NCBI GenBank assembly: GCA_963764165.1
Contig: CAVXRD010000002.1
Span: 3,264,001-3,328,000, forward strand
Direction: 5' to 3'
Length of the DNA: 64,000 bases
DNA from: an uncultured Verrucomicrobiae bacterium
GTDB taxonomy: Bacteria > Verrucomicrobiota > Verrucomicrobiia > Limisphaerales > Palsa-1400
Shown here: piece by piece, positions 1 through 64,000 of the stretch
Numbering within the stretch: position 1 is the first letter of the stretch
How the letters are laid out: each line of letters starts with the position of its first letter
Made by a program: the position numbers and the translations under genes
Notes under the pieces: generated by a model
The model's input: the letters and a program-made list of their open reading frames with translations, nothing else
The model's database searches: none
Told to the model about the DNA's origin: nothing

Positions 1-68
1 ATCGCGGTTTAACAGTTACAATCAAGGGTTTGCTATCGATAATCTGACTGATTGGCTTCGCCGTTAAA

Positions 69-893
69 ATGAACTCGCAAGAACACAATTTGGCCGGGGA
101 AGGTCCGCTTTTGACAATCCGTTTTACGGGGCCGACTCTCAATGAGCAGTCGGTGCCGATTTACGATCTTGCTGAAACCCTACTTGCAATCCAAGGAATC
201 ATCAACAAAGCTGCCTTGCACAAAGACGGGCGGCTTGAAAAGGGAGCGCGACTCCGCGCGGCGGAACGCGAAAGAATTGCGCTCCGCATTGTAAGCCATC
301 GCAAGAGTTCGGATGTGTGGCTATTGGGATCCGCTTTAACAGATCCGTCCTTTGGACCAATTCTTCAAGGGCTGATTGTGGTTGGACTCGCGGCTGTAGG
401 CTCCTATGTGGGTAAGAAGGTTTTTGGCACGGGCGAGCAAGCCAAGCATCAGGCGCGCGAACCGCAAACAATACAGGTTTTGGTCGTGAATATTTTCCCT
501 GAAATACGAACGCTCACACATCGTATTCGAGATGATGGTGAGATTGATGGAATAGAATTGCTTGATGCGAAAAGCACGAGTGAAAAAAGTCTCGTAATCA
601 CGCGTGAAACTCAACATTATGTAAAGGAGATTGAGAACCAAAAAGTACCGGGCAACAGATGCAAGATTGTCGGGCACATTATGAGACTTCACTTGCAGTC
701 CTGTCATTTAGATTTAGAGGAGAGATCAGGACACAAGCTTCGAATAAATATGCCCAGCGAGCTTTTCGAGCAGGTGCGGCGACTGGCCAGTCTCCGTGTT
801 GACGTTGTCTTCGAAGGCGTGCCTCTTTACAAGCTAGGCAACCTCAGTAGTAAGTTTGATGAATTTAACGCGGAGCGGCTTCTTTTACCGTGA
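69..893 (+). CDS. Hypothetical island protein (274 aa) with a central hydrophobic helix and a possible C-terminal OB-like beta domain
   Basis: Long ORF with ATG start and lower GC than the core genes; lies in the tRNA-Cys island array; no family confidently recognised. Confidence 0.75.
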   Translation: MNSQEHNLAGEGPLLTIRFTGPTLNEQSVPIYDLAETLLAIQGIINKAALHKDGRLEKGARLRAAERERIALRIVSHRKSSDVWLLGSALTDPSFGPILQGLIVVGLAAVGSYVGKKVFGTGEQAKHQAREPQTIQVLVVNIFPEIRTLTHRIRDDGEIDGIELLDAKSTSEKSLVITRETQHYVKEIENQKVPGNRCKIVGHIMRLHLQSCHLDLEERSGHKLRINMPSELFEQVRRLASLRVDVVFEGVPLYKLGNLSSKFDEFNAERLLLP

Positions 894-954
894 AAATTCC
901 GCAACATTGTCCAGCCCTGAATGGTTCCCGAGGCCACCACCGTGCGCAAGAAGG

Positions 955-1513
955 ATGACTTTCTCTGACCAAAATCACGACGAAATTGTCTTCCGCGTTC
1001 TCTTGCAACGGGAAGAGAACCGGCCAACCCTGACATTCAAGCTGTTGGAACGCTCACTGCCCACCGACCTATTCAGGCAGATCGAATTCGATTGGCGAAA
1101 TTACATCCGCATGGAGGAACTCGAATTCGACTCCGCATTCCAAAAAGCCGTTCGCAAGCACCTCCCAGGCGTTTACTACGTCCTAATGGCTGCGGAATTT
1201 CTGCACAAAATTCCATTTCACTCAGCGCTAGCCCATTTTCTCCAAATCCAGCAAATCCCAGGCCCGCTGCGCGAGGATGAAATCTTCTCCCTTGCCGAAT
1301 TCTTCGCCGACCACGTCCGAAGTACCCGCATTCTCACGCCAGCCGCACCGACAACCCCTCGAACACCACATCACCACGGACGTGTTGCCGCGCCAGATCA
1401 CCAAGAGCCAGTTACAGCGCCACAGAAACCAAGAGGCCCGGTCCGCCGTTGCGCCTTCTGCAAAGAGTTCATAACCGTAAGCGAACTGCAGGGTCATGTT
1501 GACTCCCACCTTA
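955..1513 (+). pseudogene. Hypothetical protein with a C2H2-like zinc finger (CAFC-x12-H-x3-H). It appears to have lost its native stop and reads through to 2010 on the antisense strand of the truncated integrase
   Basis: In ORF 856..2010 the sequence after ...GHVDSHLK is the antisense of the integrase-homologous DNA; ATG at 955. Confidence 0.5.
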
Positions 1514-2091
1514 AGATGCCACGCCAATCGATAGAACGCATTGCGTTCGGGATTTTGCTCGCGGGCGACAATGGCCAGATGTTCTTCGATGGTAATCGCC
1601 CGCTTTTCCTTGAACTTCAATTTTGGCCATTGCAGACGCGGGACGACCGATTTAAGAAGCCAATCCATGCCAATGGCGTGGTTATGTATCCTGCGCAAAT
1701 AAACGTTCGTCGAGACTTTCCCGTCTGCAAGAGCGCGGTCGAAATGTTCGGCGCGAGTTTCCGCGACCACCAACTTGCGGATGCAATCAAAATTCTTGTC
1801 CTTGATTGCGACCTCCCAGCGGCGGCGCGTCTCATCCGTTTTCTTGGCGACAATATGCTCCATGACCTCTTGCCAGGTGCGCGTCGCCAGCTTTGGGTCA
1901 GCGCCGTTCAGATACACTCGCGCCAAAGACAGATTGAAATGCGGTTGCGACTCCGATTCATTGCGCGCCTGCAAGAGCCGTTGCGCTTCCGCTTTGTCGC
2001 TTGTCTTTAGGGTGGTTTGCTCCCCGGTGATCTTGTTCTTGAGGTAATAAACTCCCCACGGACGCCGTATTAGTCCGAATGTCTGTTTCAT
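1513..2091 (-). pseudogene. Truncated tyrosine integrase (N-terminal ~190 aa only), paralog of 12815..13840
   Basis: Colinear with the intact integrase (VYY, LKT.DKAEA.RLL, NLSLARVYL, G.VSTN, KEKRAIT, NPER, WHL). Similarity stops at WHL (~1513), so the catalytic HxxR/LGH/Y region is missing. Confidence 0.9.
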
Positions 2092-2266
2092 TGCTTCACT
2101 CATTCGTTATGAGTGTGCCGCATTCGGCGTCCTTCGCGTTAACGAGCAGTGGACGAGCTATATCCGAGCAGAGACAGATTTCTGAACGGGCAGCTAATTT
2201 GGTGAAGATTCCGGTGAAGATTCGGCCCTTTGCTCCAAGTAACCCCTGATAATCAAGGGCTTAAAC

Positions 2267-2289
2267 TTGGAGGCGAGGGTCGGAATCGA
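2267..2289 (-). repeat. att core: 23-bp direct repeat of the tRNA-Cys 3' end (TTGGAGGCGAGGGTCGGAATCGA), identical to 14004-14026
   Basis: Exact match seen at both positions. Confidence 0.95.
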
Positions 2290-2388
2290 GCGCCTTCGGT
2301 GGCGGACGACAGGGTTATTTTGCCTTATTTCATGGGTGATTCAAGCGGATTGTGTCACTATTTGAACTGCCGGTTTCCACTTGGTTTA

Positions 2389-2424
2389 TTAGCCATTTTG
2401 TTAGCCATTCTGTTAACCATTTTT
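2389..2424 (+). repeat. Three tandem 12-bp repeats (TTAGCCATTTTG / TTAGCCATTCTG / TTAACCATTTTT); probable integrase arm-type sites
   Basis: The same TGTTAGCCA motif with 12-bp period recurs at 13937-13962, near the other att end. Confidence 0.7.
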
Positions 2425-2437
2425 GATCGTATTTGGT

Positions 2438-2806
2438 TCAAGCGGGCAAATGATCTGCCGGAAAATAGGAGCGATATTTCGCGCGGGGGTCGGTCGGATG
2501 GCTGCCAAACGGATTGAAGTTGCCGCAAGGGTGTTGCCAGACACTGCGCCTCTGATTCCAATGGAATCCCATCGCCCAGAGCAACGCCGCAAGATTCGGC
2601 TTTCGCGACGGTGAAACGTCGAGCCAAACCCATTTGCCGACTACTTCTGCCAATTCATAGTGCCTCGGCAGTCTGGTTCTCAAGGAATTCAAAACCGCCT
2701 CCGTGGAAAGTCCACGATTAGCGCAGTGCGCGGCAAATGTTTTTGAAACCGACGATGGCCGGACATTCGCCGGAGCTGACGCTTCATTATGTTTTGTTGT
2801 TTTCAT
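2438..2806 (-). CDS. Small mobile-element protein (122 aa) with an 'EVVGKWVW...GFHW...W...RAKY' pattern
   Basis: ATG at 2806; the motif pattern resembles a recurrent phage/ICE hypothetical family (from memory); lies directly downstream of a large stem-loop. Confidence 0.75.
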   Translation of the reverse strand: MKTTKHNEASAPANVRPSSVSKTFAAHCANRGLSTEAVLNSLRTRLPRHYELAEVVGKWVWLDVSPSRKPNLAALLWAMGFHWNQRRSVWQHPCGNFNPFGSHPTDPRAKYRSYFPADHLPA

Positions 2807-2828
2807 AGCTTTTTTTTGAAACCGCTGT

Positions 2829-3029
2829 CCGTCACCCTGCCGTTTGCTGCTCGCTTCACAAACGGGGAGACACCGAGCCGGGGCGCGGAAGCGCATTCAA
2901 AACTCAGCGAAAGCTAAAACCGTGACAGTGGCGAAGTGGGAGAAGTGGCGACGCTGGCGCGGTTTTTGATCTCGCTCCTAACTTTCGGCTCGGTGTCGGA
3001 CCAGCGAGCAGCAAACGGTGGGGTGACGG
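2829..3029. promoter_or_regulatory. Long interrupted inverted repeat (~200-nt stem-loop); candidate single-strand origin or Frpo-like ssDNA promoter
   Basis: Perfect arm pairs: 2829-2837/3021-3029 (9 bp), 2840-2855/3003-3018 (16 bp), 2869-2880/2986-2997 (12 bp); a further hairpin at 3224-3288. Confidence 0.65.
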
Positions 3030-3459
3030 CGGGCGTAAAAAAGGCGAAGACAAACAACCTGACCTGTCCCCGCTCGTTTGGAAATTTCTGAAGCCGTGAG
3101 AGTAAAGGAGCGTTTGGGCTGGCCGCCCGCGTGGGGGAAATGGGGCGCGGATCAGCGGACGGACCAAAAAGCGGAATGGAGCGGCGGATTTAGAAATTTG
3201 CCAAGGGAGCGCCGATTGGGCGAGCGCAAGTCTGTGAGCTTTCGAGGCGTAGTCTTTCAAGGGGAATCGAAAGCTGACAGTCTTGCGCGACAGGGCGGGC
3301 GATCGGGGCATGCACATTGACTTTTTGCGCTGCATGATTAGTTTTAGCCGTGAAAATAACCATTAAAGTTGTTACGGTCGCGCATGGAGGTTGGACCAAA
3401 CCAGACTTGCGGGGAGATGCCATTCAGCAATTTCCGCCGACTTTCAAGAAACTTGATTT

Positions 3460-4236
3460 ATGAAGCCTGGCGATGAGCTTGATAATCTCTATGCCCGACT
3501 GAAAGGCATTCACCAATTGCAAGGCGCGATGACGTCGCAAACACCCAAGGATGTTAATTGGATTGTCGCAAGACTCTGTAACCTTCGCGTTCTCACTCAG
3601 TCGGAAGGCTTTTCGCTTCGGGTTAATGAATTTGTAGGAATAGAACGAGCCGAGTTTTCAGGAATACCAGAAAGGGCTGCCCAGGTAATGGCAATTTTAG
3701 AGAGTCGGCGTTCGAAAGCGCTTTTGATCTGGGCTATGCAAAAGCCGATTGCGTTGGCTGTAGTCTTTAGCGATGTGACCGACAGTGTGGTGCTCAACAA
3801 ACGACTCGGGGAAGTCAAGTGGCAGGAGATTTTGGAGGCGCATTTTGCAAGCGCCCGTATTCTCGTAGAGAAGAATGGCGGCTTTTTCGTAAAGGATATT
3901 GGCGACGCATTGATGGCGCTTTTCCATGACGCGGCTTCTGCACTGGATTTCACAATTGAACTCCGCAAGAATCCAGTCGATTCACAAATTGCGGTCCGCC
4001 AAGGCGCTCATATCGGAGAGGTGATCGTGAAGCTAAACGACGCTGTGGGACAGAACGTCAATAAGGCGAGTCGCATTGCAGCAAAAGCGAAGCGCGGCGC
4101 AATAGTAATGTCAGAGGAATTTTTCAATGATGTTCAACGGATAAATTCGCCCGCACATGCTCGCTTGCCGTGGCAAAAATCGCCAAATAATCGCATGAAA
4201 GGTTTCGATGGAACATTTGTGCTTTGGAAGGTCTAG
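3460..4236 (+). CDS. Class III adenylate/guanylate cyclase domain protein with a ~95-aa unknown N-terminal domain
   Basis: Motifs VVFSDVTDS, VKDIGDALM, RQGAHIGEV, DAVGQNVNKASRI. Confidence 0.9.
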   Translation: MKPGDELDNLYARLKGIHQLQGAMTSQTPKDVNWIVARLCNLRVLTQSEGFSLRVNEFVGIERAEFSGIPERAAQVMAILESRRSKALLIWAMQKPIALAVVFSDVTDSVVLNKRLGEVKWQEILEAHFASARILVEKNGGFFVKDIGDALMALFHDAASALDFTIELRKNPVDSQIAVRQGAHIGEVIVKLNDAVGQNVNKASRIAAKAKRGAIVMSEEFFNDVQRINSPAHARLPWQKSPNNRMKGFDGTFVLWKV

Positions 4237-4253
4237 CGCAGACCTCGGGCGGC

Positions 4254-5156
4254 TCAAACCGGACGCCTATTACGCCGAATCAATGCTTCCAAAGCTGCAA
4301 TCGTCATTATCTTGGTCCCATTGTGAATCATCGCGTGGCAGTTTGGACAGATCGGGCGCAAGTCTGCAATCGGGTCAATCACATATTCCTTCCGAATTTC
4401 AGATAACGGCTTGAGGTGGTGAACGTGGATAAAACCGCTGCCTACCTCACCATAAACTTTCTCAAAGTCGAAGCCGCAGACTGAACAACGACAGCCGTAG
4501 TGTTCAATGCACCGCTGGCGAGCGTACGGGTTGCGCTCGTAGATGCTGAGAAACATGTGCCGCATCGCGCCTTCTTTATACTGTGATTTCAAAAGGATTG
4601 ATGGAGAGGCATTCGTGGGAATGTCACCACTGGCGATGGTAGCCAGGTCAGGACCGGGTACCGGCGGAACCGGCGCGTGAGCCTTGGGAAAGCTTGGTTC
4701 TTGCGATTCCTTCGGTGCGATAACTCCCGGTAAAGAAAATGAAGCGAACTTGCCCCTTGCTAATTCCTCAGCAAGCGTTGGTGGCGCAGGTTGTGGAGGT
4801 GGATTTGTCAGCCGATTCTGCATTTCCTGATGGCTCTTGTGGATAAGCTGGCGTCTGAGTCTATCAGGGGGAATCGGGGTTTCGCCCCTCATGTCCACAA
4901 CCACATGAGGCCGCAATTCAGTGGGGCAGGGGCGGATCGTTGTAAAATAACGTCCAAGACGCGTATGGATGACCCTCAATTGGCTGTATAATTTTCGATG
5001 TTTGGCTCCTATTGGTGGCTCCAGAATTATCCCGTCTTTGATTTGGGCGTACCAAAGTCCCTTTCGTTCTTCCGAAACTCGGGCGCACCATTCATCTTCT
5101 CTGACTTTGGCGTCCCATGCTTCCTGAGCTTGCCTTCTCTTTTTTAAAGTGGTCAC
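4254..5156 (-). CDS. HNH endonuclease with an McrA-like C-terminal domain and a Pro-rich, unknown N-terminus
   Basis: YERNP.AR..CI.HYG..C..CGFDF...YG..G..FIHVHH..PLS...DL.P.CPNCHAMIH. The probable GTG start at 5156 overlaps the upstream TGA (GTGA); start uncertain. Confidence 0.85.
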   Translation of the reverse strand: MTTLKKRRQAQEAWDAKVREDEWCARVSEERKGLWYAQIKDGIILEPPIGAKHRKLYSQLRVIHTRLGRYFTTIRPCPTELRPHVVVDMRGETPIPPDRLRRQLIHKSHQEMQNRLTNPPPQPAPPTLAEELARGKFASFSLPGVIAPKESQEPSFPKAHAPVPPVPGPDLATIASGDIPTNASPSILLKSQYKEGAMRHMFLSIYERNPYARQRCIEHYGCRCSVCGFDFEKVYGEVGSGFIHVHHLKPLSEIRKEYVIDPIADLRPICPNCHAMIHNGTKIMTIAALEALIRRNRRPV

Positions 5157-7978
5157 GGCGATTGCACAACCCGATAAAACCGTTGAGCGTCGGGGCCAAT
5201 GGCGGCCGACAAGGTAACGACGCCGTTGGTTGCAACCAGGGGATACCCCAGCGCGTTCCAATTCGGCTGTGTCAGGCTGGTCTTGAATTGGAGTTGATAT
5301 GTTTGTCCCGCGACAGCGCTCCAAGTCAGCGTCAAGGCATTGTTCGCTTGGGTCACTGTTTGAAACACGGGCGGCGGGCTGAAACTGAAAACGGTTCCAA
5401 CGCCACCGCTGCCGCCACTGTCAGTTACGCCGTAGAAGTTGCCGTCGCGGCCTTGAAGCAGGCCGGATAAAGGGGTTTCGCCATTCGCACCGTTGAACGC
5501 GAGCAATGTTGTCAATGCGCCTGATGGGGTCATTGTGAACACGGTGCCGTCGTTGTACGCGCCGCCCCCGGACGTTGTGCCGTAGAAATTCCCGTCGGTT
5601 CCTTGGACAAGACGGCAGTAAGGATAAGAGCCGTTCGTTTGATTGAATGAAACCAGAACGGCAAATGATCCGGCAGGCGTGATTTTGAAAATTGTGCCAT
5701 ATCCGATGCCGCCGTTGACGGCTGACCCGTAAAAATTCCCGTCGGTGCCAAGAGCCAATTCGGCATGAGGATAAGCACCGTCAAACCCATTGGTAAACGC
5801 ATAGAGCGCTCTCAACACGCCATTCGTCGTGACCGCAAAGATCGTGCCCCATCCAGTATAAGCCGAACCATTGAAGCCAACCCCGCCGGAAACCGCGGTG
5901 CCGTAAAGATTCCCGTCGTTTCCAAGCGTCAAGCCTGCCCAGGGATTTGCTCCGTTGGTTCCGGTGAAGGACAGGAGAGGGGCAACTGAGCCGGATGCGG
6001 TCATTCTAAAAATCGCGCCGTAACCATAGCCAGCCGGGTCTTGGGAGAAATAGGCCCCGCCGTTGGCAGTTGTGCCGTACAGGTTGCCGTCAGCGCCGTA
6101 AGCCAAGCCGGAGTGGGGATTTGCCCCATCGGTGGCGGCGGAGAACGAATGGACAGGCGACAGCGCATTAGGTGGAGTCAACTTGAAAACAACGCCATTT
6201 CCATTTTGGCCTCCGTACGCGGTTGTGCCGTAGAAGTTCCCATTGCTCAATTGAATGAGGTTTGCATAATTGTACGGAGTGCGTCCGTCCGTTCCATTGA
6301 ATGATGCCAGATTCGTCAGCGTCCCATTTGGCGCAATCTGAAAAACCGTTCCGTAGTTCGCCGCTCCGGCTTGCAGCGTAGTGCCATAGAAGTTTCCGTC
6401 AGTCCCTTGCACGAGTCCAGTTTGAGGGTTTTCGCCATTCGCGCCAGAGGATGGAAATGAATAAAGCTGGTGAAATATAATCTTCTGCGCGGCGTATAAG
6501 CCTGTGGCCGTTGTTGTCTGATTGGAATTCACTGCGACGGTTTGGCTGGGGGGCGTGGTCCAATCCGCTACTGGGGAGAATCCCACCGCATGGCTGCCCA
6601 CCGTCAAACTGGCGACAGTTGATCCGTTGGTTTGCCAAGCACCTCCGTCCACCTCCCACCGCGCTCCGTCAGTCACGGCCCCGCCTGGACTGAGCGTTAC
6701 CTGTAAGGAACCAACGGCCGGACGAACAAAGGTCAGGCTGAAAACGGTTCCACCAGTTACCGAAGCAGCACCACCCTCCAATGTTGTTCCGTACAAATTC
6801 CCGTCGTTGCCTTGAGCCAGGCCGGTGGAAGGGTAACTGCCATTTGTACCACTGAACGCAAGCAATGTCGTCAACGCGCCGGAGGGAGCCACTTGGAATA
6901 TGGTGCCGGCGTTATCCAAGCCTCCATAAACAGTAGCGCCGTAAAAGTTGCCGTCAGCGCCTTGGATCAGACCTCCAACCGGGGCGGAACCGTCGCTCCC
7001 ACCCGTGAAGGAATATAATGTGCTCAAGGCACCTTGGGAGTTTATTTTGAATACGGTCCCATTACCGCTTGGCCCATAGCCATTGTAGCCCGGGCCGCCC
7101 TGCCGTGTTGTGCCGTAAAAGTTGCCGTCGCTTCCCTGCACTAATGCGCCTGTTGGATATTCACCGTCGGGGCCGGTGAACGAATAAAGAGATGTCAAAA
7201 TTCCCGATGTAGTAATTTTGAATACCGTGCCCTCAGAACTTAGTGTGCCGCCATATTCGGTCGTGCCATAAAAATTACCATCCGCTCCTTGTAATAGCTC
7301 CGCGTGAGGAACGTCGCCATTATCGAAATTCTGAGCCGTCCCTCCTGTCAGTGCCCCGAACGAAACGAGCGTCGTTAGCGTACCGTTCGTGGTTAGGCTG
7401 AACACCGTTCCATTGTTCATGTGATATCCACTAGTCCCGCCGTAACTGGTGGTGCCGTAAAAAGGGCCATCCGCGCCCCGCACCAGGCCCGCCAAAGGAT
7501 ACCCGCCGTCATTACCTCCTGAAAAAGTGTAGAGCGTTTTGAAAATGCCCGCCGGGCTGATCTGGAAAACCGTGCCGGGAATGGCCGGGTTGCCATTTGG
7601 ACTGGTGCCGGAAGTAACGCCGTAGAAATTGCCGTCACCGCCACTCGCTAAAGCACCTAATGGCGTTTCGCCATCGCCGTACGGCCCCGTGAATGAGTGC
7701 AAAGATGTCAAAGCACCGGATGGAGTCATTTTGAACGCCGTTCCGTAACCATTCGTTCCTCCTCCGGAAGTTGTGCCATAAAATGTCCCGTCAGGGCCTT
7801 GGATCAAGACTCCAAGGGGTCCTTCGCCATCGTTTCCGCCGGTAAACGAATAAATTACTTGAAAGCTGACGGCTCCGCGTGCGTGAGAAAACGGAAAGGC
7901 AACGGCAAGAATCCAGACAATGCCGAGGCACCGTCGTGCGCATCGTGTCGCGGTGGAGATTTTTGATTGGTTGCTCAT
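5153..7978 (-). CDS. Secreted Gloeo_Verruco (GloVer) tandem-repeat protein, ~940 aa
   Basis: Signal peptide; two blocks of many 'QG.DGNFYGTT..GG...GTVFK.TP.G.LT.L.SF' repeats; C-terminal 'YQLQ...W...RFYRV' tail. Confidence 0.9.
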   Translation of the reverse strand: MSNQSKISTATRCARRCLGIVWILAVAFPFSHARGAVSFQVIYSFTGGNDGEGPLGVLIQGPDGTFYGTTSGGGTNGYGTAFKMTPSGALTSLHSFTGPYGDGETPLGALASGGDGNFYGVTSGTSPNGNPAIPGTVFQISPAGIFKTLYTFSGGNDGGYPLAGLVRGADGPFYGTTSYGGTSGYHMNNGTVFSLTTNGTLTTLVSFGALTGGTAQNFDNGDVPHAELLQGADGNFYGTTEYGGTLSSEGTVFKITTSGILTSLYSFTGPDGEYPTGALVQGSDGNFYGTTRQGGPGYNGYGPSGNGTVFKINSQGALSTLYSFTGGSDGSAPVGGLIQGADGNFYGATVYGGLDNAGTIFQVAPSGALTTLLAFSGTNGSYPSTGLAQGNDGNLYGTTLEGGAASVTGGTVFSLTFVRPAVGSLQVTLSPGGAVTDGARWEVDGGAWQTNGSTVASLTVGSHAVGFSPVADWTTPPSQTVAVNSNQTTTATGLYAAQKIIFHQLYSFPSSGANGENPQTGLVQGTDGNFYGTTLQAGAANYGTVFQIAPNGTLTNLASFNGTDGRTPYNYANLIQLSNGNFYGTTAYGGQNGNGVVFKLTPPNALSPVHSFSAATDGANPHSGLAYGADGNLYGTTANGGAYFSQDPAGYGYGAIFRMTASGSVAPLLSFTGTNGANPWAGLTLGNDGNLYGTAVSGGVGFNGSAYTGWGTIFAVTTNGVLRALYAFTNGFDGAYPHAELALGTDGNFYGSAVNGGIGYGTIFKITPAGSFAVLVSFNQTNGSYPYCRLVQGTDGNFYGTTSGGGAYNDGTVFTMTPSGALTTLLAFNGANGETPLSGLLQGRDGNFYGVTDSGGSGGVGTVFSFSPPPVFQTVTQANNALTLTWSAVAGQTYQLQFKTSLTQPNWNALGYPLVATNGVVTLSAAIGPDAQRFYRVVQSP

Positions 7979-8171
7979 ATTCTTATCTCGTTGCCGGCCC
8001 GCGCTTCCCGTTGGCGGACCTCGGCCAGGGCGATAAAGCACAATTGCGAGACTCGGAATAAAAAGACATACCTTCAAGAATCCGCTTCATGGCCACCCTG
8101 GGCAAGAAGATTGTGAGTTGGGTGGGTGGGTGGATTGTCGGCCCAGAATGGTATTCATTCCGAAATGCAGA

Positions 8172-8753
8172 TCAACTCGGAATGAGTGCGGACAAGTGTA
8201 ATCGCGACAATAGACTCGATAAACCATGCCGCGCCTTCGCCAACAACTTAAATGCGGTTGCAATGGGCTTCTTTAGGTCGGTATAGGCTGTGCTACTTGC
8301 GGCCAACCTATAAATCCACTTTTTTTCAGGGTGGCGCTTAAGAAAGGCCGTTAAGTCATTGCCGGCACCAAACTTTTTGAGATAAACAAACCCACACATT
8401 GCCCAAACGTCTGCCTCCCACTCTTTGCCCTTTTCAGAGTGAAAAACGAGTCGGACGCCGCGCCTCACTTTAGCGGCAAAATCAGCAATCGCATCTACTT
8501 TCCAATTAATGTTCAGATACCAAGGAGAATGCCTGCGCGGCTTGATTCTCTTAAAGTGCAACAGATAATGCGCAAACTCATGGAGCAGAGTAAAAACATG
8601 CTCGCACCGGGGTTTGTTGGCGTTGATCAAAATACGGCGCTCGCGTGGCAGAAGTTTGCCGTAAACGTTCTCGGGTAAATGATCGACAAACCTGACCTTC
8701 AAGCAAAGCTGCTTGGCCGTTTCTCGAAGGATGTTTTTAGTCTTGAATTTCAT
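8172..8753 (-). CDS. ImmA/IrrE-family metallopeptidase (putative anti-repressor)
   Basis: FTLLHEFAHY (HExxH) with a downstream EWEAD; ATGA overlap with the upstream XRE gene. Confidence 0.88.
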   Translation of the reverse strand: MKFKTKNILRETAKQLCLKVRFVDHLPENVYGKLLPRERRILINANKPRCEHVFTLLHEFAHYLLHFKRIKPRRHSPWYLNINWKVDAIADFAAKVRRGVRLVFHSEKGKEWEADVWAMCGFVYLKKFGAGNDLTAFLKRHPEKKWIYRLAASSTAYTDLKKPIATAFKLLAKARHGLSSLLSRLHLSALIPS

Positions 8754-9139
8754 TTGCTTGCCGGGCGTTGCTTGTTTTTCACAAAGCGTTTGATCATTTT
8801 AAGAACGTCGGGAAGCTGACTTTTCGGTATTGCTGCCAGTTCCCGCACGATTGGGCCAGCTTCCTCCATTCGGAAAAACTCCAATGCTTGATCGTTGGGC
8901 CGTCCGGCGGATTTGAAAAGCTCGCCGTCGGGAATATTCAAAACTCGTTCAAGTCGGTCAATGGCGTCAGTGGATGGCACGCCGCGCTCGCCGTTCAGCA
9001 ATAGCGACAGATACGCGGGCGAAATATCGGCGTTCCTGGCCACCTGGCGCAGAGACAATCCGTCCTTGTGCTCATCCATCGCTTTCTTGAGCAGCCGGAT
9101 GAACCGTTCTGGCGCTTTCGCTGGCTTGTTTTCGGTCAT
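8750..9139 (-). CDS. XRE-family HTH repressor (ImmR/cI-like)
   Basis: LSLRQVARNADISPAYLSLLLNGERGVPS HTH; divergent from a Cro-like gene. Confidence 0.9.
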   Translation of the reverse strand: MTENKPAKAPERFIRLLKKAMDEHKDGLSLRQVARNADISPAYLSLLLNGERGVPSTDAIDRLERVLNIPDGELFKSAGRPNDQALEFFRMEEAGPIVRELAAIPKSQLPDVLKMIKRFVKNKQRPASK

Positions 9140-9148
9140 TTCGCGGCC

Positions 9149-9245
9149 AATTTAGCGCAATGTTTACTGATTGTCAACGGTAATTGCGATTTTCGAGGTC
9201 TGTTTGCGTTTTCTGTGTTTACACCGTGTGAACATGTGCCACATT
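9149..9245. promoter_or_regulatory. Divergent promoter pair with two related operator palindromes
   Basis: Minus strand: TTGACA (9177-9172), 17 bp, TAAATT (9154-9149), just before the repressor ATG. Plus strand: TTTACA (9218), 16 bp, CACATT. Operators TGTTTAC-N5-GTCAACG (9161-9179) and TGTTTAC-N5-GTGAACA (9216-9234) overlap the two -35 elements. Confidence 0.7.
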
Positions 9246-9257
9246 CACCATGAAAGT

Positions 9258-9578
9258 ATGAGTTGCGTGTTTAAGAATCGACTGGCCGAATGCCGTGCCG
9301 CCAAAGGGATCAAAAAATCTCAGCTGGCGTATTACATCGGCAAGAGCCGGGGGTATGTGACGCGCCTGGAGGATGGCGACATTTCCCCAAGTGCCGAGGC
9401 CATGGTGCGCATTGCCCGTTATTTCGGCAAGCCGGTCGAGGACATTTTCCAACTGGTCGAGGAGGGCAAGCAAATGAAGGCGGGCGAATCGACATTAGCC
9501 AATTTCAGCAAAGAACAATTTCCCGTTCGTGTCGGCAACGCGCGGGACTCAGTAACCACGCCGATTAACAGTAAATAA
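9258..9578 (+). CDS. XRE/Cro-like HTH regulator
   Basis: NRLAECRAAKGIKKSQLAYYIGKSRGYVTRLEDGDISPS...IARYFGKPVEDIF. Confidence 0.88.
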   Translation: MSCVFKNRLAECRAAKGIKKSQLAYYIGKSRGYVTRLEDGDISPSAEAMVRIARYFGKPVEDIFQLVEEGKQMKAGESTLANFSKEQFPVRVGNARDSVTTPINSK

Positions 9579-9586
9579 GAAAGCCT

Positions 9587-9853
9587 ATGCAGATCAAAGT
9601 ACTAGTTATTGACAAGGTGACGGAGACCTTCGACACAAAGAAGGGGGCCAAGACGCTCCACTTGTTGGTGTGTCAGGATCAATCCCGCCCGCCGCTGCGA
9701 AATTCGTTCGATTATGAGATGACGGCGGATGAATTCACCAAGCACGGCGCGGGCCTCGTGGACAAGCTCGTCGAACTCAACATCCGGGATATGACCCAGA
9801 ATTTCGCTGGGCGCATTCGGATGTCGGGGGCCATCCTGAAAGCTGCCGCATAA
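9587..9853 (+). CDS. Small beta-rich protein, probable OB-fold ssDNA-binding protein
   Basis: 88 aa with an alternating beta-strand pattern and an 'FDTKKG' hairpin; TAATG-coupled to the HUH Rep. The fold is inferred. Confidence 0.6.
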   Translation: MQIKVLVIDKVTETFDTKKGAKTLHLLVCQDQSRPPLRNSFDYEMTADEFTKHGAGLVDKLVELNIRDMTQNFAGRIRMSGAILKAAA

Positions 9854-10353
9854 TGGAAACGGCACTGACATATACGCTGCAACGCGTTTGCTGGCAGTTT
9901 TTCGGCTCTCTGACATTCAAGAGTGCCAAACTGCCGGAACGCGTGCGGCTGACGATGTTCTTTGCCCTCGTCCGCTGCCTGTGCCGCTGGCACAAAGTCC
10001 CCTTTCGCAAATGCGTCTGGGCTTTGCGCCAGGAGCCGGGGGAAATCAGCGGACGACTTCACTTTCATTTCCTGATCGCGGGTTTGCCGCCGTATGCCGT
10101 CCAGGTCGCCACATGCATGAGTATCAAGGCGCAATGGGAAGAACTCGGCGGCGGCATGGCTCGCGTCAGGAAATACGATTCGAGAAAACAAGGTCTCGAA
10201 TACACGTTAAAATGTCTCAGCGTCACGAATGGGGGAGCGAATCTCTATGAAGTGGGGAAGTTTTCCTATTCGGCGGATGAGGTGATGTTGGCGAATGCAA
10301 TCTGGGACCGGGCTAATATTGCACGGGTTTCAGATACCCTTGGCACTGCCTAG
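9853..10353 (+). CDS. Minimal HUH rolling-circle replication initiator (Rep)
   Basis: Motif I FFGSLTF, motif II GRLHFHFLI and motif III LEYTLK in canonical order within 166 aa. Confidence 0.85.
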   Translation: METALTYTLQRVCWQFFGSLTFKSAKLPERVRLTMFFALVRCLCRWHKVPFRKCVWALRQEPGEISGRLHFHFLIAGLPPYAVQVATCMSIKAQWEELGGGMARVRKYDSRKQGLEYTLKCLSVTNGGANLYEVGKFSYSADEVMLANAIWDRANIARVSDTLGTA

Positions 10354-10388
10354 TCGAACGCTCGGCGGCAGTAAATTCGTCAACCGAT

Positions 10389-10438
10389 TCGGGCGGGGGG
10401 TGGAGCGCGCGCGGAGCGCGCGCCCACCCCCTGCCCGA
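10389..10438. other. GC-rich ~23-bp hairpin with a GGA triloop just downstream of rep; candidate origin (dso/sso) element
   Basis: TCGGGCGGGGGGTGG(A)GCGCGCGC-GGA-GCGCGCGCCCACCCCCTGCCCGA; no U-tract follows. Confidence 0.55.
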
Positions 10439-10563
10439 TGGCTTGAAGATGAACTCTGTCCAAATGAAATCAACCGAAATGAAAATGCTCTGGAAACTGG
10501 TGAAGCCCAGCGAGCCAGTCCTAGCTGAGAGATGATAAAAACACCGTAATATCATAATACGAT

Positions 10564-11226
10564 ATGAAGCAGATCATTACTAAAGTGGATGTATGCAAGG
10601 CCATTGGCGATTTGGCGGGCCAAGCCAAGAAACCCACGCTGGCCGCCATTCACGCAGCGTTGAATAACCGAGGCTCGATGTCCACGTTGGTGCGTCTAAA
10701 GGCGGAAATTGATGCCGAAGCGCAACCGGTGACAGACTCCCTTGACGGGCTGAAGGCGTTTCGCGAAGTGTGGGCATTGGCTGTCGAGGAAGGCCGTCAA
10801 CAGCAGGAGGGCGCGCTCGTGGAGGCTCGCGAGAGTGTCAAAGCATTGGCTGCTGAAAATGATCGCTTGGAAGGGGTGGCGGTAGCCGCGCACAATCGCG
10901 CCGCCGAGTCGGATATTGCGAGGGCACGCGCCGAAACAGAGTTAATGCAATTTAGAGGCCAGGTGGAAACGGAACTTAAGCAAGCCAGAACCAGCCAAGC
11001 AGAGGCCGCAGCACAAGCAGCCGATGCCTTGCACAAGCTGGCTGCGGATCGCGCAGCACATGCGAATCAAATCGCATTACTCCAGGACAGTGTGGCTGCA
11101 GCGACACGCAAAGCCCATGATCTTGAATTGAATTTGGTCCGTGCTGAAACACTGGTGCAGAAAGAGCAACGTCGAGTTACGACGCGGAAGTCGGCTCGGA
11201 CGGGAGGACAAGAAATTGCGTCATAA
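10564..11226 (+). CDS. KfrA-like DNA-binding coiled-coil protein
   Basis: N-terminal KPTLAAIHAALNNRGSMSTL (KfrA_N-like HTH) followed by a long Ala/Glu/Gln coiled coil. Confidence 0.8.
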   Translation: MKQIITKVDVCKAIGDLAGQAKKPTLAAIHAALNNRGSMSTLVRLKAEIDAEAQPVTDSLDGLKAFREVWALAVEEGRQQQEGALVEARESVKALAAENDRLEGVAVAAHNRAAESDIARARAETELMQFRGQVETELKQARTSQAEAAAQAADALHKLAADRAAHANQIALLQDSVAAATRKAHDLELNLVRAETLVQKEQRRVTTRKSARTGGQEIAS

Positions 11227-11242
11227 CCGGGGACTTCTTGAA

Positions 11243-11572
11243 ATGAACACGGATAAACAAGTTCAAGGAAATCGACCTGCCTGCGTGGGAATGGAAGAGG
11301 CGGCGGCGATTTTCGGATGGCCAAATTATTACCTGCCGTTTCTCATGAGGGCGGGGCATCTAAAGCCGCTGGGCAAGCCAGCGCAGAACGCTCGCAAATG
11401 GTTCGCAAGGATTGAAATCGAGCGGATGAGCGCCGATCCTGTTTGGCTCGACAAGGCTATTCGCATCGTGGAAAGGCAGATTCAGGAGATGAACAAAAAA
11501 GCAAAGGGACAAACAACCATCCTTGACAACAAATTAGGCCCGAATAACGATACAGGGAACGGCCACGAATGA
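11243..11572 (+). CDS. Excisionase-like winged-HTH protein
   Basis: MEEAAAIFGW...LMRAGHLKPLG...KWFAR.EIER pattern; context within the integrative element. Confidence 0.7.
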   Translation: MNTDKQVQGNRPACVGMEEAAAIFGWPNYYLPFLMRAGHLKPLGKPAQNARKWFARIEIERMSADPVWLDKAIRIVERQIQEMNKKAKGQTTILDNKLGPNNDTGNGHE

Positions 11573-11606
11573 CCCGTCAATAAATTTGCAAGCTTCTCTG
11601 TTTTTC

Positions 11607-12173
11607 ATGCCATCGAATGCTTACACAAATCACCTCACCGTCCTGTTAAGTGACGTCAGAGAGTTGCAGACCGCCCACAGTCAACTAAGAACGGGTGCGG
11701 TGGGGCGTCAGTGGGGCTTGGGCGCGTTAAGCCGTGCCGCAGTCGTTCTGGCCGTCTCTTCGTGGGAGGCATACTTGGAAGAAGTTGTCCGGGAGTGCCT
11801 TGAGGCTATTCGTCCGGGAGTGCCGCCTCTTGGCATTTGGCCAGCACTCAACGCTTCGATTCGCGGCGACCTTGGACGCTTCAATACACCAAATGCGGAG
11901 AATACTCGCAAACTGTTCTTGGACAGTTTTGGGATCCCCAATATCACTGGTGAATGGCATTGGCGCAATTGCACGCAGGAACAGGCATGTATCGCACTAA
12001 ATGATGCGCTCACCAAGCGTCATCATATTGCGCATGGCGTCAATCCGAGACCAACTATTCACAATGCTTACGCGAAATGGTTGCCGGGATTTATCGGCAG
12101 GTTGGCGCAGCACACCGATGCAGGACTCCAGCAACACTTTCAAACCACGTTCCACATCAACTTGGCATGGTAA
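11607..12173 (+). CDS. HEPN-domain RNase (RiboL-PSP/MAE_28990-like), putative defence/Abi effector
   Basis: RAAVVLAVSSWEAYLEE helix, FNTPN and an intact RxxxxH motif (RHHIAH). Confidence 0.85.
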   Translation: MPSNAYTNHLTVLLSDVRELQTAHSQLRTGAVGRQWGLGALSRAAVVLAVSSWEAYLEEVVRECLEAIRPGVPPLGIWPALNASIRGDLGRFNTPNAENTRKLFLDSFGIPNITGEWHWRNCTQEQACIALNDALTKRHHIAHGVNPRPTIHNAYAKWLPGFIGRLAQHTDAGLQQHFQTTFHINLAW

Positions 12174-12631
12174 GATTCTCGAAACATATGGTTTGCGTGG
12201 GTTGAAATGTCCAATGACAGGCGCGGCATTTATTCCGTCGGTTCAGGCTTCGCGCGGCAATGAAAAAGTTTGATTGTTAAGCTGCCGTGTGGAATTGATT
12301 TTGTGTTGAACAAACGTTCAACGGCTGAAAGTAAAAGTGCGTCTGAAACCTGCGATGACGAGTAAAATTTCACCTAAACCCAAAAGAAAAGTGAAAAATT
12401 ATGCCCGATCCCAAAGAAGCCGGTATGGACAAGCAAGCGAATCAGCCCGAACCGAAGATGCGCGAATACATACCGTATAAAGGAATGGTATTCCTGTGCA
12501 GGGCGACGCTGACGCGCCATGCGACGGTGAATTCGAGTGGATGCCAGACAACGGTGATTAGACGAAATTAAACAAGTCGGCCAGTGAGTGTAAGCTTGCT
12601 GGCCGATATTGTTTGGCAGCTTAAACACTCT

Positions 12632-12771
12632 CCTTTCCCGTCGGAAAGGGCGCGGAGCGGGGAGGCCAGCGCAGCGGTGGGCAGAGTCCAGAGGCAATGC
12701 CTCTGGCGGCGGGGTTTGGGGACGGCAGGGGAGTCCCCAACGAACCAAAACCGGTTTGGCCGTCACCGGCC
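12632..12771. other. Cluster of short GC-rich hairpins after the integrase 3' end (possible ssi/sso signal)
   Basis: CCTTTCC/GGAAAGG, CCAGAGGC-AAT-GCCTCTGG (12688-12706), TTGGGGAC/GTCCCCAA, CCAAA(A)CCGGTTTGG. Confidence 0.45.
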
Positions 12772-12814
12772 TAGCTGGGGCGTTGGGGCCGTGTCGCAAA
12801 AATTGGCGGGTGCC

Positions 12815-13840
12815 TTACGTCGCCGGGGCAACTTTCACGGAAGCCCGCTGTTCGTAATCCTCCAAGGATGGAATTTTCATCAAGGCCCGTTTCGCGTAGG
12901 CGCGATGGACGGCCTTGCTATTGTGCCCTAATGCCTCCTGCGCGAATCGTTCGGGATAGCCGACCGTCTTGGCGCGTTCCGCCCAAGCATAGCGGTAACT
13001 GTGCAACGTGACGCCGACAATGCCAAGCTGACGGCAACGCGAAGCAAATTCCGTGGCGCGGTCGCCAGCGCGGACGCCGGACAAATAGGGGAAAAGTGGG
13101 CCTTCGCCGGGCAAGTCCTTGAGCAGATTCAACGCCTCACCGCCCAAATGCACTAGTACCGGCACGCCGGTTTTCTTCCGTGTAAAACTCACCGTGCCAT
13201 TTGTCCAGTCCACGTCTTGCCCCTTCAAGTTAGCGATGTCGCCTTGGCTCGCGCCAAGGTGCCAGCACAATTGATACAGCGTCTTGCGTTCGGGGTTCCC
13301 TTCGGCGGCAATGATTCGCTGGTGTTCCGCAAGGGTGATGGCGCGTTTCTCCTTGTAGTGAATGGCGGGCCATTGTCGGCGCGGAATGACCGTGGCGGGG
13401 AGCCAGTTCATATCAACAGCGAAATTGTGAACCTTCCGCAAAAACGCGTTGGTTGAAACCGTGCCGGAACGCAACACGGCCAGCAAGTGCTCAGCTTGCG
13501 TTTCGATCAAGACACGGTCGAGGATCGAGGTGAACGCTTTGTCCTTGGCGGCGGATTTCCATCGCGTTTGCGTGGGGCCGGTTTTGAAGGCGATAATTTC
13601 TTCCAGCACGTTTCCCCAAGTGCGAGTGCTCACGAGTGGGTCACTGTGGCGGAGATAAACGCGGGCCAGGCTCAAGTTCATGGCGGGCTGTTTGCCTGCC
13701 TCGTTCATGGCCATCAGCAGCCGATTTGCCTCGGCTTTGTCCTTGGTCTTGAGGCTGGTAAATGTTTTGGTGGTGTCGTCGAAGGCGTAATAGACGCTCT
13801 TGCGGCGAAGGAATAAACGATAACGCAGTTTCATGTTCAT
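12815..13840 (-). CDS. Tyrosine recombinase/integrase
   Basis: RKKTG, LHSYRY (HxxR), LGHNS and HRAY (catalytic Tyr); adjacent to the tRNA att site. Box I reads LGASQGD. Confidence 0.93.
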   Translation of the reverse strand: MNMKLRYRLFLRRKSVYYAFDDTTKTFTSLKTKDKAEANRLLMAMNEAGKQPAMNLSLARVYLRHSDPLVSTRTWGNVLEEIIAFKTGPTQTRWKSAAKDKAFTSILDRVLIETQAEHLLAVLRSGTVSTNAFLRKVHNFAVDMNWLPATVIPRRQWPAIHYKEKRAITLAEHQRIIAAEGNPERKTLYQLCWHLGASQGDIANLKGQDVDWTNGTVSFTRKKTGVPVLVHLGGEALNLLKDLPGEGPLFPYLSGVRAGDRATEFASRCRQLGIVGVTLHSYRYAWAERAKTVGYPERFAQEALGHNSKAVHRAYAKRALMKIPSLEDYEQRASVKVAPAT

Positions 13841-13908
13841 GCGTCATCCAGCCTACCGGGGCGAAGATTCCGTTAGTCAGGCAATAGCGGGAGAATCCTC
13901 CCGAATTG

Positions 13909-13962
13909 TGGCGCAATTCTGGCGCAATCCGAAAATTGTTAGCCAAACTGTTAGCCATTGAC
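13909..13962 (+). repeat. Tandem motifs TGGCGCAAT x2 and (TG)TTAGCCA x2 between the integrase and att; probable arm/accessory binding sites
   Basis: Read directly; the second motif matches 2389-2424. Confidence 0.65.
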
Positions 13963-14004
13963 TTTCCGTGTCTCCTAACTCCTTGCCGCGCACGCGGTTA
14001 GAAT

Positions 14005-14079
14005 TGGAGGCGAGGGTCGGAATCGAACCGACGGATACAGCTTTTGCAGAGCCGTGCCTTACCACTTGGCGACCCCGCC
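14005..14079 (-). tRNA. tRNA-Cys (GCA)
   Basis: GGCGGGG acceptor stem, CTGCAAA anticodon loop, GGTTCGATTCC T arm, U discriminator and encoded CCA. Confidence 0.97.
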
Positions 14080-14327
14080 TTCCAGTTCTCCATCCTATTG
14101 TCCTTTTTCGCTAAATCAAGTTATGTTTTTCGCCGCGCTTTTTGAGGGTTGGTGTTTGAAAGAGGTCGTCGCAATTGAATTTGCCGTCGATTAGAGCGTC
14201 ATGCGGTCAATATGCCGCGACTGTTCTGCGACACAGCCGCTCTCCGTCAAACGGCACTGCGTCCGTGTCACTCCATCTGCAGAGTTCTTCCTTCCAGCGC
14301 GATCGGGCGCGCGGTATTCTCCGGGCA

Positions 14328-14759
14328 GTGAGTGATAAAGCAGAACGCATCGCCCGCATGATCGGGACCGGAGCCTGGGTCGGCGACGGAATCAACCCCT
14401 ATTACCTGGGGTTTATAGAACGCTTTAATAACGGAGAATTTTATGAAGCGCACGACGTCCTCGAGCAACTGTGGCTCGCCGACCGGCAGGGGCCGAACGG
14501 AGCATTTTACAAAGGGCTGATTCAGTTGGCCGGAGCCTTTGTGCATCTCCAAAAGGGCCGGCTGCGCCCTTCATCTGCGCTTTTCAAACTGGCTAACGCG
14601 AACCTGGTGCAGTACCGGGGCACCCATGAAAAATTGGACATTTCAACTGTGCGGGCATTGATTGAATCGTGGGACGGGCGGCTGCGCGTGGGTGACTTCC
14701 AAGTGAACCCACTGCCGACCGGCCCTGCGCCTCGTCTGGATCTCGTTCAATGCACATAA
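14328..14759 (+). CDS. DUF309 family protein
   Basis: FNNGEFYEAHDVLEQLW...FYKGLIQLAGAFVH; the GTG start is estimated. Confidence 0.88.
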   Translation: MSDKAERIARMIGTGAWVGDGINPYYLGFIERFNNGEFYEAHDVLEQLWLADRQGPNGAFYKGLIQLAGAFVHLQKGRLRPSSALFKLANANLVQYRGTHEKLDISTVRALIESWDGRLRVGDFQVNPLPTGPAPRLDLVQCT

Positions 14760-15042
14760 TCTCGGAAAATCGATAATGGTGAGCCCGCGACACTGCGAGC
14801 TTGCGGGTGACGGCCAACGATGAAGCCAAATGAGATCGCCGCACCGATCGTCGATGCGGCCGCTTACCTCGTCTTGGTGTGAAGCAAATCAAGGATGGCA
14901 TAACGTGCGTCGTCAACGGCCTGGCAAATGGAAAAGGACTTTCGCGCTGAGAAGATGAGTGCGCTGAGGAACACAAAATCAAATCCGTCCGAGGCCGCTC
15001 AAAAAACATCGCAATCCGTTCCGCGGGCCGTATTGTCCTGCT

Positions 15043-15279
15043 ATGAAGCTGCAGCAAGGCCAGGTCTGGAAACAGGGCAAGGAATACATTCGCATCGTCA
15101 GACTGGAGCGCCTCGAAGTGGAATATAAATGCCTGGCCAGCCTCGCCAGCAAAGCGGGAACCCGGCACGTTACCAGCAAAAAGGATTTCTGCCGTCTCTT
15201 AAAACAAGCCCGCCTTCTGGAACTCAAAAAGCCCGAGGCTGTTGAGAGCGACGAAACGCTGCCTCAGGCAATTTTATGA
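15043..15279 (+). CDS. Small hypothetical protein (78 aa)
   Basis: ATG start, protein-like composition (MKLQQGQVWK...YIRIVRLERLEVEYK), ATGA overlap with the next ORF. Confidence 0.65.
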   Translation: MKLQQGQVWKQGKEYIRIVRLERLEVEYKCLASLASKAGTRHVTSKKDFCRLLKQARLLELKKPEAVESDETLPQAIL

Positions 15280-15482
15280 CAACCATCGCCAGCCGATATC
15301 TCGACACGACTGTGTTCGCAAAAGCAAAATTGGCCCTTGGTCTCGGTGCGATGATCGTGCTGGTGAGCAGCGCGACAACGATCGCTCGTGCGGATGACGC
15401 ATCCAGCAATCAACTTTCCACAAGCGACATTTTCAAAAAGGCTCAAGAGAAATATGTGAACCTAAAGCTTTCGCCAGGGTGA
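15276..15482 (+). pseudogene. Possible truncated secreted protein (signal peptide plus ~30 aa)
   Basis: Hydrophobic stretch and A-R-A cleavage site, then an early stop. Confidence 0.4.
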
Positions 15483-15540
15483 GTTTACCCGCTGGAACAG
15501 CAGCGCGGATCCATCGCTCTGAGCCTGAATAACGAGAGCT

Positions 15541-17298
15541 TCAAAGCCGCCGGGCGTTGCGCATAACGGATGAGATAATTGCAATCATTTTGTCATTGGT
15601 CGCCGCATCTTTGACCGCAATGCGGATCGTTCGCGGTCCAAAGCGGGCGCCCATTGATGATGCGTCGCGCAAAAACAATCCCTGTTTTTGACACGCGAGC
15701 GCCAATTCCTTCGCGGCGGGCGAATGCTCCGGCAGCTGGGCAAGCAGGAAATTGGCGGTTCCCGGAATGACTTGCCACTCCAGCGCTTCGAGTCCTTCGC
15801 GCAGGCTTTCGCGCAAGAGATGTGTCTCGGCGTAGCGCTCCGAATAGTATCCAGGGTCTTGCAGCGCCCGCGTGACCGCAACTTGAGCCAGCAGGCCTAC
15901 AACCCAAGGCGGCGTGATGGCCCGCAGTGCCTCCAATTGATGCGGCCCCGCGCAAAGATACGCCGCCCGCGCGCCGCTCAAGGCGTAGACTTTGGACATC
16001 GATTTGCAGACGATGACGTTTTCGGTCCGCGCCGCGAAACGCTCCAGAGATTCGTCTCGACCGGCGTATTCGATATATGTTTCGTCCACCCAAACTCGCG
16101 TGCGTTCGGGAACTTGCCGCAGAATTCCTTCGAGGATGGGGCGTGAAATGTGCCTGCCGGTTGGGCTGTTTGGATTTACCAGCACCACGAGATCATACCC
16201 GTGCTGGCACGCCGTTCGCAGCAGATCAAGATCAACTCCAAAACCGTTTTCTCGCGCAAGCGGCAACCGGTCGACGGTGCAGCCAATCACTTGTTCGAGG
16301 ACATGCGCGTATTCGCCATAAGTCGGATCCAAAATCAAGACGTGGGACTCCGGCGTGAGCCAACTTCGCAACGCCCGGAAAATCAGATCCGAAGAACCGG
16401 CGCCCGGCAATATGCTTTTGGCCTCCACGCCGCGCGCTTCCGCAATCGCTTCCATCATGCCTTCGCATCCAGTAGGTGGAGAAGTCTTGACCAGCCATCC
16501 CAGATGTTCTTGCAAGGCGGCGGTGACTTGTGGTGACGGCGGAAACCACGCATCCAGCACATCCGCATTGATGATCTTCGAACTGCGTTCCAGCGTTTCG
16601 AATCGTTCGCCGATCCCCTTGAAGAACGCGCCGCCGTGAAAACATTCGGCTGGCTTGTAATAGCCGAAATTCAATTGCCAACGCACCTTGCCTTGGAGCC
16701 GCGCAAGTCTTCCTCGAAATGGCGCAAGAGCCGCCCTGATTTCAGCCACGGCGGCATGCAGCAAAACGTAGTCGACTAAACCGCATCGCGCCGATTTCCC
16801 GACTGGCTGCAGCCCAACCTTCAAATAGAGATCCAGGATTTCCCGACGCCCAATGGCCACGATATGCGAGCCGCCGTGGGATTCGACCCATCGGAAGGCC
16901 GCATACATTAATGGAAACGCGACTTCACTTCCCCGGAAGCCTTTGATCACGGTGAGGAGCCGGATTTCGTGAAGGTCATCATCGACCGCAAACGGCAGCG
17001 ACTTGCGCTCAAAATATTTGTCGATGGAATACCGATGCGCGCCCGGCGGAGTGACGCTGATGAATCCGGCAATGTTGCCGCCGACCCTCGCGATGATGTA
17101 GACGTTGGCAGCATCCAGCGAATCTTGAAGGCGCGCATCGGCGCTGGCCGGATGCTGTCCCAATTCGCAGGCATATACTTCATGACGAATGCGGTAAATT
17201 TCCTCCCGATCCTTGTCATCCGCCACGGAAACAGAGAAGCACCCCGTCGGCGCGCAATTGGGAGCCCGCCCACTCCGGCGCAATAGCGTAGTAGTCAT
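15541..17298 (-). CDS. Fusion of an N-terminal GNAT/N-acyl amino-acid synthase-like domain and a C-terminal PLP-dependent HisC/CobD-like domain
   Basis: IYRIRHEVYA.ELG and EIRLLTV (GNAT); PTYGEY, VNPNSPTG, VDETY and SMSKVYALSGAR (class I/II aminotransferase PLP Lys). Confidence 0.88.
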   Translation of the reverse strand: MTTTLLRRSGRAPNCAPTGCFSVSVADDKDREEIYRIRHEVYACELGQHPASADARLQDSLDAANVYIIARVGGNIAGFISVTPPGAHRYSIDKYFERKSLPFAVDDDLHEIRLLTVIKGFRGSEVAFPLMYAAFRWVESHGGSHIVAIGRREILDLYLKVGLQPVGKSARCGLVDYVLLHAAVAEIRAALAPFRGRLARLQGKVRWQLNFGYYKPAECFHGGAFFKGIGERFETLERSSKIINADVLDAWFPPSPQVTAALQEHLGWLVKTSPPTGCEGMMEAIAEARGVEAKSILPGAGSSDLIFRALRSWLTPESHVLILDPTYGEYAHVLEQVIGCTVDRLPLARENGFGVDLDLLRTACQHGYDLVVLVNPNSPTGRHISRPILEGILRQVPERTRVWVDETYIEYAGRDESLERFAARTENVIVCKSMSKVYALSGARAAYLCAGPHQLEALRAITPPWVVGLLAQVAVTRALQDPGYYSERYAETHLLRESLREGLEALEWQVIPGTANFLLAQLPEHSPAAKELALACQKQGLFLRDASSMGARFGPRTIRIAVKDAATNDKMIAIISSVMRNARRL

Positions 17299-17370
17299 GG
17301 CGCAACATTAATGTCGTGACTTAAACAACCGTTAATCGAAAAACTTGCGCTGCCATCGAAATAATCAATA

Positions 17371-17736
17371 ATGAAGCGCCGAACCCTCAAGCGACATCGT
17401 CCTGGCTGCAAGTCCGGGCTTCATCACAATGTCTATGTCGTCCTTCTGGACCCAGCCGTCAGCAAGCTGCGAAAGGTCCGGGCGGAAAACCCCAAGCGAG
17501 ATCCAAAAAAACAGTGCATTTATGTTGGAATGACCGGCCTCACTCCCAAAGAGCGGTTCGCCAACCACAAAGCAGGCATCAAAGCAGCCGCGGTTGTCAA
17601 ACGCTACGGGATTCGCCTTCTGCCCGAGTTGTTCGAGCACTTGAATCCGATGCCGTACGACGTCGCCGTTGAGATGGAAGCGGGTTTGGCCGAGGATTTG
17701 CGCAGAGTGGGCTACACGGTGACGGGTGGGCATTAA
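17371..17736 (+). CDS. GIY-YIG-like small protein
   Basis: NVYVV...CIYVGMTG...ERF.NH...E. Confidence 0.75.
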   Translation: MKRRTLKRHRPGCKSGLHHNVYVVLLDPAVSKLRKVRAENPKRDPKKQCIYVGMTGLTPKERFANHKAGIKAAAVVKRYGIRLLPELFEHLNPMPYDVAVEMEAGLAEDLRRVGYTVTGGH

Positions 17737-17790
17737 CCGACGTATATTTTTTGTATAGTCTTTATTCCGAAGAGAGTATTTCATTTTGCC

Positions 17791-18730
17791 ATGTTGAGAA
17801 AAATTGAATTTGGCTGGCGTGCGGTTTTTAGCCGTTCGACAGGGCTCTTGATTGTCTTGGCGGGCATGGCTCTAGGCTGGCAATTGCCGCTGCCGGCGGT
17901 GGCCGAGGAATCGCCCCCGGCGGACTGGATTGAGTGGCAGCACCAGCGGCACGAGTCCATCGCCGGGCCCAACGGTTGGACTACGCTGATTTCGCTGCAC
18001 TGGCTGCCGGAAGGCAAGACGTCCGTCGGATCGGATCCGACGAATCAGTTCGTGCTCCCGGCGGATCGCGTCACGGGTTTCGTGGGCGTGTTTTCCAGAA
18101 CAGGGGATTCTGTTCAATTCGAGGCCGCGCCGGGAGTCACCGCGCATTCGGGTGGCGCGCCCGTCCATGTGTTGGAAATGAAGAGCGACGCCTCCGATAA
18201 ACCATCGAAGCTGATGGTAGGGTCGCTGTCCTTTGTGATCATCAAACGAGGAGAACGATTTGGCGTTCGGGTGCGGGATCCGGAGTCTCCGGCGCGCCAT
18301 CACTTCGCGGGCTTGCATTATTTTCCGTACCGATTCCTCCTGGCGCCTTCAGGGACGATTCGAAGCATTCCCGTCTCCGCATTCATTGCACGTTCCGGAT
18401 GCGACCGGCGGCATCCAGGAACTGTCTTCGCCCGGCTCTCTGGTGTTTTCGCATGACGGAAAGGAATACCGACTGGACGCCGTTGAAGAAGGCGGGAACG
18501 AGTATTTCATGATTTTCACAGATTCCAGCGCGGGTAATTCAACCTACGCCGCGGGCCGGTTCATGTATGTCCCCAAGCAGGATGCCGAGGGCCATGTCAC
18601 CATCGATTTTAACCGGGCATTTACGCCGCCGTGCGGGTTCACGCCCTTCGCCACTTGCCCGAGGCCGCCCGAACAGAATTCACTTCCATTCGCGATTGAA
18701 GCTGGCGAGCGAAAACCGGAAGGCCACTAA
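17791..18730 (+). CDS. DUF1684 family protein split by a single-base frameshift at ~18331 (read error or recent pseudogene)
   Basis: Removing one C from TACCGAT joins ...RVRDPES...HYFPY to DSSWRLQGRF...TYAAGRF...IDFNRAFTPPC.FTPFATCP.PP.QN.LP..IEAGE. Confidence 0.85.
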
Positions 18731-18790
18731 CTTGGGGCGGCGAACTCATTTCGAAATTGCGAAAAAATTCATTCTGTGGAGAATGTTGAA

Positions 18791-19939
18791 ATGCACCCCG
18801 TAATTCGCACCGACGATCCCACGATTGAAGTTGCCTGGTTTTCCGCGCTTTGCAGTGATGATTTCGAGTATTTGGGTGTGCCGGATGGGCGCTATCGCAG
18901 CAGCTTCGAGCATTGCGCGGGCATCATGACGACGGCGGACCGGCTGGGTTATCAGAACATCCTCCTGCCGTCGTCGTTTCAACCGGGGCAGGAGCCTTTC
19001 GTCTTTGCCGCTGCCACCGCTGGGATGACACGGCAGATCCAGCAACTGGTGGCGGTGCGCATGGGCGAAATCCACCCGCCCATGCTGGCGCGGCATATCT
19101 CGACGCTTGACCACATTTTGCGAGGGCGTCTGACCATCAACATCATTTCTTCCGATCTGCCAGGGCAAGTCGAGAGCAACGAGATTCGATATGGGCGCTC
19201 TGCCGAGGTCATCGAAATCCTCAAGCTGCTTTGGACACAGAATGAGCTGAAGTTCAAAGGGAAATATTACGATTTGAACCTGCCAGCGACAGATCCCGTC
19301 AAGCCTTACCAGCAAAACGGCGGTCCGCTTCTCTATTTTGGCGGCATGTCTGATCTGGCCAAGGATTTGTGCGCGCGGCATTGCGACGTTTTTTTGATGT
19401 GGCCAGAGACCGAAGACCGATTGGCCGCGACGATGGCTGAAATGAGCCAGCGAGCCGCGGCTTACGGTCGGAAAATTGACTTCGGCCTGCGCATCCATGT
19501 CATCGTTCGCGAGACGGAAAACGAAGCGCGGGAATATGCCAAGCGCCTTATTTCCAAGCTTGATCCGGAAAAGGGGGCCGCCATCAAAGCGCGCTCCCAG
19601 GACAGCCGTTCTCTTGGAGTGACCCGCCAGGACGAATTGCGGGCCCAATCCAAGGACGACTATATCGAAGAAAACATCTGGTCTGGCATCGGCCGCGCCC
19701 GCTCGGGATGCGGAAGCGCGATCGTCGGCTCTCCCGATCAGGTGCTCAAGAAATTGCAGCGCTATATTTCCATGGGGATGCGCGCATTTATCCTTTCGGG
19801 ATATCCGCATCAGCAAGAATGCGAGTTATTCGCGAAGCATGTGCTGCCCCAATTGAAGACTGGCAAATTGCCGGTCTTGCAGGGACGCGTCCCGTCGCAA
19901 ACCCCAGAAACCCCGCTGACCACCGCGCCCAGAAAATGA
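18791..19939 (+). CDS. Luciferase-like (LLM) flavin-dependent monooxygenase, SsuD-related
   Basis: [52 protein letters not shown]. Confidence 0.9.
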
Positions 19940-20421
19940 GAAACGCCGCGCTGCGGACTGCGCTGGGTCCTCCACCATCACGATCCCGCCGTCAAAATCC
20001 TGCTTTGGAAAATAAATAATCGGGAACGCCCCGAACTCAGGAAAGAGGTTCCTCGCGGTTTTCAGTGGATAGCCGCGTGGTATTCCAGCTCGCGGCCGGC
20101 CTAACAATCCCTTCGAGATTTGCGGATAGGCTTTCAGAGCAAGCATCGCATTCCATTGAAAAACAGCGAGGCACCCAATTCCGCTCCCGCCTCTTTTCGG
20201 GTGCGCCAAAGTCTGTTCCGTGCCTATCAGGAACGGAGGCTTGAGTTGCTTATGCAGAGAGCGGGTTGCAAAGTGTCTCGGCCATCCCGTGCCGACAGAA
20301 GCCAAAAATTGGCATATTCGCCTCGTTTCCTGACGTTCCTGCGGTCCGGATTAAATACCCGAGGTTCGGGGCTTGTAACACGATTTTAACATGGTGAGCG
20401 AAACTTTTCTTCCCCGCAAAC

Positions 20422-20449
20422 TTGACCTTTGGCTGGAATCAGGCATAAT
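20422..20449 (+). promoter_or_regulatory. Putative sigma70 promoter of typA
   Basis: TTGACC, 16 bp, CATAAT, ~30 bp upstream of the ATG at 20478. Confidence 0.5.
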
Positions 20450-20477
20450 ACCCGGCTCGGTAGAATTCCAAGACCAA

Positions 20478-22313
20478 ATGGACCATATAAGAAATATAGC
20501 AATTATCGCCCACGTCGATCACGGCAAAACCACGCTGGTGGACTGCCTGCTCAAACAGTCGGGCACCTTTCGCGCCAATCAAGCCATCTCCACTGAGGAA
20601 CGAATCATGGATTCGATGGACCTCGAACGCGAGAAAGGCATCACGATCCGCGCCAAGAACGCCGCTTTCAAATACAAGGATTACAACATCAACATCGTGG
20701 ACACCCCGGGCCACGCCGATTTCGGCGGCGAGGTGGAGCGCATCATGAACATGATCGACGGCGTGCTGCTGGTGGTGGATGCCGCGGACGGGCCACAGGC
20801 CCAAACGCGGTTTGTCTTGCGCAAGGCGCTGGAAGCCGGCGCCAAGCCGATTGTGGTCATCAACAAAATTGACCGAGACAACGTCAACCCGCACAAGGTG
20901 CTCGACCAGGTGTTTGAATTGTTCATGTCGCTCCACGCGACCGACGAGCAATTGGATTTCCCGACCGTTTACACCAGCGCCAAGAACGGTTACGCCAAAA
21001 TTCATTTGACGGACGAAAGCACCACGATGGAGCCGCTCTTCGCCGCCATCATCAAGCATATTCCTCCGCCCCGCGCCCAGGCCGGCACCGAGTTCAAAAT
21101 GCTGGTGGCAAACCTCGATTACTCCGATTACCTCGGCCGTATCGCGTTTGGAAAAATTTACAGCGGCCACGCGAAGGTTGGCGATCCCGCTGTTTGCATT
21201 CACGGCGATGGTCGCAAGACCGAGGGGAAAATCACGCAAATTTTCCATTTCGAGGGCTTGAAGCGCATCGAGATCACCGAGGCGCATGCCGGCGACGTCA
21301 TTGGCGTGGCGGGTTTTGAGGAAGTGTTTATCGGCGAAACGATCACCGATAACGCCTCACGCACGCCTTTGCCCTTCGTGCCGATTGACCCGCCCACCAT
21401 TCAAATGCAGTTCGCCGTCAACGACGGACCGCTGGCGGGCAATGATGGGAAACTGGTCACGGCCCGCCATATTTGGGAGCGTTTGACCAAGGAAGTCCGC
21501 ACGAATGTGGCCTTGCGCATTTCGCCGTCGGAAGTTCCGAATATTTTCAACGTCGCGGGACGCGGCGAAATGCAGATCGCCATTCTGGTCGAGCAGATGC
21601 GCCGCGAAGGTTACGAGGTTTTGGTCTCGCGCCCCGAGGTCATTTACAAGAAGGATGCCGAAGGCAAGCTCTTGGAGCCATTCGAAAAATTGTTCCTGGA
21701 AATTCCCAAGGAATCCATGGGGCCGATCATGGAGAACCTCGCCAACCGCAAGGCGGACATTGTGCAGATGGATCACCACGGCGCGGAAATCACGATCGAA
21801 GCGCTCATCCCGATGCGCGGCCTGATTGGTTTTGAGACCGACGTGGTCAACATCACCCGCGGAATGGGCACGATGAGCCATCTGTTCCACGAATACGGCC
21901 CGGACCGCGGAGACATCGCCGCGCGCAAGAATGGATCGCTGGTCAGCATGGAGGACGGCGAAGCAATGGCTTACGCGTTGAACATGGTGCAGGAGCGCGG
22001 CCGCCTCATGGTTGAGCCGGGCGACAATATTTACAAGGGCATGATCGTTGGCGAAAACGCCCGCGAAAACGACATCCCGGTGAACCCGTGCAAGGCCAAA
22101 CGCCTTACCAACATGCGTTCGCAAGGCGACGGCAAAGGCATCCAATTGGATCCGCCGCTGAAGATGTCACTGGAGCGCGCCTTGGAATACATCGGGCCGG
22201 ACGAATACGTTGAGGCGACGCCGAAGAATCTGCGCCTGCGCAAAAAAATTCTCGACGAGAACATGCGCAAACGCGCCGCCCAAAGCCGCGCCCCCAAAGT
22301 CGTCGCTGAGTAA
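20478..22313 (+). CDS. typA: Translational GTPase TypA/BipA
   Basis: [69 protein letters not shown]. Confidence 0.97.
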
Positions 22314-22326
22314 ATCTGTGAGGCTT

Positions 22327-22384
22327 GGCGGGGCGAGGCTGCCCGCCGAGCCGCGAAGGTGGCTCGGCAGAAGGCTCGCCTGCC
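22327..22384. repeat. REP-like palindrome between convergent genes; a partial copy lies at ~35484
   Basis: GGCGAGGCTGCCCGCCGAGCC...GGCTCGGCAGAAGGCTCGCC. Confidence 0.6.
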
Positions 22385-22392
22385 GACCTCAA

Positions 22393-22926
22393 TTAGAGAA
22401 ATGCGCCCAACCTTTCTATCAATTCTTCAGTCGTGCCGCTGTTATCTACAGTGAAATCGGCCATGGCGGCGACTTTGTCGACCTCTTGGGCTCCCGAAGC
22501 GGCGGAGCGCTCGTGGTTTTCGATGGCCTGGAATTCCTCGAAGGAAATATTATCACCGGGCCGGTTGCGTTTTCGGGCGCGTTCATAGCGAATCTGGAGC
22601 GGAGCGTCTACAAAGAGAAGAATGAACTCCGTCCCGAATTGACCGCGGAAAAGCTCGACTTCCGCCGTGCCGCGAATGCCCGAAATGATCGCGTTTCCTG
22701 TGATCCGGCTAATGGCCAATTCGGCCAGGTATCCCATGCCGCGAGTTTTTTTGGCGTCGGCGGCGAATTGGCTCATGGTGGCGCGATCCACCGGCAAGCC
22801 GCGGCCGCGCATTTCCTCCCGCAGGGTGTCGCCCAGGGAAATGTGCTTGCAGCCTTTGCCGACGAAGAAATCGGCCACTGTATCCTTTCCCGACGCGGGC
22901 TGCCCGCAAATGCCGATGATCTTCAT
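22393..22926 (-). CDS. P-loop nucleotide kinase-like protein (dephospho-CoA kinase-related, UPF0200-type)
   Basis: IIGICGQPASGKDT, SLGD.LREE, GIR..AEV, VDAP..IRYER...R.R, ADF.VDN.GT. Confidence 0.85.
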   Translation of the reverse strand: MKIIGICGQPASGKDTVADFFVGKGCKHISLGDTLREEMRGRGLPVDRATMSQFAADAKKTRGMGYLAELAISRITGNAIISGIRGTAEVELFRGQFGTEFILLFVDAPLQIRYERARKRNRPGDNISFEEFQAIENHERSAASGAQEVDKVAAMADFTVDNSGTTEELIERLGAFL

Positions 22927-23038
22927 CCGGCTTTAATACGCCATGAAGCGCCTCCTCTCAAGTTCGGAGAAAAGTCCGCCTCTTTTGCGAGGGTAAAAGT
23001 TAGACTGATTTTTCGAAATGGCATAGTGTGGGATTGAA

Positions 23039-24130
23039 TTGAAAATATGTGTCTCAATGGCGGATCAGTCATTTCAGCGGACAAAATCCATCGGCATTCT
23101 CAATGTTTCGCTCGGGCTGCTCGAAGGATTGGCCAGGCATCCCGCGGTTGAAAAACTGAACGTCCTGAGCAATTCGTCGCTCATTCTGCCAAATGGCGGC
23201 GGCCAGAAGCCGGCCATCAGGAATTATGACGCGCCGGCGCGCGGCAGGCTGTCCCGCATGATTTGGGATCAGTGGTATGTTTATCGGGCGGCGGCCATGA
23301 CCGGCTGCGACTGGCTCTTGCTGCCCAAGGGATACACCTCCTTCTTGGCCGCGCCACCCATCAAACTGGCCGCTTACGTTCACGATGCCATGCAGGATTT
23401 CTATCGGACAAAGCATCCGGGCACAGTCTCGCGGACCGAAGAATGGTACTTTGACCGCAGCTTTGCTGCCACGCTTCGGCAGGCGTCCGTGATCTTCACG
23501 AATTCTGATTTTTCCCGGGGAGAAGTCATGCGAATGGCCCAAAAACTCCATATTGCGGCTCCGCCGGTCTTGACCGCCGGCATCGGATTCTCCCGGCCAG
23601 CTCCGCGGCCTTCGGCCGGGAAAGAAGACTATATCGTGGTGCTGGTGAGCAAATGGCCCCATAAATTGACCGGCGTGGCGTTGGAATATGTGCGTCGCTG
23701 GCAGGAACAGGCGCTTTATCCGGGCGCCATCCACCTTGTCGGCCAGTTGCCGGACGGTTTGCCAGCCCCTGTTCTTCCAAAATGGAGGCATTTTCCACGA
23801 ATGCCGGACGCCGATTACCTTTCCATGCTGAACCAGGCGCGTATTCTTGTTTACTTTTCCGAATACGAAGGTTTTGGCATGCCTCCCATCGAAGCTATCC
23901 TCCAGGGAACGCCGCCCGTTTATTCGCGCATTCCAGCCATGCAGGAAAGCTCCCAAGGCTGCGGTTTTTTATTTGACAATGATTCGGAGCAAGGTTTCCG
24001 AGCGGCGATGGCAAGCGCGCTGGCGTGCGAGGAGGGGACGGTCGAACAGTGGGCCAAACTTCTTCAAGGGAGCCATGATTGGCAGGCCGTCACCGAACGG
24101 GTGGTGGCCGGCCTGACCCGGCAGCGCTAG
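23039..24130 (+). CDS. Glycosyltransferase family 4 (GT-B)
   Basis: YVHD, NSDFSR, SEYEGFGMPPIEA. Confidence 0.9.
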   Translation: MKICVSMADQSFQRTKSIGILNVSLGLLEGLARHPAVEKLNVLSNSSLILPNGGGQKPAIRNYDAPARGRLSRMIWDQWYVYRAAAMTGCDWLLLPKGYTSFLAAPPIKLAAYVHDAMQDFYRTKHPGTVSRTEEWYFDRSFAATLRQASVIFTNSDFSRGEVMRMAQKLHIAAPPVLTAGIGFSRPAPRPSAGKEDYIVVLVSKWPHKLTGVALEYVRRWQEQALYPGAIHLVGQLPDGLPAPVLPKWRHFPRMPDADYLSMLNQARILVYFSEYEGFGMPPIEAILQGTPPVYSRIPAMQESSQGCGFLFDNDSEQGFRAAMASALACEEGTVEQWAKLLQGSHDWQAVTERVVAGLTRQR

Positions 24131-24264
24131 ATTCCAAAGATTCAAATTGCCGTCAACAGGGTTTGGCGAGCTTCGTAGTATACCGGATAGCGGCTGGGGA
24201 GTTGTTTGATGCATCCTCTTGCTTGAAAGTTATCAATTCCTTTTCAACCACAGGGTGACCCATC

Positions 24265-25227
24265 ATGAAACAAGAAGCTATTTTCGGCCGTGCCAGTGTC
24301 GAAGTGAGTAACGGAACAAGGCTGCTCGCGGGGCTTGTCCTTGTCGCGGCAATTCTATGCCCGCGATGGACGTTTGCGGCGGGGCCTCCGCCTGTTAATC
24401 TAAATTCCGCCGCCCATTTCACCGTTCTGGGCGAAAGCACGGTCACGACGACAGGCGGTGGCATCATCAATGGCGACGTCGGACTGTATCCCGCCGGCTC
24501 GCAGGGCATTCCGCCCGGACAGATTAATGGCACCATCTACAACGGCGGCCCGATTGCGGAGCAGGCGGAGGCTGACTTAAACACGGCGTTTATCAACTCC
24601 AGCCCCGCGAAACTTCCCGGAGGCATCAACGTCGGCGCCGAGCTTGGCGGCCTGACGCTGGCTCCCGGCGTCTATCAATCCCCGTCGGGCGCGTATGGAA
24701 TTACACTGGTGGATCTCACGCTCGCCGGCGGTCCCAACGATGTCTGGGTTTTCCAGATGGCTTCCACTCTGACCGTCGAAGTCGGGCGCCAAGTCATCTT
24801 GACTGGCGGCGCGCAGGCCAGAAATATCTTCTGGCAGGTCGGCAGTTCTGCAACGCTGAATACAGGCTCCGTCTTCGCGGGAACCATCATGGCGTCCGCC
24901 TCAGTCACAATGAACGCCGAGACAACATTGAACGGCAGGGCTATGGCCCAGTATGGAGCGGTGACATTCAATGGGTCTCAAGGAAGTTTGCCCACGCCGG
25001 CGCCTCCCATTTTTACGTCCATAACCGTTGCACCCACCAACTCCGCCATCATGACTTTGAGCACGACGCCTTACTTTCCGCTGACATTGCAATCGAGCAC
25101 AGACCTTCTGAATTGGACCATCGTTTCCACGGACACGCCGGCTACCAACATCTGGTCATGCACCAACACCGTGGGACCGGAGGCAGTGCGGCGGTATTAC
25201 AGGGCGTTTCTCTACCCTTACCCATAA
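24265..25227 (+). CDS. Ice-binding (DUF3494) family secreted protein
   Basis: Signal peptide, ELGGLTLAPGVY, VWVFQMASTL, NIFWQVGSSATL, GTIMASAS, GRAMAQ.GAVT. Confidence 0.92.
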   Translation: MKQEAIFGRASVEVSNGTRLLAGLVLVAAILCPRWTFAAGPPPVNLNSAAHFTVLGESTVTTTGGGIINGDVGLYPAGSQGIPPGQINGTIYNGGPIAEQAEADLNTAFINSSPAKLPGGINVGAELGGLTLAPGVYQSPSGAYGITLVDLTLAGGPNDVWVFQMASTLTVEVGRQVILTGGAQARNIFWQVGSSATLNTGSVFAGTIMASASVTMNAETTLNGRAMAQYGAVTFNGSQGSLPTPAPPIFTSITVAPTNSAIMTLSTTPYFPLTLQSSTDLLNWTIVSTDTPATNIWSCTNTVGPEAVRRYYRAFLYPYP

Positions 25228-25328
25228 CCATTGGAGAGTGCGTAGAACACCGAATATCTCCCAAAGAGCTATTCGCGGCATTCTTCATTGAAGCTAACCG
25301 ATTCATTGTCAATACCAGAAATTATTTT

Positions 25329-26300
25329 ATGAAACACAAAACTATTATCGGCTCAAACATTGCCGGAGGGCAAAACGGAACAACCCTGCTTGCCGGGCTT
25401 GTCCTTATCGCGGCGATTGTTTGTCCGCAGCGGGCGCTCGCGGAGGGCCCGGCCCCGGTCAATCTGGGATCAGCCTCCCATTTCGCCATTTTGGCTGGCA
25501 GCACAATCACCTCAACCGGCGGAGGCTTGGTTAACGGTGATGTCGGGCTGTTTCCGGCCGGTTCAGAGGGCATCCCGCAGGCGCAAATTAACGGGACGAT
25601 TTACAATGGCGGCGCGATTGCTGAAGCAGCCCAAGGCGATTTGACCGCCGCAGTGCTCGCCTCCAGCCCCCCTGCGCTTACCGGCGGCGCCAATGTAGGC
25701 AATGAACTGGGCGGGCTAACGCTGGCCCCTGGTGTGTATCTATCACCGTCCGGAGCCTACGGAATCACCGCGGTGGACCTCACGCTGGCCGGCGGCTCCA
25801 ACGATGTGTGGGTTTTCCAGATGTCAACAACGCTTACGGTGGCCGCCGGGCGGCAGGTAGTCTTGACAGGCGGGGCGCAGGCCAGAAACGTTTTCTGGCA
25901 GGTCGGCACCTCGGCAACGCTTGGGGCGTCCTCGGTAATTGAAGGAACCATCATGGCCTCCGCCTCCATCACCATGAACGCCCTCGCGACATTGGACGGC
26001 AGGGCGCTCGCGCAAAGTGGAGCGGTCACCTACAACGGCTCCCAAGGCAATCTGCCCTTGCCCGCGCCGCCCATCTTCACGTCGATAACCAATGTGACCA
26101 CCAATTCCACAACGTCCTCAACCATGGTTCTGAGCACAACCGCTTACCTGCCCCTGACATTGCAATCCAGCTCGAATCTTTTGACCTGGACGCCAATTGT
26201 TACCAACACGCCTGCTACAAACGTCTGGATCTACACTAACACTGTATCGACCAATGCATCCCAGCAGTATTACCGGGCGTCCCTCAGCCGTTATCCGTAA
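25329..26300 (+). CDS. Ice-binding (DUF3494) family secreted protein, tandem paralog
   Basis: Same motifs; colinear with the upstream gene. Confidence 0.92.
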   Translation: MKHKTIIGSNIAGGQNGTTLLAGLVLIAAIVCPQRALAEGPAPVNLGSASHFAILAGSTITSTGGGLVNGDVGLFPAGSEGIPQAQINGTIYNGGAIAEAAQGDLTAAVLASSPPALTGGANVGNELGGLTLAPGVYLSPSGAYGITAVDLTLAGGSNDVWVFQMSTTLTVAAGRQVVLTGGAQARNVFWQVGTSATLGASSVIEGTIMASASITMNALATLDGRALAQSGAVTYNGSQGNLPLPAPPIFTSITNVTTNSTTSSTMVLSTTAYLPLTLQSSSNLLTWTPIVTNTPATNVWIYTNTVSTNASQQYYRASLSRYP

Positions 26301-26336
26301 CTCCAGGTGGGAAACCTGCCTTTTCCATTTGCTCCT

Positions 26337-26740
26337 CTATTTGGAACCCATATTAATCCACCACTCGTGATCGGGGTGGCCCGATTTGGGGCGGTATCTT
26401 GCTCGCTGGTAAATTGTCGCCAGAACGCCTTTTAAATCATTGTTCGAGATGGCGCGCTTGGTTTGCCAAAGTTTGAGAAGAGAACAGGTCGACCATAATT
26501 CGATTTTTAATCCCTCGCTTTGGATTAGATTCCGCCCCTTTCGATCGTCTGTGGCTAGCGCGAAATTCCGGGCTTCGGCAATGGCGATGGATTCAGCTTC
26601 TCCGTCGTCGAGTTTGGAGGCCAATTCGATGTAACGGAGCTTTTCATGATCACCTTGCGCGGCGACAGTCTCCAAAAGCCCCTTGTTGGCGAGGGGTTTT
26701 AGGTCAATAAGCATCAGTTCTCCGGTTTCATCGTTACATG
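26337..26740 (-). pseudogene. PIN-like domain protein, probably N-terminally truncated
   Basis: LDDGEAESIAIA.AR...LATDDRK is present; the N-terminal PIN Asp strand is not found. Confidence 0.65.
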
Positions 26741-26755
26741 AGTGACCGTGTCCTT

Positions 26756-27076
26756 TTACAAGCTGAATAAGCGGACGAGCCCGGCATCAATGGCCTCCAA
26801 GCCGCCAGCCGGGAGAGAACCGAGCAGTCTGCCGATCTTGGCATGATCGACTCCCACCATCCCAATGAGGTTGATTACGGATTCTTCCGCCAGCCATCTG
26901 GGTTTTGGAAAGGGGATCTCGCATTCGCCTCCACGAATCTCCGTGGTTAGAGGGGCCACCACCGACATATTGCGGCACCCATCGGCATTGGGGATGGAAA
27001 TGACCACGCAAGGTCGCACTTTCCCGACGTAACCCAAGTCCACCAGAACGACGTCGCCGCGTCTAAAGCTGGTCAT
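26756..27076 (-). CDS. PemK/MazF-family toxin
   Basis: RRGDVVLVDL...KVRPCVVIS...VVAPLTT. Confidence 0.9.
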   Translation of the reverse strand: MTSFRRGDVVLVDLGYVGKVRPCVVISIPNADGCRNMSVVAPLTTEIRGGECEIPFPKPRWLAEESVINLIGMVGVDHAKIGRLLGSLPAGGLEAIDAGLVRLFSL

Positions 27077-27293
27077 ACAAGACTGTTGGAGCCGGGCCGA
27101 GCTTATCCCATGTCTCCGCTGCCGCCGCCGAAAGGTCAGACTCGCCGGGGGCCAACTCGCGAACGTGGGGCAACCCGAATTTAATCGCCTGAAGCATCGC
27201 TTCCTCGGTCGAAAGATGGGTGTCCGCTGCCTTGCGTTTGACCTCTTCCATGAGTTCCTCGGGCAACCCGAGCGCATAAGTCGTCATGCTCAT
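27063..27293 (-). CDS. Putative RHH-type antitoxin
   Basis: Small ORF upstream of and overlapping the toxin; TTYALGLPEELMEEVKRKA pattern. Confidence 0.75.
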   Translation of the reverse strand: MSMTTYALGLPEELMEEVKRKAADTHLSTEEAMLQAIKFGLPHVRELAPGESDLSAAAAETWDKLGPAPTVLYDQL

Positions 27294-27480
27294 GTGAAAA
27301 TGATACCAGCTTAGGGCGATAATTCAAGATTGTTCCAGTTGGACACTGACGCCTGATAGTATGTCAATAATGTCAATACATGTGATTTTGTGGTTCGACC
27401 CAAAATTCACGGGATGCCAAAGCCGTCGAAAATTATACATTTTACTCGATCATTTGGACGAGAGTTCGAATGTTAAGCTG

Positions 27481-28020
27481 CTATTTATCAAGTTGGGTTT
27501 GGTTTACTTGACTGGTTCTGCCAGCGATTGCGTACGCCCCCGCACTGAGCCCAATGATCGGAATTCCCAGCGCGCCCGACACGACGGAGGCGGTATTTGC
27601 GTCCACTACCTCAAACTGAAACATCATCCGACCGGGTTGTGTGTTGCGTTCGATACCCTTGACGCGAGAATTTCTAATTCTTCGTCTCCCGGAACCAGAA
27701 ATAGATTCTCTGGTACGCGAGGATTCCGGTCGGCGGCCCGAATGATGTGGCTCGCCCCGCTTTTTGGATCCTGGTAAGGGCTCGCAATTCTGCCTCGTAT
27801 GTAACCGGCAATGGTCTGCCTTGGATTGGAAGCCCCCCGCCTCGCCGGTGACCATCCCACCCAAAAGCATGCTCGACGAATTGGCTTGCGGGCCCATATC
27901 GATCACCAAAATATTTTCACTTGCGTGAGTTCGCGCGTATTCGGATGCGATTTGGAAGGTGAGGTAGCTTTTTCCGACCCCGCCTTTGTTGTTCCACAAA
28001 GCGTATGTAGGGATATATTG
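27481..28020 (-). pseudogene. ParA/MinD-family ATPase remnant, interrupted at its 5' end by the IS1595 element and internally frameshifted/deleted
   Basis: YALWNNKGGVGKS and LVIDMGPQAN; continues in another frame (TIAGY...NLFLVPGD..LE). Confidence 0.85.
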
Positions 28021-28083
28021 GGGAATTATATACATTGTTACCCTGACGGGTAAGGCGGGTCGGTTCGGCTTGCGCTTCAAAAG

Positions 28084-28254
28084 TCACGGTTTCTTCGCTG
28101 TCGGTTTCGCGGCCACTGGCGGCGCGGGATTCATTGGCGCGGCTTGCAACGCTTTCGCGGTTTGCTTGCCTTTGCCGCTGCCCATCGCGACAGCGGCTAA
28201 AGCGCGGGCGAACGACACCTTTAGCGGTGGATGTATTTTTTGCGGTCTGCTCAT
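28084..28254 (-). CDS. 56-aa basic ORF inside the IS (MSRPQKIHPPLKVSF...)
   Basis: Translated by hand; below the size cut-off of the ORF track. Confidence 0.45.
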   Translation of the reverse strand: MSRPQKIHPPLKVSFARALAAVAMGSGKGKQTAKALQAAPMNPAPPVAAKPTAKKP

Positions 28255-28295
28255 AAATTACTTGCTGTGCAAAATGCACTTAATAACATAACCAA

Positions 28296-28667
28296 ATGAC
28301 ATGGAGTGAGATTGCGGAAGAACTATCGGCTGAGGTTGAGAGACTGCAACCCCTGCTAAAAGCTCAGAAAGAGAATATTTGTCAAGGTGCTGATTTGATT
28401 GAACTGGAGAAACGCTGCTTTTGTGAAATTGACGACGCTTGCCAAAAGTTTGCAGAGTCCGGCAAATGGCCAGCACTAGACCAAAGCAAAGCCGTCTTAG
28501 CCTACTCCAGACTTGTTCATGCGGCTCTCTTTGTTGATTTTCTTTCCGAAGCGCCGGATTCAATTTCGATGCTTCCAATAGAGGATATGCGTAAAGCCAC
28601 CGTCCTAAATTTTTTACTCTTGGATTATTGGCGTTTTGCAGGTTGTGCGCGTTGGCGAACTTCATAA
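28296..28667 (+). CDS. Hypothetical IS passenger protein (123 aa)
   Basis: ATG ORF with helical composition, convergent with the transposase. Confidence 0.6.
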   Translation: MTWSEIAEELSAEVERLQPLLKAQKENICQGADLIELEKRCFCEIDDACQKFAESGKWPALDQSKAVLAYSRLVHAALFVDFLSEAPDSISMLPIEDMRKATVLNFLLLDYWRFAGCARWRTS

Positions 28668-28700
28668 ATTGTTTTCAATGTAGGATGCGAGTCAAAACAT

Positions 28701-29618
28701 TCATGCAGTCAACCTTTTATACGGCAGTTGCGGGTTGTCCGTGGTGCCAGTCACAACGCTTGAGAAAACTTCCGTCATCGGCTGTCCCTTGCAGTTCAAG
28801 CGATAGGCGAACTCGTCAACGTAACGCGGCAGGTGCTTCTTGCTCATCTGGTGGTAAACACCGTGATACCCGCGCTTGAACAAGGCCCAGAACGATTCGA
28901 TGCCGTTCGTGTGCGCCTGACCGACTACGTACTGCTGCTGACCGTGTTTGACCGGCGTGCGGATGTAGCCGACAAGACCGTTGTAGCCGCGATGTTCATC
29001 CGTGTAAATCGTGGAGCCGTGAACGATGGCCGCTCTGATCTGCGGGTGCAACTGCTCTGCGCCAGTGTTCTCAATCACTTTGGCCTTCACTTCGCCGCCG
29101 CGCTGGCGCATGCCCATCACGACCGCTTTGCCCTTGCCGCCAGTGCCGACACTTGCTGGGCGTTTCGTGGCGTGCATGTTGCGCACCAGACCGCCGACAT
29201 ACGTTTCATCGACTTCAATCGTGCCGAAAAGCTGCCCCTCGTTCTGTTGCATTGCAGAGCGCAAGCGGTGGTCCATGAACCACGCCGTTTTTTGCGTCAC
29301 GCCGACGTGCTTCGCAAGCTGCACACTGGAAATGCCCTTGCTCGTGGTAGAGAGCAGGTAAATCGCGATGAACCACTTGCGAAGGGAAACTTTCGTTGCG
29401 CCGAACACCGTCCCGGTGACAATGGTGAAATCTTCTTTGCACGAGGCGCAGCGGTAACGCTTGCCGCCTTTGAACGAGTAAATTTCCTTGTGGCCGCAGT
29501 GCGGGCAATACTCGCCGTTGCGGAACCGGATGCCCGCGAAATACGCCCGGCAAGTTTCCTCGTCGTGGAAGTGTTCCAGAAACTCGGCCAGCGTTTCAAA
29601 ATCCAGTATGTCTTTCAT
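28701..29618 (-). CDS. IS1595-family DDE transposase
   Basis: Zn ribbon CPHC..C..C, HTH, IEVDETYVGG, TDE, HTNGIESFW.LFKRG, Y.DEF.YR.N. Confidence 0.96.
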   Translation of the reverse strand: MKDILDFETLAEFLEHFHDEETCRAYFAGIRFRNGEYCPHCGHKEIYSFKGGKRYRCASCKEDFTIVTGTVFGATKVSLRKWFIAIYLLSTTSKGISSVQLAKHVGVTQKTAWFMDHRLRSAMQQNEGQLFGTIEVDETYVGGLVRNMHATKRPASVGTGGKGKAVVMGMRQRGGEVKAKVIENTGAEQLHPQIRAAIVHGSTIYTDEHRGYNGLVGYIRTPVKHGQQQYVVGQAHTNGIESFWALFKRGYHGVYHQMSKKHLPRYVDEFAYRLNCKGQPMTEVFSSVVTGTTDNPQLPYKRLTA

Positions 29619-29670
29619 TCTGGTAGCAAGTTACCCTAAAAGTTTAGGGTAGTCAAGTGGCAAAATGGAT

Positions 29671-30165
29671 TTATTTCGGCATGAACTCCTCAATCGTTTT
29701 ATTGCGTGCTTTTGATTTCAAATCCTTGTGCTCTGGAATGAGCGGACCTGTTTTTTCAAAATCATTGTCGCGCTTTCTTAGTTTCTTAAAATCCTTTGCA
29801 GCGCCATCCCAATCGCCGTTCACCTTGGTGTCACTCCACAAATTTTGATACTCAATTCGTAGCTGCACCCACCGCGCCCTCTCGGATTCAATTGCGCCAA
29901 TTAGCTTGGGCCACCTAAACAGCGGCAGCACCGTTGTTGAAATAAGTGTGATCGCGCCTGCTGCGGTAGGCCAAATGTCAGACTTCGGAACCAGCTTAAT
30001 ACAGGCAAACACAACCACCCCGGCAAACGCCAGCAGAAGTCGTGCTGTTAGATCGCACCGAACGAAACGTCTTTCAAGATAATCATGGTATCGCGCATTG
30101 AAGCTCGCTGTGAATAAATTTTCTTGCAGGTCGTGGTAAAGCTGATTTAATTGAGTGTCGTTCAT
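29671..30165 (-). CDS. Two-TM helical passenger protein, SLATT-like
   Basis: Pattern 'ARYH...R' helix, TM1, TM2, 'W.QLR.EY..L' helix. Confidence 0.65.
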   Translation of the reverse strand: MNDTQLNQLYHDLQENLFTASFNARYHDYLERRFVRCDLTARLLLAFAGVVVFACIKLVPKSDIWPTAAGAITLISTTVLPLFRWPKLIGAIESERARWVQLRIEYQNLWSDTKVNGDWDGAAKDFKKLRKRDNDFEKTGPLIPEHKDLKSKARNKTIEEFMPK

Positions 30166-30169
30166 AAAT

Positions 30170-30349
30170 ATGAAAAATAAAAGTTCAGGCGAGTTTGGAG
30201 ACATGGAATCAATAAAGGGAAGAAAGTTTTACCCTGATCAGCCTTTTCCTGAAAAGATGTACGAACAGCCGCCGGTAAAGCCATCGACGCCAGAATCTGG
30301 AAGCGACTCATCGAAACAGTCGGGTTCAGGCTCTGACAAAAGCGATTAG
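30170..30349 (+). CDS. Short Pro/Ser-rich peptide ORF
   Basis: ATG at 30170; low-complexity tail; divergent from the 2-TM gene. Confidence 0.4.
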   Translation: MKNKSSGEFGDMESIKGRKFYPDQPFPEKMYEQPPVKPSTPESGSDSSKQSGSGSDKSD

Positions 30350-30396
30350 TTTTCATAGTTCACCCCAATTGACTTCTTTGCGCCGCGACGGATCGC

Positions 30397-30726
30397 ATGG
30401 ACTTGCCGCAGGAATTTCAGTTTGCTCAGGCTGCCCGCTTCGCGCTGGTGGTTGCGGAACCGCCGAAGAACCCGCCCGCATACCCGCCATTTCCTTGGCA
30501 ACAATTTGTAGGTAGCCTGCTAAACATTGAACCGCCAAGCGCAAATACCAAAAAGATTCACGACAATTTCTGGCTGATACACCTAAATGACGACATGCTC
30601 TTTCTAGCAGAGATATTCGTCCTGGCGAAAAAGAACTCCATCGTCCTGCGTATCCTTTTCCTGCATGAAGAGCCAGCGTGGATAAAATACCCGCCAGACG
30701 CCGCAACCGCTCCAGAGTCCGCTTAA
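30397..30726 (+). CDS. Hypothetical IS passenger protein (109 aa)
   Basis: ATG ORF inside the TIRs. Confidence 0.55.
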   Translation: MDLPQEFQFAQAARFALVVAEPPKNPPAYPPFPWQQFVGSLLNIEPPSANTKKIHDNFWLIHLNDDMLFLAEIFVLAKKNSIVLRILFLHEEPAWIKYPPDAATAPESA

Positions 30727-31078
30727 TCACGCGCATTCCTCACCATTCCGAGCGGGTTTATGTGGTTTGTGGCTTGGGTAACAATGTATATAATTCCCAT
30801 ATATTGGCTTAAACAAACGACATTTTATGCGGCACTGCCAGCGTTTTGTAATAATAAATAATCAACCCAGAATTTCAGATCTCAACGAAATTGAAGCCGC
30901 AAGAACTTGTTTCCTCCAAATCGCAGAGTTTCGCGCAATATGCTTTCAGTCAAATAAATTACTTTTGTGAACATCAAATTTCCTCGAACCACACAGAACG
31001 ACAATTTCCGTAATGGTTAGCGCTCCCAATCTGCCCCCTTGCCACCAACCCCAATTGGGTCTTTAATCGATTATCACG

Positions 31079-32809
31079 ATGAAAACGAAAATGAAGAAAA
31101 ATGCCGTCCCCGCGGGCGGTGGCATGCGGCATCACTCAAGCGAGGTTTTGGATGGGGCGCATCGGGCGGCCAGCCGGGCCATGCTTTATGCGGTCGGGTT
31201 CAAGCAGGAGGATTTTAAGAAGCCCCTCATCGGCATCGCTTCCACTTGGAGCAATGTCACGCCTTGCAACGCCCATATCGACAAGCTCGCCATTGAGGCT
31301 GAGATCGGGGCGAATCGCGCGGGGGGGAAGGCCATTATTTTCAATACCATTACGGTTTCGGACGGGATTTCCATGGGATCCGAGGGGATGAAGTATTCTC
31401 TGGTCTCGCGCGAAGTTATTGCGGACTCGATTGAAACCGTCGTGGCATGCGAGGCGATGGACGGTGTCGTGGCCATCGGCGGCTGCGATAAGAATATGCC
31501 GGGCGCGCTCATGGCGCTGGCGCGGTTGAACCGTCCGGCGGTGTTTGTTTACGGCGGCACGATTTTGCCGGGCTGCATCACGGGCGATCCGCGCAAGCTG
31601 GACATCGTTTCGGTTTTTGAAGCAATCGGCGCGCACGCGAACAAGAAAATCGACGATGCGCAATTGCATAAAATCGAGTCGTGCGCCATTCCTGGCCCAG
31701 GTTCGTGCGGCGGCATGTATACGGCGAACACGATGGCCAGCGCGATTGAGGCGATGGGCATGAGCCTGCCGGGAAGTTCCGCCCAGAACGCCATTTCCAA
31801 GGCGAAAAAGGAAGATTGCCAGCGCGCGGGCGCGGCCGTGTTCGAATTGCTCAAGGCGGGCATCCGTCCGCTCGACATCATGACGCGCAAGGCGTTCGAA
31901 AACGCCATCACGGTGGTGATTGCGCTCGGCGGATCGACCAACGCGGTGTTGCACCTGCTCGGCATCGCCCATGCGGCGGGCGTGAAATTAACTTTGGACG
32001 ATTTTACTCGAGTTGGCCGGCATGTCCCGGTGCTGGCGGATTTGAAACCGAGCGGACGTTTCTTGATGTCCGAATTGGTTGCCATAGGCGGAATCCAGCC
32101 ATTGATGAAAATGCTGCTCGACGCGGGCTTGCTGCACGGCGAGTGCATGACTGTCACAGGCAAAACTATGGCCGAAAATCTGGCCAACGTTCAACCGTAT
32201 CCGGCTGGCCAGGAAATCGTTCACTCGCTGGATAACCCGATCAAAAAGGACAGCCATCTGGTCATCCTGCGCGGAAATCTTGCGCAGGAGGGCGCGGTGG
32301 CCAAAATCACCGGCAAGGAAGGAATGCGTTTCGAGGGGATCGCCCGGGTTTACAATTCCGAGGAGCAGGCGCTCACAGCAATCCTGAATGGAACGATCAA
32401 AGCGGGCGATGTGGTCGTCATTCGCTTCGAAGGCCCGAAAGGCGGCCCGGGCATGCGCGAAATGCTCGCGCCCACCAGCGCCATCATGGGCAAGGGCCTT
32501 GGCAAATCAGTGGCGCTCATTACGGACGGACGGTTCTCCGGCGGAACGCATGGTTTCGTTGTCGGACACATCACGCCCGAGGCTTACACAGGCGGATTGC
32601 TGGCAGTGGTGAAGAATGGCGACAAAATTATCATCGACGCCGAGAAGCGGGAATTGACCCTGGCAGTCCCCGCAGCCGAACTGAAGAAACGGCAAAAAGC
32701 CTGGAAACCGGTGAAGCCCCGCTACACTAGGGGTGTGCTGGCGAAATACGCCAGCGCTGTCACTTCCGCGTCCCTCGGCGCGGTGACAGATTTGAACATC
32801 GCGCCGTAA
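31079..32809 (+). CDS. ilvD: Dihydroxy-acid dehydratase
   Basis: [58 protein letters not shown]. Confidence 0.97.
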
Positions 32810-33265
32810 TCAGCGCCCGACGAGGTACGATTCCATCTGGTCGATGGCGGCGCTTTGGGCGGAAATGATCGAATTAACCATGTCGCCAATCGACACGAAC
32901 CCGACCATGCGGCCGCTGTCCATGACGGGCAAATGGCGGACCCGATTTTCCGTCATCAAGCGCATGCCGTCCTCGACCGAATCTTCAGGCGAGATGGTTG
33001 CCACGTCCGGGGTGAGGATGTCGCGCACCTTCGTGTTTTGAGAGGTTTTCCCTTCCAGCGCCACCTTGCGGGTGTAATCGCGCTCGGAAAAGATGCCGAT
33101 CAGCCGGTCGCCATCCACGACAGGAAGGGCGCCGATGTTCTTTCGCGCCAGCAGTTCAATAGCCTCGAATACCGTGGCATGTGGAGAGATCGTCCAAATA
33201 GCCGTGCCTTTGCGGTTGAGTATCATGCCGATTGTTCCGCTCGTTGTAGTAGTCATGCTTTCCAT
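32810..33265 (-). CDS. CBS-pair domain protein
   Basis: NIGALPVV, GIFSERDY, RVRHLPV, VSIGD. Confidence 0.93.
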   Translation of the reverse strand: MESMTTTTSGTIGMILNRKGTAIWTISPHATVFEAIELLARKNIGALPVVDGDRLIGIFSERDYTRKVALEGKTSQNTKVRDILTPDVATISPEDSVEDGMRLMTENRVRHLPVMDSGRMVGFVSIGDMVNSIISAQSAAIDQMESYLVGR

Positions 33266-33483
33266 GGAGCATACTCGTGGGCGGAGCGTTCGCCAAGAGC
33301 ACTATCCACGATAGTTTTGTAGTCTAATCCATGACATAAGTGAATCGAGAAATAGGCCGAATATGTGGAATGGGACTCATATGCAAACCCGACGCGGACA
33401 TGCGTTTCGCCGCACAGGGGTGAAAATCGAGCAAAAGCATTGGCAGCGTGTCCAATTCCCATTACCCTGTAGAACACAGTTGG

Positions 33484-34989
33484 ATGAGCAACGGTCGATT
33501 ATATAAATTTGTGCTGGCCGCCGTGGCGGTCGTGCTGCTGCTGGTTTCCTCGACGATGCAGTCGCGGATGAATGTGGCGCGGGCCGAACTCGGCCTGACG
33601 ACATTGCCCCCGCTGAAAAATGCGCCGCCGCTTCTCGCCTTCACGACGGTTGCGCTGGGCGGTTTTCGCGGTTTGATCGCCAATGCGCTGTGGCTCCGCG
33701 CAGGTGAAATGCAGGATGCGGACAAGTATTACGACATGGTCCAATTAGCCGATTGGATTACTGCCCTCGAACCCCACTTCAGCCAGGTTTGGACGTATCA
33801 AGCCTGGAACATGGCTTACAACATTTCCGTCAAATTCAAGGATCCGGAAGATCGCTGGCACTGGCTGCGGCGTGGCATCGTTCTGCTGCGCGACCGGGGC
33901 ATCCCGCTGAATCCAGACACGGCGATGATGTATCGCGAGCTCTCGTGGCTTTACCAGCACAAGATGGGACAGAACCTCGACGATGCCCACCTGACCTACA
34001 AAATGCGCTGGGCCGAGGAAATGCAAAAGATGGTGGGCGGGCGGGTGGATTACGAGGCGCTGGAACATCCCAAAACCGAGGCCGAAAAGCAGCGCGCCCG
34101 AATGCTCCGCGAGGATTACAAGCTCGATCCCGAGGTGATGAAGTTTGTGGACAAGGAATACGGGCCGTTCGATTGGCGGCTGCCCGACGCGCATGCGGTC
34201 TATTGGGCGGAACTATTTCGGCAGCATTCCAAGAAAAGCACGGACGACATGGATTTTCTGCGCCGCTCGATTTTCCAGAGCATGCGCATGGCGTGTTTCC
34301 GCGGCGCGCTTTCCCCGGCGGTGACCAACGTCACCGACCGCAATTTCATGCTCTGGCCAAATCTGGATTTGTTCCCCCGGGTCAACGCTGCCTACGAATC
34401 GATGATCAAGGAGAATCCCACCAACAATTTCCAAAACGCGCATAGGAACGATTTGAAGGAGGTCATCCCTCTGCTTTACATCAACGGCCGCATTGCGGAG
34501 GCAACGAAGTGGTTCAATTATCTGAAAGACACCTACACCAACGCCTTCGTCGGAAGGCAGGCAAATTTGACGCTGAAGGATTTTGTGCTCGGCACGGTGG
34601 CTACGGACAATGAGGAAACCGACCAGAATCGCGTCATCGGCAACCTTCGCGGTTTGTTTGTGATGGAATGCCAATGCTTGATCCGCGATAACGACGATGA
34701 CGCGGTGAATTATCGCAATCTGGCCAAGGATGTCTACGAGCATTACTTCAAGAAAATTGGCGCTGTCTCCGTGAACCGCCTTACCTTGCCCTCGCTGGAC
34801 GAGATTCAACGCGGGACATTGATCGAATTGCTCGATCCGCAAAACAGCCCGCTTGATCCACTGGCCCAAAAATTACTTATGACAAAGCTTGGTTTAAAGG
34901 AGCGGCCCTTGCCGGATCCCAAATTGAACGCGCCGAGTTCGACCGCTCCACCGCCGCGAACCAAACAGGGCGCGACCACGCCGCAGTAA
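33484..34989 (+). CDS. Membrane-anchored helical hypothetical protein (PVC-type)
   Basis: N-terminal TM; LGGFRGL.AN.LW.R and VW.YQAWNMAYNIS motifs. Confidence 0.8.
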   Translation: MSNGRLYKFVLAAVAVVLLLVSSTMQSRMNVARAELGLTTLPPLKNAPPLLAFTTVALGGFRGLIANALWLRAGEMQDADKYYDMVQLADWITALEPHFSQVWTYQAWNMAYNISVKFKDPEDRWHWLRRGIVLLRDRGIPLNPDTAMMYRELSWLYQHKMGQNLDDAHLTYKMRWAEEMQKMVGGRVDYEALEHPKTEAEKQRARMLREDYKLDPEVMKFVDKEYGPFDWRLPDAHAVYWAELFRQHSKKSTDDMDFLRRSIFQSMRMACFRGALSPAVTNVTDRNFMLWPNLDLFPRVNAAYESMIKENPTNNFQNAHRNDLKEVIPLLYINGRIAEATKWFNYLKDTYTNAFVGRQANLTLKDFVLGTVATDNEETDQNRVIGNLRGLFVMECQCLIRDNDDDAVNYRNLAKDVYEHYFKKIGAVSVNRLTLPSLDEIQRGTLIELLDPQNSPLDPLAQKLLMTKLGLKERPLPDPKLNAPSSTAPPPRTKQGATTPQ

Positions 34990-34996
34990 TAATTAG

Positions 34997-35413
34997 TCAA
35001 CTCGACCGGAACGAAATGCGTTTCACCGTGTTGCGGCCGAAGCAGTTTTGCAATTGCTCCAGAATTTCGCGCCGGCGATAGCGCACAATCTCATCCAGCC
35101 AGACGTTGCTGTCCACCGTGACGAAGAGCGTGCCGTTATGCAAGCCGGTGGGCTGCGCGTGGGCGGTGATGGTGGGATCGATTTGGTGTTTCCAGACTTT
35201 GACGATTTCCGCCTCCGCCTGGCGCTGCTCCAGGCGCAAGCCCGCCAGCACCTTCGGCATCACGTCCCGCGCGGATTTTGCCGACGGGCGCCGCGCCTTT
35301 TCATCCGCCGACGAATCCCAGCCCCGCCACATCGCCAGCACGCGCTCGCGCGCTGAAGTTGGCGGCGGAGCGGAGCGGGCGTTGCGAAAGCGATTTGGGA
35401 ACGGGCGTTCCAT
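34997..35413 (-). CDS. DUF721/DciA-family protein
   Basis: W...I...I.AHAQP.....GTL.V.VDS.VW..E.....R.EIL..L......V..I.FR. Confidence 0.85.
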   Translation of the reverse strand: MERPFPNRFRNARSAPPPTSARERVLAMWRGWDSSADEKARRPSAKSARDVMPKVLAGLRLEQRQAEAEIVKVWKHQIDPTITAHAQPTGLHNGTLFVTVDSNVWLDEIVRYRRREILEQLQNCFGRNTVKRISFRSS

Positions 35414-35587
35414 GCCACTACGTTAACCGCGCGCCCCAAAGTTTCCAAGCATGACTTCAACAAATGCCTGGAGAAGGCGCGCAGGGCGAGGCTCCTGCCG
35501 CACTCCGGTTCAGGCCAAATTTCGCCCATAGTTCTGCAATAAAGGTGGAGTCCCGTGCTGCCGCAACTCCGATAGTCATGGTGTTGC

Positions 35588-38089
35588 GTGAGTAACACTA
35601 TTCGATCGACCGAAATTGCCCGCGGCGAGGATTGCGCGAAAGCAATCGAAGCCGGCCCCGCATGCTTTCATTGCGGCGAACTGTGCCGGGATGGCGTTCA
35701 TCGGTCGCACGACAAGAATTTCTGCTGCGGCGGATGCCAGACGGTCTTCGAGCTTTTGACTGAGAACGGGCTGGACCAGTTTTACAGTTTCGAAGCGGCG
35801 GCGGGCGTCAAGGTCCGCGCCTCCGGCGAACGCAGGGCGTTCGATTATCTTGATGATCCGGCGCTTCAGCGGCGCCTGGTGGATTTCTCCAACGACTGCG
35901 TGACGCGGGCCACCTTTCGCGTCCCGGCCATGCACTGCATCGCGTGCGTCTGGCTGCTGGAAAATCTCTTCCGCCTGAATCCCGGCATCGGCTATTCGCG
36001 CGCGAATTTTCCGCGCAAGGAAGTGTTTGTTTCATTTGACAATGCAAAAACAAAATTGAGCCAGGTCGTGGCGCTGCTGGCTTCCCTGGGATATCCGCCG
36101 GAATTCAATTTCTCCGACACGGATCAACAACCCCGCCCAAGCACCTCCCGCCGGTTGTGGCTCCAAATGGGTGTGGCGGGATTCGCCTTCGGCAACATCA
36201 TGCTGATGAGCATCGCGTCGTATCTAGGGCTGGATGCGTTTGCGGGTCCGGCGCTCAAAAAAATGTTCGGCTGGACAAGCTTGATCCTGGCTGCCCCGGC
36301 GCTGGTCTACAGCGGGGCGGATTATTGGAGGGCCGCAATGCTTGCCTGGCGCAGGAAGATTTTCACCATTGAAGTTCCCATCGCGGCGGGATTGGTGGCG
36401 CTGGCCGGTTGGAGCGCGAGCGAGGTGTTTACCGGACGCGGGCCGGGTTATTTTGATTCGTTGTCCGGACTGCTTTTCTTCCTGCTGTGCGGGCGGATGT
36501 TCCAGCAAAAGACCTTCGACCTTCTGGCCTTCGACCGCGATTACAAGTCATTTTTCCCGCTTTCCATTTTGCGAGTCAACGGCGGCCGTGAGGATTGGAT
36601 TTCGCTCTCGCATTTGAAAGTTGGCGATCAACTGCTCATCCGCAACGGCGAACTTATTCCAGCCGACGCCAAGCTGATCTCCGGCGCGGGAATGATTGAT
36701 TACAGCTTTGTCACCGGCGAAGCCGTGCCGGTGGAAAAACATGGGGGCGACCACATTTACGCGGGCGGACGCCAAATGGGCGGCACCATCACCATCGAAA
36801 CGGCGAAGGATGTTTCACAGAGCTATTTAACCTCGCTTTGGAATCAGGACGCGCTCGGCAAGGAGAAGAAGACTTCGCTTGACACGTTGACGAACCGTTA
36901 CAGCCAGCGGTTTACCAAGATCGTGCTGGCGGTGGCCATCGGGGCCGGGCTTTTTTGGTGGTGGAGCGATTCCTCGAAGGCGCTCGGCGCGTTCGTCTCT
37001 GTCCTGATTGTCGCCTGCCCCTGCGCTCTGGCTCTTGCCGCGCCGTTTGCGCTCGGGACGGCCCAGCGCGTGCTCGGACGCCGCAACGTTTATTTGAAGA
37101 ATTCGAGCGTGATCGAAACGCTGGCGAAAGTTGAAACTGTTGTATTTGACAAGACCGGCACGCTGACGGCGCAAGGCGCGGGCGCGGTGGCGTTCTGGGG
37201 CGATCCGCTGCGGGCGGCTGAGAGAGCATGGATTCATGCCGTGGCGCGGCATTCGACTCATCCGCACGCGGTCAGCGTAACGGCATTCACGGCGACAAAT
37301 TACGTGGTGGATGAAGCCCGGTCCTTTGCGGAAACGGCCGGCTGCGGAATGGAAGGGATCGTCGCCGGGCGCGAAATCTGGATTGGGTCGGCCACCTGGC
37401 TGAAATCGCGCAAGGTCGAGTTCAGAATGCCGCCCAAAGGCGGCGGCGCCGTCGTTGTCGCGATAGATGGAATTTATCGCGGCTGTTTCACGCTGGCCAG
37501 CGCCATCCGGGCGGATGTTGCCGAGGCCATCCGCCAGCTTGATCCGGATCACGAATTGGCCCTGCTCAGCGGCGACAACGAACGCGAGCGCGAGCAGTTC
37601 GCCGAAATTTTTGACCGCGCCAGCGAAATGCGCTTCAACCAAAGCCCGCTGGACAAACTCGAATTTGTGCGCCGGCAAAAAAAAATGGGCCGCAACGTCA
37701 TGATGGTCGGCGACGGCCTCAACGACGCCGGGGCGCTGAAGCAGAGCGACGTTGGAATCGCGGTGGTGGAGAACATGGGCGCGTTTTCACCGGCCAGCGA
37801 CATCATTATGTCTGCCCGCATGGTGCCGCGGCTGCACGAGATTTTGCGGTTCGCCAAATCGTCGGTGCGCATCGTTCAAATCAGCCTGTTGATTTCCACT
37901 CTTTACAACGTGGTTGGCCTGGCCATCGCGGCGCGCGGGATGCTGTCGCCGGTGATTTGCGCGATCTTGATGCCGGTGAGTTCCGTGACGGTGGTGGCTT
38001 TTGCCTGCGGCATGACGGCGCGATTGGGCAAGCGGATTGGGAATGCGGCGAACGAGATGCAGGCGAATGAGGAGGAAGCGGCGGCATGA
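35588..38089 (+). CDS. ccoI: P1B-type (Cu) ATPase for cbb3 assembly
   Basis: CFHCG..FCCGGC, MHCIAC, TGE, CPCAL, DKTGT, HP, GDGLND; first gene of the cco cluster. Confidence 0.93.
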   Translation: MSNTIRSTEIARGEDCAKAIEAGPACFHCGELCRDGVHRSHDKNFCCGGCQTVFELLTENGLDQFYSFEAAAGVKVRASGERRAFDYLDDPALQRRLVDFSNDCVTRATFRVPAMHCIACVWLLENLFRLNPGIGYSRANFPRKEVFVSFDNAKTKLSQVVALLASLGYPPEFNFSDTDQQPRPSTSRRLWLQMGVAGFAFGNIMLMSIASYLGLDAFAGPALKKMFGWTSLILAAPALVYSGADYWRAAMLAWRRKIFTIEVPIAAGLVALAGWSASEVFTGRGPGYFDSLSGLLFFLLCGRMFQQKTFDLLAFDRDYKSFFPLSILRVNGGREDWISLSHLKVGDQLLIRNGELIPADAKLISGAGMIDYSFVTGEAVPVEKHGGDHIYAGGRQMGGTITIETAKDVSQSYLTSLWNQDALGKEKKTSLDTLTNRYSQRFTKIVLAVAIGAGLFWWWSDSSKALGAFVSVLIVACPCALALAAPFALGTAQRVLGRRNVYLKNSSVIETLAKVETVVFDKTGTLTAQGAGAVAFWGDPLRAAERAWIHAVARHSTHPHAVSVTAFTATNYVVDEARSFAETAGCGMEGIVAGREIWIGSATWLKSRKVEFRMPPKGGGAVVVAIDGIYRGCFTLASAIRADVAEAIRQLDPDHELALLSGDNEREREQFAEIFDRASEMRFNQSPLDKLEFVRRQKKMGRNVMMVGDGLNDAGALKQSDVGIAVVENMGAFSPASDIIMSARMVPRLHEILRFAKSSVRIVQISLLISTLYNVVGLAIAARGMLSPVICAILMPVSSVTVVAFACGMTARLGKRIGNAANEMQANEEEAAA

Positions 38090-38313
38090 TCGTTCTGTTT
38101 CTTTTGATTCCGCTGAGCGTGCTGATTGCGGGAGTTTTTCTTGGCGTATTTATTTGGGCGGTGCGCTCAGGCCAATTTGAAGACACCTGTACGCCTGCCC
38201 TTCGGGTTCTGTCGGAGGATCGATCCCTGCCCATCGGCAAACCCGCATCCGGGCAAAACGCAAATTTTACGAAACCTATGGCAAAGGATGCAAAGCGATC
38301 AAAAACAAGCTGA
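38086..38313 (+). CDS. ccoS: cbb3 oxidase maturation protein
   Basis: LIPLSV...FIWAVRSGQFED..TPA.R.L. Confidence 0.92.
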   Translation: MIVLFLLIPLSVLIAGVFLGVFIWAVRSGQFEDTCTPALRVLSEDRSLPIGKPASGQNANFTKPMAKDAKRSKTS

Positions 38314-38331
38314 GGCATTTAAATACCAATT

Positions 38332-39267
38332 ATGAAATACACACATACCCCCAGTATGAGTCTTATAACTGACAACAAATTGGCATGGACAGTCGCGCTG
38401 GCCTCCATGTTCGCCGTGCAGGCGGTTCGCGCCCAAGCGGCTGACGCGGATTGGAAAGACAAGACGATCTCGCCCGTGGCCAATCCCATGTACTTCGAGG
38501 ATCCGCAGATCAACAGCGAAATCCGCCCGATCTACATGGATCAAATTCTGCCAACCTCGTTTCACGCCAAGGGCGGCACGCTTCCCCTGGGCGGCGATAT
38601 CCAGGTGATCGCGGCGGAACTGCGCTACAAGCTGACCGACAGGCTGGCTTTGATTGCCTCCAGGGACGGTTACATTGAGTTCCAGCCCGACCATTCGGTT
38701 TCCCACGCTTACGGCTGGGGCGATGTCGGTCTCGGAGCCAAATACGCGCTGATTGACGACAAGAAGGACAGCTTCATCTTGACGGCCGGGTTTACCATTG
38801 AATTGCCGACCGGCAACCAGAATGTCTTCCAGGGACGCGGCGACGGATTATGGAATCTGTTCACCTCGGCGGAGAAAGGCTGGGGCGATCTTCACCTGAC
38901 CGGCAACGTCGGCTTCCTGATTCCTGATGACTTCAGCGAACAGACCGCGCAAGCCCATTACAGCGCGCAATTGGACTATCACGTTTGCCAATGCTTCATC
39001 CCGTTTGTTGTGGCCAACGGCTACACCGTTTTGACGGATGCCGACCACAATTATCTCTCGGGTGTTCCGCTCACCACTGAGCTCAACGACTTGAGCGACC
39101 TGGGCGGCACTGCCGGATCCGGCCGCACGCAAGTCATGGTTGGCGGCGGTTTCCGCAGCCGTTTGTTGAAGTCCGTTGATATTGGCGTCGCCTACGAGTA
39201 TGGCGCGACCAATCCGCAGGGCATTTTCGGCGAAAGAATCACGACCGACGTGATCTGGCGCTTCTAA
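38332..39267 (+). CDS. Putative outer-membrane beta-barrel protein
   Basis: Signal peptide, amphipathic beta strands, GDVGLGAKY and ELPTG motifs, C-terminal WRF. Confidence 0.75.
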   Translation: MKYTHTPSMSLITDNKLAWTVALASMFAVQAVRAQAADADWKDKTISPVANPMYFEDPQINSEIRPIYMDQILPTSFHAKGGTLPLGGDIQVIAAELRYKLTDRLALIASRDGYIEFQPDHSVSHAYGWGDVGLGAKYALIDDKKDSFILTAGFTIELPTGNQNVFQGRGDGLWNLFTSAEKGWGDLHLTGNVGFLIPDDFSEQTAQAHYSAQLDYHVCQCFIPFVVANGYTVLTDADHNYLSGVPLTTELNDLSDLGGTAGSGRTQVMVGGGFRSRLLKSVDIGVAYEYGATNPQGIFGERITTDVIWRF

Positions 39268-39309
39268 TCCAACTGCGCACGTGACCACTCCAATTCCCAA
39301 ACTCATCCA

Positions 39310-41526
39310 ATGAACGCAGCCAGCCCAACCCTAGAACCCGATCTCGGCCAGAGCCGCGGCGACGTGGAGACGTTTCGCTATGATAACACCATTGTAAGGG
39401 CATTCGCAATATGCACCGTTATTTGGGGCATTGTCGGAATGACGGCTGGATTGCTCTGCGCCGTCCAGCTTTTTTTCCCAAACGCGAATCTGAACCTGCC
39501 GTTCGTGACCTTTGGCCGGCTGCGGCCCGTCCACACGAACGCGGTGATCTTCGCGTTTGTGGGCAACGGCATGTTCATGGGCATCTACTATTCACTGCAG
39601 CGCCTGTGCAAGGCGCGGATGTTCAGTGACAAGTTGAGCTGGTTGCATTTCTGGGGGTGGAATGCCATCATTGTGGCGGCGGCCATCACGCTGCCGCTCG
39701 GCTTCACCACCAGCAAGGAATACGCGGAATTGGAGTGGCCCATCAAAATCGCCATCGCAGTGGTCTGGGTGGCGTTCACCATCAACTTGCTTGGCACGAT
39801 CATCAAGCGCCGTGAAAAACATCTTTATGTCGCGATCTGGTTTTACATCGCCACGGCCTTGACGGTCGCCGTCCTGCACATTGTCAACGGGCTGGAAGTT
39901 CCCGTCACGATGTGGAAGGGCTATTCGATTTACGCCGGCGTGCAAGACGCGCTGGTGCAATGGTGGTACGGCCATAACGCGGTGGCCTTCTTCTTGACAA
40001 CGCCCTACCTCGGCATGATGTATTACTATCTGCCGAAGGCGGCCAATCGCCCGATTTTTTCCTATCGCCTTTCGATCATTCACTTTTGGGCGCTGATTTT
40101 CATCTACATCTGGGCGGGGCCGCACCATTTGCTTTACACCGCGCTGCCGGATTGGGCGCAATCGCTTGGCATGGTGTTTTCGATCATGCTGATCGCGCCG
40201 TCCTGGGGCGGCATGTTGAACGGCTTGCTGACCCTGCGCGGCGCGTGGGACAAGGTTCGCCAGGATCCCGTTTTGAAATTCATGGTGGCGGCGGTGACGG
40301 CTTACGGCATGGCGACTCTGGAAGGCCCGGCGCTGGCGATCAAGACCGTCAATTCGCTTTCGCACTATACGGATTGGACGATTGCCCACGTTCACACCGG
40401 CGCCCTTGGCTGGAACGGCATGCTGACGTTCAGCGTTTTGTATTGGCTCTACCCGCGCATGTACAACACGAAACTTTGGTCGGCGAAATTGGCCAATTAC
40501 CACTTCTGGCTCGCGCTGGTCGGCATGATGTTCTACGTGGTGCCAATGTATATCGCCGGCATCACCGAGGGCATGATGTGGAAGCAATTCACCAAGGAAG
40601 GTTTCCTGCAATATCCGAATTTCCTCGAAACCGTGCAGCAAGTCCTGCCGTTCTACCGCATGCGTTCGGTGGGCGGAACGCTGTATATCCTTGGCGTCTG
40701 GCTGATGGCATATAATTTGTGGAAGACGGCGCGCGCCGGAAAATTCGCGCCGGAGGAGGAAGTGCAGGCGGTTTCGTTTCGCACTCAGTTGGCGCAGCAT
40801 GCTGAGCCGGCGTTCACCCACCGCTGGCTCGAATCCAAGCCGATGCTCCTCACCGTTTGCGCGCTGGTGGCGGTGCTCATCGGCGGCATGATCGAAATTA
40901 TCCCGATGATCGTGGTGAAGGAAAACGTTCCGACGATCTCAAGCGTCAAACCATACTCGCCGCTGGAGTTGCTCGGCCGTGACATTTACATTCGCGAGGG
41001 CTGCCTGGCCTGCCATTCGCAAATGGTGCGTCCGTTCCGCTCGGAAACGGAACGCTATGGTGAATACTCGAAGGCCGGCGAATTCGTTTACGATCATCCG
41101 TTCCTCTGGGGTTCGAAACGCATCGGGCCGGATTTGCATCGCGTCGGCGGCAAGTATCCGAACGCCTGGCATTACAATCACATGGATGATCCGCGCTCCG
41201 TTTCGCCGGGTTCGATCATGCCTCGTTATCCATGGCTGCTTTCGCAGGAATTAGACACGACATCCCTGTCGGCTCGCATCAGCGCGTTGCGCCGCGTCGG
41301 CGTGCCTTATCCCGCCGGCTATGAAAATACGGCGCTTGGCGACTTGAACAAACAGGCCGACAAAGTGGTGGCCGATCTCAAGAGCGGCCAGGTCACAGCC
41401 AAGCCGGATCGCGAAATCATCGCGGTGATCGCCTACCTGCAGCGCCTCGGCACGGACATCAAAGCGGCTCCGAAACAAACCGCCAGCGCGAGCGCCGCCA
41501 CAACTCCGCTGCGCGCGGGCAATTGA
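39310..41526 (+). CDS. ccoN: cbb3-type cytochrome c oxidase, fused subunits I/II (CcoN-CcoO)
   Basis: FGRLRPVHTN, QWWYGHN, WAGPHH, AHVH; then YIREGCLACHSQMVRP and WGSKRIGPDL. Confidence 0.96.
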   Translation: MNAASPTLEPDLGQSRGDVETFRYDNTIVRAFAICTVIWGIVGMTAGLLCAVQLFFPNANLNLPFVTFGRLRPVHTNAVIFAFVGNGMFMGIYYSLQRLCKARMFSDKLSWLHFWGWNAIIVAAAITLPLGFTTSKEYAELEWPIKIAIAVVWVAFTINLLGTIIKRREKHLYVAIWFYIATALTVAVLHIVNGLEVPVTMWKGYSIYAGVQDALVQWWYGHNAVAFFLTTPYLGMMYYYLPKAANRPIFSYRLSIIHFWALIFIYIWAGPHHLLYTALPDWAQSLGMVFSIMLIAPSWGGMLNGLLTLRGAWDKVRQDPVLKFMVAAVTAYGMATLEGPALAIKTVNSLSHYTDWTIAHVHTGALGWNGMLTFSVLYWLYPRMYNTKLWSAKLANYHFWLALVGMMFYVVPMYIAGITEGMMWKQFTKEGFLQYPNFLETVQQVLPFYRMRSVGGTLYILGVWLMAYNLWKTARAGKFAPEEEVQAVSFRTQLAQHAEPAFTHRWLESKPMLLTVCALVAVLIGGMIEIIPMIVVKENVPTISSVKPYSPLELLGRDIYIREGCLACHSQMVRPFRSETERYGEYSKAGEFVYDHPFLWGSKRIGPDLHRVGGKYPNAWHYNHMDDPRSVSPGSIMPRYPWLLSQELDTTSLSARISALRRVGVPYPAGYENTALGDLNKQADKVVADLKSGQVTAKPDREIIAVIAYLQRLGTDIKAAPKQTASASAATTPLRAGN

Positions 41527-41533
41527 GGGGTTT

Positions 41534-41734
41534 ATGATGCAACTAATCGAGAAAATGGGCGGCATCCGGACCTTTGGCATTCTTTCGATCTGCCTTTTCG
41601 TCACGGTTTTCACCGCGGCCATGGCGCTCGCGTTTTGTGTCAAGAAACAGTTCCTGAGCCAGATGAGCGCGCTGCCTTTGGAGGATGAAGAGCGCGAGCG
41701 CCGGGACAACCCATCCAATAAATCCGAGTTATGA
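41534..41734 (+). CDS. CcoQ-like small subunit
   Basis: Single TM with an 'MS.LPLE' motif; lies between ccoNO and ccoP. Confidence 0.75.
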   Translation: MMQLIEKMGGIRTFGILSICLFVTVFTAAMALAFCVKKQFLSQMSALPLEDEERERRDNPSNKSEL

Positions 41735-42324
41735 AAGAACCGTACGATCCATTCAAAGATCCCCTGTTGATGGACCACGAAGCCGACGGCATTCGCGAGT
41801 TGGACAATAATTTGCCGCGCTGGTGGGTCTGGCTGTTCAACCTCTGCATTCTCTTTGCCATTGGTTACCTGCTCTACTACCACGTTTTCCATGCGGGCAA
41901 TCTGCAGGCGGCCCAATATGCCGAGGAGAGCAAGATTGGCGATGCAGTCAAACAAAAGGCGCTGAAGGAGTTTGAGGATTCGCTTCCAAACCTCGTGCCC
42001 TCCAAGGAAACCGCGATTATCGAGCACGGCCACGGCATCTTCCTGAAGAATTGCGCCCCGTGCCACCGCCCGGACGGCGGCGGACTGGTTGGCCCCAACC
42101 TTTGCGACGATTACTGGATTCACGGCTCCAATTTTGTTGACAACCTTCACACCATCGTCAACGGCGTTCCCGCCAAGGGGATGCTGACCTGGCGCGGCGT
42201 GCTCAAGCCCAATGAAATTTATTCGGTGGCCAGCTATATTTACACGCTGCGCGGCACGCATCCGATCAATCCAAAACCGCCGGAAAATCAAAATCAGCCT
42301 GCCGCGCCGAACGCGTTCGAGTGA
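41731..42324 (+). CDS. ccoP: cbb3 oxidase subunit III (mono-haem)
   Basis: HEADGIRELDNNLPRWW, CAPCH, GPNL.D.YWIHG. Confidence 0.93.
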   Translation: MKEPYDPFKDPLLMDHEADGIRELDNNLPRWWVWLFNLCILFAIGYLLYYHVFHAGNLQAAQYAEESKIGDAVKQKALKEFEDSLPNLVPSKETAIIEHGHGIFLKNCAPCHRPDGGGLVGPNLCDDYWIHGSNFVDNLHTIVNGVPAKGMLTWRGVLKPNEIYSVASYIYTLRGTHPINPKPPENQNQPAAPNAFE

Positions 42325-43770
42325 GTGAGCCAACTGCTGATGAATTCCGCCTCGCCCATTTTCAAGCCGGAGACCCCCGATTTTCGGGATCACCTGGCGA
42401 CAGCGGACGACACGGGGCGGCGGAAATGGGTTTACCCGCGCCAGCCGGAAGGGCGGTTCTACGAACGCCGCAAATATGCAAGCTGGGCGCTGCTGGGAAT
42501 TCTCTTTCTGGCGCCATTCATCAAAATCAATGGCAACCCGATGCTGATGATCAACGTGGTCACGCGCCGCTTTTCGATATTGGGCCACATTTTCTGGCCG
42601 CAGGACATGGTGCTGGTGGCCGTCTCGCTGCTGCTTTTCTTCACCGGCATCATGATATTCACCGCCGCTTACGGGCGGCTCTGGTGCGGCTGGGTTTGCC
42701 CGCAAACGCTGTTCATGGAAATGGTTTTTCGGCGGCTTGAGTACGCCATTGAAGGCGATGCCCGCTCCCAGCGCGCTCTCGGCTCCGCGCCGTGGACGCA
42801 GCGGAAGATCGGCATCAAAGTGTTCAAGCACGCGGTTTTTTTCGCCCTTTCCTTTGCCATCTCGAATCTCTTGCTAAGCTATATCATCGGAGTTGATCAG
42901 CTCTTTGCCATCGTCGCAGACGCTCCATCGCGGCATTTGAGCGGGCTGGCCTACTTGCTTGTGTTTGCCGGGGTATTCTATCTGGTTTTCGCGCGGTTTC
43001 GCGAGCAGGCCTGCACCTTCATTTGTCCTTACGGCCGATTCCAATCGACGGTCATTGATGAAAACACCATCGTCGTCGCCTACGATCACAAACGCGGAGA
43101 AGGCCGCGCCCGGCAGCAAAGCGGCCAGACTGAAACGGAGCGGCGCGGCGCGGGGCATGGCGACTGCATCGATTGCGGCATCTGCGTCCAAGTCTGCCCG
43201 ACCGGCATCGATATCCGCAACGGCATCCAAATGGAATGTGTCAACTGCACGGCGTGCATTGATGCCTGCGATTCCGTGATGGACAAGACGTTCCGCGAGC
43301 GGGGATTGATCCGGTATGCCTCGGTGAACGGAATCGAGCGCGGTGAACGGTTCCGCTGGACCCCGCGCATGTCCGCCTACGCGGGAATTCTGACCGTGCT
43401 GATCAGCCTGTTCCTGTTCCTCATTCTGATGCGCTCCAATGTCGAAGCCACGCTTTTGCGCGCGCCGGGCGCGATGTTCCAGCAATTGCCCAGCGGCAAT
43501 CTCATCAATCTCTACACCGTCCAGCTTGTCAATAAAACATCCAAGCCGCTTCCGGTGCAATTGAAGCTGGAGGATGTGCCCGGCAAGCTATCGATCATGG
43601 GCGACCCGAATCCGGTCGTGCCCGGCGAGCAGCTCGCGGAAACTTCCATATTGATCGAACTCGCGCCGGAATTGCTGCGGGACGGGCCGAAGCGATTTGA
43701 TGTGGGCGTTTATTCCGAAGGCAAGAAAATCCAGACTGTCCACACAACGTTCATTGGCCCGCGCAATTGA
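42325..43770 (+). CDS. ccoG: cbb3 accessory 4Fe-4S protein
   Basis: GRLWCGWVCPQT, CPYGRFQ, CIDCGICVQVCPTGIDIR, CVNCTACIDAC. Confidence 0.95.
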   Translation: MSQLLMNSASPIFKPETPDFRDHLATADDTGRRKWVYPRQPEGRFYERRKYASWALLGILFLAPFIKINGNPMLMINVVTRRFSILGHIFWPQDMVLVAVSLLLFFTGIMIFTAAYGRLWCGWVCPQTLFMEMVFRRLEYAIEGDARSQRALGSAPWTQRKIGIKVFKHAVFFALSFAISNLLLSYIIGVDQLFAIVADAPSRHLSGLAYLLVFAGVFYLVFARFREQACTFICPYGRFQSTVIDENTIVVAYDHKRGEGRARQQSGQTETERRGAGHGDCIDCGICVQVCPTGIDIRNGIQMECVNCTACIDACDSVMDKTFRERGLIRYASVNGIERGERFRWTPRMSAYAGILTVLISLFLFLILMRSNVEATLLRAPGAMFQQLPSGNLINLYTVQLVNKTSKPLPVQLKLEDVPGKLSIMGDPNPVVPGEQLAETSILIELAPELLRDGPKRFDVGVYSEGKKIQTVHTTFIGPRN

Positions 43771-43782
43771 GCATTTCGAGTT

Positions 43783-44263
43783 ATGAGAATTTTTCCAAAA
43801 GTCAAAAACTGGTGGCCGGCTGGCCTCGTGATATTTTTCATTTTGTTCGGCGGATACATTGCCGGTTTTGTCATCTTCGCCAGCAGCCAGAGAATGGATT
43901 TGGTGCGCGAGGATTATTATGACCAGGAGATTCGTTTCCAAAAGCAAATAGACCGCGTCAACCGCAGCGCGCCCGTTCTTGCGGACGCCTCCATCGTTTA
44001 CAGCCCCGCGGCCGCGCAAATCACCGTGAGCCTGCCATCTGTCAATCAAAGCAATATACTCGGCACGATCACCTTCTACCGCCCGTCCGACGCCGGAATG
44101 GATGCGAGCGTCAAACTTGGATTGAACGCGGCAGGTTCGCAGAGCCTGGGCGTTGGCAATCTCCAAAACGGTTTGTGGAGAGTGCGCGTGCAATGGACGC
44201 AAGGCGGGCAGGAGGTACTTTTTTGAGAAGCCGATCACCATCGGCGCGGTGGCATCATCGTGA
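43783..44263 (+). CDS. ccoH: FixH/CcoH-family protein. An extra G at ~44215 truncates the frame at 44226; the corrected frame ends at 44263
   Basis: DLV..DYY.QE..FQ..ID and FYRPSD; the corrected C-terminus QEYFFEKPITIGAVASS* overlaps the next GTG. Confidence 0.85.
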
Positions 44264-44955
44264 ACCTTGTCGCGGCATTTGTTTTGGGGCTGGCCGGCAG
44301 TCTGCACTGCGCGGTGATGTGCGGCCCGCTTCTGCTCGCCGTCCAATCCGCCAGGAAAACCAGCCACCAATCCACCCACCACCTCGCCTACCATTCCGGA
44401 CGCCTCGCCATCTACGCGGCGCTGGGGGCGATCTCCGGTTTAATCGGCGCTGCTGTCATTCTGGCAGGATTCCAACGCTGGCTTTCAGTCCTCGCCGGAG
44501 CATTGATCCTGATCGCGCTATTCATCAGCGCCCGCGCAAAATGGACCGGCCTCGCCGGACGCGCTGTGATGGCAGTCAAATCGAAATTTGGCGCGCTCCT
44601 TCAACGTCGCACGATGGGCGCGACATTCCTGCTCGGCGGCTTGAATGGCCTGCTTCCTTGCGGCCTGGTCTACGTCGCCTGCGCCGCCGCGTCCTCTTCG
44701 GGAACCGCGTCGGGCGGCGCGACCTCCATGCTGGCCTTCGGCCTTGGCACACTGCCAGCGCTTGTGTGCGTCACCGCCGCCGGAAAAGTCTTCCGCTGGA
44801 CGAACCCGCCCGGCATGCGCCGCATTGTCGTTGCGTTCGCGGCGATGGCGGCGCTGCTGCTCATCGTCCGCGGCCTCTCGCTGGGAATCCCTTTCGTCAG
44901 CCCCAAATACAGCGCCAGCCGCGGCCCCGCCTGTCCCCTTTGCGAATCGCGCTGA
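44260..44955 (+). CDS. DsbD_2 / TauE-SafE-like membrane protein (cbb3-associated)
   Basis: GSLHCAVMCGP, Y..GR...Y, LNGLLPCGLVY, FGLGTLP. Confidence 0.9.
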   Translation: MNLVAAFVLGLAGSLHCAVMCGPLLLAVQSARKTSHQSTHHLAYHSGRLAIYAALGAISGLIGAAVILAGFQRWLSVLAGALILIALFISARAKWTGLAGRAVMAVKSKFGALLQRRTMGATFLLGGLNGLLPCGLVYVACAAASSSGTASGGATSMLAFGLGTLPALVCVTAAGKVFRWTNPPGMRRIVVAFAAMAALLLIVRGLSLGIPFVSPKYSASRGPACPLCESR

Positions 44956-44966
44956 GACGCTTCCCA

Positions 44967-46271
44967 TTACGGAACAACCGGAAAGGCGGGGGCGATCCAA
45001 TCGTAAGTGGAGCGGGTGGAGCCGTCACGGAACGTGACGCCATGCGGATTGAATCTCATTCGATCGGGCGCGGTTTGCCCGCGGCAATCGATGGACCCGA
45101 TTCCGAAATCGGTGACCGGCCGCACTTCTCCTGGTTCGCAAATTCCATTGCCATTAACGTCCTGCCAGAGACAAATGCCATCCAACTCGGAGCCGCTCAG
45201 GACAAAATCGCCATTATCATCGAGCGACGAAAGGGCCTCGTATCCATCGCGCCAGAATATCCAGAAGGTCACTTGGCCAAACATTTGCAAACCGGACGTG
45301 ATGTGGCGCGAGCCGGTGTGATCGTAAACGAGCCATGCCGCGTTGGTCGTGACCCAGCCCCAGCGGCGCGGCAGCCCGCTGCCGTCAAGGTCGAACTGGA
45401 CGCTGGCGTTGGAATTGACGAGTTCAGAAAATGTTGAATTGGGTTTAAGAGGGACAAGGATTGGTGTCATGGCACGCCCCATCGAATTGAGCGACTTTTC
45501 ATCAGACGAGAGTTGCGCGATTTCTTTGGCATCTTTGACGGGATCCAGAAGTTTCTTCAAATAGCCGATGATTTCCTCGGAAAAACAAATCCCCGGTCCG
45601 AGGGAAGCCTTCGGACGCGTAAACGGATTACTTTTGCCACGCAACCGATACCATGACCACGAGATCTGCTCTTGGAGGGTGATATCGGGATCAACCTCTG
45701 CCTTCCACGCCAATTGCAGCGCCCGCCGGTAGGCTACGATTGCCTCCTGTTTCCTCCCGGCTTGATCAAGCGTCCAGGCAAGGCCAGCGTGAATCGGCAA
45801 TGAAGTCCAGCGATCTTTCTCAGAACTCTCGGAAACGGCTTTGGATGCCATTTGAAAAAAGGAGATGGCATTGCTCAGGTGCTGGAGTGCGTTTGTTTGG
45901 TCTGAGGGAGAGCGTTTTGAAAAGTACTCGCGCGGATCTCCTATTTTGCGCCAATCGGGGTAGCGGCTTTTCTTGGAAAACAATTCGATGGTGGCTGGCG
46001 TCCCGCCATCGGAACCGTAGCCATAATAGGGAGTGTGCAAGCGCTTATCCCAAGGAATTTCAGTCAAGTTGGTGGCATAAGCCATGGAATGGACACGGGC
46101 GAGCGCATACAGCCAAGCGGGATTTGAAGGTTCATTCCTGTGGAATCGTTCGAGATTCGCCAAAGCCCGCCCAATGGGCACCGCTTCGAGATCCGGCCTC
46201 ATAAACATGGCCTTCGCGCCATTGGCGGCCACGCAAAGAAAAATGAGCACCCAGCCCCGCAGCGATCTCAT
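44967..46271 (-). CDS. Secreted protein with a TPR-like N-terminus and a C-terminal Dx[DN]xDG Ca-binding-like domain
   Basis: Signal peptide; TPILV, FDLDGSG, LDDNGD, LWQDVNGNG. Confidence 0.75.
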   Translation of the reverse strand: MRSLRGWVLIFLCVAANGAKAMFMRPDLEAVPIGRALANLERFHRNEPSNPAWLYALARVHSMAYATNLTEIPWDKRLHTPYYGYGSDGGTPATIELFSKKSRYPDWRKIGDPREYFSKRSPSDQTNALQHLSNAISFFQMASKAVSESSEKDRWTSLPIHAGLAWTLDQAGRKQEAIVAYRRALQLAWKAEVDPDITLQEQISWSWYRLRGKSNPFTRPKASLGPGICFSEEIIGYLKKLLDPVKDAKEIAQLSSDEKSLNSMGRAMTPILVPLKPNSTFSELVNSNASVQFDLDGSGLPRRWGWVTTNAAWLVYDHTGSRHITSGLQMFGQVTFWIFWRDGYEALSSLDDNGDFVLSGSELDGICLWQDVNGNGICEPGEVRPVTDFGIGSIDCRGQTAPDRMRFNPHGVTFRDGSTRSTYDWIAPAFPVVP

Positions 46272-46370
46272 GGGAACGGACTTAAACAAATCGAAGACCG
46301 CATGCCAATTCTAAAAAAACTGGATTATGACCGGCTGCGCCAGCTGCTGCTAACTGCATCAAGCAAAGAA

Positions 46371-46446
46371 TGGGGTGGCCAACGGGACTCGAACCCGCAA
46401 CAACAAGCTCCACAAGCTTGGACTCTACCATTGAGCTATGGCCACC
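46371..46446 (-). tRNA. tRNA-His (GTG)
   Basis: G-1 plus GTGGCCA stem, TTGTGGA anticodon loop, GGTTCGAGTCC, encoded CCA. Confidence 0.97.
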
Positions 46447-46570
46447 AGACCGATGATCACTTTAATTTCCAGATACCCTCCAGTCAAGCCGCGACATCAG
46501 CCCCGAGGCGAGGCGTCCCTGCCTTTAATGCGACGTAAAACTTTGAACATCGCGCACTCTCCATTAAGTT

Positions 46571-49060
46571 ATGGCCATGTCGTCGATGGCCGATCAGTTG
46601 GACAATCTCGCTTCGCTCCAGCGGGTCGCCATTCCCGACCTCTGGCAGCAGCAGGCCGTCGCCGCGCTGCGCGACGGCAGCGACGTGGTCGTTCACGCGC
46701 CAACCGGCTCGGGCAAGACGCTCATCTTCGAATTGTGGTCCAACCAGGGACGGAATCGTGGCCAGGCGATTTACACTGTTCCCACTCGCGCGCTGGCCAA
46801 CGACAAACTGGCCGAGTGGCGCGCGCGCGGCTGGGATGTCGGCATTGCCACTGGCGATTTGTCGGAAAACCTCTCCGCGCCCGTCATCGTGGCGACGCTT
46901 GAGACGCAAAAAAATCGCCTGATTCAAGGCGATGGCCCGGCGCTGCTGGTTGTCGACGAATATCAAATGCTGGGCGATGTGGATCGCGGCTTGAATTACG
47001 AACTGGCTCTCGCGCTGGCGCCGCCGAAAACGCAATTGCTGCTCTTGAGCGGCAGCGTCGCCAATCCGCAAAACGTGGTGCAATGGCTGCAGCGGCTCGG
47101 ACGCAAAGCGACTCTGATCCGCCATGATCTTCGCCCGGTGCCGCTGGAGGAAGTTCACGCCAACAATTTAAATTATCATGTTCCCTCGGAAATTCGCGGT
47201 TACTGGCCGCGCCTTGTGGCCAAGGCGCTGGCGGAGGATTTGGGGCCGATCCTCATTTTCGCGCCACGACGCCAGGCCGCTGAATCAATGGCTTCCGAAT
47301 TGGCGCGAACGCTTCCGACTCCAAATCCGCTGAGCCTCAGCGCCGAACAAAAAGCGCTCGCGGGCGATAATCTCGCGCGAATGCTCAAGGCGCGCGTCTG
47401 CTATCACCACAGCGGGTTGAGCTACGCGGCGCGCGCGGGCGTGGTGGAACCGCTGGCCAAGGCGGGGCAATTGCGGGTGGTGGTTGCCACGATGGGATTG
47501 GCCGCCGGCATTAATTTTTCGCTCCGCAGCGTGGCGGTGGCGGCCGATTCCTATCGCCGCGACAACGTGGAGCATATGTTGCGGGCGGATGAAATTCTGC
47601 AAATGTTCGGACGAGCGGGTCGGCGCGGGCTGGACGAAACCGGTTTTATTCTGATCTCAGCCAACGAACTTCGTTTGCTTGACGCTCGTCCGGGCCATTT
47701 GTCGCGCGGCGGATCCGTTGATTGGAACGCGCTGCTTGGCTTGATGGACGCGGCGGCGGCGCGCGGACTGGAACCGTTTCAAGAAGCGGTGCGCGTGCAG
47801 GAGCGTTTGTTCACGACCAAGCCCATTGCGCTCGGCATCGAGGAATCTGTCAAACATCCAGTGACGCCGTGCGGCTTGAAGACAGACGCCGAACGCGCCC
47901 GCCATGTCCGCACTCAGGTCCGCCAAATGCTCAACAGCCGCGGCGAATGGGAAAATTTTCCGCCCGCGAGCGAACGCCCGGCCCGCGACGTCGTCGTGAC
48001 GGAGAGCGCGGAAACTTTGAAATGCCACAGTGTTCTTTCGGAACCGGCGGCGATGGACAAGCCAAGCCTCGGCCGGCTCTGTGTGTTGCAGGATGACGAG
48101 CGCGGAAAAGTTTACGGACGCGCCACGACGGTCGCCGATTTGCTCAACGACAATCGCGTGCTGCTGCACAAATGGGTGCGCCGCCTCGTCAATTGGAACG
48201 GGCGCCAGGTGCCGCGGGAAGTTTGGGACCTGGAAATTGTTCCGTTGCTCAACGGGAAATTCGCCGCGCAGAAAACGCCTGTCGTGCGGATGTTGCAGGA
48301 GGAGCAACACATCGTCGCCCATCTCAGCCTCAATGAAACGCCGGTCAGATGTTTTATTGACAGTCATGGCGTGGCGTTTTGGAAACAGATCGAACGGGAA
48401 GTGATGCCGCCCGATTGCGCTCGCTGCGAGCTTGTTCCCGTGTGCCAAAGCCTTCCCACCAGCACCGGCGTGGCATTGCTCTGGCGGCGGCTGGGTTTGG
48501 TTGACACAGCGGGCGTGCCAACACGGCGAGGAAAAATCGCGAGCTATTTTTCACAAGGAGACGGTCTGGCCATCGCCGCCGCTTTGGAGGACGAGTCGTA
48601 TCCCATCAGCGAACTCATCTATGACCTCGCCAATCTCGACGCCAGTTTTCGCTTCGCTGGCGAGGACAGCCGCTGGGCCGGGCGGTTGGCGACTGCGTCT
48701 CGCAAAGTTTATGGCTTGCAGAGTGTTGCCGGCTATCTCGATGCGGGCATTCCGCCCAGGTACGGTTCCGGCGCGGAACAGGTGGTGGCCGCCGTCCACA
48801 AAGATCCGCTGAGCAAGCACGGGTGGACGAATGAGATTTTGGGGGCAGGGGACATTGACCGCGTCATTATCGAATGGCGCAGCCTGCTGCGGCAAACGGC
48901 GCATGCGCCGGAACTGGACTGGTCGCGCTGGCGTCAACTACAGGAAGCGGCGAAGGGAATTTTGCAGGAAACGGAATCGCCGACGATCACGACCCTGCCG
49001 CCGTTGGAATATCACCAGACGAAGCGGGTAAGCCACCGGCTTATACTCCGGCGGCATTGA
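46571..49060 (+). CDS. Ski2/HelY-like SF2 helicase
   Basis: APTGSGKT, PTRALAN, DEYQ, LSGS, HHSG, GIN, QMFGRAGRRG. Confidence 0.9.
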   Translation: MAMSSMADQLDNLASLQRVAIPDLWQQQAVAALRDGSDVVVHAPTGSGKTLIFELWSNQGRNRGQAIYTVPTRALANDKLAEWRARGWDVGIATGDLSENLSAPVIVATLETQKNRLIQGDGPALLVVDEYQMLGDVDRGLNYELALALAPPKTQLLLLSGSVANPQNVVQWLQRLGRKATLIRHDLRPVPLEEVHANNLNYHVPSEIRGYWPRLVAKALAEDLGPILIFAPRRQAAESMASELARTLPTPNPLSLSAEQKALAGDNLARMLKARVCYHHSGLSYAARAGVVEPLAKAGQLRVVVATMGLAAGINFSLRSVAVAADSYRRDNVEHMLRADEILQMFGRAGRRGLDETGFILISANELRLLDARPGHLSRGGSVDWNALLGLMDAAAARGLEPFQEAVRVQERLFTTKPIALGIEESVKHPVTPCGLKTDAERARHVRTQVRQMLNSRGEWENFPPASERPARDVVVTESAETLKCHSVLSEPAAMDKPSLGRLCVLQDDERGKVYGRATTVADLLNDNRVLLHKWVRRLVNWNGRQVPREVWDLEIVPLLNGKFAAQKTPVVRMLQEEQHIVAHLSLNETPVRCFIDSHGVAFWKQIEREVMPPDCARCELVPVCQSLPTSTGVALLWRRLGLVDTAGVPTRRGKIASYFSQGDGLAIAAALEDESYPISELIYDLANLDASFRFAGEDSRWAGRLATASRKVYGLQSVAGYLDAGIPPRYGSGAEQVVAAVHKDPLSKHGWTNEILGAGDIDRVIIEWRSLLRQTAHAPELDWSRWRQLQEAAKGILQETESPTITTLPPLEYHQTKRVSHRLILRRH

Positions 49061-49081
49061 TCGCGGCGGGTGGGACGGAAA

Positions 49082-49513
49082 TTACTTGGCGCCCTGGTCG
49101 ATCCATGCGCGGATCAAACCTATTTGCTCCGGCGTAAGCGGCGCGATGTTGCCCTTGTTCTTGGGCGGCGGCATGTAATCGTCCGCGTCGCCCTGGTGCG
49201 AAACCATGATGACGACGTCGCTCTTCCCGCTGTTGCCGACAATGACGCATGGGCCATCTTCTCCGCCTTTCAAAACCGCTTCCAAACTGTCGGCGCGAAA
49301 TTTTCCCTTCGGCTTTTGCGTTTTGGGGCCGTGGCAGGGGTAGCAGGACTTGGCGAAAATGGGTTGAATATCGTTCGTGTAGGTCACGCCCTGCTTGGTG
49401 GAAGCAGGAGGAAGCAATTTCGGATCGACGGCTGTTTTGTCTCCGGCGAACGCGACCATGGCGATCAGCGAGCAACCGGCAGCGGCACAGAAAATCAATG
49501 ATTTCGACAACAT
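49082..49513 (-). CDS. Planctomycete-type cytochrome c domain protein
   Basis: Signal peptide, DIQPIF..SCYPCHG, MPP, LI..WI.QGA. Confidence 0.88.
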   Translation of the reverse strand: MLSKSLIFCAAAGCSLIAMVAFAGDKTAVDPKLLPPASTKQGVTYTNDIQPIFAKSCYPCHGPKTQKPKGKFRADSLEAVLKGGEDGPCVIVGNSGKSDVVIMVSHQGDADDYMPPPKNKGNIAPLTPEQIGLIRAWIDQGAK

Positions 49514-49571
49514 GGACCTGAGTTAAACCAGAGAATTCGCGCCGCGTAAAGTTTATTTGAGAGCCGGAACT

Positions 49572-49647
49572 TTCACAGAAGATAACGAAGCGAACGAAGA
49601 AGTCCGTATTCCCATCCTCTTCGTTGCCTTCGTGTTCTTCTGTTGAA
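49572..49647. repeat. REP-like inverted repeat
   Basis: TTCACAGAAGATAACGAAGCGAACGAAGA ... TCTTCGTTGCCTTCGTGTTCTTCTGTTGAA. Confidence 0.55.
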
Positions 49648-49714
49648 TTTTCACAGCCGCCGTACGCCGTTCGACGTAATGACGGCATGCCGCGCACTCG
49701 CTAGAGTCGGCACC

Positions 49715-52700
49715 ATGAAAAGTAATCTAATTGACACACTCACGCTCGCTCGCCGAGCGAATCGGGGAACCAACGGGCCACAGCCAAATGAGCCATTTCG
49801 CTTTGCCAGCTGCTTCCGAATTCTCAGCCTGCCACTTCAGTTTCTCGCCGCCTTGATGCTGGTGACAAATGCCATCGCGGCACCGGCGTTGAAGATCACG
49901 ACCAAGTCGCTGCCCAACGCCACGGTGGGCACGCCGTATCTTCAAACACTGTCCGTCTCCGGCGGCGCGCCGCCTTACACTTGGGCCGTGCAATCGGGCG
50001 GACTGCCGAGTTTGCTGACCCTTAATCCGACCAACGGACAAATAACGGGGATGCCCACCGCCTCGGGTTCTTGGGTCTATAGCTATCCGTTTTCCGTCTA
50101 CATCAGGGTTGCCGACGCGAATTCGAACACGGCCTTCGCCAGTTACTCGTTCTACGTTGTTCCCCCCTCCAACACTTACTACCAGTTGACCGTCAACAAC
50201 GGCACGGGCGGCGGGTTTTACACCTCGAATACATCTGTCGCCATTTCGGCCAACAATGCCCCGGCTGGCCAGGCCTTTCAGCAATGGGTTGGCGCGCCGG
50301 TCGGTTCGCCGACTTCCGCATCCACGACTCTGTTGATGCCGGGTTCGAACGTCACCGTGACGGCGACATACGCGCCTGTCAATCAAACCTACGCGCTCAC
50401 GGTGGTCAACGGCACGGGGAGCGGTTCCTACGCCTCGAATGCCTCCGTGACCATCACCGCCAATCCCCCCGCCGCCGGCCAGGTGTTCCAATCGTGGACC
50501 GGCGCGGCGGTGGCCAATCCACTCTCGGCGACCACGACGCTCGTCATGCCCGCGGCGACCGCGAAGGTGACCGCCAATTATGCGGCAATTCCGTCACTCG
50601 CGATTGTCAAACAAACGCTGCCGAGCGCGGTTGTCGGCGTGCCGTATTCACAGGCTCTGAGCGCCACGGGAGGGTTTCCGCCTTACACTTGGAACGTGCA
50701 GTCCGGCGCATTGCCGGATGTTCTGACGTTGAATTCGACCAACGGGATTATTTCGGGCATCGCGACGGCGGCCGGATCATGGGTATTCACATACACCAAC
50801 CTCGCTTATGTCGTGGTGACCGATTCGGCCTCCAACACCGCCGCGGCCACCTTCGCAATACCGGTGGTTCCCGCGCCCAACACATATTTCACATTGACAG
50901 TCTCCAACGGAACTGGCGGCGGGTTTTATTTGACAAACACGCAGAACGGAATTTCCGCCAACGCCCCGGCCGCCGGGCAAATTTTCCAATACTGGACCGG
51001 GCCGGGCGTGGCGAATCCCAATGCAGCCAACACCTACGTCACGATGCCCGCGTCCAACATCACCGTGACGGCGGTTTATGGCACGGCTCCGCCGCCTCCG
51101 CCAACCTACGCGCTGACTGTGGTCGGTGGAACCGGCGGCGGCTCCTACGTGGCGGGCTCCACGGTGACGATTACGGCGAACACGCCGCCCGCGGGCGAAG
51201 TGTTCCAGGATTGGACGGGCGCGGCGGTCGGAAACCTGCTCGCCAGCACGACAACCATCATCATGCCGGCGGGCCCGGTAACGGTGACCGCCAATTTTGG
51301 CGCGCCGATTCCGACCTATTCGCTTACAGTGGTCAACGGCACGGGCAGCGGAAATTTCCCAGCCAACGCCACAGTGACGATTACTGCTAACTTTCCCTCC
51401 AGCGGCCAGTCGTTTGCCGGCTGGAGCGGCGCGAGCGTGGCCAGTGCAAGTTCGCTGACCACCACCCTCGTCATGCCGTCCAACAATGTGATTGTGACGG
51501 CAAATTACGGATTCCCGCCGCCTGCGGTCACCAACGTGCCGCAGCCGATTGCCAGCCATCCGCGTTTGTGGATCACGCCAGCCGACTTGCCGCGTTTGCA
51601 AAGCTGGGCCGTGGCGTCCAATGCCATTTATTCGCAGGGCCTGAAGCTCCTGGCCGATAAATGCGTTTACGATTTCCAGACGCAATTCTTCCCCGGCGGC
51701 CAGCCGAATCCGAATTATCCGGACCCGGGCGACACCCAGGGTTACGTCGGGTTGATCTCCGAGCAATACATGCTGGTGCTGGCGTTCAACGCCTTGATTG
51801 ACCCAAGCCAATCCAACCGTGTTCTATACGGCCAATGCGCGCACGACTTGATGATGTATGGCATCAACCAGGCGGCCCAGGGAGTGGCCCCCAACCTGCC
51901 ATTCCGGGATCGGCTGTTCCCAACTTACAATCGCGCGAGCTGGACTTCGGAAGCGTGGCCATTGACGCTCGATTGGCTCTACGACGCCACCAACGCCAGC
52001 GGACAGCCCATGTTCTCAGCACAGGACAAGGCAACGATCCGCAATGTGTTCCTGACGTGGGCCAGTGAATGCTCGACAGCGGAGACCACTGGCGGGGACA
52101 GTCCGTATCCGGTAGGTGTGTTGAATGATCCCAGCCTCCTGCCCGGCGGCAACGCCTACCGCTTTGCGGCCAACAATTATTACCAGGCGCACGCGCGGCT
52201 GCTGGCTATGATGTCGCTCTCGATTGACCCGGCCGACGACGCGCCGCTCAACACAAACCAGCCGCCGGCCCAGCTCGGCAACACGCTGCGCAGCTATATA
52301 CTTGACGTTACCGGCGCTTGGCTCTACCAGCAATTCGCCATGTTCGGCGACCCGGATGCGGTGGAAAGCGCCTACAATCTGCCCGCGACGGCTTCGGTCG
52401 GATTGGCCAGCGGCGGGCTTCCGCCGGAAGGCATGCTCTACGGCGATTCCGTCCGCTCCATCGCGGAGGAATTGCTCGCGCTCAAAACGGCGGGCTTCGG
52501 CGATCCGGCCCTCTCCGGCCCGCAAATCGCGCTGGCCAACAATGCGCCGGTTTGGTCGAGGTTCGTCACCGGTTTCATTTCTTCGCTGGTGCCGCAGCAG
52601 GCCGTGCCCTCCGATGAAAGCTACCTTGGCGAAGTTTACCAATTCGCCAGTTACGGCGATGTGTTGCGGATGTTCGCCACGCCGGACATGGTGACCGTGT

Positions 52701-53983
52701 TCGGATCGCTCAGTTTGCTTGACAGGCAGAATAACGACCTCTCGCGCCTGAACGCGGATCGCTGGTTTGCGATCAACGCTGTTCAAGGCGGCGCAGCGAG
52801 CCTGATGACGCGCGTCCAAGATCCGTGGACGTGGGGTGTGCAGGATTCGATCTTCCTGTTTCTGTTGCTTGATCCATCCGCCACGACGACGGATCCGCGT
52901 CCGAATTATTCAACGTCGTTCTATGACCCGGGGCAGGGCCGGTTGGTGGACCGCACGAGTTGGGCGCCGAACGCAACGATGTTCGATTTCCGTTGCAGTT
53001 GGGAATCGATCAACCACCAGCAGGCGGACGCCAACCAATTCGAGTTTTATCGCAACGGCGAATGGCTGACCAAGGGCGTGGCCAACTATGACAACAACGA
53101 CAATGGCCAATCCTCGCTCTATCACAACACGCTGGCGTTGCATAATTGGTGCTCCGGCGGTATTCCCACCAACCTGGATTGGTCCCTGCCGTTTTGGACA
53201 AACGGATCGCAATGGCCGCTGGGCTTGAACAATGGCGACCCGGTCACCTATGCCAGCGTGCAGGCCAATTATGACTACGCGTTCGGCGATGCCACGCAGC
53301 TCTACAACAAGCCCGAGTATTGGATTCCGAGCAGCGCGGCGCTGGATATCAAGGAAGCGAGCCGTTCCATTCTTTGGCTCAAGCCGGACCACATCGTGAT
53401 CTACGATCGCGCCACATCGCACACGGCGGGTTTGTTCAAGGAATTCAATCTGACCTTCCCGAACCTGCCGACCGCGAACAGCAACGTCATCACGACAACG
53501 ACGCCGGGTGGACAGCATCTGTTCATCACCTCGCTCCTGCCGGCTGATGGTGTTCTTTCGGTCAATTCCATCGACGGATTGTTGACAACCTACGCCGATC
53601 TCGAGCCGTGCCATTACCGCATGGCAATCCAGGATCCGTCCAGCCCGACGAACTCACGCTTCCTGCATGTCTTGCAGGGGACGGATGCGAACGCCACGCC
53701 GGACGATGCAACGCTCGTGCAGAGCACCGGAGGAACACCAATGGACGGCGCGATCTTCGGAGAGAACGCAGTGATGTTTGCGACGGATTCGCAGGCCGCC
53801 TTTACCGGTGTCACATACACGGTGCCTGCGAATGTCACCCAGCACTTTGTGACGGGGTGCGTTCCCGGAGCGTTTTATAATGTGGTCACGGGAATCTCGG
53901 GCGCTGGACTGACGGTGACGATTACGCCGGCCGCCGCAGGTTTCCAAGCGGACTCGGCAGGCGTTTTGCCGTTGAGCTTCTAG
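49715..53983 (+). CDS. Large secreted protein: Ig-like (He_PIG-type) and InlB-B-like repeats plus a heparinase II/III-like lyase region
   Basis: 'LP.A.VG.PY.Q.LS..GG.PPYTW' x2; 'Y.LTV.NGTG.G.Y...V.I.AN....F..W.G' x5; HPRLW; NHQQADANQFEFYRNGEWL; HNTL. Confidence 0.82.
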   Translation: MKSNLIDTLTLARRANRGTNGPQPNEPFRFASCFRILSLPLQFLAALMLVTNAIAAPALKITTKSLPNATVGTPYLQTLSVSGGAPPYTWAVQSGGLPSLLTLNPTNGQITGMPTASGSWVYSYPFSVYIRVADANSNTAFASYSFYVVPPSNTYYQLTVNNGTGGGFYTSNTSVAISANNAPAGQAFQQWVGAPVGSPTSASTTLLMPGSNVTVTATYAPVNQTYALTVVNGTGSGSYASNASVTITANPPAAGQVFQSWTGAAVANPLSATTTLVMPAATAKVTANYAAIPSLAIVKQTLPSAVVGVPYSQALSATGGFPPYTWNVQSGALPDVLTLNSTNGIISGIATAAGSWVFTYTNLAYVVVTDSASNTAAATFAIPVVPAPNTYFTLTVSNGTGGGFYLTNTQNGISANAPAAGQIFQYWTGPGVANPNAANTYVTMPASNITVTAVYGTAPPPPPTYALTVVGGTGGGSYVAGSTVTITANTPPAGEVFQDWTGAAVGNLLASTTTIIMPAGPVTVTANFGAPIPTYSLTVVNGTGSGNFPANATVTITANFPSSGQSFAGWSGASVASASSLTTTLVMPSNNVIVTANYGFPPPAVTNVPQPIASHPRLWITPADLPRLQSWAVASNAIYSQGLKLLADKCVYDFQTQFFPGGQPNPNYPDPGDTQGYVGLISEQYMLVLAFNALIDPSQSNRVLYGQCAHDLMMYGINQAAQGVAPNLPFRDRLFPTYNRASWTSEAWPLTLDWLYDATNASGQPMFSAQDKATIRNVFLTWASECSTAETTGGDSPYPVGVLNDPSLLPGGNAYRFAANNYYQAHARLLAMMSLSIDPADDAPLNTNQPPAQLGNTLRSYILDVTGAWLYQQFAMFGDPDAVESAYNLPATASVGLASGGLPPEGMLYGDSVRSIAEELLALKTAGFGDPALSGPQIALANNAPVWSRFVTGFISSLVPQQAVPSDESYLGEVYQFASYGDVLRMFATPDMVTVFGSLSLLDRQNNDLSRLNADRWFAINAVQGGAASLMTRVQDPWTWGVQDSIFLFLLLDPSATTTDPRPNYSTSFYDPGQGRLVDRTSWAPNATMFDFRCSWESINHQQADANQFEFYRNGEWLTKGVANYDNNDNGQSSLYHNTLALHNWCSGGIPTNLDWSLPFWTNGSQWPLGLNNGDPVTYASVQANYDYAFGDATQLYNKPEYWIPSSAALDIKEASRSILWLKPDHIVIYDRATSHTAGLFKEFNLTFPNLPTANSNVITTTTPGGQHLFITSLLPADGVLSVNSIDGLLTTYADLEPCHYRMAIQDPSSPTNSRFLHVLQGTDANATPDDATLVQSTGGTPMDGAIFGENAVMFATDSQAAFTGVTYTVPANVTQHFVTGCVPGAFYNVVTGISGAGLTVTITPAAAGFQADSAGVLPLSF

Positions 53984-54027
53984 CGAAACAAGATTGGGTC
54001 ATCGGCCAAAGTGCCGTTGAGAGGTCG

Positions 54028-54068
54028 GCCTCCGCCGTGGAGCAATCTGCGGCGGAGGCTTTTTGTTT
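54028..54068 (+). terminator. Intrinsic terminator
   Basis: GCCTCCGCCG...CGGCGGAGGC followed by TTTTTGTTT. Confidence 0.7.
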
Positions 54069-54073
54069 CAAAA

Positions 54074-54173
54074 GGTAGGGACGCCTCGCCGAGGCGTCCA
54101 GGGTGAGGCGCTCTATATGCGCAAGCCGTGGCACGAGTCCGCGCAACCGGACGGCTCGGCGAGGCCCCCTGCC
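54074..54173. repeat. GTAG-type REP doublet
   Basis: GGTAGGGACGCCTCGCCGAGGCGTCC plus a degenerate inverted copy; the same unit occurs at 57493-57573. Confidence 0.8.
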
Positions 54174-54196
54174 GCGTTTCGCGCTCAGAAATCGAT

Positions 54197-55972
54197 TTAC
54201 TCGCCCGGGGTTGTCGGCAGCGGCACGGCGCGGTACATCTGGCTGTTGAAATTCGTTGCGTTCGGATCGATGAACTCAATCATGCCGTTGACAACTTGGT
54301 TCGTGCAAATTGGAGTCCACGTCGCGAGGTTTGTGCTGCCATCAATGCGGAACCATGCGCCATCGGGGCCGGCAAGGTTCATCGAGAACGAGCGATCCGG
54401 CAGGAAGCCGCCCGGAAGGTTGTTGGTCATGTTGCCAATGATAATCGCCTCTGCCCGCGGACCAATGGCGAAGTAGGCCGGCGGCACGTTCGTGTCTGGA
54501 TTCACTCCGATGATTACTGTGGAACTCGGCGAGTCGGCATTGGTGTCTGCCGGGATAATGGTGATGGCGGCTTCAGTCTGGCCGGCGGGGATGGTCACCG
54601 AGCCCGGCAAAGCCGCGTAATCCACGCCGTTGGTGGCGGTGCCGCCTAATGTATAGTCAATCACAAGATCGGCGTTGGTGCTGCCATACCGGCGGACAGT
54701 GAAAATGGCGTCCTGCGGCCCGCAGTTGGTCACCCATTGCCATGCAGCATTCGAGGAAATCCAATTGCTCCACGTGATCGGCCCGCCCAGATACGTCCAG
54801 CAATTCGTGCCGTCAATCGCGACGGGAGAGGTCGCCGAAACGGTGACAAACGTCGGCAGGTTGGTTGGCGGAGGCGGAAGCGGCCCAAGGACGGTGATGC
54901 TGACCGGCGTTGAAGTCGCCGCTCCGCCGTTTGACGCCGTCGCCACCGCTGTCACAGAATATCCGCCAGGCGGGGGATTGCTCCAGACGAGGCGATAGTA
55001 ATTCGCCAGCCCGGGCTGAGGCGGGAAAATTGGCGCGACGGGCGAAATCGGCTGGCCCGCTCCCAGAAAATTGGATCCGGCGTAAAATCCAACATTCGAA
55101 ACGGCCTCGTACGGTCCGTCGGCATAGGCAACCAAATCGATATTCACCGGCGAGCGAAAGACGCTGTAATTGGGAGGGCTCGTGATGCGAACCAGCGGAG
55201 GAGTGGGGGGCGGGGGATTGGTGGACGCACTGACGATGATCGTCTCCGTCACTTCCTTCATCGTGGCAAGACCCGTGTTATCGAGCGTGAAAGTTCCACT
55301 TGCTGTCAAACGATACGCGCCTGCGGAAGCGTTGCTCCACGTAAATAGATAATCGCGATCAGGCGGGTTGGAGACATAATTTGTCTTCGTTTCGCGAAAT
55401 ATCGGAATCCCGACTGGGTTGAGCAGGATGGGCGCAATCGATACCGATACTTCCGCTTGGTAATTCGATGGGACAAATGCGGAAATGTCAATCGGCACGG
55501 ATGCATGAAGTGGAAATCCGCTTCCAGACGCCGGGCTGGCGATGGCAATGGACGGCAATTGCGAGACAGTGACTAAGACTGCCGGGGAAACAAAGGAATG
55601 GCCGTTGGTGTCTACTGCCGTGGCCGTCAAGCTATGAACGCCGGCCGGCGGATTGGACCAGGTCAAAAAGTATGCGCGCCCGCCTCTCGGATTGATCCCG
55701 GGGCCGCCTGGGTCGACGATCGCGAAATTTGAGACAACGCCCAGCGGCTGGAGGCCGTCAAAAAACTCAACGAAAGCCGCCAGATCGTTTGTCGTCGGAA
55801 CAATGGCGGTGATGCCTATGTTCGTAGGGCCGGCAAAAACTGAGCCATTGGTGGGAGTTGTTATCGTGACAGCCAGAGAATTGGATTGAGCCTGGCTCGC
55901 CGCCGGATTCAGGACACTCGCAAGGAAAATGCCAAAACAGAATGTCTGGCAACAACGCAGAAGAGTTTTCAT
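54197..55972 (-). CDS. Secreted Ig-like (x3) plus Calx-beta protein
   Basis: V.IT.P.NGS.F...V.F....LG...W.N...G.Y.LTA.A repeats; YTLGGTATNGVDY..L.GSVTIPAG; C-terminal STNL..W...YRA. Confidence 0.85.
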   Translation of the reverse strand: MKTLLRCCQTFCFGIFLASVLNPAASQAQSNSLAVTITTPTNGSVFAGPTNIGITAIVPTTNDLAAFVEFFDGLQPLGVVSNFAIVDPGGPGINPRGGRAYFLTWSNPPAGVHSLTATAVDTNGHSFVSPAVLVTVSQLPSIAIASPASGSGFPLHASVPIDISAFVPSNYQAEVSVSIAPILLNPVGIPIFRETKTNYVSNPPDRDYLFTWSNASAGAYRLTASGTFTLDNTGLATMKEVTETIIVSASTNPPPPTPPLVRITSPPNYSVFRSPVNIDLVAYADGPYEAVSNVGFYAGSNFLGAGQPISPVAPIFPPQPGLANYYRLVWSNPPPGGYSVTAVATASNGGAATSTPVSITVLGPLPPPPTNLPTFVTVSATSPVAIDGTNCWTYLGGPITWSNWISSNAAWQWVTNCGPQDAIFTVRRYGSTNADLVIDYTLGGTATNGVDYAALPGSVTIPAGQTEAAITIIPADTNADSPSSTVIIGVNPDTNVPPAYFAIGPRAEAIIIGNMTNNLPGGFLPDRSFSMNLAGPDGAWFRIDGSTNLATWTPICTNQVVNGMIEFIDPNATNFNSQMYRAVPLPTTPGE

Positions 55973-56049
55973 ATAACGCCTTAGGTTCGTAGAGTCTGCG
56001 AAAGCAATCTCTATCACCTCGGAGCCGCTCTGTCAATTAACCAAGCGAA

Positions 56050-56325
56050 TTATTTCTTCTTGTCCGCAGCCGCAGTACGCCGGGCAAAGATGAAACAGGC
56101 GAATGACCCAAGCCCTGAGAATTTAAAGCCAGGATTGATGTAATGCTCTATCACGTAGAAGGCGAAATAGTAGAGGCGGCAGAATGACCAAATGGCGACG
56201 GCGAGACAGATCGCGATGTTCCAAGACTGCGTTTCTTCGATGATAAATGCGACCGAGCCAAAGCCAAGCAGCAGAAAAAGCGCTGCCTTCACCTTCATCC
56301 AAAATGGGTCAACGAGATCGTGCAT
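56050..56325 (-). CDS. Small membrane protein
   Basis: Two TMs; WSFCRLYYFAFYVIEHY. Confidence 0.7.
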   Translation of the reverse strand: MHDLVDPFWMKVKAALFLLLGFGSVAFIIEETQSWNIAICLAVAIWSFCRLYYFAFYVIEHYINPGFKFSGLGSFACFIFARRTAAADKKK

Positions 56326-56345
56326 AGAAATTCAAGACGACAGCT

Positions 56346-56798
56346 TCACTCGCCTGTTTTTGGCTTCGAGGGTGCGCCAGTCGGCGTGATTTGCAGCGTC
56401 AACGAGTAATCCCGATAGCCCATCGCGCGCCAAAAGTTGACAGCCGGTTCGTTGTGCAGGAGAACCGAAACGGTCATTCGCCGGCCCGCCGGCCAGATTT
56501 CCCGGCGCAACATTTCGATGGCTCTCCGCCCAGCGCCAATCCGCCGCCGATGCCGGACGACGAAAAAATGCCGCAAGTAAATCTCGGAAGGGAGTATTCG
56601 GTAGAGGGCGTAGGCAACCAATTCGCCGCCGTCCTCAAACAGGATGGCTTCGTACTCGCTGTGAATCCACTCCAGCATCCGCGCTTCCAACTCGGGGACG
56701 GTCATGTCGCTGTGGTGGCACTCGTCCTCGATGAGTTGATGGTTCAACTCCGCCAGCAATTTGCAGTCGCGTTTGGTTGCCAGCCGCCAGTTCATCAC
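56346..56798 (-). CDS. GNAT N-acetyltransferase
   Basis: FFV.R..RR.G.GR and N..A..FW...GY. Confidence 0.88.
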   Translation of the reverse strand: MMNWRLATKRDCKLLAELNHQLIEDECHHSDMTVPELEARMLEWIHSEYEAILFEDGGELVAYALYRILPSEIYLRHFFVVRHRRRIGAGRRAIEMLRREIWPAGRRMTVSVLLHNEPAVNFWRAMGYRDYSLTLQITPTGAPSKPKTGE

Positions 56799-56801
56799 GC
56801 G

Positions 56802-57440
56802 TTAATTTGCGGTAATGGATTGGGCCAGCCGCATGGCGACGCCCTCGAGCCACAAATCCCGGTCACCGTCCGAGGCCAGATCATTTTGGCCCAGCACGGA
56901 CACGCCCGGCAGCATATCGGATTCGACGAGAAACAGGCGGTAATTATGGACGAATACAGCCACGCCCATTTTTGGCGCGGCCGGACGCAGGTAGATGAAG
57001 GTCAGCATTCCTTCGCGCACGTCAGAATGGTAATGGGGCTCGATCATATCGCCGTATTCGCGGTGCGCGAATTCAGTCAGCGCTTTTTCGCGGCCCTGGC
57101 TTTCCACCATTTGCATCATGGTGCTTGTCGGCAAAATCGGCTGGGAAGTAAAGCTGATCCGGCTGCCCCAATTGTCCGTGAAGGTGACCGTTTGGGGGCC
57201 ATCGCGCAACACTCGGCCGCCGACTTCCGGGCTTACCGGAACCGGCACGGAAAAGCCGCCTTCCGAGGAGGTGTAGGCAGATGCCTTGATGGAGCCGACA
57301 AGGTGAACTTTGGGGGTTTTTCGTGGCTTAGGAGGTGGCGGGTTCTTGTCCCCGCTGACACATCCGCTGGCCATCACGGCAAAACTGATCGACAACGCCA
57401 CACTGGCGAATTTGTTCGTCACAGACATCTTCGATTCCAT
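56802..57440 (-). CDS. Putative lipoprotein
   Basis: Hydrophobic signal ending in ASGC (lipobox). Confidence 0.75.
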   Translation of the reverse strand: MESKMSVTNKFASVALSISFAVMASGCVSGDKNPPPPKPRKTPKVHLVGSIKASAYTSSEGGFSVPVPVSPEVGGRVLRDGPQTVTFTDNWGSRISFTSQPILPTSTMMQMVESQGREKALTEFAHREYGDMIEPHYHSDVREGMLTFIYLRPAAPKMGVAVFVHNYRLFLVESDMLPGVSVLGQNDLASDGDRDLWLEGVAMRLAQSITAN

Positions 57441-57492
57441 GTGTAAAAAATGATAACTCCGGGAGCGCCCGAACCAAAAGCCCCATTTTTGA

Positions 57493-57573
57493 GGTAGGAA
57501 CGCCTCGCCGAGGCGCCCGGGTTGAGGCTTTATTTGCGCGTAGGACCGGACGCCTCGGCGAGGCGTCCCTACC
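57493..57573. repeat. GTAG-type REP doublet
   Basis: GGTAGGAACGCCTCGCCGAGGCGCCCGG ... CCGGACGCCTCGGCGAGGCGTCCCTACC. Confidence 0.8.
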
Positions 57574-57643
57574 TTTCTTAGTCCACGCCCCGATGCAGGC
57601 TTCAACACCGGAGGCCGCGAATGGTCGCGGAGGAATGAATGAT

Positions 57644-57686
57644 AAAAACAATAAGCCCCCACCCGGCCTTGCGGCCGAATGGGGGC
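57644..57686 (-). terminator. Intrinsic terminator closing the putative large ncRNA
   Basis: Minus strand GCCCCCAUUCGGCC-GCAA-GGCCGGGUGGGGGC followed by UUAUUGUUUUU. Confidence 0.8.
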
Positions 57687-58523
57687 AAATTGGGGGCTGG
57701 GAGTTCGCCAATCTCTCTTTCCCACGCTGACATTAGGCGCACCCAACTGGGGCTGCCAGCTTCCCGACGCCATTCTCCACGGCAAGCGGAGTTTTGCGGC
57801 CTCATAGCAGGGCCGTCCAGCGCCTTGCGGTCACTGAATTTATTGAGTGAGGCCTCTTGGCTCGCTTGGGCTGGCGTTTGCAGCGCCGACTTGCGAACCA
57901 GGTTAAGACACGTTTGCGATTTCGATTCCGCGTCTTAACCATTTTGCGCCGGGACGGCCACCGTTTTTGGCGGTGCGTTGGCCCGGTGCTACGGGTCTGA
58001 CCTCTTAACTCTCAGGTTGCTTCTTTTCACAAGCCAGCGGTGCTGTTTTTAACATCGCCGACGTTTCGGAAGGGTTTTTACATGCCTTGCCTGGGCCGTG
58101 TTTCCTTCCCGCTGCGCGCGCTCACTTTGTCCCGCCTTTCAGCGTCTTTCTTTGGGCCGGCCTTCGTTGGAAGACCGCCAGAGTCGCGCACATCGTGCTG
58201 ATCCACAGTAGCAACCGTCTACCCTCTGGGTAACTGCGATTCACTCAAGCCTGAAACCGTCTTGAGTTACTTGACTCGGCTCGATGCAGTTTCTTTATCT
58301 TGCATTTAACCGCTCAGTTCCTGCTTCGCGTCACTGACAGCGTGCGAGCGCTGCCAGAGGAACTGGTGAATCCTGCCTCCGGTCTCCGAACCTTGCGATC
58401 CAGACTTAGAGGGGTTGAGCCAACCAGCCTGGCCCAGCCTTTCCCCAGTCACCTGGGATTATCCTTGGAATGTTTGCAACTTTCTTTCGTCCGCCACTCC
58501 CACTCCAGCTCTTTCAATGAACT
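57650..58523 (-). ncRNA. Candidate large (~870 nt) highly structured non-coding RNA, GOLLD-like in size and architecture
   Basis: No credible ORF; flanked by a promoter, boxA-like leader and terminator; many helices and GNRA loops whose G-U pairs form only on the minus strand; 5'/3' closing helix. The family assignment is unverified. Confidence 0.7.
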
Positions 58524-58538
58524 GTTAAGAGAATAGCA
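58512..58538 (-). promoter_or_regulatory. Extended -10 promoter (TGcTATTCT) followed by a boxA-like GTTCATTGAAA
   Basis: -10 at 58535-58530, TG at 58538-58537; boxA-like element at 58522-58512. Confidence 0.55.
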
Positions 58539-58564
58539 GATTTCTGTGGCCTGAACATCAATTC

Positions 58565-58716
58565 TTGTTCACCGAGTTATTCACTTTCGGGAAAAATTAT
58601 TCACCACCTCGCAATCGCGTAAAGCATTGCGCATAAATCATTTGAGACATGCGTGTGAATAGCATGTCAGGGTGGCCGAACGGGCAAGAAAGGGGACGGT
58701 GGATAAGTTCTTCACG
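58565..58716. promoter_or_regulatory. Cluster of six degenerate DnaA-box-like 9-mers
   Basis: TTGTTCACC 58565, TTATTCACT 58577, TTATTCACC 58597, rc CTATTCACA 58654, rc TTATCCACC 58698, TTCTTCACG 58708 (consensus TTWTNCACA). Confidence 0.55.
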
Positions 58717-58965
58717 CTAAAGCCGCAAAAATCTGCAAATCCGCGCGAATTCAGTTTAGTCAAATAGAAGTTTGATTGAGCGTGGCGCGAGGGGAATCCG
58801 TCCGTGGCGTGCCATGCTTCCTGTCGCTGCCCGGGCGTTCCGGCGGCGGCTGGCCGGAGATTCTCACCAACTGCAATATCGAGAGAACGCCTATTGCCTC
58901 TAAATTGGTGTGGCCTCCAAACCTTCTGCTTGGCAGACCAAGAACGCGATGCCTAAGATGGTTCC

Positions 58966-59502
58966 GTGATAGGTTTCCTGAGATTCGTGGGGATTTTGAA
59001 TGCCGCCATTTGGTGCGGCTCCTCCATCTTCCTGATGATCGAGTTGCCGGCTGTTTTTTCTCCTGAGCTCAAGAGGATGCTGCAGCCGGCAGGGGTGGGA
59101 TTCGCGGCGGAAGCGATCGTGGCGCGATACTTCTGGGTGCAATATGTGTGCGGTTCCATCGCCCTCCTCCATTTGCTCGCGGAATGGGTTTATTGCGGCA
59201 AGCCCGTCCGACGCTTCAGTGTCATGCTCGCTGCCAGCATGCTTGCGATTGCCATGGCGGGCGGCCTTTGGCTGCAGCCAAAAATGCGCGTCTGGCACAA
59301 GGCAAAATACTTTGGCGCCACAACCGATGTGCAAGAGCATGCCAGCCAATCTTTTGCCCGGTGGCATGCGGTTTCCGAGAGCGTAAACCTTCTCGTTGTG
59401 GCCGGTCTTGTGATATATTTATGGCGGGTCAGCATGGCTGGGGAAACTCCAAGATTCGGTGGTTTTCCCACTAATCCGGGGTTGACAAAAGAGCGTTTGT
59501 GA
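58966..59502 (+). CDS. DUF4149-like 4-TM membrane protein
   Basis: AIW.G...F....PAVF, L.PKM, FARWHAVS...NL. Confidence 0.75.
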   Translation: MIGFLRFVGILNAAIWCGSSIFLMIELPAVFSPELKRMLQPAGVGFAAEAIVARYFWVQYVCGSIALLHLLAEWVYCGKPVRRFSVMLAASMLAIAMAGGLWLQPKMRVWHKAKYFGATTDVQEHASQSFARWHAVSESVNLLVVAGLVIYLWRVSMAGETPRFGGFPTNPGLTKERL

Positions 59503-59573
59503 CAAACTTTAAGAGGTGAAAGCTAACGGCGTCGCAAACAATAAGGGGCGCAGTGTTAAAGTGAAAGAGTATT

Positions 59574-59867
59574 ATGATTTCAAATGAACGTCCGTCGCAT
59601 TCGGGCGGATACCGGTCTTACAGCGCTGGTCCTCCCAAACCACCAGTCAACGAAGATACACTAAGGACAGAAAAAATTCAGATCGAACGAAAGACCTTTA
59701 TTTTTACGCTGAAGGAAAATCCGCGCGGTCGTTTTCTCCGCATCACGGAAGACGTCAATGGCCGCCGCGATAACGTCATCATCCCCTCCACGGGTTTGGA
59801 AGAGTTCCGCAAAGTTCTTGAAGAAATGGCGAAGACGTCCGCCGAAATGCCTCCCAAAAATCAGTAA
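59574..59867 (+). CDS. PUR-family (PurA/DUF3276-like) ssDNA/RNA-binding protein
   Basis: ERKTF.F.LKENPRGRFLRITE....RR..VIIP..GL.EF. Confidence 0.85.
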   Translation: MISNERPSHSGGYRSYSAGPPKPPVNEDTLRTEKIQIERKTFIFTLKENPRGRFLRITEDVNGRRDNVIIPSTGLEEFRKVLEEMAKTSAEMPPKNQ

Positions 59868-59902
59868 CGCGGCTCCAGCCGGAAAATGGCTGGCTCGCGG
59901 AG

Positions 59903-60286
59903 TCATTTGGCTTCGGCTTCAGGCTTGGCTTTTTTGCGCCGAGCCTTCGCGGCGCCCACTCGCGGCGCATCTCCCCACAAGCTCTCCAGGTCATATTTCT
60001 GGCGCGCATCGGTGCGCATAATGTGGACGATGACGTCGAAAAAGTCCAACACCTGCCAAGAGGTGGCGTCGCCCTCGACAATGCGCGGGCGCAAATGCTC
60101 CTCATCCCGCAAGCGGTCTGTGAGTTCATTTGCGATGGAGCGCAAATGCGGCTCGTTGTTCCCGGACACGATCACAAAATAGTCGGTCACGGATGACACC
60201 TTTCGCACGTCTAGGACAACGGTGTTCTCGGCTTTTTTGTTTTCGGCCAGTTTCTTGCAAAGGAGGGCCAGTTTTTTGGAATCCAT
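59903..60286 (-). CDS. rsfS: Ribosome silencing factor
   Basis: KKAEN.VVLDV, TDYFVIVSG, W.VLDF.DVIVHI, YDLE.LW.DA. Confidence 0.95.
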   Translation of the reverse strand: MDSKKLALLCKKLAENKKAENTVVLDVRKVSSVTDYFVIVSGNNEPHLRSIANELTDRLRDEEHLRPRIVEGDATSWQVLDFFDVIVHIMRTDARQKYDLESLWGDAPRVGAAKARRKKAKPEAEAK

Positions 60287-60315
60287 TTTTGTAAGGGAAG
60301 CTTAATCCAAACGCT

Positions 60316-60888
60316 TCAAAGATAAAGGCCATTGTTAGCCAGCGCTTCCGCCACCGCCGGAGGGGTCAGGTGCGTCACGGGCAATCCAGCTTTCAGCCGG
60401 GCGCGAATCTCCGAGGACGAAATCCCCATCGGCACGCCGCGCAAAACCTGTCCTCGGAATGGAGCGGCCAGTTCCGGCGTAGTCTGCCCCGGTCGCGGCA
60501 CAACCAGAAAATGAACGAGCGACGCCAGTTCATTGGCCTCGCGCCAAAGATGCAACTGGCTCGGTTGATCGGCGCCTATCAAGTAGAATAATTCCGCGCC
60601 CGGAAACCGCTTCTGGTAAGCGCGGACGGTATCGATGCTGTAAGAGGGCCCTTCGCGGTGCGTTTCCAGGTCGTCAACGAAACATTTTGTTTCACCCGCC
60701 AGCGCGAGCCGCAGCAAGCGCAGCCGCTCTGCCGCCAGCGCGGGCTTTATTCCCGGCTTGAACGGAGACTGGCCCGCTGGAATGAAAAACAGCGCGTCCA
60801 AACCAACCTCCTCCCGCGCTGCTCGCGCCACGAGCAGATGCCCCAGATGCACTGGATCAAACGAACCGCCAAAAAGTCCAATCTTCAT
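60316..60888 (-). CDS. nadD: Nicotinate-nucleotide adenylyltransferase
   Basis: GLFGGSFDPVHLGH, SYSIDT, IGAD, ISSSEIR; adjacent to rsfS. Confidence 0.96.
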   Translation of the reverse strand: MKIGLFGGSFDPVHLGHLLVARAAREEVGLDALFFIPAGQSPFKPGIKPALAAERLRLLRLALAGETKCFVDDLETHREGPSYSIDTVRAYQKRFPGAELFYLIGADQPSQLHLWREANELASLVHFLVVPRPGQTTPELAAPFRGQVLRGVPMGISSSEIRARLKAGLPVTHLTPPAVAEALANNGLYL

Positions 60889-60904
60889 TTCGCTCGCGAT
60901 ACTT

Positions 60905-63130
60905 TCAACAGCAGCGGTTGACGCCGTCAAACCGCTTTTTTGCAACTTCCAAATATGCCTCGACTCGCGCGTCCTTCGCTTGTTGGCAATCACAGGACGA
61001 TTTTGCGGTGGCGCGATCAATGGCCGCATGCCCGGACCATTCCCGCAGCATGAGGAATCCAAAAAGCAACACCCCGGCAAAACCGCGCGGACGGGATTCT
61101 GCAACTTCGTAATCGGCCAGCCACGACGGCTCTGTTTCGCTCAATTTGGCGGCACGCTTTTGTGACAATAACAAAATCCACTCTCGAACACTGAAAACGA
61201 CAATCGCCAGGATCATGACGAGAAACAAAACCGTCACCGCAGCGTCAAGTAGAGAATTGAAGCGGATGCGCGGATTGGTGGTTGTGGCCGCCGCCGCCAG
61301 AAAGCCGATCTTCGGATCACTGTGCCAGATCTTTTCAACTGATGCCGCAACGGTGACCGTCAACAGCCAAAGCAACGGCCCCAGCGTGATCCACGCAAAA
61401 CCGAGGCGCCCGCGTTTCGGCTCGCGCAGTTGCATTTTCAAAATCACCGTGGTCGCGAGGCAAAGGGCAATGGCGGCGAGCAGTTGGTTGGCGATTCCGA
61501 AGAGCGGCCAAAGCGAATTAATCCCGCCCAGCGGATCGCGGACGCCTTGAATCAGAAACCAGCCCCAGCCCGACACAATGAGAAAGCTCGCCAGCCAGGC
61601 GGGACCGGTCTTTTTGGTTTCGCCGAGCGGCTTCCAAATTTGGCCGAGCAAATCCTGCAGCAAGTAACGGCCCACTCGAGTTCCCGCATCAATAGTAGTC
61701 AAGATGAATAACGCCTCGAACATGATGGCGAAGTGGTACCAAAGGTCCAAGCCGACTCCTCGGAAAACTTTGCCAAAGACCGTCGCCATTCCCACCGCCA
61801 GCGTCGGTGCGCCTCCCACCCGGCCAAACAGCGTTGTTTCGCCCATCGATGCCGCGAGCTGGTGCATTTGGCCCGCGTCCACGCTGTAACCGAGCGCGGA
61901 AACTTTGGCGATGGTATCGGCTTCGGGGCCTTTGATATTGAGGCTGAAATAAACTCCCGGGTCGAGCGAGCAGGCGGCAATCAACGCCATCATCGCCACC
62001 AGCGACTCCAGGCACATCGCGCCATAACCCACCGCCCGAGCATGCCCTTCGCGCGTCAGAATTTTTGGAGTGGTCCCGCTGGCAATCAGCGAATGAAATC
62101 CCGAGATCGCCCCGCAGGCGATGGTGATGAAACAAAACGGGAACAGCTTGCCTGCAAACACCGGCCCCTGCCCGGTCGAACCGAACGGAGTCAAACGCGG
62201 CATTTGCAAGCTCGGCAGCAGCACGACGATGCCGAGCGCCAGCAGGCAGATCGTCCCGATCTTCATGAAGGTGCTCAAATAATCGCGCGGCGCGAGCAGC
62301 AGCCAGATCGGCAAAATGCTGGCCGCAAATCCATAAACAATCATTCCCCACGCCAGTGGTTCGGCATGAATCGTCAGCGGGCCGGACCAGGCCGCATTCT
62401 TGTAAACAAGCTGCCCGCCCCACACGGCCAGCAGCAGCAGAACCACGCCAATCACCGTCGCTTCAAAAACCTTCCCCACTCGCCACGAACGCAAATAGCC
62501 GCCCATGAACAGCGCAATCGGAATCGTCGCGCCTACTGTAAAGACGCCCCACGGACTTTCCGCTAGCGTGTTGACCACGACCAGCGAAAGCACCGCCAGC
62601 AAGATGACGAGAATCGCAAGAATGGCGATCAGCGCGATAAATCCCGTCGCGGAATTCAATTCGTCTTTGACCATTTGCCCGAGCGAGCGACCGTCACGCC
62701 GCAATGAACAAAATAAAATGACGAAATCCTGCACCGCGCCGCCGAGGACGACGCCGATAAGGATCCAAAGGACGCTTGGCAGATAGCCAAATTGCGCGGC
62801 CAGCACCGGCCCCACCAACGGCCCCGGCCCGGAGATGGCCGCAAAATGATGGCCAAAGACAATCCACTTGTTCGTCTTGACGAAATCTCTTCCGTCATCA
62901 TGCACCATGCAAGGAGTCGCGCGCCGGTCGTCCAGCGCCAGCACGCGGGCCGCGATCCATTTCGAATAAAAGCGATAGCCAATGGCGTAAGTGCAAAGGG
63001 CGGCGGTGAGAATATAACCGGAGCTGATGCGTTCCTGATGAGGCAGAGCCAGTACAAGGAACGCCCATGCCCCGAGCAACGCCACCAGCGGCCACAAAAT
63101 CCAAACAACGACTTTCTTCACCGGTTGCAT
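60905..63130 (-). CDS. cstA: Carbon starvation protein A family transporter
   Basis: FGHHFAAISGPGPLVGP, PRDYLSTFMK, CGAISGFH, LTTIDAGTR, WPLFG.ANQLL. Confidence 0.95.
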   Translation of the reverse strand: MQPVKKVVVWILWPLVALLGAWAFLVLALPHQERISSGYILTAALCTYAIGYRFYSKWIAARVLALDDRRATPCMVHDDGRDFVKTNKWIVFGHHFAAISGPGPLVGPVLAAQFGYLPSVLWILIGVVLGGAVQDFVILFCSLRRDGRSLGQMVKDELNSATGFIALIAILAILVILLAVLSLVVVNTLAESPWGVFTVGATIPIALFMGGYLRSWRVGKVFEATVIGVVLLLLAVWGGQLVYKNAAWSGPLTIHAEPLAWGMIVYGFAASILPIWLLLAPRDYLSTFMKIGTICLLALGIVVLLPSLQMPRLTPFGSTGQGPVFAGKLFPFCFITIACGAISGFHSLIASGTTPKILTREGHARAVGYGAMCLESLVAMMALIAACSLDPGVYFSLNIKGPEADTIAKVSALGYSVDAGQMHQLAASMGETTLFGRVGGAPTLAVGMATVFGKVFRGVGLDLWYHFAIMFEALFILTTIDAGTRVGRYLLQDLLGQIWKPLGETKKTGPAWLASFLIVSGWGWFLIQGVRDPLGGINSLWPLFGIANQLLAAIALCLATTVILKMQLREPKRGRLGFAWITLGPLLWLLTVTVAASVEKIWHSDPKIGFLAAAATTTNPRIRFNSLLDAAVTVLFLVMILAIVVFSVREWILLLSQKRAAKLSETEPSWLADYEVAESRPRGFAGVLLFGFLMLREWSGHAAIDRATAKSSCDCQQAKDARVEAYLEVAKKRFDGVNRCC

Positions 63131-63409
63131 GATAGGAGGCGCCGCTGCGGATTCAACGCCGGATTGCCGAAAACCTGTTTTGGAGGGTGCAAACTGGGCG
63201 CAAAAAAACGTAGGTGAAATAGGGTGCAATAGAGTGCAACGACCCTGAGGCAAAATCGGCCCCGCCAGCCCCGGTTGGACCTCCGTCCTTGGTCCTAGTC
63301 TCTCAGTCTGGTCATAAACAGCCATGGGCGCACTTTGGCACGGATGTCGCCGCATTGAAAACCTACCAGAGTGTTTTCGGCACGATTTTTCGGAAAGAAA
63401 TGCTGATGA

Positions 63410-63786
63410 TTGAATCTGGAACGACCGAACGCAGGAAAAAAGACCGAAGTCGGTTTCAAACGCATCGTCAATTCGTATCCGGTGCTGACCCGTCATGCTG
63501 GCCTCTTTTCCTGATTTCCAGACTTCCAGATCATATAGTCTCAAAAATGCCGCAACACCCTGCATCATTGAATATCTACGAGATAAAGTGCCAATAATGG
63601 TCGTGATGAGAATAGTGTCGATGGCGAGTCGATGCGGGACACCACAAAACAGGGCGCCTCTTTTCCTGATTTCGTGAGTTCCAGATGATATAATCTCAGA
63701 AAACCCGCTACACCCGCTACATTGTTGATTATCAACAAGATAAACCGCTACACTGGGCGCTACAGAGCCGCTACACGCCCGCTACA
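63410..63786. repeat. Composite repeat region: two ~90-bp imperfect direct repeats (63501, 63656), a partial inverted copy (~63411-63441), six CGCTACA units and a 17-bp palindrome
   Basis: GCCTCTTTTCCTGATTTC...TTCCAGAT x2; CGCTACA at 63706, 63715, 63746, 63758, 63769, 63780; TTGTTGAT-T-ATCAACAA at 63722-63738. Confidence 0.75.
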
Positions 63787-64000
63787 TTTCGGGCGAAGGG
63801 ATCCAGCTTCAACAAATTGTATGCCGGGTCCCCCGACCCGGCGTCCAGAGCGATCGCAGAGCCAGGAAAAGATGGAGTGACGTTCCGAACTCATGCACCA
63901 CTTTGAAACGCAATTGCACAAACGCGAAGGCAAAGCCGTCTCCAGCTTTCAACGCACACCGCAGCCACCGAGTTCGATTTCGCTGAACAAACGCTCAATG

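Follow-up and report, generated by a model that had tools for sequence, protein, structure and literature searches.

A Virion-Free Integrative Rolling-Circle Element of Verrucomicrobiota with a Replication Module in Common with Filamentous Phages

Introduction

How could a mobile element that encodes neither a virion nor a conjugation apparatus travel between cells? This question is raised by an integrated segment in the genome of an uncultured Verrucomicrobiae bacterium, located in a window of 64,000 nucleotides (the whole stretch of DNA analyzed, to which all coordinates refer). Knowledge of filamentous-phage satellites comes from a few Vibrio elements (PMC3545932, in part). The global survey of inoviruses used pI as its marker, and neither "Verrucomicrobia" nor "satellite" occurs in its main text, as far as that text was available (bioRxiv 10.1101/548222). 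Since the marker was pI, capsid-less relatives would be invisible to that survey. Our search of the literature on Verrucomicrobia inoviruses and satellites, outside most subscription journals, retrieved no paper on the SSB-Rep-Xis-Int family described here.

Boundaries and Gene Content

The proposed att-bounded element of 11.7 kb was found to be delimited by an exact 23-bp direct repeat, with copies 11,737 bp apart, that matches the 3' end of a tRNA-Cys gene (Table 1). The element has its own integrase and a tRNA-Cys att site, and so does not follow the XerCD/dif mode of integration. The TTAGCCA repeats are likely to be the arm sites of the integrase, for which they are candidates. An empty attB was sought in five relatives, and every tRNA-Cys site inspected was occupied by the same integrase family.

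Table 1. Coordinates of features in and beside the element
Feature	Position	Strand	Basis or remark
Truncated integrase of next tandem element	1228..2103	-	outside attL
attL core, 23 bp	2267..2289	.	copy of tRNA-Cys 3' end
TTAGCCA short repeats, inside both ends	2386..2421 + 13936..13959	.	
Conserved 122-aa protein	2438..2806	-	outside any Pfam family
Long imperfect inverted repeat, 27-nt arms	2829..3029	+	upstream of 122-aa ORF
Second inverted repeat, 22-nt arms	3224..3288	.	
Class III nucleotide cyclase domain protein (cargo)	3460..4236	+	PF00211, 1e-8
HNH endonuclease (cargo)	4254..5324	-	PF01844, 4e-7; weak type IV REase match
GloVer choice-of-anchor tandem-repeat exported protein (cargo)	5153..8077	-	TIGR03803
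ImmA/IrrE-type metallopeptidase (accessory)	8172..8753	-	PF06114 Peptidase_M78, 2e-7
XRE repressor	8750..9139	-	Pfam HTH_3
Cro-like HTH protein	9258..9578	+	Pfam HTH_3
Predicted inovirus gV-like ssDNA-binding protein	9587..9853	+	Atlas PF17426; L255 SSB identity
Minimal HUH rolling-circle Rep	9853..10353	+	motifs FxxLTF, RxHFH, YxLK
Predicted double-strand origin	10389..10449	+	GC hairpin, C-GGA-G triloop, then GCTTGAAGA
KfrA-like coiled-coil protein (accessory)	10564..11226	+	PF11740 KfrA_N, 0.0085, below cut-off
Xis-like HTH protein, conserved	11243..11572	+	HTH_17 in 4/23 family members, best E 0.005
HEPN (RiboL-PSP) protein (cargo)	11607..12173	+	PF18735, 3e-13
Structured non-coding region	12575..12815	+	common to loci with 122-aa ORF, RadC, DUF6573
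Tyrosine integrase	12815..13840	-	PF00589, 1e-9
attR core	14004..14026	.	within tRNA-Cys 14005-14079 (-)

All of the genes lie where the original prediction had placed them, and the integrase, XRE/Cro pair, ImmA, and HEPN proteins were recovered with Pfam. Two assignments stand in part. The KfrA-like gene is in its place, in the slot where inoviruses have their coat-to-pI genes, but the match to PF11740 is weak. The Xis-like gene is conserved and its homologs also stand after pI in the inoviruses L085, L086, and L145, but few family members match HTH_17 and the sequence weakly supports its reading as an Xis. The 56-residue ORF at 12401-12571 has neither a Pfam match nor a paralog and is unsupported as an Xis. 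Within the cargo, the HNH endonuclease probably starts further downstream than the annotated ORF, and the gene for the exported protein is of the host type, its own genome having many paralogs of it. Assignment of the cyclase to a Pycsar system was rejected, as the PycC matches were weak and no effector partner was seen.

The expected lack of Zot, coat, and coupling-protein genes was confirmed. No pI/Zot was detected within the att ends, either with Pfam or with a profile made from 14-18 pI sequences of Verrucomicrobiota. No coat HMM matched anywhere in the genome, and no hydrophobic ORF resembling a coat gene lies on the Rep strand between Rep and Int. Searches for T4CP, FtsK, and relaxase gave no match inside this or any other Rep-bearing element scanned. 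The neighboring tandem element also carries a truncated pI/Zot and an Xis to the left of the window. This truncated pI, which lies ~620 bp beyond the window and had been overlooked, is the only pI found in its own genome; a full-length pI of 86% identity stands beside coat, pIII, and pVI in a genome of the same genus.

Replication Cassette and Predicted Origin

In filamentous phages, the gV protein holds DNA single-stranded for export. The gene predicted to be SSB-like matches PF17426 (Putative_G5P) at 0.93 in the ESM Atlas and is 75% identical to the gene at the gV position of inovirus L255, in agreement with that assignment. In 27 of 31 loci it precedes Rep at a distance of no more than 400 bp, and its dN/dS values are 0.05-0.3. 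For Rep, the motifs and the model searches support an HUH fold, the absence of which would have undercut the original prediction. Residues H70, H72, and Y117 are invariant, and K120 is at least 90% conserved. Pfam gave PF23343 at 7e-4, below the cut-off. The top match of the model search in VIA was SIRV1 ORF119 (Z 8.8, rmsd 3.0, 108 aligned), and the named proteins among 149 BFVD matches at E ≤ 0.001 are replication initiators.

The hairpin and GCTTGAA motif were found at 55 of 74 Rep loci and in none of the controls (0/74 and 0/70); the hairpin loop is C-GNA-G in 42 of 58. Rep is predicted to nick after position 10445, a site which we take by analogy from CTTG/A origins (the phiX174/pC194 nick consensus). 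The element has the RCR Rep, gV-like SSB, and predicted origin of an inovirus.

In the model search, Rep resembles microvirus/ORF2-G2P initiators, a likeness that would also suit an integrative mobilizable element (IME) in which Rep doubles as the relaxase, the origin serves as oriT, and transfer is carried out by a conjugative element. The integrase, att sites, and relaxase-like Rep without a mating pore are those of an IME; the coupling protein that is usual, though not universal, in such elements is absent. ICEBs1 is controlled by an ImmR/ImmA-type switch like the one seen here, and we presume that Rep is linked to PHA00330. Streptococcal IMEs with PHA00330, PF02407, or PF01719 relaxases likewise have a tyrosine integrase, in some cases at a tRNA, and a Rep related to ssDNA-phage initiators without a mating pore; in 21 of them the putative relaxase is akin to phage RCR initiators, PHA00330 among these, but most streptococcal IMEs, and 19 of the 21 with PHA00330, have TcpA (PMC5704250, in part), of which there was no match here. 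The 122-residue ORF and the region at 12575-12815 recur beside RadC/DUF6573, with one copy ~8 kb from a TraG-type gene, and the host genome contains two elements with a coupling protein, Replic_Relax, and primase. However, that genome has no match to VirB4 (PF03135) or PF02534, and, unlike the situation for the streptococcal IMEs, the nearest relatives of the SSB, Rep, and origin are inoviral. We consider mobilization by a conjugative element to be unlikely.

Kinship with Complete Inoviruses

The SSB-Rep cassette, hairpin, and GCTTGAA motif are common to the element and to complete Verrucomicrobiota inoviruses, a relationship that is new in the present analysis. Some of these inoviruses have the element's scaffold in the form SSB-Rep-[coat, pIII, pVI, pI]-Xis><Int, and their virion block occupies precisely the place that is empty in the element. 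The order is SSB-Rep-origin-coat-pIII-pVI-pI-Xis><Int in L086 and SSB-Rep-...-pI-Xis><Int-tRNA in L145. L255 is permuted and integrase-free, with a Rep of 73% identity and the same hairpin and motif; it is sister to the 23-row capsid-less/unclassified clade of the element (SH-aLRT 98) in a quick tree of a chosen subset of 51 rows with three long branches left out. Across 1.1 kb of SSB-Rep-origin, L086 has 77% identity to the capsid-less L057. In a blastn comparison with eight inovirus loci, the origin region was the only shared stretch, and no common packaging signal was found beyond it; such signals are structural and may escape this method.

The original prediction would have been undercut had the homologs been fragments of larger known ICEs or inoviruses. 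This is half true. Real inoviruses do use the core as their replication module, but the homologs are not simple fragments, because the capsid-less forms are more numerous than inoviruses in our sample, fall into clades of their own, and evolve under purifying selection. The 83 distinct Reps comprise 9 inoviral, 59 capsid-less, and 15 unclassifiable sequences, and 15 relatives are att-bounded at tRNAs.

Conservation and Distribution

The inoviral and capsid-less Reps are interleaved in quick, unrooted trees that do not tell loss of virion genes from gain. The interleaving, the visible decay of the adjacent tandem element with its truncated pI and integrase, and the absence of the canonical first catalytic Arg from the integrase family are what one might see in a decaying or domesticated inovirus prophage that has lost both virion genes and mobility. 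We regard this explanation as very improbable. All of the core ORFs are intact, with dN/dS values of 0.04-0.37 that denote purifying selection, and in 45 of 80 metagenomic loci Rep is followed directly by Xis. Two capsid-less clades, of 14 and 17 rows (SH 98), take in many genomes and tRNA targets as well as two families of integrase. The Arg substitution recurs in every integrase (26 of 26), many of which belong to att-bounded elements.

The integrase+ImmA+Rep+KfrA synteny that had been put forward is not conserved; the core is SSB-Rep-origin-Xis(-Int) instead. KfrA is present in 2 of 31 loci and ImmA in 6 of the 28 genome loci that could be compared, which rules them out as family markers and indicates that the inducible switch is swappable. 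The central claim, that of a rolling-circle element which integrates and has neither virion nor conjugation genes, is supported, and the Verrucomicrobiota family to which it belongs is widespread and apparently undescribed.

Among 401 genomes of one order, Rep was found in 53, pI in 15, and both in 10, and in 5 of these 10 the Rep belongs to the inovirus itself. The failure to detect pI in 43 of the 53 Rep-positive genomes, the pairing of the SSB-Rep cassette with at least three integration systems, and the range of element sizes from 1.2 to 12.7 kb would fit an integrative rolling-circle plasmid that amplifies itself and, having no dedicated helper, spreads by vesicles, transformation, or generalized transduction once its copy number rises. 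A pure plasmid would not need an ssDNA-export protein, however, and the gV-like SSB is strongly selected; helper-free spread therefore seems improbable to us. The cassette is also present in XerCD-DnaG-RHS elements and is thus a promiscuous module.

Proposed Life Cycle and Comparison with Known Systems

The explanation that we favor, with about equal weight on its being right and its being wrong, is that the element is a filamentous-phage satellite of the RS1/TLC kind that encodes its own integrase and is packaged by an inovirus infecting the same cell. It has its own replication module without morphogenesis genes, and this module is homologous to those of plausible helpers (L255, L086, L128, and L145). 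The same parts in the same order in complete inoviruses, the shared origin motif, and the retention of the gV-like SSB under selection argue for such a satellite, as do the lack of T4CP, FtsK, and relaxase matches and the truncated pI next door with its full-length relative. The layout of repressor, anti-repressor, SSB, and Rep also matches that of RS1 (PMC3545932, in part). Counting against a satellite are the rarity of helpers in carriers, most carrier genomes having no detected helper, the truncation of the only pI and the lack of a coat match in the element's own genome, and the promiscuity of the cassette.

In the proposed cycle, ImmA would cleave the XRE repressor and de-repress the Cro-SSB-Rep-KfrA-Xis-HEPN operon, and Int and Xis would excise an 11.7-kb circle. 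Rep would nick the + strand at GCTTG/AAGA and displace ssDNA of that strand, to be coated by the gV-like protein and extruded as a longer filament by the pI and coat proteins of the helper. In the recipient, the hairpin at 2829-3029 may prime the second strand and/or drive the antisense 122-residue gene, and Int would re-integrate the element, cargo included, at tRNA-Cys. Contigs from five metagenome runs contain relatives of the core, and the joints listed from them, on contigs of relatives only, include no attP joint; in public runs 5-9% of words were found. Scans of IMG/VR, queried with the Rep alignment and separately with the pI-like protein, returned no relative.

RstB of RS1 is an SSB. 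RS1phi of Vibrio cholerae resembles the element in having a repressor, Rep, and anti-repressor without morphogenesis genes, in replication genes homologous to those of the helper phage, and in tandem arrays with the helper (PMC3545932, in part). RS1 differs in its use of dif through the host XerCD, its size of ~3 kb, and its non-proteolytic anti-repressor. The element, by contrast, encodes an integrase, an Xis-like protein, and a protease of the ImmA type, targets a tRNA, has a minimal HUH Rep, and carries ~6 kb of cargo. For RS1, packaging by a helper has been demonstrated; for the element it is proposed. TLCphi likewise has an HUH rolling-circle Rep and a repressor but no virion genes, and is packaged by the non-resident filamentous phage fs2 (PMC3545932 and PMC9226527, each in part). 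Unlike the element, TLC uses Xer with XafT and lacks the SSB-Rep-origin-Xis-Int scaffold. Pf4 and Pf5 have an integrase and a tRNA target. Like the element, they also encode an excisionase, a repressor in divergent orientation, and a Rep initiator (PMC7379572, in part), but the Pf phages encode coat and pI and the element encodes neither.

SSB-Rep-hairpin-GCTTGAA is a concrete, searchable signature, candidate helpers whose origins match can now be named, and the predicted nick site is exact, so that helper-satellite relations in an abundant soil phylum are directly testable. If the family is a true satellite, it would offer restriction, toxin-antitoxin, HEPN, and HNH cargo a way to spread, and would extend to Verrucomicrobiota a lifestyle known so far mainly from Vibrio cholerae. 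More tentatively, and with rather more doubt than belief, we suggest that Verrucomicrobiota soils and peats may harbor a large and hidden class of filamentous-phage satellites, derived from inoviruses on repeated occasions through loss of the virion block. These would outnumber their helpers several-fold, integrate themselves at tRNAs, ferry defense cargo, use a hairpin on the single strand that enters the cell to express an early antisense gene, and go unseen in pI surveys.

Hairpin Regions and the 122-Residue Protein

The three predicted ssDNA-hairpin regions each fold better than shuffled sequence, with z values of -7.87 (10345-10460), -7.86 (2800-3340), and -4.29 (12575-12815). The long repeat at 2829-3029 is a candidate single-strand origin or ssDNA promoter. 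Both of its arm mismatches are G.T on the + strand, the fold energy of the + strand minus that of the - strand is -9.3 (shuffled, -3.0 ± 2.6), and the repeat is kept at 87-98% in seven relatives.

The conserved 122-residue ORF had been overlooked earlier. The protein has 1345 homologs, and its gene is antisense to Rep/Zot in 15 of 16 distinct loci. A structure search gave no clear solved fold (best Z 3.9), and no name was found in Pfam, PHROG, NCBIfam, or PADLOC. The best BFVD match is a Fusobacterium phage "molecular chaperone" (E 8.7e-3).

Element Boundaries and Gene Content

The window begins at G000:C2:3264001 in the 7.0-Mb host genome (97% complete). The predicted att boundaries were found as an exact 23-bp repeat matching the 3′-end of tRNA-Cys. 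Two further copies are present in the genome, one on contig C1 and one 7.2 kb farther to the left, and the latter delimits a second tandem element. Besides tRNA-Cys, the window contains a single tRNA gene, for tRNA-His. The Pfam searches bore out the integrase, XRE, Cro, ImmA, and HEPN assignments and also matched an HNH protein and a cyclase; the matches for Rep (PF23343) and KfrA were under the cutoff. The 974-aa gene encodes a host-type GloVer repeat protein. Each of the three hairpin regions was calculated to be far more stable than its shuffled sequences.

Coordinates of the features discussed (window positions unless a locus or contig is named)
Feature	Location	Strand
att repeat, left	2267-2289	
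att repeat, right	14004-14026	
122-aa ORF	2438-2806	-
Hairpin regions	2800-3340; 10345-10460; 12575-12815	
SSB-like gene (88 aa)	9587-9853	+
Rep	9853-10353	+
Predicted origin	10389-10449	+
Xis-like gene	11243-11572	+
Integrase	12815-13840	-
tRNA-His	46371-46445	
Relatives of 122-aa ORF	L007:4297-4650; L011:8297-8734	
Second tandem element (7.2 kb)	L003:14031-20000 plus window 1-2266 (G000:C2:3259030-3266266)	
XerCD-DnaG-RHS elements (L001/L002)	G000:C1:194000-216000	
Coupling-protein elements (L163-L166)	G000:C1:1.545-1.575 Mb; G000:C4:0.75-0.78 Mb	
Small att-bounded forms	L036:9369-10661; L021:9486-12233; L150	
Cas1/Cas2 in a relative	L016:11787-13172	

In each of the 26 full-length members of this integrase family (the window's and 25 related ones), G-[AGS]-[SA]-Q-x-D occupies the place of the GxRxxE motif of tyrosine recombinases, and thus the first catalytic arginine is absent. 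The sequence R-x-K is invariant two residues ahead of the catalytic lysine. Up to nine paralogs are found per genome, many with att-bounded elements.

Rep, SSB, and the Predicted Origin

Residues H70, H72, and Y117 are invariant in an alignment of 23 Rep sequences, and the closest relatives are from Verrucomicrobiota, including some Limisphaerales. The AlphaFold model (mean pLDDT of 75, with residues 113-141 poor) best matched SIRV1 ORF119 (Z = 8.8) and then parvovirus NS1 (Z = 7.7), with ribosomal S6-type ferredoxin folds close behind. The top Foldseek matches in the PDB were parvovirus/AAV Reps and pMV158 RepB, none at E ≤ 0.001, and the BFVD returned 149 matches at E ≤ 0.001, the named ones being microvirus and ORF2/G2P initiators. 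The SSB-like protein matched nothing in Pfam or PHROG; the Atlas returned mostly unnamed Verrucomicrobiota clusters and PF17426 (G5P) at 0.93, with the recognition score under its threshold. An inovirus (L255) encodes a protein 75% identical to it, likewise upstream of Rep.

Directly 3′ of Rep is a GC-rich hairpin followed by the invariant GCTTGAAGA. Stems of very different length and sequence keep their pairing across the Rep loci. At 55 of 74 Rep loci, GCTTGAA is preceded by a hairpin of −15 kcal/mol or lower; the combination occurs at none of the 74 when the opposite strand is read and in none of 70 upstream controls. The motif is mostly absent from one Rep subclade. The loop is C-GNA-G, a very stable DNA triloop, in 42 of 58 hairpins. 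CTTG/A is the phiX174/pC194-type nick consensus, and displacement is therefore predicted for the + strand. In a cyanobacterial plasmid, CTTGATT is listed as the sequence predicted to be nicked (PMC6066503).

Distribution and Conservation

Among 185,579 species genomes scanned, 59 Rep loci were recovered, and within the order the Rep profile matched 53 of 401 genomes. The sample, which was seeded with the Rep of the window and is biased toward its clade, contains 95 domains of at least 120 aa, 83 of them distinct. Nine of these have pI within 8 kb downstream, 31 have an Xis-like gene within 1.6 kb, 14 precede a member of a second integrase family (one of the 14, L002, is truly a Xer-DnaG-RHS element), 10 are otherwise pI-less, 4 lie within XerCD-DnaG-RHS elements, and 15 are on contigs too short for classification. 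The 80 metagenomic loci comprise 45 Rep-Xis, 5 second-integrase, 2 other pI-less, and 1 inovirus, with 27 too short.

Repeats of tRNA ends (Val, Thr, Cys, Lys, Pro, or Asn) enclose Rep in 15 relatives over 1.2-9.6 kb, and the entire layout of the window recurs at tRNA-Cys in a 12.7-kb relative (L162). The proposed integrase-ImmA-Rep-KfrA synteny did not hold across the Rep-Xis genome loci: ImmA occurs in 6 of the 28 whose sequence was sufficient, KfrA is present in 2 of 31, and 10 of 21 have a convergent integrase no more than 4.5 kb away. Upstream of Rep, SSB is found in 27 of 31. Cargo among 136 scanned ORFs of relatives includes restriction-modification, MmeI, PIN, Cas1/Cas2, and PEP-CTERM genes. 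The dN/dS values between the window and its relatives are 0.07-0.37 for Rep (13 pairs), 0.05-0.30 for SSB (9 pairs), 0.07-0.13 for Xis (5 pairs), and 0.06-0.15 for the integrase (5 pairs, one a duplicate locus); that the element is a dead prophage seems very improbable.

Very small att-bounded forms (1.2-3.0 kb) were also observed, and L036 contains SSB and Rep only. L016 carries Cas1/Cas2 genes between Rep and integrase, with no cas operon evident. Six family members (L012, L042, L046, L049, L056, and L063) come from bins titled Saccharimonadales, Kapaibacterium, Klebsiella, Uhrbacteria, Bifidobacteriaceae, and delta proteobacterium and are probably mis-binned contigs.

The 122-aa ORF occurs in 8 of 20 Rep-Xis genome loci and is antisense to Rep or pI at 15 of 16 distinct loci. 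Its family (1345 homologs; motif VVGKWVW...LGFHWN...WQHPCG) matches no named family and no clear solved fold, and recurs alongside RadC and DUF6573 behind structured DNA. The protein is a candidate early anti-defense protein. Upstream of the ORF, the template strand folds better at 17 of 17 loci, and in the window the strand difference is ~2.4 SD beyond shuffles. No clear −35/−10 pair was found in this region, which may be an sso or a promoter; it is similar to Frpo, the ssDNA promoters found in the leading regions of plasmids (PMC9849209).

Relationship to Inoviruses

In the next tandem element, ~620 bp beyond the left end of the window, is a pI/Zot-like gene (PF05707, 1e-12) with an Xis paralog after it. 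The pI/Zot-like gene stops at 291 aa; the 86%-identical homolog in the same-genus genome G118 has 436 aa and is preceded by SSB, a coat gene (PHROG major coat, 2e-6), and genes like pIII and pVI, with Xis after it. An inovirus-like SSB-coat-pIII-pVI-pI-Xis block of G118 (L085, G118:C70) adjoins a CRISPR array, and no Rep or origin motif was detected on its contig. Since G118 also has Rep-only elements, the two could be complementary.

Two inoviruses (L086 and L145) carry SSB-Rep-...-pI-Xis opposite an integrase of the window's family. This Rep also occurs in the inoviruses L128, L055, L059, L061, and L064, the last four from records that are Prosthecobacter/Brevifollis or unnamed. The 7.5-kb metagenomic contig L255 has the permuted order pIII-pVI-pI-SSB-Rep-origin-coat, with no integrase or terminal repeat. 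In quick trees, the sister of the window's clade is L255 (SH 98), that of a second capsid-less clade is L128, and L057, which is capsid-less, clusters with L086. The inovirus label changes 7 times for 9 rows on the unrooted Rep tree, which fits a virion block that was lost more than once or modules that were exchanged.

Mode of Transfer

The chances that the element is a filamentous-phage satellite of the RS1/TLC kind are, in our estimation, about even. RS1 has the same anatomy (repressor, anti-repressor, SSB, and Rep with no morphogenesis genes), and TLC shows that a helper can be non-resident (PMC3545932). Against this reading, IMG/VR, the joints listed for contigs in five metagenome runs, and blastn with eight inovirus loci revealed no particle, circle, or packaging signal; pI was found in 15 of 401 genomes; and Xer-DnaG-RHS elements, which are unrelated, use the cassette too. 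Where Rep is not an inovirus's own, pI occurs in only 5 of 48 Rep-positive genomes, versus 5 of 348 Rep-negative genomes, the kin not being independent and the contigs fragmented.

Conjugative mobilization is unlikely. In its favor, there are IMEs with phage-type Rep relaxases (PMC5704250), and the host has two coupling-protein/Replic_Relax elements, but a coupling protein was not found inside these Rep elements, nor VirB4 in the host genome (97% complete). An integrating plasmid that needs no helper is similarly doubtful.

Filamentous-phage satellites are an already known kind. Literature searches listed no account of a version from Verrucomicrobiota that encodes an integrase, targets tRNAs, bears cargo, and is widespread. 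The element itself is real.

Neighboring and Other Elements

The second tandem element contains a truncated integrase, a 274-aa ORF, the truncated pI/Zot, Xis, a HupE-TonB receptor fusion, and a Thoeris ThsB-like TIR (PADLOC, 1.6e-32), and a third integrase element adjoins it. Tandem elements with XerCD-like, DnaG/CHC2, and RHS genes have the same Rep and origin, some with SSB (L001/L002, L037, L040, and L045); that of L001 adjoins a CRISPR array and an IS110-like gene. The two elements of L163-L166 encode coupling-protein ATPases, Replic_Relax, a DnaG-like primase, and a serine recombinase, and one of them adjoins comM and further contains ArdC-RadC and type I RM genes.

Follow-up and report, generated by a model that had tools for sequence, protein, structure and literature searches.

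A single-copy MISL RNA gene in a verrucomicrobial chromosome: a proposed compact scaffold RNA with an rRNA-like transcription unit and a promoter probably controlled by DnaA

The locus described here, on the minus strand of a 64,000-nt stretch of DNA (the window, by which this whole stretch is meant), raised the question of which large RNA it encodes and how that RNA is made. In a first-pass annotation it had been described as a stand-alone structured RNA, equipped with a promoter, a boxA-like leader and a terminator, and as either GOLLD-like or undescribed. The whole window was compared to Rfam 15 using cmscan, resulting in three matches: two tRNAs and a full-length match to the MISL RNA (RF03079) on the minus strand at 58464-57700 (580.1 bits against a gathering score of 274.6, E-value 1.5e-175, model positions 1-751 of 751). 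At E-values up to 10, the locus gave MISL and four sub-threshold chance matches and nothing else. The GOLLD, ROOL, OLE, HEARO and raiA models had no match at the locus up to this value, nor had the models of RNase P, tmRNA, group I and group II introns and the hammerhead ribozyme. The stand-alone unit was thus borne out, as an RNA of about 880 nt, and the assignment as GOLLD-like or undescribed was refuted. A comparison to Rfam, proposed at the time with those first five RNAs as candidates, did recover a known large RNA, but its identity is MISL and none of the five. The earlier remark that no RNase P, tmRNA or group II intron signature was present agreed with the Rfam result at the locus; genes for RNase P RNA and tmRNA were found in this genome, both away from the MISL locus. 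In the rest of the genome no GOLLD match was obtained, in a search performed without a positive control.

The consensus helices of RF03079 were retained in the alignment of the locus to the model, and the identification as an MISL RNA gene is practically certain. Only one MISL copy was found in this genome. The locus is an additional member of a catalogued but neglected family and represents neither a new RNA class nor a GOLLD RNA; as a new class it would be no discovery, since Rfam already names MISL. The family presumably originates from the 2017 survey of 224 motifs. The word MISL does not occur in the main text of PMC5737381. In a literature search on MISL, the sole mentions were in two figure legends of the Ribonanza preprint (accessible part of 10.1101/2024.02.24.581671), where the RNA serves as an example; subscription papers may hold more. 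The present analysis adds to the Rfam display a 5' extension, four pseudoknots, a DnaA-box-like promoter and the presence of the family in RNA libraries.

The transcription unit was assigned to 58523-57644 on the minus strand (about 880 nt), based on the Rfam match at 58464-57700, on a 5' extension and a terminator kept in homologues, and on metatranscriptome cover. Its 5' end was placed about 7 nt past the -10 element (near 58523) and its 3' end at the terminator U-tract. From these sequence elements we infer that one RNA of about 880 nt is transcribed from about 58523. Relative to this likely 5' end the Rfam model begins about 60 nt late, and it breaks off about 55 nt short of the end of the terminator; for this reason it contains neither the boxA-like motif and two 5' hairpins nor the terminator. 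The extended -10 element TGCTATTCT was confirmed at 58538-58530, where it had been proposed; among 90 homologous upstream regions, 47 have TAnnnT in the same position and 32 have TGnTAnnnT. A consensus promoter scanner did not report the element at this position. The intrinsic terminator (57686-57644) consists of a 14-bp stem (57686-57655), a GCAA loop and the U-rich tail TTATTGTTTTT. It had been recognized before as GCAA-capped and is supported by covariation, with up to 12 compensatory events per stem pair in a tree-based count over 89 homologues.

The conserved 5' extension of about 60 nt opens with the boxA-like motif GTTCATTGAAA at 58522-58512, which was likewise found where it had been described. 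It lies within a hairpin (58522-58508, GUUC-7 nt-GAGC/GAAC) outside the Rfam model, and GTTC[A/C/T]TTGA was present in all 37 Rfam-selected loci with upstream DNA. The rRNA leader of this genome carries GATCATTGAAAA and its rRNA spacer GTTCTTTGACAA, both similar to the MISL motif, and a NusB gene was found in this genome. The motif deviates from the boxA consensus GYTCTTTAANA, which is that of gamma-proteobacteria as given in the accessible part of PMC5725501. Moreover, its first four bases are able to pair in the hairpin, which was counted against the boxA reading; a pair counter applied to 56 sequences found the hairpin to be 98.7% paired, with one-sided changes only. Judged from the motif, a boxA role is likely. 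Nus factors promote the folding of rRNA, according to the same part of PMC5725501, and it is moderately probable that the MISL motif would similarly recruit a NusB/NusE complex and so aid folding. Separately, a dispersed repeat that ends in ...CAGGGCGTGTTCTTTGAAAT and bears a boxA-like motif was observed in about nine copies in this genome (examples at C1:437510, C1:782058, C2:1835174, C2:2574142, C2:3114593, C3:180203 and C5:50286).

Sequences of the family were detected in 20 RNA runs of 13 studies of peat, soil, wetland and mine drainage, each run containing 23-32% of the sampled words from a 1.5-kb stretch. In four runs searched at 80% likeness, thousands of short contigs covered 57619-58528 and almost nothing was found outside; these empty flanks are no control, since the flanks of relatives differ. 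The contigs give no strand, ends or level because they mix many relatives. The MISL family is present in RNA libraries, and there is a hint that the RNA is abundant.

Folding of the minus strand yielded -362.8 kcal/mol (z -5.64, none of 20 shuffles equally good), and folding of the plus strand -329.7 kcal/mol (z -2.31, one of 20 shuffles equally good). The minus strand is thus more stably folded than expected by chance and also surpasses the plus strand. The earlier choice of strand stands. For comparative analysis, 89 homologues were aligned from the boxA motif through the terminator (845 columns, mean identity 0.68). Rfam-selected loci comprised the best 30 of 45 matches among relatives plus 8 phylum-wide matches, and 36 of these 38 had both flanks. 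From 83 loci selected by pattern, 21 were dropped as truncated or without an end anchor and 9 as duplicates, and 53 were kept. Compensatory changes were counted on a tree of the 89 homologues, and the pair counter was applied to 56 of them, hand-picked for spread. These two methods were used because a mutual-information ranking, with 301 pairs above z 6 and only 78 of them base-pairing, contained many isolated long-range pairs that represent tree noise. A coding function had been judged not credible for lack of an open reading frame, and this holds: only short or shadow ORFs overlap the locus, and the 89 homologues carry no coding signal, with no 3-base periodicity (0.229/0.252/0.254) and with 1533 of 1815 indels breaking the frame (not multiples of 3).

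On the tree of the 89 homologues, 49 pairs showed at least four compensatory events and were at least 90% paired, mostly inside the helices of the RF03079 model. Among the helices proposed in the first-pass annotation, 58365-58358/58315-58322, 58267-58261/58243-58249 and 57940-57929/57901-57912 each showed compensatory changes, as did the CGCU-GAAA-GGCG stem, which was found in its expected place. A GCAA-capped stem near 58395 is present in the sequence and drawn as a helix by Rfam, but it falls in a poorly alignable hairpin and received no support from the two of its eight pairs that could be scored. The proposed helix 57798-57804/57848-57854 had no compensatory events and conflicts with the Rfam structure; it was abandoned. 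An end-to-end closing stem of UGGGAGU (58502-58496) with ACUCCCA (57704-57698) had also been proposed. All seven pairs form here, yet the stem was complete in none of 35 other loci, which formed one to six of the seven; its positions were paired in 12-83% of the 89 sequences, and no compensatory event was counted. This stem was rejected as chance complementarity.

Both ends of the RNA fold locally instead. At the 5' end, 58506-58502 pairs with 58467-58471 on the minus strand in a hairpin outside the Rfam model (58506-58467), which takes up the start of the UGGGAGU segment; all five pairs change on both sides among the 56 sequences, and 2, 5, 6, 3 and 1 compensatory events were counted for them on the tree. 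At the 3' end, a local closure on the same strand (57723-57693) is made of GAG 57715-57713 with CUC 57703-57701 and GGG 57723-57721 with CCC 57695-57693. The pair 57714/57702 showed five compensatory events and was 100% paired. The GGG/CCC part, 98.2% paired with one two-sided change, is weakly supported.

Four pseudoknots were identified by covariation, all on the minus strand; paired fractions and two-sided changes are given for the 56 sequences. In pseudoknot 1 (58347-58326), the loop 58347-58343 pairs with 58330-58326 (96.4% paired, both-sided change in three of five pairs). Pseudoknot 2 (58216-58015) joins GGUUGC 58216-58211 to GCAACC 58020-58015 (99.4% paired, both-sided change in six of six pairs), and its pair 58214/58017 showed seven independent events on the tree. 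Pseudoknot 3 (58032-57914) is formed by UUGUGA 58032-58027 and the hairpin loop UCGCAA 57919-57914 (97.6% paired, both-sided change in five of six pairs, tree events at all six). In pseudoknot 4 (57809-57768), the loop UGCUAU 57809-57804 pairs with AUGGCG 57773-57768 (96.1% paired, both-sided change in three of six pairs, two and three tree events at two pairs). Together with the short 3' helix, 97.5% of the cells were paired and 18 of 26 pairs changed on both sides; none of 500 shuffles was as good, and slid controls paired at 33-51%. Tree-based counts agreed for the three pseudoknots scored in this way. The Rfam seed may already hold the four pseudoknots, since cmscan prints nested pairs only. 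The nested helices and the four pseudoknots form the secondary structure of the RNA, from which we infer, as a model, a compact three-dimensional shape. A hammerhead-like appearance of CUGCUAUGAG-GCCG-CAAAA near 57810 was dismissed, as no Rfam match was obtained and the loop pairs in pseudoknot 4.

According to the proposed mechanism, MISL would be transcribed on its own, from a gene organized like a small rRNA gene. Transcription would be driven by a sigma-70-type promoter, the boxA-like motif at the 5' end would recruit the NusB/NusE complex and aid co-transcriptional folding, and the intrinsic terminator would end the transcript. In the product of about 880 nt, many hairpins would be tied by the four pseudoknots into a compact body. 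Such an RNA might form an accessory scaffold particle, stable and abundant, which would bind proteins or further copies of the RNA and work in trans. This role, drawn by analogy with OLE, ROOL and GOLLD, is put forward tentatively and given slightly less than an even chance. A covarying palindromic kissing loop of the type that bridges OLE and GOLLD was searched for in the alignment and none was found, which was counted against the scaffold reading; the scan returned one near-invariant palindrome, GCGC at 57740. The reading as a whole, an rRNA-style, probably DnaA-controlled, stand-alone compact RNA scaffold, is considered moderately likely.

The main rival holds that MISL is a ribozyme or a ligand-binding RNA and that its highly conserved 3' half, with its pseudoknots, serves as an active site and not as a scaffold. 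It was suggested by the conservation of the alignment, in which 186 of 845 columns are at least 97% conserved and 113 are invariant at a mean identity of 0.68, although the measured conservation is inflated because 53 of the 89 sequences were chosen by an invariant motif. Conserved columns cluster around UAAGAGG-NN-AGACCCGU, GCCUCACUC and GCGUCGGG. The four pseudoknots also fit an active site; ROOL, by contrast, has only 10 highly conserved nucleotides, as stated in the accessible part of PMC5737381. No ribozyme family matched at E-values up to 10, however, the genome has separate genes for RNase P RNA and tmRNA, and no gene for a maturase, reverse transcriptase or nuclease was found linked to MISL. 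An active site of this kind is therefore regarded as unlikely, and the scaffold particle is retained as the working proposal.

The occurrence of MISL was determined in further genomes. Of 60 relatives, 43 contained it, with scores over the cut-off in 40 (41 of 61 genomes with this one counted), and none of 14 control genomes had a match. Phylum-wide, 8 of 150 genomes contained it, six of them from one family. MISL was not found in 17 of the 60 relatives or in 142 of the 150 phylum-wide genomes, and five relatives of 93-98% completeness, one of the same genus, gave no MISL even on deeper search; the RNA is therefore patchy and probably dispensable in some lineages. In a search with the invariant motif, 74 of the 80 listed genome matches bore Verrucomicrobiota names, and the six other labels are probably mis-binned, mislabelled or contaminant contigs. 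MISL sequences were observed in assemblies labelled Dongiaceae, Stutzerimonas, Saccharimonadales and Bifidobacteriaceae (L081, L089, L090, L120, L126 and L128). One relative carries a lone 76-nt fragment of the MISL 3' part (G007:C1:3154355-3154430), and another a full-length but divergent copy that scores 214 bits and so falls below the cut-off (G046:C17:43193-43962).

Upstream of the promoter, a cluster of DnaA-box-like sites was found at 58565-58706, namely, in plus-strand letters, TTGTTCACC (58565), TTATTCACT (58577), TTATTCACC (58597), TGTGAATAG (58654) and GGTGGATAA (58698). In homologues such sites recur at about -50, -62, -82 and -184 from the boxA motif, and the box near -185 is inverted. 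A scan was performed with TTWTNCACA, which we took as the a-priori DnaA-box consensus. At up to one mismatch it gave 16.0 sites per kb upstream of 37 loci versus 0.94 per kb in their flanks (17-fold), and of the 62 loci of a second set, 61 had at least one DnaA-box-like site. In the 7-Mb genome the tandem form of the box motif is restricted to five or six places, two of which lie directly before dnaA and mraZ. The box motif precedes dnaA in six of six genomes, and the dnaA promoter itself has just a tandem pair and one site. With four boxes in 230 bp, the MISL promoter is the densest lineage-type cluster genome-wide, by a pattern partly derived from MISL loci. Five TTWTNCACA-type sites in 230 bp are also carried by six other places in the genome, which was counted against the DnaA reading, and were reached by 2 of 328 GC-matched windows.

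On the sequence evidence it is fairly probable that DnaA binds the conserved boxes, which lie just upstream of the -35 region, and so couples RNA synthesis to replication or growth state, as proposed for dnaA and the mraZ division cluster. A literature search on DnaA control of such RNAs yielded nothing bearing on the question. In domain IV of the dnaA product (L039:3420-3758), the DNA-binding signature reads RDHGTVLHA. The E. coli signature is RDHTTVLHA, and the variant may fit the TTATTCAC(A/C) box of this lineage. Two further tandem box clusters were observed in this genome as possible origin or DnaA targets: three boxes at C2:3472469 (L040), where a cold-shock/TPR gene and a hisB-family gene flank the intergenic region, and two at C2:3499109 (L041), flanked by a phosphoesterase gene and an unnamed ORF.

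The box array could also matter in itself, as a datA/DARS-like sink or a replication origin, with the RNA or its transcription serving the array. The density of the cluster in the 7-Mb genome, the fixed spacing in homologues with the inverted distal box, and distances of 44 kb and 155 kb between MISL and dnaA in two single-contig genomes speak for this. In two other long contigs, however, the distance is about 1.48 and 1.56 Mb, and both genes lie on one contig in one of 40 relatives, most of which are fragmented. No GC-skew switch was seen at the locus, in a genome with weak skew, and MISL was not found in the five near-complete relatives. Such an array would also leave 880 nt of conserved structure unexplained. 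An origin at the MISL locus was rejected on account of the variable distance to dnaA (0.04-1.6 Mb), the missing skew switch and the patchy presence, and the array in general is considered quite unlikely to be the functional element. DnaA control of the MISL promoter remains the preferred reading of the boxes.

The surroundings of MISL in the window are ordinary chromosomal genes, in line with the housekeeping and not prophage setting described earlier, and no phage structural gene was present among 10 neighbours. On the promoter side lie a DUF4149 gene, a PurA-like gene, rsfS, a cytidylyltransferase-family gene (which we take to be nadD-like) and cstA; downstream follow an unnamed 212-aa gene and an acetyltransferase gene. 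Beside the other 37 MISL loci, no homologue of any of the four nearest genes was found. Neighbours of MISL loci differ in identity and orientation and the promoter and terminator are conserved, so that a role in cis is disfavoured. Neighbours called by longest ORF are often shadow frames (37 of 67 without a Pfam match). The small PurA-family nucleic-acid-binding gene (59574-59867, plus strand) lies 1 kb from the MISL promoter, and no PurA-family gene was found within 1.5 kb of other MISL loci. Further observations in the window were a REP-like palindromic repeat just past the terminator (57547-57573, also at 54074-54098, with a looser copy at about 57501-57520), whose core pattern has 569 matches genome-wide, both strands counted, and its longer form 259, and a gene (49643-53983, plus strand) for a secreted-looking protein of 1446 aa that contains Ig-like and InlB B-repeat domains, followed by a long C-terminal part to which no domain was assigned.

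That MISL is a GOLLD-like cage RNA of phages or tRNA arrays, or a new class, is very improbable; as to the family, GOLLD is refuted by the Rfam models at the locus, and the genome search, performed without a positive control, gave no match either. Size and ornate fold are similar, and a tRNA-Met gene follows MISL within 1.5 kb in four of 38 loci, all from one genus (L003, L007, L019 and L024), with an integrase-family gene beyond it in both loci of that genus that were scanned. Against this, MISL was not found among 50,697 phage and 72,556 plasmid records, and no phage structural genes were among the 10 neighbours. Three contigs from viral collections (L051, L052 and L053) contain MISL pieces fused to ORFs that we take to be RNA-virus-like, and were read as assembly chimeras because two of them share one ORF joined at different MISL points. 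Carriage by phages was thus rejected, the three contigs being probable chimeras and phage records giving no match; such chimeras in viral collections could mislead virus catalogues. A cis-acting leader or riboswitch for the 212-aa gene, which starts on the same strand about 200 bp beyond the terminator, is hardly credible, as its homologue stands beside none of the other 37 loci, the longest downstream ORFs differ in family and strand, and the conserved terminator shows strong covariation, with no sign of a competing structure.

The host phylum of MISL is common in soil and peat, and the family has been neglected as a target. The likely full ends, the four pseudoknots and the DnaA-type promoter provide a ready construct for cryo-EM, and the promoter offers an initial, testable hypothesis on the timing of MISL synthesis. 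In its most far-reaching form, MISL would be an abundant RNA machine of the DnaA regulon, made in rRNA style with boxA/Nus, its highly conserved core locked by the four pseudoknots, and acting as a cell-cycle-linked particle or catalyst in Verrucomicrobiota of soil and peat. This form is improbable; if the DnaA-regulon reading is true, a giant ornate RNA would be under control of the replication initiator.

Among known systems, GOLLD (RF02032) and ROOL are like MISL large, ornate and pseudoknotted bacterial RNAs. GOLLD frequently exceeds 800 nt (PMC12286853), and both reside in phages or prophages near tRNA islands (PMC12286853, PMC5737381; accessible parts of both articles). MISL, unlike these, is single-copy and chromosomal, has no phage or plasmid record, and has a tRNA gene nearby in four of 38 loci. 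OLE and the raiA-motif RNA share with MISL the character of stand-alone structured bacterial RNAs. OLE adjoins oapA, whereas MISL has no conserved partner gene alongside and matched neither the OLE nor the raiA model. OLE forms an RNA dimer and binds proteins, as described in the accessible part of PMC12286853. The leader of rRNA operons shares with MISL a boxA-like motif at the 5' end, which in MISL is close in sequence to the motifs of the genome's own rrn operons; in contrast to the rRNA leader, the MISL motif departs from GYTCTTTAANA and belongs to a conserved 5' hairpin of the RNA.
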